Of a stretch of DNA of 26,295 bases, positions 1-26,295 are shown piece after piece. Under the pieces are notes generated by a model. That model saw only the letters and a program-made list of their open reading frames with translations, had not been told where the DNA came from and ran no database searches. The stretch covers positions 1-26,295 of the forward strand of contig JBHLSH010000055.1 in the NCBI GenBank assembly GCA_048881705.1, given 5' to 3'. The first letter of the stretch is position 1. The number at the start of each line of letters is the position of its first letter. The DNA is from Candidatus Heimdallarchaeota archaeon (lineage in GTDB: Archaea > Asgardarchaeota > Heimdallarchaeia > Hodarchaeales > Hodarchaeaceae). Position numbers and translations under genes: made by a program.

Positions 1-61
1 CCCGCGCTATAGGCGCAAACTCGACCAAACCAGGTGCTATACCAGGCTAAGCCACCCCAGC
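1..61 (-). tRNA. 5' part of a tRNA gene running off the window edge, apparently intron-containing; identity unresolved
   Basis: Minus strand from 61 reads GCTGGGG TG GCT TAGCCTGGTAT AGC A CCTGG TT TGG TCGAG TTTGCGC CTATA GCGCGGG. Acceptor 5' strand, D-arm and anticodon-stem 5' strand are clear. They are followed by a hairpin instead of the anticodon-stem 3' strand. Confidence 0.85.
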
Positions 62-163
62 GTCACGAGATGACTCAATATGAGTAACTGACTATATTAG
101 CATAATTATCAAAAGGATTTTTGAGAAAAAATAAAAATAGTTCCACGCTAATAGATCGAATGG

Positions 164-1522
164 CTAGCCAAACAGACTCTCCATTCCAGGGGGGATATTC
201 CCAGGGGCCCCACGGGGACCACGCATTTTGCGCATCCGCTTAAATTGCTTGGTCATCATATTAAACTGTTTCAAGAGTTCTCTAACTTCCTGGGGAGTGG
301 TTCCAGACCCGAGAGCGATTCGCTGAATGCGGCTCCCACGGATGATGCGGGCATCATCAAGCTCTTCGTCGGTCATGGAATTACAAATTGCGACAAACCG
401 TTTCAGCCCTTGTTGGGCTTCAGCATCCAATTGAGACTGGGGCATAATTCCGCTGAGGACTGGAATTTTTGAAAGCATTTTTCCGATCCCACTGGGGTTG
501 TAAGTCTTCTCCATTTGAATTTTAAAGTGGCGGAGTGTTATTTTACCTTTTTTAAAGGCCTGGGTTAATTCTGCAGTACTCTCCGCATCGAGCATTTCGT
601 TGACACTGGTTACCAATCCCTCAATATCGCCCATTCCCAACAAGGAACCAACAAATCGTGTTGGATTAAATTCAACGAGGTCTTCGATTTTTTCACCTTC
701 ACCGTAGAAGCGGATCTTTGCACCGCTCGTTGCGACTGCCGAGATGGCTCCGCCGCCTTTTGCCGAACCATCCATCTTCGAGAGGATAATTGAAGCGAAC
801 GGGGTTGCACGGTTAAATGCATCCGCCTGGGACCAAGCCTGCTGGCCAATGGTGGCATCAACTACGAGAATGATCTCCGTGGGTTTGGCAACCTTGCTGA
901 TTTCGGCCATTTCTTTTAAAAGAGAAGTTTCCTCTTTATGACGTCCTGTGGTATCAATCAAGACAAGATTGATGGTTTTTTGAGCCTCAAAGTGCTTGAG
1001 GCCATTTTTAATAACTTTAATGGCTTTCTTTTCTTTTTCTTCGCCGTAGACCTCTACATTGATAGGTGCCAGTAATTGCTGGAGCTGAGCAAGTGCTCCC
1101 GGGCGGAATGTGTCTCCTCCAATAACACCTACATTCATCCCGCGTTTTTTGTAATAATTTGCTACTTTTCCAATGGATGTTGTCTTCCCAGAACCTTGGA
1201 TACCAATAAACATCAGAATAGATTTTTCATCAGGGTTCAATCTTAAGGGGTTGTACCTTTTCCCAAGAAGAGCGGTAAGTTCATCATATAATATTTTTAT
1301 CGTATAATTTGTCCGTGAAACGCCCATGGGAATGTTATCTTTGAGGGCTTTTTCCCTTACCCGTGCAGTGACTTCTAAAACTAGATCGAGTTTCACATCG
1401 CCCGCAAGTAGGGCATTCTCTAAGTCCTCAATAACTTCATTGATTACTTTTTCATCAACGAGGGGAGATCCTCGGATTTTCATGATGGCATTTCTTAGCG
1501 ACGAGCTGAGCGAATCGAGCAC
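164..1522 (-). CDS. srp54: Signal recognition particle 54 kDa protein
   Basis: NG-domain GTPase motifs GIQGSGKTT, DTFRPGA, DTTGRH and SKMDGSAKGGG; Met-rich C-terminal M domain with SRIQRIALGSG; GTG start with AGGAG upstream. Confidence 0.98.
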   Translation of the reverse strand: MLDSLSSSLRNAIMKIRGSPLVDEKVINEVIEDLENALLAGDVKLDLVLEVTARVREKALKDNIPMGVSRTNYTIKILYDELTALLGKRYNPLRLNPDEKSILMFIGIQGSGKTTSIGKVANYYKKRGMNVGVIGGDTFRPGALAQLQQLLAPINVEVYGEEKEKKAIKVIKNGLKHFEAQKTINLVLIDTTGRHKEETSLLKEMAEISKVAKPTEIILVVDATIGQQAWSQADAFNRATPFASIILSKMDGSAKGGGAISAVATSGAKIRFYGEGEKIEDLVEFNPTRFVGSLLGMGDIEGLVTSVNEMLDAESTAELTQAFKKGKITLRHFKIQMEKTYNPSGIGKMLSKIPVLSGIMPQSQLDAEAQQGLKRFVAICNSMTDEELDDARIIRGSRIQRIALGSGTTPQEVRELLKQFNMMTKQFKRMRKMRGPRGAPGNIPPGMESLFG

Positions 1523-1675
1523 TTCTGTATGGCTCCTAGAGACAGTTACTCATTCCTTTATGTCATGGATTTATCTATTTTCTGTTTTTTATAATGACTT
1601 CTTACTCTTGCCTCCTAAATGAGTTTTTTTACGAGTTTCTCAAACAGTGAGGAGCTTTTTTTCTCATCTTTTGAT

Positions 1676-2224
1676 TTATTTTTGAATTTGGTCGAGCAGA
1701 TAGTGGAGGATGGTTATGGTCTGTGAACTTAGGTAGACGTGTGATCCAATAGTTAGGCTTTCCACCCCATCAACACGCGAGAACAGTTTTCTATCTGTGT
1801 CTGTAAACCCAATTTGGTCACCAATGAGAAAGACGTTTTGTTGGCTGAGCTGGGTGAACGTTTTTTTCCCGTAAATATCAAGAACAGTTGGGTGGTGGAA
1901 AGCCAAGATTTCTTCGAGTGTAGCTGGAACGAAAGTAATTCCCCGTGCGGTCCTCCCTTTAAAGACGCGTTTCAAAACACCTGCGATGCTACGTTCATCA
2001 GGATTGATTCCCTCAGCTTTGTTACCGTCAATGTTAAGAAGCCGCTCATTCAAACGGAAAAAGATGCTAAGCTTTGTTTCCTTCCGGAAAGCGTTTGAAA
2101 GAAAGAAGACGGCCGTAATACAACGGCAAAGAACATCTAATCGTCCAAATCCAGTCAAATTGTTCAGCGAGAGGGGTTTTTTATAATCCACAGTGTTCGA
2201 AAGGATGATAAAATGTCGGGACAT
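1676..2224 (-). CDS. trmY: tRNA (pseudouridine54-N1)-methyltransferase, SPOUT family
   Basis: GRLDVLCRCI, INPDERSIAG, FLIGDQIGF and SLTIGSHVYLSSQTITI motifs; adjacent to pus10. Confidence 0.92.
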   Translation of the reverse strand: MSRHFIILSNTVDYKKPLSLNNLTGFGRLDVLCRCITAVFFLSNAFRKETKLSIFFRLNERLLNIDGNKAEGINPDERSIAGVLKRVFKGRTARGITFVPATLEEILAFHHPTVLDIYGKKTFTQLSQQNVFLIGDQIGFTDTDRKLFSRVDGVESLTIGSHVYLSSQTITILHYLLDQIQK

Positions 2225-2388
2225 TATTTACACGTTTTCCTAGGCCGTGAAACAGGTCTATCGAATGGTTTGAAACCCAGATTAAATCTCGCATCGTCAA
2301 AGAACCTCCCTATCCCCTCAATCTGATGCCTGACAGACTTCATATCAAAGGGGCCATGATGCCCTAATAATCTTGGTGGTCTTTATCA

Positions 2389-3741
2389 ATGGAGTTGCAA
2401 ATCATACAGAAAGCAAAACAGCTGATCGAAGCCTTTCACTGCTGCAATTCCTGCCTCGGGAGACAATTTGGCAATTTGTTGTCCGGACTTTCAAATATGG
2501 AGCGGGGGAAGGCCCTTAAGATCGCATTACTAATGGAATGGGAAAACAATTATCGATTGGTCACGAAAGAGCTCCCGAATACTTCGTTGCTTGCAAAAGA
2601 TTTTCCTGTAGGGAGTACCTCAGCCCAACGGTACTATCCAGAGATTTCCTTCGACAATTCGATTTGTGGAATCTGTAAGGACCGATTGTCACAGGATGCT
2701 CTTGAAATACATGTCCGAGATGTGATTCCACGGTTGACGGAGTATGAATTCAGGACACTCCTAGTAGGATGTCGATTTCCTTCAGATATCTTGGATGATG
2801 AGGATAATATTCGAAGTACCTTTGGCATCGAGTTTGGCGAATCCATTAAGTCCGAGTTCAACCGCGAAATTGGAAAACGCCTCCTATCTGAGTTACCACA
2901 GACCGAGGTAGATTTTAAGGCCCCTGATCTTGTTATACTCTTCGACTTGGTTAACAACGAGGTGAAGCTTAAGAGTAACCCGTTGTTCATTCTAGGCCGA
3001 TATCGCAAGCTGGTTCGTGGAATTCCCCAATCCAAGTGGTTTTGTAGAGAATGTAGGGGTCAAGGATGTGAGAGATGTGGATTCACTGGAAAAATGTACC
3101 AAGAATCAGTTGAGGAGTTTATCTCGGCGCCAGTTCTTGCCGCAGCACAAGGAGTCGATAGTAAGTTTCACGGGGCGGGCCGAGAAGATATTGATGCTAG
3201 AATGTTGGGAAATGGAAGACCGTTCGCACTTGAAATTTCTGAACCAAAGAAACGTACTCTCGATCTGGCTCAACTGAAGACAATTATTGACCAGAACGCG
3301 CAGGGAAAAATCGAGGTTGAATTTGATGGCCTTACGACGCGTACGAAGGTTCGTGAACTCAAAACGCAGTCCAGCCGCATTGCCAAAGGATATCGCGCAA
3401 TTGTGGAATTGGAACCTGAAAGGAATGTAACCGAAAAAAGCCTTTATAACGCAGCCAAAGATCTTTCCAATTCTGTTATCCACCAACGAACGCCAGTTCG
3501 GGTCTCACATCGGCGTGCGGATAAAATTCGGACGCGAAAGGTAATTAGCTTTGAAATTGAATCAATTACATCCGAATATGTGACAATTCATATCGTATGC
3601 GAAGGGGGACTTTATGTAAAAGAGTTAATCAACGGTGATGAGGAACGTACACAGCCAAATTTTGCAGGTTTGGTAGGGACAAAAGCAACAGTGAAGTATC
3701 TAGATGTGATTAAAGTATTTTCTCCAGAATCATCTCTCTAA
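2389..3741 (+). CDS. pus10: tRNA pseudouridine(54/55) synthase Pus10
   Basis: N-terminal CxxCLGR and CGIC zinc ligands, THUMP-like region, catalytic FHGAGREDIDARMLG, GGLYVKELI. Confidence 0.97.
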   Translation: MELQIIQKAKQLIEAFHCCNSCLGRQFGNLLSGLSNMERGKALKIALLMEWENNYRLVTKELPNTSLLAKDFPVGSTSAQRYYPEISFDNSICGICKDRLSQDALEIHVRDVIPRLTEYEFRTLLVGCRFPSDILDDEDNIRSTFGIEFGESIKSEFNREIGKRLLSELPQTEVDFKAPDLVILFDLVNNEVKLKSNPLFILGRYRKLVRGIPQSKWFCRECRGQGCERCGFTGKMYQESVEEFISAPVLAAAQGVDSKFHGAGREDIDARMLGNGRPFALEISEPKKRTLDLAQLKTIIDQNAQGKIEVEFDGLTTRTKVRELKTQSSRIAKGYRAIVELEPERNVTEKSLYNAAKDLSNSVIHQRTPVRVSHRRADKIRTRKVISFEIESITSEYVTIHIVCEGGLYVKELINGDEERTQPNFAGLVGTKATVKYLDVIKVFSPESSL

Positions 3742-3907
3742 ATGATGTCATTGGATTAATTAAGTCTTTATAGACAAATCAGACAAGAAAACCTGAAATA
3801 ACAATAAGAACAAATAGAAAGAAAAAAATAGCTTCTCTTGTTGCTTCCAAGATAAAAGCATCCTCAGGCTCTCTGTTTTTCTTATAAGGCACCAGAGGTT
3901 TTTAAAA

Positions 3908-4204
3908 ATGGTCAAAAAATCTAAGGGTACCAATTTTCGGACACGCCGCGTTTTTTCGAAGCATCCCCGCAATCGCGGCCTACCCCCAATTTCACATTCA
4001 CTTAGAGAATATGCGATAGATTCTCGGGTCAATATTGTGATAGAACCTAGTGTTCAGAAAGGACGCCCCCACAGACGTTTCCATGGGAAAACAGGAATTG
4101 TCTTGGAAAAACGGGGGGCAAGTTACGTGGTTCAAGTTACTGATGGTAAGGCAAAGAAGAAAATCATAGCTCGCCCAGAACATCTTCGGACGCAGATAGC
4201 CTAA
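3908..4204 (+). CDS. rpl21e: 50S ribosomal protein L21e
   Basis: SVQKGRPHRRFHGKTG and RPEHL motifs; conserved position after pus10. Confidence 0.97.
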   Translation: MVKKSKGTNFRTRRVFSKHPRNRGLPPISHSLREYAIDSRVNIVIEPSVQKGRPHRRFHGKTGIVLEKRGASYVVQVTDGKAKKKIIARPEHLRTQIA

Positions 4205-4231
4205 CTGATTTGATCATAAGGTTGTTGTTGA

Positions 4232-4639
4232 ATGGTACGAAAAATCTTAGAAGAAAAACCTATCCCCCTAGGTCGAGTTCACGAGCTTCTCCTGATTCGA
4301 GAACAGGCAGGTATCAATTATGTACAACGAGTAACTGCCCAACATGCAGAGAAATTGTCTAAAGATGCCGCATATTCTGAGGAGATCCTTTCTGCTCTAA
4401 TGACGGAGTTTGATATACCTCGCATATTGGCCGTTCAATTGGTGAATATTAATCCGAAAACACCAGTTGATGTCCGTGGCGTCCTAGGAGAGCGCTTGGA
4501 TAGTGATCAAATTGAAAGGCTTCTAGAAAGGTATGGGGAATATGTGGCACAACGTCTTGCTGCCCCCAAACCTCAGCCTACCGAGGGGGTCGTGCCTGAT
4601 GAAGAAATCGAAATTGAAGAAGGATTTGAAGACCTTTAA
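4232..4639 (+). CDS. rpoF: RNA polymerase subunit Rpo4/RpoF
   Basis: YVQRVTAQHAEKLSK and AVQLVNINPKT pattern; follows rpl21e as in many archaea; acidic C-terminal tail. Confidence 0.9.
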   Translation: MVRKILEEKPIPLGRVHELLLIREQAGINYVQRVTAQHAEKLSKDAAYSEEILSALMTEFDIPRILAVQLVNINPKTPVDVRGVLGERLDSDQIERLLERYGEYVAQRLAAPKPQPTEGVVPDEEIEIEEGFEDL

Positions 4640-4662
4640 TCCCCATGATTTTTTTAATTATA

Positions 4663-4768
4663 GGGGACGTAGTCTAGCTTGGTTATTGTTGTCTTGGTGC
4701 ACGAGCGGTGACCAAATGATTCTTGGTTCGGGACCAAGAGGTCGCGAGTTCGAATCTCGCCGTCCCCA
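4663..4768 (+). tRNA. tRNA-Pro(CGG) with a 31-nt intron in the D-loop
   Basis: Acceptor GGGGACG/CGTCCCC plus A73; anticodon arm CTTGG TT CGG GA CCAAG (anticodon 4729-4731); T-arm GCGAG TTCGAAT CTCGC. Removing 4686-4716 gives a normal 75-nt cloverleaf. Confidence 0.95.
4686..4716 (+). other. tRNA intron at position 21/22
   Basis: Central helix TGGT(4680-4683)/ACCA(4711-4714) with 3-nt bulges TA|T and AA|T; intron folds through CTTG/CGAG. Confidence 0.8.
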
Positions 4769-4804
4769 TCTATCAACCAGATAAAGAGAGTCAGATTTTT
4801 GTGG

Positions 4805-5809
4805 ATGCGTAACATCCCCTCAGTAGATCGATTTATTGCATTCGTAAAGCAGTTTCAGGGGACGGTAGGTTTGAAACTTCATCCGCAGGCCGACCTGGAT
4901 GCCGTTGGAGCTGCGATTGCCATAACTCAATTAATCAAGGCTCTTAATCCCAATTTACATGTTCAAGTTGTTGAAGACGATATTAGTAAACTGGGTCGTG
5001 AACTACTTGATCTGACAGGACATCTCTTCGATACCATACCATTCGATCAACTCACAGCTCCATTGCTGTTTATTTACTTAGATACAAATCAAGTCGACAA
5101 TCAAATGAATCCAAATGACAAATCAATAGCCGTCATAGACCATCACATCCAAACAGACGCTATTAAAACAGTTGATTTCGATTTTCGACTTGAAACATTC
5201 CGTGCCACCACCGAAATAGTAGCAGGTATGTTTCACCGTTCGGGGATCTCTCTTACTAAGGAAGTCAGGCAAGCCTTACTTGCAGGGTTAATTTTTGATA
5301 CAAGACGATTCTTATATGGAGACGATGCCTTATTTCAGTGTGTATCCTATGTGCTAGATGGCCACCCAGAAATCTACCCTGAAGTGGGGATGTTGTTATT
5401 AGATCAACGGATGCCTCCTGAGAAAATAGCTTGCATTAAGGCGGCCCAGCGGGCGAAACGATGGCAAATTAATGAGACGATCCTATTAGTGTCACATGTT
5501 AGCTCCTTCGAGGCGGCCGCTGCCAGAGCTTTGGTAAATTTGGGGAGCCATGTTGCTATTGTCATCGCGCAACGCAAGACAGAGACCCGTATCAGTATCA
5601 GAACTGCGCCTACTTTTCCCCAGGATTCAGGGATCTCAATAGGTAGAGATGTAATTCCGCCCTTAATTAAGGAATTCGGGGGATCTGGCGGCGGACATTC
5701 TGGGGCCGCGGGTTACAATCACCCCGAAAGCCTTGATATTACACAAATCAAGGCTTTTGTTTATCAGCTATTTGAAAAATTGCTAGGAAATCCTCTATCA
5801 GGTGGATAA
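4805..5809 (+). CDS. DHH family phosphoesterase (DHH + DHHA1 domains)
   Basis: HPQADLDAVGA, VIDHH, GLIFDTRRF and GGSGGGHSGAAG motifs; ATG at 4805 preferred over TTG at 4799. Confidence 0.9.
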   Translation: MRNIPSVDRFIAFVKQFQGTVGLKLHPQADLDAVGAAIAITQLIKALNPNLHVQVVEDDISKLGRELLDLTGHLFDTIPFDQLTAPLLFIYLDTNQVDNQMNPNDKSIAVIDHHIQTDAIKTVDFDFRLETFRATTEIVAGMFHRSGISLTKEVRQALLAGLIFDTRRFLYGDDALFQCVSYVLDGHPEIYPEVGMLLLDQRMPPEKIACIKAAQRAKRWQINETILLVSHVSSFEAAAARALVNLGSHVAIVIAQRKTETRISIRTAPTFPQDSGISIGRDVIPPLIKEFGGSGGGHSGAAGYNHPESLDITQIKAFVYQLFEKLLGNPLSGG

Positions 5810-6112
5810 TAGAAAATAGGGCCGAATATAGACATATTCATCTTTGCTTAGAATCACGGTACCATATTTGCTTTCCTGACACGCCAACTGAACTGCAAGG
5901 ACGTGCTTGCACTGTACTACCGTTTCAGTTAGAAGACGCTGTTGGAAATCATAACAGCGACACCAAAAGGGGTCGATAAAAACTAAGTACTCACGCGTGT
6001 TACCTACGACAACCCAATACGCAATTTCGCCCTCAATAAGATACTTCTTGACCCTTTGTTCGAGTACCAGTTGTTTTGCGTCATTCAAACGATCCGAAAA
6101 CTCAATAGTCAT
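5798..6112 (-). CDS. Small stand-alone SWIM zinc-finger protein
   Basis: CRC-x13-CKH (CxCx(n)CxH) preceded by YWVVVG..REYLV; start overlaps the upstream stop (TAATG). Confidence 0.85.
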   Translation of the reverse strand: MTIEFSDRLNDAKQLVLEQRVKKYLIEGEIAYWVVVGNTREYLVFIDPFWCRCYDFQQRLLTETVVQCKHVLAVQLACQESKYGTVILSKDEYVYIRPYFLLST

Positions 6113-6696
6113 TAAGACTCTACCTGTTCGAGTATCACCTTGCTTGCTTCTTGCAGGGCCTCTGATTGGGCTAATTCTTTCTTCAATTCATCCCCTCGCT
6201 TTTGAAATTCTTCATCAGGGATACCCTCTATTTCTTTCCGAACTTCGAGTTCCTCTATGGCATAAGTTAGGGATTTCTTACCCTTGGAGGCATCAGCAAC
6301 CATTTGGCGTAGTTTAGCTTTTATATCTATCAGTTGTTGGTCGATTACTTGTTTTTCCTCTTTATATTCTGCCTCAAGAGCATTAAACACAGAATCTTGA
6401 ATTTGGCCTCTTTTTTCCGCCAATTTTTGGAGCCTGGTATCAAAAACGGACTTCTTTTGGATTAGCTCAAGTAACCAATTATTGGTATTTTCAGTTTGCT
6501 TTTCTTTAAGCGCCTCCAAGTCTTTGGTGACTTTTTTCAATTCCTCAGCAACCTCTAGGCCCTCAAGTTCTGCACGTAATTGGAGTTTTTCCTTTTGTAA
6601 TTCCAATGCTCGTAACTTACTCGCCTGTTGGATATCTTGGGCCAACTGGATAATAGAGTCTGGCGATAGATCTACTTGATCTGAAGTTTCACTCAT
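6112..6696 (-). CDS. Coiled-coil protein with a CdvA-like coiled-coil domain
   Basis: All-helical; two repeats GQIQDSVF and EGIPDEEF, 60 residues apart, as in CdvA-type coiled coils; ATG at 6696 preferred over the ORF-track GTG at 6780. Confidence 0.65.
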   Translation of the reverse strand: MSETSDQVDLSPDSIIQLAQDIQQASKLRALELQKEKLQLRAELEGLEVAEELKKVTKDLEALKEKQTENTNNWLLELIQKKSVFDTRLQKLAEKRGQIQDSVFNALEAEYKEEKQVIDQQLIDIKAKLRQMVADASKGKKSLTYAIEELEVRKEIEGIPDEEFQKRGDELKKELAQSEALQEASKVILEQVES

Positions 6697-6880
6697 TTTA
6701 TGCCCACAACTTCTGAAACCAGTTGATTTGAAAAACCACTTTAGATTTTTTAAAGCGGCGCTATGCGGAAGAGTGCTCACCCTTAGTAAGGGATATCAGA
6801 ATAGTACATCCATAAAAAGTAATGGAACCCTGAAAAAGGCCCAAAAATGCATTTATTCGCCAAGGATGTTTTGAGTAATA

Positions 6881-7516
6881 ATGCGTCTAGCCAAGGGACA
6901 TGAAATAATAACCTTAGCGCTATTGACACTCCTGCCCGTGCTTCTCTTCTATGGGTTGGTTTATCCTACCTTACTGATCTTAATTCCCGTCTTTCTAATT
7001 TTGTTAGGTGGGCACCTGATGTTTTTTCGGGATCCTAGTAGGACAGTAAGCACTGATGCTAGAACTGTTTTGGCACCTGCAGACGGGAAGATCTATGCGA
7101 TCAATCCTTCTCAGGGAATTATTCGGATACGTATGTCTCTATTCAACGTACATGTGACCCGCGCGCCGATCACCGGTACAATAACCACTATTCAGAGGAA
7201 ATCGGGCAAAAATTGGCCATTTTTCTCATTTCTCCATCTGGGAACAGTTGAAAATGCGCGACAAACAATTTGGATTGCATCATCAACGGGAAAATTCTCC
7301 GTGGTTCAAATCGTCGGAATCCTCGCTCGTCGTGCGATATGTTACCTAAATGAAGGAGAATCTGTTCAACAAGGCGAACGTCTCGGTATGATCAGGTATG
7401 GGAGCGAAGTAGACGTTCATCTGCCTTCGAACAAATACAGGATACTTGTGAAAGAAAATGATCGAACAGTGGCGGGAATCACTCGACTGGCAGAACTGAA
7501 AGGGGGGTCAAGCTAA
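6881..7516 (+). CDS. psd: Phosphatidylserine/archaetidylserine decarboxylase proenzyme
   Basis: N-terminal TM segment, FFRDP, APADG, NVHVTRAP and the self-cleavage motif RYGSEVD. Confidence 0.95.
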   Translation: MRLAKGHEIITLALLTLLPVLLFYGLVYPTLLILIPVFLILLGGHLMFFRDPSRTVSTDARTVLAPADGKIYAINPSQGIIRIRMSLFNVHVTRAPITGTITTIQRKSGKNWPFFSFLHLGTVENARQTIWIASSTGKFSVVQIVGILARRAICYLNEGESVQQGERLGMIRYGSEVDVHLPSNKYRILVKENDRTVAGITRLAELKGGSS

Positions 7517-8239
7517 ATGGGCGCTATTTACAACAAATATTTCCTTCTAGCCTTTCTATTCACAACACTCAATGCTATTTGTGGTATTGCTGGAATCTTC
7601 GTTTCTCTGTATCTACCAGACAATTTATTTTATCTGCCATTTCAGCTATTGATCTTTGGGGCTATATTTGACTTTCTTGACGGGCAAATGGCGAAACGCG
7701 CTCCCCTGAGTTCATCATTCGGGGCTTACTTCGATTCCATTGGAGATGTAATCACATTCGCTATTCTACCGGGCATAATGCTTCTAAATGCCCCTCTATT
7801 AGATACGGGGCAGGGAAGTTCCACAGATTTGTTCTCACTGGGCATTGCAGGATTCTATACGATCTGTGGGTGGATTCGTCTCGTTCGCTTTGCCAGTCAA
7901 CCTACAGCCATTCATTTCGATGGACTCCCCTCACCAGCTGCTGCCCTCCTCATGGGTTCATGTGCATTGCTCGCACAACATCCAGAGCTCACGTGGCTCT
8001 TCCCACAAAACGGAGTCGTGCTAGCCCTTATCGCCCTAGCTATTGGCGTGTTAATGATTCTGACCATCAAATATCCCACACCAAAGCGAGGGAAAACCCC
8101 TGACATGGTTGCTATTGGTATCGCGGGGATTGTTGTTCTTGCTTTTGTTTTTCTCCCCCATTATTTGACATTGGGCGGAGTATTGTTTATTGCCGTCCTC
8201 TACACCGTATTAGGTCCTATCTATCTCATACGAACTTAG
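7517..8239 (+). CDS. pssA: CDP-alcohol phosphatidyltransferase (archaetidylserine/phosphatidylserine synthase)
   Basis: DFLDGQMAKR...FGAYFDSIGD signature, IRLVRF, FDGLPSPAAA; directly follows psd. Confidence 0.93.
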   Translation: MGAIYNKYFLLAFLFTTLNAICGIAGIFVSLYLPDNLFYLPFQLLIFGAIFDFLDGQMAKRAPLSSSFGAYFDSIGDVITFAILPGIMLLNAPLLDTGQGSSTDLFSLGIAGFYTICGWIRLVRFASQPTAIHFDGLPSPAAALLMGSCALLAQHPELTWLFPQNGVVLALIALAIGVLMILTIKYPTPKRGKTPDMVAIGIAGIVVLAFVFLPHYLTLGGVLFIAVLYTVLGPIYLIRT

Positions 8240-9163
8240 TTAAAATCGAAGTTGATCCAAGATAATATGTGTTATTGTGTCCGTAACCTTTGTATTTTCG
8301 TAAAGTGCCTTTAAAAAGTCATTAAGGTCAGTTAGGGTTGAATGTCGGGTTTTAATCAAGAGACTGTACTCGTGATTGGTTCGGAAGCAATCAACAACAT
8401 GGGTATCTTGATGACAGAAGTCAATCGCTACTTGGTACCTTCCTAAAGGGGCCTTAATTTGGATATAGGCATGGATATACCGTTCTTGCCAATAAGTGGT
8501 TCTTACAGAGTACCCCAAGATGATGTTACCCCTCTTCCAGCGTTTCAGTTGACGATATATAGACGGTTGATGTTTCCCCAGTTTCTTTGCAATATCATAC
8601 GTTGATGGGGGGAATTTTAGGGTTCTTCCAAGCTCCTGAATCGTCTGTAAGACCTTATATTCTGCCTTCTTGATTGATATGCTCGACTCGGGTACGATAA
8701 ATCCCCATTCCTTCTGTACACTGATAACCTCGAGCAACTGATATTTTTGAAAGCCAGATCCCCCAATCAGCTGGTAGAGGTGATCTAAGGATGCAAGAAA
8801 CTCGGCCCCTGAAGGAAAGTGAAACCGACCCATTAGAGAATATTCGCCTGTCAACCCCTCCAGGCTGCTGAGTTTTTCAGTGGTATAGTTTCTTAGTAAT
8901 TCCTCCACAATCTGAGGTTCATTGGGATTGGTTTTCAAGAGAAAGAATAAGATTCGTCGCTGCTGAAGAGATGCAGAAGGGTGTAAAACGAACTGCCAAG
9001 CAGTAATAACACCTTCACGTCTTAATCCTTGAATTTGTTTCCTTATCCAAGACGAGGAATGCCCTAATTCAGCAGATAATCCACGAAGAGACGGGTTCCG
9101 CCGTTGACTTAAGCTGCGGAGAAGAGATTCGACAATGGAAGCAGATTCGTCCATACTGCTCAC
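8240..9163 (-). CDS. Tandem (double) Lrp/AsnC-family transcriptional regulator
   Basis: Two HTH+RAM-like units (SLRGLSAELG...LRREGVI / GLTGEYSL and STYDIAKKLG...WKRGNII / RTNHEYSLLIK); start GTG 9163 or ATG 9154. Confidence 0.85.
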   Translation of the reverse strand: MSSMDESASIVESLLRSLSQRRNPSLRGLSAELGHSSSWIRKQIQGLRREGVITAWQFVLHPSASLQQRRILFFLLKTNPNEPQIVEELLRNYTTEKLSSLEGLTGEYSLMGRFHFPSGAEFLASLDHLYQLIGGSGFQKYQLLEVISVQKEWGFIVPESSISIKKAEYKVLQTIQELGRTLKFPPSTYDIAKKLGKHQPSIYRQLKRWKRGNIILGYSVRTTYWQERYIHAYIQIKAPLGRYQVAIDFCHQDTHVVDCFRTNHEYSLLIKTRHSTLTDLNDFLKALYENTKVTDTITHIILDQLRF

Positions 9164-9303
9164 TAGTATTAGTAAACCGGAACTTGATTTATATCATTTT
9201 ATGAAAATAATAGCTCATATTGGTATGAAGTGTATTTATATCTTTCGAGGACATCATTATTACGGTATAAAGCAGATAATATCGTGGTCTTTGGTGAAAT
9301 ACT

Positions 9304-10647
9304 TTGTCAATTGAAACAGAAATGGGACCAAACTATGAGATTAAAAACCTGTCACTGAAAGATGACGGATTGAACACCATGGCATGGGCTGCGGGTCGCA
9401 TGCCTGTTCTTCAGCTAATTAAAAACCGATTTGAATCAGAGAGGCCGTTTAAGGGGGTCAGAATTGGCGCCTGCTTACATGTCACAAAGGAAACGTCTCA
9501 GTTGTGTGAGGCATGGTTAGCTGGCGGTGCAGAAGTACACTTGTGTGCATCTAACCCGCTTTCAACTCAGGATGAAATAGCTGCCGCTCTCGTTGAGAAA
9601 GGTGTCCATGTGTACGCTTGGAAGTATATGGACAACGAAGGCTATTATCGAGCCATCGGTCATGTTATCAAAGCCCGCCCTCATATCACGATCGATGATG
9701 GAGCTGACCTGGTTGGGACGCTACACAAGCTGAAACGGGGCGAAAGCGGTGAGGAGATTGATGTCGTAAAAACTGTGATAGGAGAAGAAACGGGTTTTCT
9801 TGAAAGCGTCTGGGCAGGTGCCGAAGAAACAACAACTGGAATCATTCGACTCAAGGCCATGGCAGATGATGGGGCTCTTCTCTATCCTATTTTAGCCACC
9901 AACGAATCCCCGAGCAAAAATTTATTTGACAATGTTTATGGAACGGGACAGTCAAGTATCGATGGTATTCTCCGTGCTACAGCTGATCTGATTGCATCCA
10001 AGGTTTTTGTAGTGGCTGGGTATGGCCATTGCGGGAAAGGGGTAGCTATGAGAGCCAAGGGGATGGGGGCCCGTCGGGTCATTGTGACCGAAATCGAACC
10101 CCATGCGGCTCTTCAGGCGGTAATGGAAGGAATGGAAGTCATGCCGATGCATGAAGCGGCTAAAATCGCAGATATCATTATCACTGCGACTGGATGCAAA
10201 GACGTGGTTCGTAAAGAGCACTTTGAGGTCATGAAAGATGGAATAACTGTTTCTAATACAGGGCATTTTAATGTAGAGATTAATATTCCTGTATTAGAAG
10301 AAATGGCTACAAAAAAAATACGCATTCGCCCGTTTGTGGATCAGTATACCTTAAAAAATGGCCATAGGATCAACCTACTTGGTGAAGGCCGTTTGATTAA
10401 TCTGGCTGCTGCGGAAGGTCATCCACCCAGCGTGATGGACCTTTCATTCGCCTTGCAAGCGTTAGCCACTGAACACATAGTGCAAAATAAGGATCAACTA
10501 GTTACCATCGGTGGAAAGGTTGTAGAAATCCCTGAGGACATTGATAACACGGTAGCTCGATTAAAGTGTCAAGCATTAGGGATCAAATTGGAAGAATTAA
10601 CTCCAGAACAGGAAAAGTATTTAGCAAGCTGGCGTGTCGGAACCTAG
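9304..10647 (+). CDS. ahcY: S-adenosylhomocysteine hydrolase
   Basis: GACLHVTKET, SNPLSTQD, DDGADL, EETTTG, KNLFDNVYGTGQS, GYGHCGKG, GRLINLAAAEGHP; TTG start. Confidence 0.98.
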   Translation: MSIETEMGPNYEIKNLSLKDDGLNTMAWAAGRMPVLQLIKNRFESERPFKGVRIGACLHVTKETSQLCEAWLAGGAEVHLCASNPLSTQDEIAAALVEKGVHVYAWKYMDNEGYYRAIGHVIKARPHITIDDGADLVGTLHKLKRGESGEEIDVVKTVIGEETGFLESVWAGAEETTTGIIRLKAMADDGALLYPILATNESPSKNLFDNVYGTGQSSIDGILRATADLIASKVFVVAGYGHCGKGVAMRAKGMGARRVIVTEIEPHAALQAVMEGMEVMPMHEAAKIADIIITATGCKDVVRKEHFEVMKDGITVSNTGHFNVEINIPVLEEMATKKIRIRPFVDQYTLKNGHRINLLGEGRLINLAAAEGHPPSVMDLSFALQALATEHIVQNKDQLVTIGGKVVEIPEDIDNTVARLKCQALGIKLEELTPEQEKYLASWRVGT

Positions 10648-10876
10648 ATACCTTTGTTTGGTCTTCTTAAACCCATCTTTGTACCTATGGTTATTGGACT
10701 TCCCTAGAGACAATTTATGCCCTGATAAAAGGATTCTTGGTGAATAGGGAGCATCCAATAAAGTTTATCCCCTTTTGGGATTGTTCATTCGGTAACAATA
10801 TGCCCCGTTCACAAGATTTTAAAATCAAAGAAGGACCCATCAATTGGATCTGGGGTGAAAATAGATTTCCGTTCTT

Positions 10877-11344
10877 TTGTCACAATCTGATTCAGGGGAA
10901 TTTCCAGCCAATTTAAAGGTATTAAGCTTTGTAACGATGGGATTTGCAACATTGGCCCTATTGATAGGAGTACCATTATTTATCGCTAATTTTGATTTGC
11001 CTACATTCGCAAATGTAGAGTTTGATACGTTAGAGCATTTTGATTTAAGTTTCAGATATTTGTTACGATTCGCTGGGATGGTAGGAAGTATTGTGGGTGG
11101 ATTCGCCCTGGTTGCCAGTGTGTTGACGCTTCTGAGAAGTCGATTAGGTTGGTTAATGCTAGTATTTCTCTATTTGGCAGGTACATGCGGATGCCTCTAC
11201 CTACTAGCGTTGTTTGTCGATTTAACAACTAGATATACTATACCTTTGCCTACATATCCCGTAGTTGGTCTATTCTTCGGAGTTGTCAGTCTTGGCATTC
11301 TGATGAATAGAACCAGTAGGAATTTCATTTTTGAGACTGCTTAG
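10877..11344 (+). CDS. Hypothetical membrane protein (about 4 TM segments)
   Basis: Four hydrophobic stretches; TTG start; no recognised family motif. Confidence 0.7.
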   Translation: MSQSDSGEFPANLKVLSFVTMGFATLALLIGVPLFIANFDLPTFANVEFDTLEHFDLSFRYLLRFAGMVGSIVGGFALVASVLTLLRSRLGWLMLVFLYLAGTCGCLYLLALFVDLTTRYTIPLPTYPVVGLFFGVVSLGILMNRTSRNFIFETA

Positions 11345-11614
11345 GACAATACGGAATTCTGAATTTCTTTTTCCCTCTGGGCATATGATACCCGTCTTAT
11401 AGATGATCTGGGATTGCCATTCATTGCCCTCTATATGAAACGATGGCAAAACCAGGCATTAATCATCTATCTTGCCGATAGTAATCTAGCTAATCCTAGA
11501 ACTTCTTGAGCGTGGTGGGTTTTGTGGTTAATATCCTAGATTATGTCGGATACGAATCTGTTGTCACAGATATTTCGGACATATATTCTAGAATTAATAA
11601 GAAAATAACTTGGA

Positions 11615-11848
11615 ATGTCCTCTCTTTGCGCTTTTAAGGGACGAGTTATCCCTTGTGATCAGAAAGGATGCGGAACTTATGTGCCATCAGGATCAATCGG
11701 ATATTTCTTTGGAAGCTATATGCAAATTCCTCAATTACCAAGGTGTAATTTATGTTCGTGCGATCCCAGACATTTCTCTCCCCGAATCACCAATGGCTCA
11801 CCATACTGTTTCACAATCTGGTGCGCTTTCAATTTCCTAATTGAATGA
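11615..11848 (+). CDS. Small Cys-rich hypothetical protein
   Basis: 77 aa, 8 Cys (including C-x4-C, C-x2-C-x-C and C-x4-C); ATG start after an AT-rich promoter-like stretch. Confidence 0.45.
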   Translation: MSSLCAFKGRVIPCDQKGCGTYVPSGSIGYFFGSYMQIPQLPRCNLCSCDPRHFSPRITNGSPYCFTIWCAFNFLIE

Positions 11849-11930
11849 TTATCAAAAGATAATTTAACTTGGCAGGGGATCCTATTTAGTTGTACTTCGT
11901 TATTCCATGAATTTCCTCTAATATATCGAC

Positions 11931-12791
11931 CTACTTTGGATTATGGGAGATTAAGGCTCCTATTGTATCCAATGTGAACTGAAATAGGGCTGCCTTTGAT
12001 CGTGCGGAAATTAAATGGTTTATCAGGGTATTTCGAAAATCCTGAACCGATTTCTCGTCATAATGAAACTGAATGTGGGGATATTGAATGTATTCCAAAA
12101 CTAGATATTCTGCAGGGGATGGTGCAGGTTTTTTTATTGAGGGATGGATTGGAGAAGATTCAGGATTTAGGAGCGCATGTATCTCCGTATCGTTTCGCTG
12201 ACCATTGATTAGCTCGATCAAAAAACCGACAATACGACGTACTTGTTGCCATAAAAACGATTTTGCAACTAATCGAATTTGATAGACCGAGTTTGTCACC
12301 ATTTTCATTTCGATCTTTTCAATTGTTCGAGAAAAATTGACGTGGGGTCTTTTAGGATCTTTTTTCGCGAAATTCTGAAAATTGTGATGCCCCTGAAAAT
12401 TTTGAAGGATAGGCTGTAGTTTAATAACGGCATTGTTTATTTCGGTATTAAAAAAATACGAATACGTTCGTAAAGAAGCATCCCGTCTGGGATCAAAGGA
12501 AAGAGGAACTGGGGTAGTCCCTAGCACCCGTATATCCTTGGGGAGGTAGGCATTAACTTCGCTGAGTATAGGTGGTCTAGTGGTATCAAACGTGATGACC
12601 TGATGGATGGCCCCAACACCTCTATCGGTTCTACTTGCAAATTGTACCGAGGGGGGCATACGGGCTTTCTCGAGAGCGACACGTACCTTTGTAAGGATAT
12701 TATCTGAGTCATGAATCTGCCCACTGAATCCGGAATAGTGTAAAACTGGTAAGTAACCCACACAAAGGGCGTACCTGGTCAATTTGACCAT
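11931..12791 (-). CDS. truA: tRNA pseudouridine(38-40) synthase
   Basis: YSGFSGQ, ASRTDRGVGA (catalytic Asp), FDPRRDA..RTYSY, GHHNFQNF, SFLWQQVRRIVG. Confidence 0.95.
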   Translation of the reverse strand: MVKLTRYALCVGYLPVLHYSGFSGQIHDSDNILTKVRVALEKARMPPSVQFASRTDRGVGAIHQVITFDTTRPPILSEVNAYLPKDIRVLGTTPVPLSFDPRRDASLRTYSYFFNTEINNAVIKLQPILQNFQGHHNFQNFAKKDPKRPHVNFSRTIEKIEMKMVTNSVYQIRLVAKSFLWQQVRRIVGFLIELINGQRNDTEIHALLNPESSPIHPSIKKPAPSPAEYLVLEYIQYPHIQFHYDEKSVQDFRNTLINHLISARSKAALFQFTLDTIGALISHNPK

Positions 12792-13900
12792 AGTTCTTGT
12801 CCCCGCATCTCATCAGTCCTTTGTTGGATGGTTTGTTGAATTTGCATCTTGTGTTTGTGAAAAAATTCTATAATAAGTCTAGTTACGTATTTGGGGTCAG
12901 ATGAGATTGATATTAAAGGAGGAAATCCAGTATGCGGGAAGGTTTTTTGCCAATATTCCTCGAAATTCATCTGATCAGTGTCCTCTAAACGATCTGCTTT
13001 GGTTCCTAATACGATAATAGGAATCTTAAATTCTTGAAAGACCTGTTCCAGTAGATTTCGCTGGGCCTCTAGTGCATCCTGTTGTGTAAAATCAAATAGA
13101 AATATCATTGCGGTCGCTAATGTCTTCATTGCGGCGATTGCACGAAGTTCAATTTCATTTCGGTCTTTCAGAGGTCGATCTAGAATTCCTGGTGTGTCGA
13201 CCAGCTGAGCATCGAGATGTATGGCGGGTGATTTTCCTTCGAGGTGTAATGGGATTTCCAAATGCCCTAATGTAACTTCCTTTGTTGTGAATGGATAGGC
13301 TCCGATTTCAGGGCTAGCAGCGGTGATACCTTTGACCAAGGAGCTTTTTCCTACATTAGGATATCCTACTACGCAAAATGTGGGAAGATTGAGATCGATT
13401 CCAGGCATAGAACGCATTTGTCCTCTAACGGTCTCTAGAAAATGTAGGCGTTTATCCAACTTCTGAACTACCGAACGTATTCGCCCAAATGCTGCCCGAC
13501 GAACAATCTTGGTTTCCAAAACAGAACGGGCGTGCCATACCTGTCCAAGATGCTGACGCCTTATACGCCAAACGACATTGGCCGCCCCTGAAAGTGATCC
13601 CAATGTCTTACGGAGATTATCCACGCCAAAACTGATATCCAAAATCTCGAAATAAAATCCCGTAATAGATTGAGCCTCTAATCGAGGGAATTCAGAGACA
13701 ATCTGGAAAAGACGAGAACGAATTTCCTTTGAAAACTGCTCAATGCGGGCAGCTTCCATTTTACGAGATCGTTGTAGGGGAGGAACCGATTCAGAAACCC
13801 CTCTTACGGATTTCTTCATTGCTTGAGTTTCTGCCTTTGAATACAGTTGTTTTGCTGTGGGTATATTGACAATGGCGCGAAATGGGTTTGTAGAGGGCAT
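12779..13900 (-). CDS. NOG1-like (Obg superfamily) GTP-binding protein
   Basis: Helical N-domain; GYPNVGKSS, YPFTTK, DTPGILDRP..RNEIE, TKAD. Confidence 0.95.
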   Translation of the reverse strand: MPSTNPFRAIVNIPTAKQLYSKAETQAMKKSVRGVSESVPPLQRSRKMEAARIEQFSKEIRSRLFQIVSEFPRLEAQSITGFYFEILDISFGVDNLRKTLGSLSGAANVVWRIRRQHLGQVWHARSVLETKIVRRAAFGRIRSVVQKLDKRLHFLETVRGQMRSMPGIDLNLPTFCVVGYPNVGKSSLVKGITAASPEIGAYPFTTKEVTLGHLEIPLHLEGKSPAIHLDAQLVDTPGILDRPLKDRNEIELRAIAAMKTLATAMIFLFDFTQQDALEAQRNLLEQVFQEFKIPIIVLGTKADRLEDTDQMNFEEYWQKTFPHTGFPPLISISSDPKYVTRLIIEFFHKHKMQIQQTIQQRTDEMRGQELWSN

Positions 13901-13903
13901 TAG

Positions 13904-14428
13904 TCAATCCCTCGAGGAAATAATTTCGTTCAGTCGACGGATGCCATTTAGAGACTTAATTACCTTAACCACAGCTGAGGGGAGAAATCGTTCCCATTCG
14001 TAATTTTTCATCATACATTCACGAATGCGCGTCCCTTGGAGTTGCTTCCGATTAAAATCTCCTGTGGGTTTGACAAGAATGCCTGCTTCGGTGAACAACC
14101 GCTTCATAAGGGGATTATTCGAGTAGGCAATGTCGAAAGGTGGACAATAGCTTCGTAAGTGTTCGACATATAAAGAATAATAATGGATATCTGGGACAGT
14201 TACAATATAAATCCGATCTAACGGGACATGGGCCTCCTTCAATGCCTCTTTGATCATGAGAATGCGTTCTCCTGCTGTAAATGGATTGGAAAAGGTATGT
14301 GACTCTTGGGTACTTCCCACGACGATGATTAACTCCTCCACCTGAGTCAAAATTTCTTCTACTGCTCGGAGGTGGCCGAGGTGGAATGGGTTGAATCGGC
14401 CTACAAAAAGAGCCCTCTTTTCGTTCAT
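13904..14428 (-). CDS. nadM: Nicotinamide-nucleotide adenylyltransferase
   Basis: GRFNPFHLGH, GSTQESHTFSNPFTAGER, GTRIR. Confidence 0.95.
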   Translation of the reverse strand: MNEKRALFVGRFNPFHLGHLRAVEEILTQVEELIIVVGSTQESHTFSNPFTAGERILMIKEALKEAHVPLDRIYIVTVPDIHYYSLYVEHLRSYCPPFDIAYSNNPLMKRLFTEAGILVKPTGDFNRKQLQGTRIRECMMKNYEWERFLPSAVVKVIKSLNGIRRLNEIISSRD

Positions 14429-15243
14429 TTGTCTTGGCCTCGCATTCTTGTTCTTTTAAGATCGAGAGCTGAATCAAGAGTCAATTGCCCCAATGCCACT
14501 AATCGAGCAAGTTCCTTATCCAACGTGATTTGGTTTCCTGATTTCTCTCGACTCCTTTTTTGGATTTGGCGGATTCGTCCAGAAGGGACTTCATTACGTA
14601 ATTGATGATCGGTTTTTTTCCCTGGTCTATGTGCAATGGCGGCAGCCGCCGCTGCATCTCGGGGTAACCCAGTACGTTGTGCACCTTTTGGCAAGTTGGT
14701 AAATGATTCTTCTACTATTTCAAAAGATAAACTCTGCCAGTTCCCATAAACCTGGTGCAAATGATTGAAGATTGTTTTCGAAATTGACAATGGCTGGTTC
14801 CCCACTCGAATCACCACTTTTTCACTTGGAAAAGTAGCCAGGTAGTTGTTAATCGTTGTATTGAGTTCTTCAAGATTAACTGTGCTAGCAGACAGAAGCA
14901 TACCATCGCAAATTGCGGCTACTCCGACATGCTCTCCCGGATCCACTCCAATTATCACTTCTTGAAATTTAGGTTCGTGCTTTCTTAGGACAAGGCCTAA
15001 TAGTTGAGAGACCGTATAAGGAGCTAGTTCATCATAAGACAGATGTAAGATGTTTGATTCCCGTTCTCTCAGGATATCACCTGACGATGGATTAGATGTA
15101 CGAATCACCAGATCAAAACGGCTCGGATCTATGGCCTGAGTCGGAAGATAAAATTTGCTCTTGATTGGAAAACGAGATTTCTCAAAGAGTTTGAGTAGTT
15201 TAAAATAAAAACGCATCTCTTCTGTCTGAATGGCGATTCGCAT
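14425..15243 (-). CDS. Conserved hypothetical protein with a YqgF/RuvX-like RNase H-fold domain
   Basis: IIGVDPGEHVGVA, IVEESFT and RDAAAAAAIA resemble the three YqgF-type motifs; stop overlaps the nadM start (ATGA). Confidence 0.65.
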   Translation of the reverse strand: MRIAIQTEEMRFYFKLLKLFEKSRFPIKSKFYLPTQAIDPSRFDLVIRTSNPSSGDILRERESNILHLSYDELAPYTVSQLLGLVLRKHEPKFQEVIIGVDPGEHVGVAAICDGMLLSASTVNLEELNTTINNYLATFPSEKVVIRVGNQPLSISKTIFNHLHQVYGNWQSLSFEIVEESFTNLPKGAQRTGLPRDAAAAAAIAHRPGKKTDHQLRNEVPSGRIRQIQKRSREKSGNQITLDKELARLVALGQLTLDSALDLKRTRMRGQDK

Positions 15244-15369
15244 AATAATTTAAGCACCAATAGCTAGGATAGTCCGGATATGAGAAGATTTGAGTCTGAT
15301 TTAGAAACATTTGAGCCAAGCAAATTAATTAATCGAACCTCCTTGGGATTTGAAAAGGAAGTTTAATCC

Positions 15370-15990
15370 GTGCAAAACAGATTAGTGGAGCTATTACGAA
15401 AGCAACGTACTACCATTCAGATATGGGGGCAGCCTGGGACATACAAAACTACTCTTCTATTACAAGTGATCCGTCAGATGATCAAAAAGGGTGCCAGAGT
15501 CTATTTACTTGATATCAGCGGCAATTTTCCTATTGTCAGGCTTCAATTGCAGAAACATCTTCTGGAAAAGGTAGTGGTATTCCATCCAAAGACTATTGAA
15601 GAAGAAGCCCTAGCCTTAGATGATCTAGCTATTACTCGCATTCCACCAAATTCCGTTCTATTGATTGATGATATATTTCGAAAGGCACACCGAAAAAGTC
15701 CCGAACAGGGGTATTTTCCATCATTAATCCTAACTTTGATAAAAAACCTCGCTAAAACACTCAAATTTCCCGTTTTGATTACGAATCAAGCACGCGGATC
15801 TATTGAGACTGATTCTGTCTACCCTTTGTTTCACAAATTGGTTCTCAATTATCTTGATTGGCACGTTCTGTTTGAAAAAGAAAAAGGTTCCAGTATTCTC
15901 CAAGTAACGATCTTTGAGAAAGATCAATATTTGTCCCAACAGGAATACTCCATTGATCCTTCTGGCCTCATCAAAGGAATTGATTTTTGA
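15370..15990 (+). CDS. RadA/RadB-like RecA-fold paralog without an N-terminal HhH domain
   Basis: Walker A GQPGTYKTT, Walker B LLIDD, ITNQ motif; 206 aa; GTG start. Confidence 0.8.
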   Translation: MQNRLVELLRKQRTTIQIWGQPGTYKTTLLLQVIRQMIKKGARVYLLDISGNFPIVRLQLQKHLLEKVVVFHPKTIEEEALALDDLAITRIPPNSVLLIDDIFRKAHRKSPEQGYFPSLILTLIKNLAKTLKFPVLITNQARGSIETDSVYPLFHKLVLNYLDWHVLFEKEKGSSILQVTIFEKDQYLSQQEYSIDPSGLIKGIDF

Positions 15991-16004
15991 AAAATGTATT
16001 CTGC

Positions 16005-17792
16005 TTAAATTCTTCGTACTTTTCGGAGCATTTCATGATGATTGACTCGAAAGAACGTGGGGCGCCCGTGTGCACATATGTGTGGGTTTTCAACCTTTGC
16101 CAAATCAGACAAAAGCCTTTTGGCCTGGGGAAATGACAAAGTCTCACCTACACGATGAGCTGAATGGCAGGCAATGAGATTTAACACTTCTTGGAGTTGT
16201 TTTTGAACAATCTGGGGCATTTCAGTCTCAAGGAGCTCTGTTAAAAACTTCTGAAGATCAGCTTTAGCTAGGAGCTTAGGTATTGCATGTACTTCTATCA
16301 TCCGTGACTTTCCCTTGGGTATCCTTAAATCAAACCCCAAAGAAGATAGTTCGGAAATAGCGTTTTTTGCCATGTCAAGTTGGTAAGACTGTATTCGAAA
16401 GTTAAAGGGTTTAAGGAAGGTCTGGGCCACAATTTTTCCCGTTTTATGGCTCTGGATAAGTTTTTCGAGATTTATACGCTCATCTGCGGCATGGAAATCC
16501 AGAATAATCAAATCATGGTGTGTAAGATCCTCAAGTAGAATGAACTCCTTCCCAAGATGACCCCGAAACTTCACATCTGAACCAAAGAGGGATCTTGAGT
16601 CGGAAACGATATTCTTTCCTGAAATCGCAGAAATAAATGCCTCTGTCCTTTCTGGAGCCATCACTAGCTCAGAATGTTTGTATTCTGGGTAGATAGTATC
16701 TTCTTCTCCGGATTTTACGGTTGTGATGTCCAAATTAGATGTTTGAAGTTTTCCAGAAGTCTTTGGCTCGGATGGGGTAAGATTGGGGACAATGTCCGCG
16801 CTCCTAAAGCTGAGGGAAATAGATGAGCTAATCACAGTCTTTAGGTTATTTTCATCGAAAAAAAGTACCTCCCGTTTTTGCGGATGGATATTTACGTCGA
16901 ATCCCCTTTCCATCTCCAAGAACAGATACGCTATTGGAAACTCACTTTTCATCAGATATGCCCCACACCCCTCTTCCAAGGCTGATTGGATTAGTTCCGA
17001 GATAATAGGCCGCCCATTCAAGTAAAAATATTGAAATCTCCGGTTTCGACGATGGAAACCTGGTTTACTCACATATCCATGCAAAGTTATACCATTTCGT
17101 TGAGAAATTCCAATATCTATGAGAGAATTGGCGATTTCTGAGCCGAACGCTGCCTGAATCGCAGGTAGATGTGAATGTTGCCCTTTAATGGTTTGAAACT
17201 CCACTTCATCTTCAGAAACCAAAGTAAACACGATTTTGGGATGGGCCACCGCATATCTGGCACATACATCATAGATGTACCCCTGCTCTATTGAGGCTTT
17301 TTTCAGAAATTTCCTGCGTACAATAAAATTATGAAACAGGTCTCGGACGCGAATAAGGGTACCAGGTGAAGCCATCACGCTTTCTGTGATTTGATAAATT
17401 CCGACGTCCCCATTACACGACAAAGTAGTTGCTAGCTCATCGTTTGGTGTTCGACTTGTAATAGAAAGTCGTGAAACCGAGGCAATAGAATAGAGAGCCT
17501 CTCCACGAAAACCCATTGTAGCAATAAAATCTAAATCGTTTTCTGATTGAATTTTACTAGTTGTATGACGATGAATTGACAAAGGGAGGTCTTTTGGAGT
17601 AATTCCGTGACCGTTGTCTCGTATTTCTATTAGATCCTTCCCGCCGTTCTTTATTGCGATTCTTATCTCATTGGCTCCCGCATCTATGGCGTTTTCCAAC
17701 AGTTCCTTAACTACACTGGCCGGCCTCTCGATAACTTCCCCCGCCGCGATTTTTGAAATGCAAACGGCATCGAGAGTCCTGATTCGAGCCAT
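16005..17792 (-). CDS. mutL: DNA mismatch repair endonuclease MutL
   Basis: IAAGEVIERPASVVKELLENAIDAG, DNGHG, GFRGEAL, DVNIHPQKREV; C-terminal DFHAADERINLE, ACH and CAHGRP. Confidence 0.97.
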   Translation of the reverse strand: MARIRTLDAVCISKIAAGEVIERPASVVKELLENAIDAGANEIRIAIKNGGKDLIEIRDNGHGITPKDLPLSIHRHTTSKIQSENDLDFIATMGFRGEALYSIASVSRLSITSRTPNDELATTLSCNGDVGIYQITESVMASPGTLIRVRDLFHNFIVRRKFLKKASIEQGYIYDVCARYAVAHPKIVFTLVSEDEVEFQTIKGQHSHLPAIQAAFGSEIANSLIDIGISQRNGITLHGYVSKPGFHRRNRRFQYFYLNGRPIISELIQSALEEGCGAYLMKSEFPIAYLFLEMERGFDVNIHPQKREVLFFDENNLKTVISSSISLSFRSADIVPNLTPSEPKTSGKLQTSNLDITTVKSGEEDTIYPEYKHSELVMAPERTEAFISAISGKNIVSDSRSLFGSDVKFRGHLGKEFILLEDLTHHDLIILDFHAADERINLEKLIQSHKTGKIVAQTFLKPFNFRIQSYQLDMAKNAISELSSLGFDLRIPKGKSRMIEVHAIPKLLAKADLQKFLTELLETEMPQIVQKQLQEVLNLIACHSAHRVGETLSFPQAKRLLSDLAKVENPHICAHGRPTFFRVNHHEMLRKVRRI

Positions 17793-17793
17793 A

Positions 17794-20541
17794 CTATTTT
17801 CCTTCGAGCTTCTTTTCTAACTGTCGTAAATCATCAACCAATTCTCCTAATTCTCTTAAAGCATCAATAGGGGTTTTATAGTTGACATCAATGTTAACAT
17901 AATTTTTCAGGAAAGCTAAGATCTCCATACGCAGATTTTTTAACTCCAGCTCCAGCTGCTGCTGACTGACATTCTTGGCCAATGCCTCCGCTAAGGACAT
18001 CTGTCTTGGTCGGGATCCATCACCATCACCCTTGTTAGGCTGCAAGAAAGAATTAGAACCTGAATGTTCTTCCAATTCTAGCAATTTCTTCTGTGCATTA
18101 GTGATAACTGGCTTAGGTACACCAGCCATCTTGGCTACTGAAATTCCAAATGAATGATCTGTTGACCCTTTCTTTATTTTATAAAGCAATATGAGTTTAC
18201 CATTGCGTTCTGTCGCTGTTTGATGATAGTTCTTTATAATAGGATGATTATGCTCTAGTTCAGCTAGCTGATGATAATGCGTGGCAAATAGCGTTTTTGC
18301 ATTCAAGCTTGTGGCGATATATTCCGCGACACTCCATGCCAAAGAGAGTCCATCAAATGTACTTGTTCCACGACCCACCTCATCCAAAATAATTAGTGAT
18401 TGGGGGGTGGCATTACGGAGAATGTTTGCAGTTTCCAACATCTCGAGCATAAATGTTGATTGCCCGAAAGCCAAGCGATCGAAAGCTCCAATACGTGTAA
18501 AGATCCGATCCACAATCCCCATGCGGCATGTTTGTGCAGGTACCCAGGAACCTGCTTGGGCCATCAACACAATTAAAGCCACTTGTCTGATGAATGTTGA
18601 TTTACCACTCATGTTAGGTCCAGTAATGATATGGAGCTCGCAGTTATTTAGCAATACATCATTTGCGACAAAGCCAGTCTCACGTTGTAGCTGCTCCACC
18701 ACGGGGTGACGGCCATCCAGAATATCAATATCAGGTTCATCAATGATTTCCGGACGACAATAGTTATTTTTTCTTGCAGTGAACGCAAAGCAAAGCAAAA
18801 CATCGAGTTCTGCGACTAGATCGGAGAATGCACGAATTTGGGCGGCATACGGGGTGATTTGATCCCGAATTTCACAGAATATCTTGTACTCTAATGTGTT
18901 AATTTTTTCATCTATGTTAAGGATACGTTCCTCAATTTTTTTTAGTTCTGGGGTGATAAACCGTTCCGCATTTACTAGGGTCTGACGACGGGCATATTCT
19001 TCAGGGATTTGGTCTTCTCCTGCTTCCCGAAGTTGGGCTTTGGTTGCCTCAATATAATACCCATGGACCGAATTATACCCCAGCTTGATATTGAAAGAAG
19101 TTCTCTGCTGTTCATTGGCCTCGATCTGCTTTAGAATGGCATCTTGATTGTTTTTTACATTATACAGCTCAAGGAGTTCTGGATCAAAGGAAGGGATGAT
19201 GATTCCACCCTCTTGAAGCGTAGTAGGAGGAGATTCATTGATGGCCCGCCCTATTAAACCAACCATCGCCTGTATTCCCGATACGTCATATTCTGTTATT
19301 CTTGTGCAGATTTGGCAGGGCAAGGCCTGGTTCTGGAGATAAGAGGATAACTCCAGTCCTGTAACTAATGAGTTTTTCAATGCGACGAGATCACGAGCAT
19401 TTGCTGAATTGTATTTTACCTTCGATACTATTCGATGAAGGTCAGCAATCTCAGTCAGGTAATCTCGAATCTGTTCAGATATTCTGAGATCTTGAAAAAA
19501 AACGGTTACTGCATCCAATCGCGCAGTGATCTCCATTCTATCGCGAAGTGGTTGCAACAGCCAACGGCGGATTAAACGGGCACCCATATTGGTAAAGATA
19601 TCGGTGTATATCGACAATAGACTCCCCTCAATGCGTCTGTCAAATGCATTTTCTATAATTTCTAGATTTTTTTGTGTCGATGCGTCAAGAATTAAATATC
19701 GTTGGTCTTGTAACACCTGTAAAGATGTTATGTTACTAGGATACTCTTTCTTTAGCATCGCCAGATGAGATAAGATGGCTCCGGCGGCACGGATAGCTTC
19801 TTTAAGGGTGTCTATCCCAAAGGCCGCCAGTGATTTAACTTCGAAATGATGATGGAGTGTTTGTGTGGCGGTATCGAGATTGAACAATGTCTCGTTGATG
19901 GGGGAAAGAACCGCTTTCGACTCCGAAGTGATGATATCTTCTAGGGCTGTGTGCAGTTTACCTTTTCTATTGATGGAATCAGGAACAATGATTTCTCGAG
20001 GTTTGAACCTCGAGAACTCATCCCGAAAATGCTTGATTAGATCATCCGTAAATTCTGTAACAAAAAACTCGCTGGTTGAGATATCAATAAGGGCCATTCC
20101 AGCTGTGTGTTGTCGTTCATTTATCACAATGCTCATAAGAAAATTATTGCTATATCTGTCTAAAATTGAGGTTTCAAAAACTGTTCCTGGGGTAGCTACC
20201 CGTGTTACCCCCCTTTTCACAATCTTTCCCGAGGGTATTGCCTTGGCATCCTCTAATTGATCCACAATGGCGACCTTGTAACCTTCTTGAACCATTTTTC
20301 CTAGGTACTGATCAATTGCTTTTACGGGTATACCCGCGAGGGGAATTCGCCCCCCATCACCGCCAGCGCTTCGGGATGTCAGCGCAATTTCGAGTACCTT
20401 TGACGTTATCTTTGCATCCTCATTGAATGTCTCATAAAAATCTCCTAATTGAAAGAATACAATTGTGTCAGGGTAATCACGCTTGATTCGCTCATATTGT
20501 TCCATGGCTTTCGTTTTTCGACCGAATTTGCGCTGTTTCAT
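17794..20541 (-). CDS. mutS: DNA mismatch repair protein MutS (MutS1 type)
   Basis: GDFYETF mismatch-binding motif, TGPNMSGKST, STFMLEM, ILDEVGRGTSTFDG, FATHYH, SFGISVAKMAG; ATG at 20541 preferred over 20601. Confidence 0.97.
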   Translation of the reverse strand: MKQRKFGRKTKAMEQYERIKRDYPDTIVFFQLGDFYETFNEDAKITSKVLEIALTSRSAGGDGGRIPLAGIPVKAIDQYLGKMVQEGYKVAIVDQLEDAKAIPSGKIVKRGVTRVATPGTVFETSILDRYSNNFLMSIVINERQHTAGMALIDISTSEFFVTEFTDDLIKHFRDEFSRFKPREIIVPDSINRKGKLHTALEDIITSESKAVLSPINETLFNLDTATQTLHHHFEVKSLAAFGIDTLKEAIRAAGAILSHLAMLKKEYPSNITSLQVLQDQRYLILDASTQKNLEIIENAFDRRIEGSLLSIYTDIFTNMGARLIRRWLLQPLRDRMEITARLDAVTVFFQDLRISEQIRDYLTEIADLHRIVSKVKYNSANARDLVALKNSLVTGLELSSYLQNQALPCQICTRITEYDVSGIQAMVGLIGRAINESPPTTLQEGGIIIPSFDPELLELYNVKNNQDAILKQIEANEQQRTSFNIKLGYNSVHGYYIEATKAQLREAGEDQIPEEYARRQTLVNAERFITPELKKIEERILNIDEKINTLEYKIFCEIRDQITPYAAQIRAFSDLVAELDVLLCFAFTARKNNYCRPEIIDEPDIDILDGRHPVVEQLQRETGFVANDVLLNNCELHIITGPNMSGKSTFIRQVALIVLMAQAGSWVPAQTCRMGIVDRIFTRIGAFDRLAFGQSTFMLEMLETANILRNATPQSLIILDEVGRGTSTFDGLSLAWSVAEYIATSLNAKTLFATHYHQLAELEHNHPIIKNYHQTATERNGKLILLYKIKKGSTDHSFGISVAKMAGVPKPVITNAQKKLLELEEHSGSNSFLQPNKGDGDGSRPRQMSLAEALAKNVSQQQLELELKNLRMEILAFLKNYVNIDVNYKTPIDALRELGELVDDLRQLEKKLEGK

Positions 20542-20693
20542 TCTAACTACTACGACCAACTTCGGACAACAGTTAATTGTAACGTGTATTCTACAGAACA
20601 AATCGGTGAAAGGTTATTAAACCTTCCGTCTGAGACGCGTAAGCGTTATCTATGCAATCGAACTACTTATCATCGCCCATAAGTTTATGTAAA

Positions 20694-20778
20694 GCGGGGG
20701 TCTCCAAGCCAGGTCAAAGGAGCTAGGTTCAGATCCTAGTCGCGTAGGCGTTCGTGAGTTCAAATCTCACCCCCCGCA
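20694..20778 (+). tRNA. tRNA-Leu(CAG), no intron
   Basis: GCGGGGG/CCCCCGC plus A73; anticodon arm CTAGG TT CAG AT CCTAG; long variable arm; GTGAG TTCAAAT CTCAC. Confidence 0.96.
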
Positions 20779-20834
20779 TCATTCATCAAATTGGCAGCCG
20801 AGGTAGCCCAGCTCGGTACGGCGCCAGACTCGAG

Positions 20835-20849
20835 CGATTCATCCAGGAG
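20835..20849 (+). other. tRNA-Ser intron 1, canonical position 37/38 (15 nt)
   Basis: CGATTCATCCAGGAG; C32 pairs with the intron -3 G; central helix contains a C.A mismatch. Confidence 0.85.
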
Positions 20850-20880
20850 ATCTGGTGTGCTCTGCACTCGTGGGTTCAAA

Positions 20881-20912
20881 TGGTCATGAAGTGTAGCTTC
20901 TGAAACGGAAAA
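20881..20912 (+). other. tRNA-Ser intron 2, T-loop position 59/60 (32 nt)
   Basis: TTCA pairs with GGAA (3 of 4); bulges AA|T and AA|T; inner stem TCA-GAAG/CTTC-TGA. The repeated AAAT makes the boundary ambiguous by sequence alone, so it was set by BHB geometry. Confidence 0.75.
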
Positions 20913-21234
20913 TCCCACCCTCGGCGTTCTATCTATAATATGGTCTCCGATCTAAAACAGTGAGAATCACATAGAACTAAATCAAAGTCCAAATATGTAC
21001 ATTGTAATTTGAGGTAAATCATCGGGTTTGAGCCTTAGCCTGTTCGACCACCCGAAAAAATAAAAGAACATAAGCGAAGCATAAACTTCCGTAGAAAACT
21101 ATGTAGATGGAAATGATTGGATTTCTCAGGCGATTGTGGTTCTGCGAAATCACATTCATGCTGATATACATAAATCTAATCCTATCTTTGTTAGGTTAGT
21201 GATTATACTCTTTACTGATGCTTTGGTGAAGTAA

Positions 21235-22107
21235 GTGGATATTGTACAAGCCATTACGGACATTCAAACCAAATTTGCGGTCGTCGGACGCGAACAAGTC
21301 CTCCGGAAAATGATTCTTGGGGCAACAGCAGGGAAACACATTCTCCTAGAAGGACCTGTGGGCGTGGGTAAGACAACGCTTGCACACGCGGTAGCGGCCC
21401 ATTTTGATCAGGGATTCATCCGTATTGATGGGGATGAAAGATACACTGAAAGTAAGTTGGTTGGCCATTTTGAGCCACCACTGGTTGTGGAGAAAGGATG
21501 GGTTTGGGACAGCTTTGTTCCCGGACCTCTTACTTTGGCCATGAAGAATGGGTCGATCCTATTTATTAACGAAGCCAATCGACTCATTGAAGGAACTCAA
21601 AACGTCCTCCTTCCCTCTATGGACGAGGGCATCCTTATTTTGCCAAAGTTGGGAGTCATTAACGCGATGGATGGGTTCCTAGTCGTGGCCACCCAAAATC
21701 CCGAGTCCTACATTGGAACAACGGTCCTTTCTGAGGCATTGAAGGACCGATTCGTATGGATCAAGCTGGAACATCAAAGTTACGAGGATGAGCTAGAAAT
21801 AGTGCGTCAAAAGGCCGAGCTTGCCGCGGAAGACATTCTAATTGCCGAAACCGCGACCAAAATTATGCGGGCAACTCGAAACCACTCGGATATCCGTCGG
21901 GGATCCTCTATACGTGGTGCAATAGATCTTGCCAAAATTCTAAATCTAATTAAGAGCATGACTCTGGAAACGGTTTCTGAAATGGCTATCATGACTTTGG
22001 CTACCAAAATTGAACTGGAAGACGGTGTGGAAAGGCCCATTGAGGATATAATTTACGAGATCGTTGAAGCAATTCTTTCAGGAGAAGAAGATCGTTTTTT
22101 AGTGTAA
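21235..22107 (+). CDS. MoxR-family AAA+ ATPase
   Basis: Walker A GPVGVGKTT, variant Walker B FINEANR, VATQNP, LSEALKDRF, SIRGAI; GTG start. Confidence 0.93.
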   Translation: MDIVQAITDIQTKFAVVGREQVLRKMILGATAGKHILLEGPVGVGKTTLAHAVAAHFDQGFIRIDGDERYTESKLVGHFEPPLVVEKGWVWDSFVPGPLTLAMKNGSILFINEANRLIEGTQNVLLPSMDEGILILPKLGVINAMDGFLVVATQNPESYIGTTVLSEALKDRFVWIKLEHQSYEDELEIVRQKAELAAEDILIAETATKIMRATRNHSDIRRGSSIRGAIDLAKILNLIKSMTLETVSEMAIMTLATKIELEDGVERPIEDIIYEIVEAILSGEEDRFLV

Positions 22108-22129
22108 AATCCCGGGAATCATACCGGGA
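22095..22129 (+). other. Candidate -1 programmed ribosomal frameshift signal
   Basis: T TTT TTA (22095-22101) in the MoxR frame, 8-nt spacer, stem TCCCGG(22110-22115)/CCGGGA(22124-22129); the -1 frame is open into the VWA ORF. Confidence 0.7.
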
Positions 22130-22166
22130 ATTAAAGAAGAACATTCGTCTGTTTGGTCGACTCAAC

Positions 22167-23168
22167 TTGGAGGACCTGGCCGAAGCGGCAATCATGGCTG
22201 GGGACACCCTACCTAAGCTCGATAAGCTCGATTTGGCCAGTATTGAACGGTTAACCGAATCGGCCATTGAACATGAAAATCTACCCGCTTTAATGTCGTT
22301 GGCTAAAATCAATAAGTATGCGGTATCAAACACCTTAAATCCTGAACGGTTGGTTTCCCTTGGGCGGGTTGCTGGATCTGGGGGAATCTATACTCCGCGT
22401 CTATTTTTCGTAATGCGGGGTGTTATGGACACTAAACGTCGAAAAATACTGAAACGCCTCACGCGAATGTCTATCCTGAAGATGTCGCTACGAATTGCAT
22501 CCGAGGGACTGCGTGGTGATCTGCCTGTCCGTGGCGAATACCAACCTGATGCGGAGTTTGACTTGGAGGAGACAATGACGCAAGTCCTAGAGAAATATCC
22601 CACGGGTATTCCCGCATTACGACGTGGCGATATCGTTGGCATCCAGAGGAAGGAACGAAAGAAAAATGGAGTTTTAATTCTGGATGCAAGCGGCTCAATG
22701 ATGGGGGAACGAAACATCAATGCAGCATTGTCTGCGGCGGTGATGGCCTATTCTATGCGTCATGATAAATTTGGTGTCATTGCTTTCAATACTAGGGCAT
22801 TCCTGATAAAGGGTATCAAAGACGATCTTCCAATTCAGGATATAATGGATAAAATTCTTGATCTGGAAGCGGTAGGTTACACGAATATTGAGGATGGGTT
22901 AAAAATGGGAGCTTTACAGATCAAGAATATGAAAACCCGATTTAAATGGGCCATCTTGATGACCGATGGTGCTTATAATAAGGGAGAAGATCCTCGATAT
23001 CTCTGTAAACATTTTGAAAAACTGCATGTGCTGAATTTACCAGGCAAGAAATGGGGTGAAAGAGTTTGTAAGGATCTTGCACGTCTGGGAGGCGGACGAT
23101 ATGTTAGTGTACGCAGTTATCAGGAAGTTCCGCGCGCCCTAATGAAAATTCTCAGGTCTCCATGGTAA
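22167..23168 (+). CDS. VWA (von Willebrand factor A) domain protein, MoxR partner; frame is open upstream to 22068
   Basis: MIDAS elements LDASGSM, GYTNI and LMTDG; only a TTG start without an obvious Shine-Dalgarno. Confidence 0.9.
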   Translation: MEDLAEAAIMAGDTLPKLDKLDLASIERLTESAIEHENLPALMSLAKINKYAVSNTLNPERLVSLGRVAGSGGIYTPRLFFVMRGVMDTKRRKILKRLTRMSILKMSLRIASEGLRGDLPVRGEYQPDAEFDLEETMTQVLEKYPTGIPALRRGDIVGIQRKERKKNGVLILDASGSMMGERNINAALSAAVMAYSMRHDKFGVIAFNTRAFLIKGIKDDLPIQDIMDKILDLEAVGYTNIEDGLKMGALQIKNMKTRFKWAILMTDGAYNKGEDPRYLCKHFEKLHVLNLPGKKWGERVCKDLARLGGGRYVSVRSYQEVPRALMKILRSPW

Positions 23169-23189
23169 GGAACTTAAATACTGCCAATT

Positions 23190-23951
23190 TTAGGATGTCT
23201 CCGTTAGGACTTGGGCCAAACGATCTGGATAATTCGTTAAAATTCCATCCAACCTCATTTCAACAGCATTACGCATGTCATTCGGGTCATCCGCGTAGTA
23301 ATAATAGACCCGGATATCGTGATCATGACACTTCTGGATAAACATGGGATCATGACCTTGACGACGAATTTGCATTGTTTTCAGATCTAGTTCCAAGGTG
23401 AGTGCGAGATATTCATCGTTTGGCCTTTCCTTTTGGAGAAGGATGCATCTCAACTGAGGACTGATCCGTTGGATTCGTCGTATATTGGCGGGATATCTCG
23501 CTGTCACAATTGTGCTCTGTGTTATCTTATATTGTCCAATTGTATTGATGATCGCCCTTTCAAACCAGTCGGATGAGTCATCATAGTATTTCAGTTCAAT
23601 GTTGAGCTGAACCTCTGTTTCTTTTGCAAAATCTAGAACCTCAGCCAAGGTTGGAATTTTTTCACCAATAAATTCGGAACCAAACCAACCACCCGCGTCT
23701 AAAGATCGTAAGTACTCAAAAGTCAAGTTGGGAATCAAACCGTGACCGTTTGTGGTTCTCTCTATGCCAGAACGGTCGTGAAATACGACTAACTGTCGAT
23801 CAGCTGTCGGTTGCACGTCAAATTCCAACATATCAGCGTATTGAATCCCTCGTTTGAAGCAGGCTAAAGTGTTTTCAGGGGCTAAACCCGCTCCGCCACG
23901 ATGGGCAATATTGACCGTCACAAAACCACCACAGTATGGGCCTCTTTCCAT
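23190..23951 (-). CDS. Glycerophosphodiester phosphodiesterase (GDPD)
   Basis: IAHRGGAG.APENT, LEFDVQ.TAD..LVVFHD, LNIELK, GILTNYP. Confidence 0.95.
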   Translation of the reverse strand: MERGPYCGGFVTVNIAHRGGAGLAPENTLACFKRGIQYADMLEFDVQPTADRQLVVFHDRSGIERTTNGHGLIPNLTFEYLRSLDAGGWFGSEFIGEKIPTLAEVLDFAKETEVQLNIELKYYDDSSDWFERAIINTIGQYKITQSTIVTARYPANIRRIQRISPQLRCILLQKERPNDEYLALTLELDLKTMQIRRQGHDPMFIQKCHDHDIRVYYYYADDPNDMRNAVEMRLDGILTNYPDRLAQVLTETS

Positions 23952-24017
23952 GTTTTAAGTGCCTCTGTGTTTTTAATAATTTGATCCGATTGATTAATCC
24001 GCTAGATATCTCCCATT

Positions 24018-24421
24018 TCACCAGATTCCAAGAATAATACCCATTAACTCCACAAGGATTTATAACCAGACAAAATAGACCAAAAAAGCAGAAATCGTTT
24101 TCAAAGATAATAAATTAATAACACATTGATTTGCCTACATAGTTTACCTGAGGTAAAAACATTTTTCTTTACATAGAAGTACCAAGAAATGCTCACTAGT
24201 ATAAAAAGGAGTACTACCAAGAGGAACAGCCAAGGATACTGATGATATAATAGATGGGAAAGAGTTGTTGCAAAGGAAACCGTTGAAAATCCGAAAAAGA
24301 CTAAGACAACTGATGAGAAACAACAAACACTCGTAAGAAACGCGTAAATTATACCTACAATCGTGACAATCTTTTTCTCCGAACTGGACAATTCTGGAGG
24401 AAGTACTTGCCTATCACTCAT
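24018..24421 (-). pseudogene. MerT-like Cys-Cys membrane protein, probably disrupted (frameshift near 24115-24125 and in-frame TAA at 24060-24062)
   Basis: TM1 FLTSVCCFSSVVLVFFG. The first frame stops at 24101. A second frame continues INLLSLKTISAFLVYFVWL*ILVELMGIILGIW* to 24018. Confidence 0.55.
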
Positions 24422-24491
24422 GTAATGTGACTCTGCTTTAACATAACATTCAAATCTAAATGCATGGGCTTTGAAAGACGGATTTTGATCG

Positions 24492-24529
24492 TCTTACCAG
24501 GTCATTTTTTATCCATCAACCTGGTAAGA
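24492..24529. repeat. Perfect 11-bp inverted repeat with a 16-nt spacer
   Basis: TCTTACCAGGT (24492-24502) / ACCTGGTAAGA (24519-24529). Confidence 0.9.
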
Positions 24530-24746
24530 ATTCTGTTTTTACAAATAGAGAATAATGTAAAAATTGTTTCGTTGAACTCGTGCTGTTATTCAAGATAAAC
24601 ATACCATAACTAACGTAGCGCCCACCCACCTGAATTTCCACTGAAAATAGCGATATATAAGGTCTCTAGAGTCTTACCATATGATATTATGATATGTAAT
24701 TACGAAATAAGCCGATTTATGATCTTTCATACCGACAAATTAAAGG

Positions 24747-24754
24747 TTATATAA
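24747..24754. promoter_or_regulatory. Palindromic TATA-like box
   Basis: TTATATAA in an intergenic region, with purine-rich BRE-like AAATTAAAGG before it on the + strand. Confidence 0.4.
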
Positions 24755-24892
24755 GAAAAGCAAATAGTGTCGAAATCTTATTGTCAGGATGAAAGACTCC
24801 CATTACTAGTGAAAACCCTCGGATGTTCCACAGGAAATATACGGGTCAGGGTTAGCGTAACACGACAAAGAAAAGGATCTCCAGGAAAATAA

Positions 24893-25198
24893 TCACTGTA
24901 CTGGATTTACGGTTTTGTAATAAACCTTAGGACGCCCTTTTGACCTACCTGGAACAGAATATTTGGTTACAATTCTCTTAAGAATAAGACGGGTCAGAGC
25001 ATCGTAGATAGTAGTTCGTGGGATACCTGTTTTTTCACAGAGAGAAGCTCGGGTCGCTGGCTGAAGTTGGAGTAATGCTTCTAGAACGGTCAGATCTGTT
25101 TGATTAGTTATGGGGAGAATGTCAAATTGATCGACAAGTCTACTAAGTTCGTTCTTTTTTTGTCGCGAAGATATGTTTTCTTGCAGATACTGAGCCAT
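24893..25198 (-). CDS. Stand-alone TrmB-type winged-helix transcriptional regulator
   Basis: ALLQLQPATRASLCEKTGIPRTTIYDALTRL...GRPKVYY. Confidence 0.85.
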   Translation of the reverse strand: MAQYLQENISSRQKKNELSRLVDQFDILPITNQTDLTVLEALLQLQPATRASLCEKTGIPRTTIYDALTRLILKRIVTKYSVPGRSKGRPKVYYKTVNPVQ

Positions 25199-25575
25199 AG
25201 TGTACCACTCTTGGCATCTATGCGTACCATGCTAAACGAAGAAGTGTCCATATTTAAGATTTTCAGTATTTATTAAATCTATTAGGAAATAAAAACCAAT
25301 TAAGATCGAATTACATAAACAACCCTATAAACTAATGGATAATAAATGAATGAGAACACCATGCGTTCCCAATTCACAAACATAAGTTTGGGAATGCGTT
25401 AAAATCGTGAAACCACAACCGAACTAACGGCTATGTGTTATAGCCTTTCACCGGAAATGAAGGTTAAAACTAAGGTACAAAGAAAAAAAGGTTAAATACG
25501 GCATTCTTATTCAATAAACATAAAACAATTAAATAATCAACGTTATTATCTGAAATACAAGCATAAACCATCACT

Positions 25576-25695
25576 TTTACACTATTTACACATGATTCAC
25601 ATATAATAGGTTAACCCCTCAATTTCCACTGGAACTTATAGCAGGAAAGTACGCGTTCACCGGTAATGAAATTCACACTTTACACGGGTTCACAT
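25576..25695 (+). repeat. Two clusters of three TTYACAY direct repeats
   Basis: Copies start at 25576, 25585, 25596, 25672, 25679 and 25689. Confidence 0.7.
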
Positions 25696-25855
25696 GCGAA
25701 AAAATCTTATTTCCAGAGCGAGAATGACGTAAAATGGGGATGTTATCTAGGCCTTGGTCAACATTTATTAGAGTGAATGGTTGTATTAAGACTGTGTTAG
25801 AAAACGCGATTTTCACTTCGTAATTGCGTAATAGTCTATCAGATAGGGCGATAAT

Positions 25856-26295
25856 ATGCGTGAAAAAGGACCTAAAATTACTACTAGGGACAATAAGCTG
25901 ACTATTACGTTCGAAGAGGAAGTGGATATGGCGGACTACTTTGCCCTAGTATATGGCTTCGGAAAACTTCCATCTGACCAACAGGCCGAAATTTTAGACA
26001 CTATTCGTAACTACCGCGATCTTGGACATGAAGTGCATCTTCCCCAACCCGTCTCATCATCGCCTCTCCAGACCCTTCAGACCATTAAAACCAAAAAAGA
26101 GAAAATCCTTGCCATTGTGAGTAACTGGGCGAACCCAACCTGGCTCAATGCCAAGGAGGTTTTGGACCTCTATGAGCATTACATTGACCGGGACATCAGT
26201 ATTTCAACCGTTCAAACTAATCTTAACCGCCTGGTAGAGGCAGGATACGTTGAACGGAATGATACCAGCAATCCCATAGAATATCGCATCCATAA
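25856..26295 (+). CDS. Protein with a C-terminal BlaI/CopY-like winged helix, truncated by the window end (not in the ORF track)
   Basis: My translation from ATG 25856 gives 146 codons with no stop: MREKGPKITT...KEKILAIVSNWANPTWLNAKEVLDLYEHYIDRDISISTVQTNLNRLVEAGYVERNDTSNPIEYRIH. Confidence 0.8.
   Translation, partial: MREKGPKITTRDNKLTITFEEEVDMADYFALVYGFGKLPSDQQAEILDTIRNYRDLGHEVHLPQPVSSSPLQTLQTIKTKKEKILAIVSNWANPTWLNAKEVLDLYEHYIDRDISISTVQTNLNRLVEAGYVERNDTSNPIEYRIH

Follow-up and report, generated by a model that had tools for sequence, protein, structure and literature searches.

The adjacent AAA+ ATPase and VWA reading frames at this Asgard locus are probably one recoded gene, in which a −1 ribosomal slip would give rise to both the ATPase alone and an ATPase-VWA fusion; we hold this reading with good, though not full, confidence, as it is drawn from sequence comparisons and no protein or RNA data stand behind it. 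The window, i.e., the whole stretch of DNA analysed here, comprises 26,295 nt of contig JBHLSH010000055.1 (GCA_048881705.1) from Candidatus Heimdallarchaeota archaeon, a Hodarchaeales-type Asgard archaeon. The features of the locus are as follows:

21235-22107, + strand: AAA+ ATPase, 0-frame ORF giving the short product (290 aa, GTG start, GGTGA before the start)
22080-22084, + strand: AGGAG, upstream of the heptamer by 10 nt (reads GGNGA within the genus and is not conserved beyond it)
22095-22101, + strand: slippery heptamer T TTT TTA in the X XXY YYZ register
22101-22166, + strand: −1-frame linker of 22 codons, SVKSRESYRELKKNIRLFGRLN, reachable by frame shift only
22102-22109, + strand: spacer of 8 nt between heptamer and stem, GTGTAAAA
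22105-22107, + strand: 0-frame stop TAA, one codon past the heptamer
22110-22129, + strand: stem-loop of TCCCGG (22110-22115) and CCGGGA (22124-22129) with an 8-nt loop
22167-23168, + strand: remainder of the −1-frame ORF from TTG 22167, with a helical domain and a VWA domain carrying a MIDAS motif

The AAA+ ORF ends in the 0 frame as CGT TTT TTA GTG TAA, and the VWA frame lies at −1 relative to it and is free of stops back to 22068, with an overlap of 40 nt. This ending, the register of the heptamer, the 8-nt distance, the 6-bp stem (one U-A and five G-C pairs), and the −1 frame open from 22068 had all been described in the initial annotation, and the description was correct throughout. In nearly all relatives, the 0-frame stop directly abuts the heptamer, unlike the one-codon gap seen in the window. 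The AGGAG might stimulate the shift from upstream as a Shine-Dalgarno-like element, in the way known from dnaX, or might simply encode Ser-Gly-Glu, and nothing beyond inference speaks for the former. A scan for bacterial promoters and terminators, which does not model archaeal signals, gave nothing relevant. The neighbours of the locus are MutS/MutL, a tRNA, and a GDPD gene. When the window is judged alone, neither the heptamer nor the stem exceeds chance: the window has 15 copies of TTTTTTA against an expected 13.0 ± 3.5, and the local fold at the stem has a z of −1.6, with 16 of 200 shuffles folding equally well. The significance of the signal thus rests on conservation only.

Within the genus, CGT TTT TTA was invariant in all 19 distinct sequences (the codon shares are 23% for CGT among Arg, 73% for TTT among Phe, and 34% for TTA among Leu), and the synonymous sites flanking it are saturated, i.e., freely variable. 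The 8-nt spacer and the stem are likewise retained in all 19. Judging from these alignments, amino-acid constraint does not by itself account for the fixed choice of codons. The spacer measures 8 nt in each of the 17 aligned genus sequences, in which 98% of the cells of the stem are paired and five pairs are invariant; one compensatory pair was found, changing from AU to GC via GU, and every position of the hairpin loop is variable. Most of the genus has a stem of 7 bp with a 6-nt loop, as against 6 bp with an 8-nt loop in the window, and two rare codons, TCC with an 11% share of Ser and CGG with a 9% share of Arg, do not vary in the stem arms. The covariation score of the genus stem was reached by 22 of 500 shuffles, the support coming from one pair only. 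A relative of the same order (L049) carries an unrelated 9+4-bp stem at the identical 8-nt spacing (z = −5.4), and other clades have their own, different hairpins 3-8 nt downstream of the site, some of them with compensatory changes; the mean fold z over 56 loci was −1.8. The comparative checks proposed in the initial annotation all turned out favourable, the U-run being kept across the class and the phylum and the stem giving way to other hairpins in other clades.

The −1 frame evolves as coding sequence upstream of TTG 22167. Changes at codon positions 1, 2, and 3 of the genus linker segment numbered 10, 13, and 34, respectively, and the third-position excess starts at the U-run in every clade. 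The linker peptide can be aligned from FF onward, its differences in length are all multiples of three, and both the AAA+ and the VWA frames are under purifying selection at 42-100% identity. The TTG at 22167 is the sole nearby canonical start of the VWA frame in the window and is not conserved; many genus members have CTN, TTA, or ATA at or near its position, and no Shine-Dalgarno-like motif was found ahead of 22167 in the window sequence. In five genus sequences (L005-L008 and L010), no ATG, GTG, or TTG occurs between the stop that precedes the open VWA frame and a point 15 codons beyond the conserved LFGRL motif. The earlier remarks that the codons upstream of the TTG read like protein and that the VWA ORF has no good start are supported for the genus. 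The −1-frame peptide LNLEDLAEAAIMAGDTLPK carries Leu where a TTG-initiated protein would carry Met, and MEDLAEAAIMAGDTLPK gives the residues coded from 22167 onward with TTG taken as Met. The linker was modelled as disordered (pLDDT 33-40), and the AF2 model of the VWA frame, with a pLDDT of 80.6, is ordered only from about residue 22.

These observations bear on the possibility that two separate proteins and no fusion are made, with the VWA protein initiating by itself at TTG 22167 in the window or, in other Heimdallarchaeia, at a conserved ATG, possibly through coupling to the end of ATPase translation, the U-run encoding a conserved Phe-Phe/Leu C-terminus and the hairpin serving coupling or mRNA stability. 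The TTG is indeed in frame, and a protein starting where order begins in the model would be a complete fold. Outside the genus, an in-frame ATG is conserved at the homologous column, 22-27 codons past the slip site and often behind GAGG, in 48 of 77 Heimdallarchaeia loci, and a free VWA protein may therefore also be made there. Likewise, some in-frame fusions (P0005, P0022) carry FF in their linker at the junction point, which implies that part of the conservation of the U-run may be at the amino-acid level, and MoxR-type ATPases and their VWA partners are usually separate, e.g., NorQ and NorD (PMC13036017). Two unfused proteins, however, do not accord with the 22 codons of coding sequence ahead of the TTG, the variability of the TTG itself, the linker indels confined to multiples of three, or the fixation of CGT TTT TTA beyond amino-acid need; moreover, none of the 77 loci has the two frames spaced apart or in frame, and no start codon occurs for at least 48 codons in 7 of 20 loci from other Asgard families. 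We also considered whether a TTG that overlaps the stop (TTGA) serves as a coupled start, which is possible in loci ending AAT TTT TGA and is ruled out for codons TTA, ATA, or CTA, the situation of the window and its class. We regard the absence of any fusion as improbable, although the ATG outside the genus and the TTG of the window mean that independent initiation of a free VWA protein cannot be excluded. Subject to the caveat of that ATG, the sequence features of a −1 frameshift cassette, namely a heptamer in register, a conserved structure 5-9 nt downstream, an open coding −1 ORF without a conserved start of its own, and an excess of nucleotide conservation, are all present.

We compared the junction across the class and the phylum. 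The 77 distinct Heimdallarchaeia junctions comprise 68 in the −1 and nine in the +1 relation, and a U6-8 heptamer lies in register in 58 of them, nearly always directly ahead of the stop. The relation is also −1 in 17 of the 20 loci from other Asgard families, where the ATPase mostly ends as [DN]-F-stop, i.e., U UUU U followed by AG, GA, or AA. The shift site is a U-run in all loci. A U6 run is also a potential archaeal transcription pause or termination signal, and this counts against the frameshift reading. About ten loci retain only U UUU, and nine require a +1 or −2 shift, so that the loci cannot all be explained by one mechanism. A pattern scan of metagenomes for the genus-level stems (CGTTTTTTA, gap, AARAAYAT) returned at least 120 loci with no homologue among the matches listed, the pattern being too loose.

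Recoding could instead occur at the level of RNA, where stutter of the polymerase on T6 would add one U, or drop one or two in the +1 lineages, and bring some mRNAs in frame. The element common to all lineages is indeed a homopolymeric U-run of 4 to 8 bases, and one monophyletic lineage (AAG TTT TTT CGG) needs the opposite shift at the same run; transcriptional slippage yields insertions and deletions alike (PMC5009743). Runs of T4-T6 are nevertheless short when the known productive runs measure about 7-11 bases (PMC5009743, PMC3711429), and stutter has no need of the X XXY YYZ register, the adjacent stop, or the hairpin at a fixed 8 nt, all of which are features of a ribosomal shift. The variants with U UUU and a stop also fit P-site slippage at a slow stop codon. 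We therefore give polymerase stutter little credence, while the ribosomal nature of the shift remains an inference. An assembly or sequencing error in the homopolymer (a true T7 and a plain fusion gene, a possibility named in the initial annotation) or a recent pseudogene is refuted for practical purposes. Homopolymers are error-prone, and elsewhere the family mostly takes the form of in-frame fusions; even so, an identical frame relation with the U-run recurs in about 100 independent assemblies from many studies, closed chromosomes (CP070760, CP070695, CP084166, and CP084167) among them, the −1 relation extends to 17 of the 20 loci from other Asgard families, and both frames are under purifying selection.

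Fusions of the two modules exist in nature. We found 305 in-frame AAA-VWA proteins of 590-720 aa in other archaea, whose identity to the AAA part is 47-65% and whose alignment stays colinear through the junction and the linker; elsewhere, the in-frame fusion is the usual form of the AAA-VWA family. The product of 289+355 = 644 aa predicted in the initial annotation agrees in size with natural in-frame fusions of 600-720 aa. Four fusions (P0001-P0004) nest inside the order-level clade of the window in the AAA tree (SH-aLRT 98), the placement of the fused relatives L111 and L112 coming from that tree only. The U-run and the stem are both absent from P0001 (= L113) and P0003 (= L111), the only two fusions for which DNA was read.

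The AAA+ ORF scored 70.3 bits with Pfam AAA_5 (cut-off 22) and 52.5 bits with AAA_3 (cut-off 27), and the VWA ORF scored 37.2 bits with VWA_2 (cut-off 27) and 28 bits with VWA_CoxE. The Walker A motif is GPVGVGKT, and the MIDAS motif D196-x-S198-G199-S200 is invariant in alignment A1. An AAA_5/AAA_3 protein above the cut-offs followed by a VWA protein with DxSxS meets the description of a MoxR-like AAA+ with a VWA partner, and the best single-domain PDB sequence matches were MoxR 2r44 (52 bits), NorQ (47 bits), and CbbQ (42 bits). The MoxR label given previously needs correction in that the module is AAA_5/MoxR-like and does not belong to an established MoxR subfamily. Walker B reads hhhhNE and not the canonical hhhhDE in all 127 aligned split and fused family members, with an unknown effect on ATPase activity. 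Identity with the D subunit of Mg- or Co-chelatase (fs-chlD) was rejected, as the family cut-offs (TIGR02442, 30.5 and 26.0 bits against 779; TIGR02031, 28.5 against 500) and the A_AAA_AAR site are not met, although the AAA+-linker-VWA architecture does match; the ChlI/BchI-type model PF01078 scored 22.4 bits over 39 residues, i.e., on the P-loop alone. GvpN was likewise rejected (TIGR02640, 96.7 bits against a cut-off of 266.8), and the name “GvpN” given by some sources is therefore loose. Midasin ranked top among PDB sequences (E = 9e-37) through the addition of six weak domain hits, at 25-37 bits per domain, and a special link to it was rejected because these per-domain scores fall below the single-domain scores of MoxR or NorQ. 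Foldseek of the VWA-frame model retrieved generic VWA folds only (BatB, NorD, TFIIH p44, and the MDN1 MIDAS) and nothing informative for the helical domain.

Under the recoding reading that we prefer, one mRNA would bear both frames, and the majority of ribosomes would read CGU UUU UUA GUG and stop at UAA to give the 290-aa AAA+ (AAA_5/MoxR-like) ATPase. For a minority, the hairpin 8 nt downstream would act as an obstacle and cause a pause while UUU occupies the P site and UUA the A site; after slipping one base back to U UUU UU, these ribosomes would translate 22101 to 23165 in the −1 frame. The shifted product of about 644 aa would begin with the AAA+ module, followed by some 20 disordered linker residues, the helical domain, and the VWA/MIDAS domain; the efficiency of the shift, or any set ratio of the products, can only be inferred. 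The formation of AAA+ rings and the docking of a VWA partner are a textbook pairing. As the ATPase module is common to both products, mixed rings could form, mostly of free subunits with one or a few bearing a tethered VWA arm, comparable to frameshifted chlD, which supplies ChlI-like and ChlD-like subunits, and to dnaX, which supplies two subunits of the clamp loader; such co-assembly and tethering, like the cellular function, are inferred. More tentatively, and with more doubt than belief, we suggest an ancient Asgard-wide device for setting subunit ratio, operating by −1 shifts in most lineages (U UUU UUN and stop, or U UUU U as a “shifty stop”) and by +1/−2 shifts in the AAG UUU UUU CGG lineage, with rings carrying one or a few tethered MIDAS arms as a modular counterpart of the six-ATPase-to-one-MIDAS layout of midasin. 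The ratio might perhaps be tuned via decoding by tRNA-Phe, the wyosine modification state of which affects shifting at U-runs (PMC5009743).

Among known systems, fs-chlD of the Mg/Co chelatases has a −1 frameshift near the end of its AAA+ module (PMC3711429, PMC9227772, review PMC5009743), with cases predicted in archaea, namely Methanococcus and Methanocaldococcus (PMC3711429, PMC9227772, PMC5009743). As in the Asgard locus, one locus supplies an AAA+-only and an AAA+-linker-VWA subunit, is usually annotated as two adjacent genes, and has in-frame counterparts in other species. The two differ in that chlD has a run of A at its site (from A_AAA_AAR to as many as 11 A) and the Asgard site is a U-run, that the AAA+ module of chlD is of the ChlI/BchI type, that no cobN or chlH neighbour stands beside the AAA+/VWA locus, and that the lineage is Asgard. 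The tau/gamma gene dnaX of E. coli (PMC5009743) is similarly an AAA+ gene with a heptamer, a 3' stem-loop, a Shine-Dalgarno-like element 10 nt upstream, and an adjacent 0-frame stop, and its two subunits, which have a common ATPase module, co-assemble. Some dnaX genes need the shift for the long subunit, as the Asgard locus would (Antonov 2013, PMC3711429). In E. coli, however, the shift yields the short subunit and takes place at A AAA AAG, and the system is a bacterial clamp loader. The hairpin of HIV-1 gag-pol lies about 8 nt downstream of the heptamer. Gag-pol also has the identical heptamer U UUU UUA, a simple hairpin, and a long fusion as the minor species (PMC5009743); unlike the Asgard locus, it is viral, is read by eukaryotic ribosomes, and has its 0-frame stop far downstream instead of adjacent.

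Closer in lineage, fucA1 of Saccharolobus solfataricus (PMC1616953, PMC8211752) is an archaeal cellular gene with two ORFs in the −1 relation, a heptamer, and a putative stem-loop. Its site is A AAA AAT, and its split is restricted to particular strains, the relatives being full length, so that only the full-length product appears useful; the Asgard case, in contrast, is conserved phylum-wide with two plausible products. NorQ-NorD, CbbQ-CbbO, and RavA-ViaA (PMC13036017) similarly have a hexameric ATPase of the AAA_5/AAA_3 type encoded beside a VWA/MIDAS protein, NorD being among our VWA fold matches. Those partners dock non-covalently as separate polypeptides, whereas the Asgard VWA frame is without a conserved start and would be covalently joined by recoding (in frame in other archaea); the NE of Walker B, in place of DE, throughout this family also sets it apart from MoxR-type pairs. 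Midasin/Rea1 resembles the fusion in that a long flexible linker connects AAA_5 modules to a MIDAS domain, at six ATPase modules to one MIDAS domain, but these modules stand in tandem in one chain of about 4,700-4,900 residues, as opposed to a single module here, and no specific kinship was shown.

A 2021 review named fucA1 as the only reported case of −1 programmed frameshifting in Archaea, the chelatase case being merely suggested (PMC8211752), and our literature search found no paper that describes frameshifting for a MoxR-like/VWA gene or for cellular genes of Asgard archaea. The comparisons support the Asgard locus as a putative variant of chlD- or dnaX-type frameshifting, a form of recoding almost undocumented in archaeal chromosomes. 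If confirmed, it would be a deeply conserved case of cellular recoding in the closest archaeal relatives of eukaryotes, with a heptamer-plus-hairpin design as in retroviruses, and would offer a natural system for U-run slippage on archaeal, eukaryote-like ribosomes. In hundreds of Asgard genomes, the locus is annotated as two genes with an arbitrary start for the second; if the recoding is real, this annotation would misread the biology of the family, which would be that of a ring with a tethered adaptor.

From our inspection of the junction between the AAA+ ATPase ORF and the VWA ORF behind it, the elements listed in the initial annotation (heptamer, register, spacer, stem, and -1 frame) were all present as described:

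21235-22107, + strand: AAA+ ORF, 3' end reading CGT TTT TTA GTG TAA
22095-22101, + strand: slippery heptamer T TTT TTA in the X XXY YYZ register
22102-22109, + strand: 8-nt spacer between heptamer and stem
22110-22115 and 22124-22129, + strand: stem-loop, TCCCGG and CCGGGA with an 8-nt loop
22167-23168, + strand: downstream VWA ORF from TTG, in the -1 frame, open back to 22068

Taken alone, this junction is not beyond chance: TTTTTTA occurs 15 times in the window (13 expected), and the RNA around the site folds with z = -1.6. Pfam assigns AAA_5 and AAA_3 to the first ORF and VWA_2 and VWA_CoxE to the second; NCBIfam gave GvpN and chelatase matches only, all sub-threshold. In an AF2 model of the -1-frame product (pLDDT 80.6), disordered residues 1-20 precede a helical domain (24-134) and a VWA domain (190-352), and by fold the model resembles generic VWA domains, NorD and the MDN1 MIDAS among them. 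Midasin ranked first in the PDB sequence search because six weak domains were summed; per domain, MoxR 2r44, NorQ, and CbbQ score above it. Walker B is hhhhNE, not hhhhDE, in 127/127 aligned split and fused members (window 21235-22104, + strand, around ILFINEANR), with the Walker A, sensor, and arginine motifs retained.

The neighboring genes (MutS, MutL, tRNAs, and GDPD) gave no functional hint. Genes for MutL (595 aa) and MutS (935 aa, domains I-V), both full length and of bacterial type, lie side by side at 16005-20601 (- strand) in this Hodarchaeales-type Asgard genome. Directly 3' of tRNA-Leu(CAG), an apparent tRNA-Ser(CGA) was read by eye at 20789-20929 (+ strand), with acceptor stem GCCGAGG/CCTCGGC, a long variable arm, and two introns, one of ∼15 nt following the anticodon and one of ∼30 nt within the T-loop; neither ARAGORN nor Rfam at gathering threshold detected it. 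An Rfam tRNA match at 4707-4768 (+ strand) barely passes threshold (30.8 bits vs. 29) and is not called by ARAGORN. The same genome carries two distant VWA paralogues of 25-27% identity [G000:C61:18184-18879 (-) and G000:C78:9754-10668 (-)], one within a 599-aa open frame that could be an in-frame AAA-VWA relative. In some relatives (L034:3572-4102, also L035 and G003:C24:875-997), a decayed copy of the last ∼40 codons of the VWA gene, itself carrying a stop, lies ∼480 nt past the VWA stop as a remnant of partial duplication.

Across 19 distinct genus sequences, the codons CGT TTT TTA do not vary; in genus genes these account for 23% of Arg, 73% of Phe, and 34% of Leu codons, and the Ala, Ile, Leu, Gly, and Asp codons 5' of them use every synonym. 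The spacer is 8 nt throughout; in the window, the 0-frame stop has shifted by one codon through substitution only. The genus stem has 7 bp, pairs in 98% of cells, and keeps five pairs invariant, while one changes from AU to GC via GU; every loop position is variable, and the rare codons TCC and CGG are fixed within the arms. Covariation in the stem is limited, with its score matched or exceeded in 22 of 500 shuffles. Over the 22 codons 5' of the TTG, -1-frame changes fall chiefly at third positions (10/13/34 at positions 1/2/3); a third-position excess is seen in every Heimdallarchaeia clade.

Among 77 distinct Heimdallarchaeia junctions, the VWA frame is -1 in 68 and +1 in nine, and no in-frame or spacer-separated pair was found. 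The -1-frame peptide is alignable from FF on, and linker lengths always differ by multiples of three. U6-8 is in register in 58/77 (including L094, corrected by hand), with the stop immediately next in nearly all; about 10 retain U UUU only. Such runs could also be read as sites of transcriptional slippage instead of a ribosomal shift, an explanation we consider unlikely. Hairpins recur downstream. In L049, from the same order, an unrelated stem of 9+4 bp keeps the 8-nt spacing of the genus (z = -5.4), and other clades have distinct hairpins 3-8 nt downstream (mean z -1.8), e.g., AGGGAGCUG/CAGCUCUCU with compensatory changes.

It is similarly doubtful that the two proteins are simply initiated separately. 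An in-frame ATG, often after GAGG, lies 22-27 codons past the slip site in 48/77 loci, comprising most non-genus Heimdallarchaeia, and therefore a free VWA protein may also arise alongside the fusion there. Within the genus, the position of the window's TTG reads CTG, CTA, TTA, or ATA in many species, and five species lack any ATG, GTG, or TTG from the -1-frame upstream stop to 15 codons past the conserved LFGRL motif. An artefact is scarcely credible: the relatives are titled as Hodarchaeota, Heimdallarchaeota, and Promethearchaeota MAGs and include the closed genomes CP070760, CP070695, CP084166, and CP084167.

The +1 loci (L030, L085, L087, L089, L090, L093, L097, L099, and L109) form one clade (SH-aLRT 100) and read AAG TTT TTT CGG, with a stop two or three codons on. 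CGG, which occupies the A-site position, is rare (3.5 per 1000 codons). 3' of the U-run, the VWA-frame Gly and Pro are conserved, and the 0-frame residues and stop position vary. This arrangement would fit a +1 (UUU to UUC) or -2 shift; an ATG closely follows the stop in 8/9 loci, and the lineage may instead represent true gene fission, with VWA starting at an ATG 8-10 nt past the stop. ATPase orthologues occur in 155/251 sampled Asgard genomes, with open frames of 284-320 aa in nearly all. In 17 of 20 loci sampled from other Asgard families, the VWA frame is -1 with overlap, and in seven of the 20 a canonical start is absent over at least 48 codons. These junctions mostly end [DN]-F-stop (U UUU U, then AG, GA, or AA), many with a hairpin just 3'; a slippery P-site codon beside a stop would be consistent with slippage of a single tRNA while the stop is being decoded slowly.

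The proposal in the initial annotation that a -1 frameshift joins the two ORFs gains support from the genus, class, and phylum comparisons and from natural fusions, and we consider ribosomal -1 frameshifting at the AAA+/VWA junction probable on this comparative evidence; its efficiency, the co-assembly of the products, and their function are inferred. Known chlD frameshifting involves A-runs and ChlI-type modules (PMC3711429, PMC9227772, PMC5009743), and a 2021 review lists one reported case of archaeal -1 PRF (PMC8211752). We found no paper on frameshifting in MoxR/VWA genes or Asgard cellular genes.

A search limited to longer proteins gave 305 in-frame AAA-VWA proteins (590-720 aa, 47-65% identity to the ATPase) from Njordarchaeales, Bathyarchaeia, Methanomethylicia, Nitrososphaerales, Thermoplasmatota, and some Promethearchaeota. 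The trans-frame product predicted for the window aligns colinearly with them (...SGE, ∼20 linker residues, IRLFG[KR]...). In a quick ML tree, four fusions (P0001-P0004) nest in the window's order-level clade (SH-aLRT 98), and the tree requires no fewer than three transitions between the fused and the split state. Both the linker U-run and the G-C stem are absent in the two fusions with DNA read (L111 and L113), and therefore the protein does not need these elements. Some more distant fusions have FF at the junction, which points to a possible route to such a shift site.
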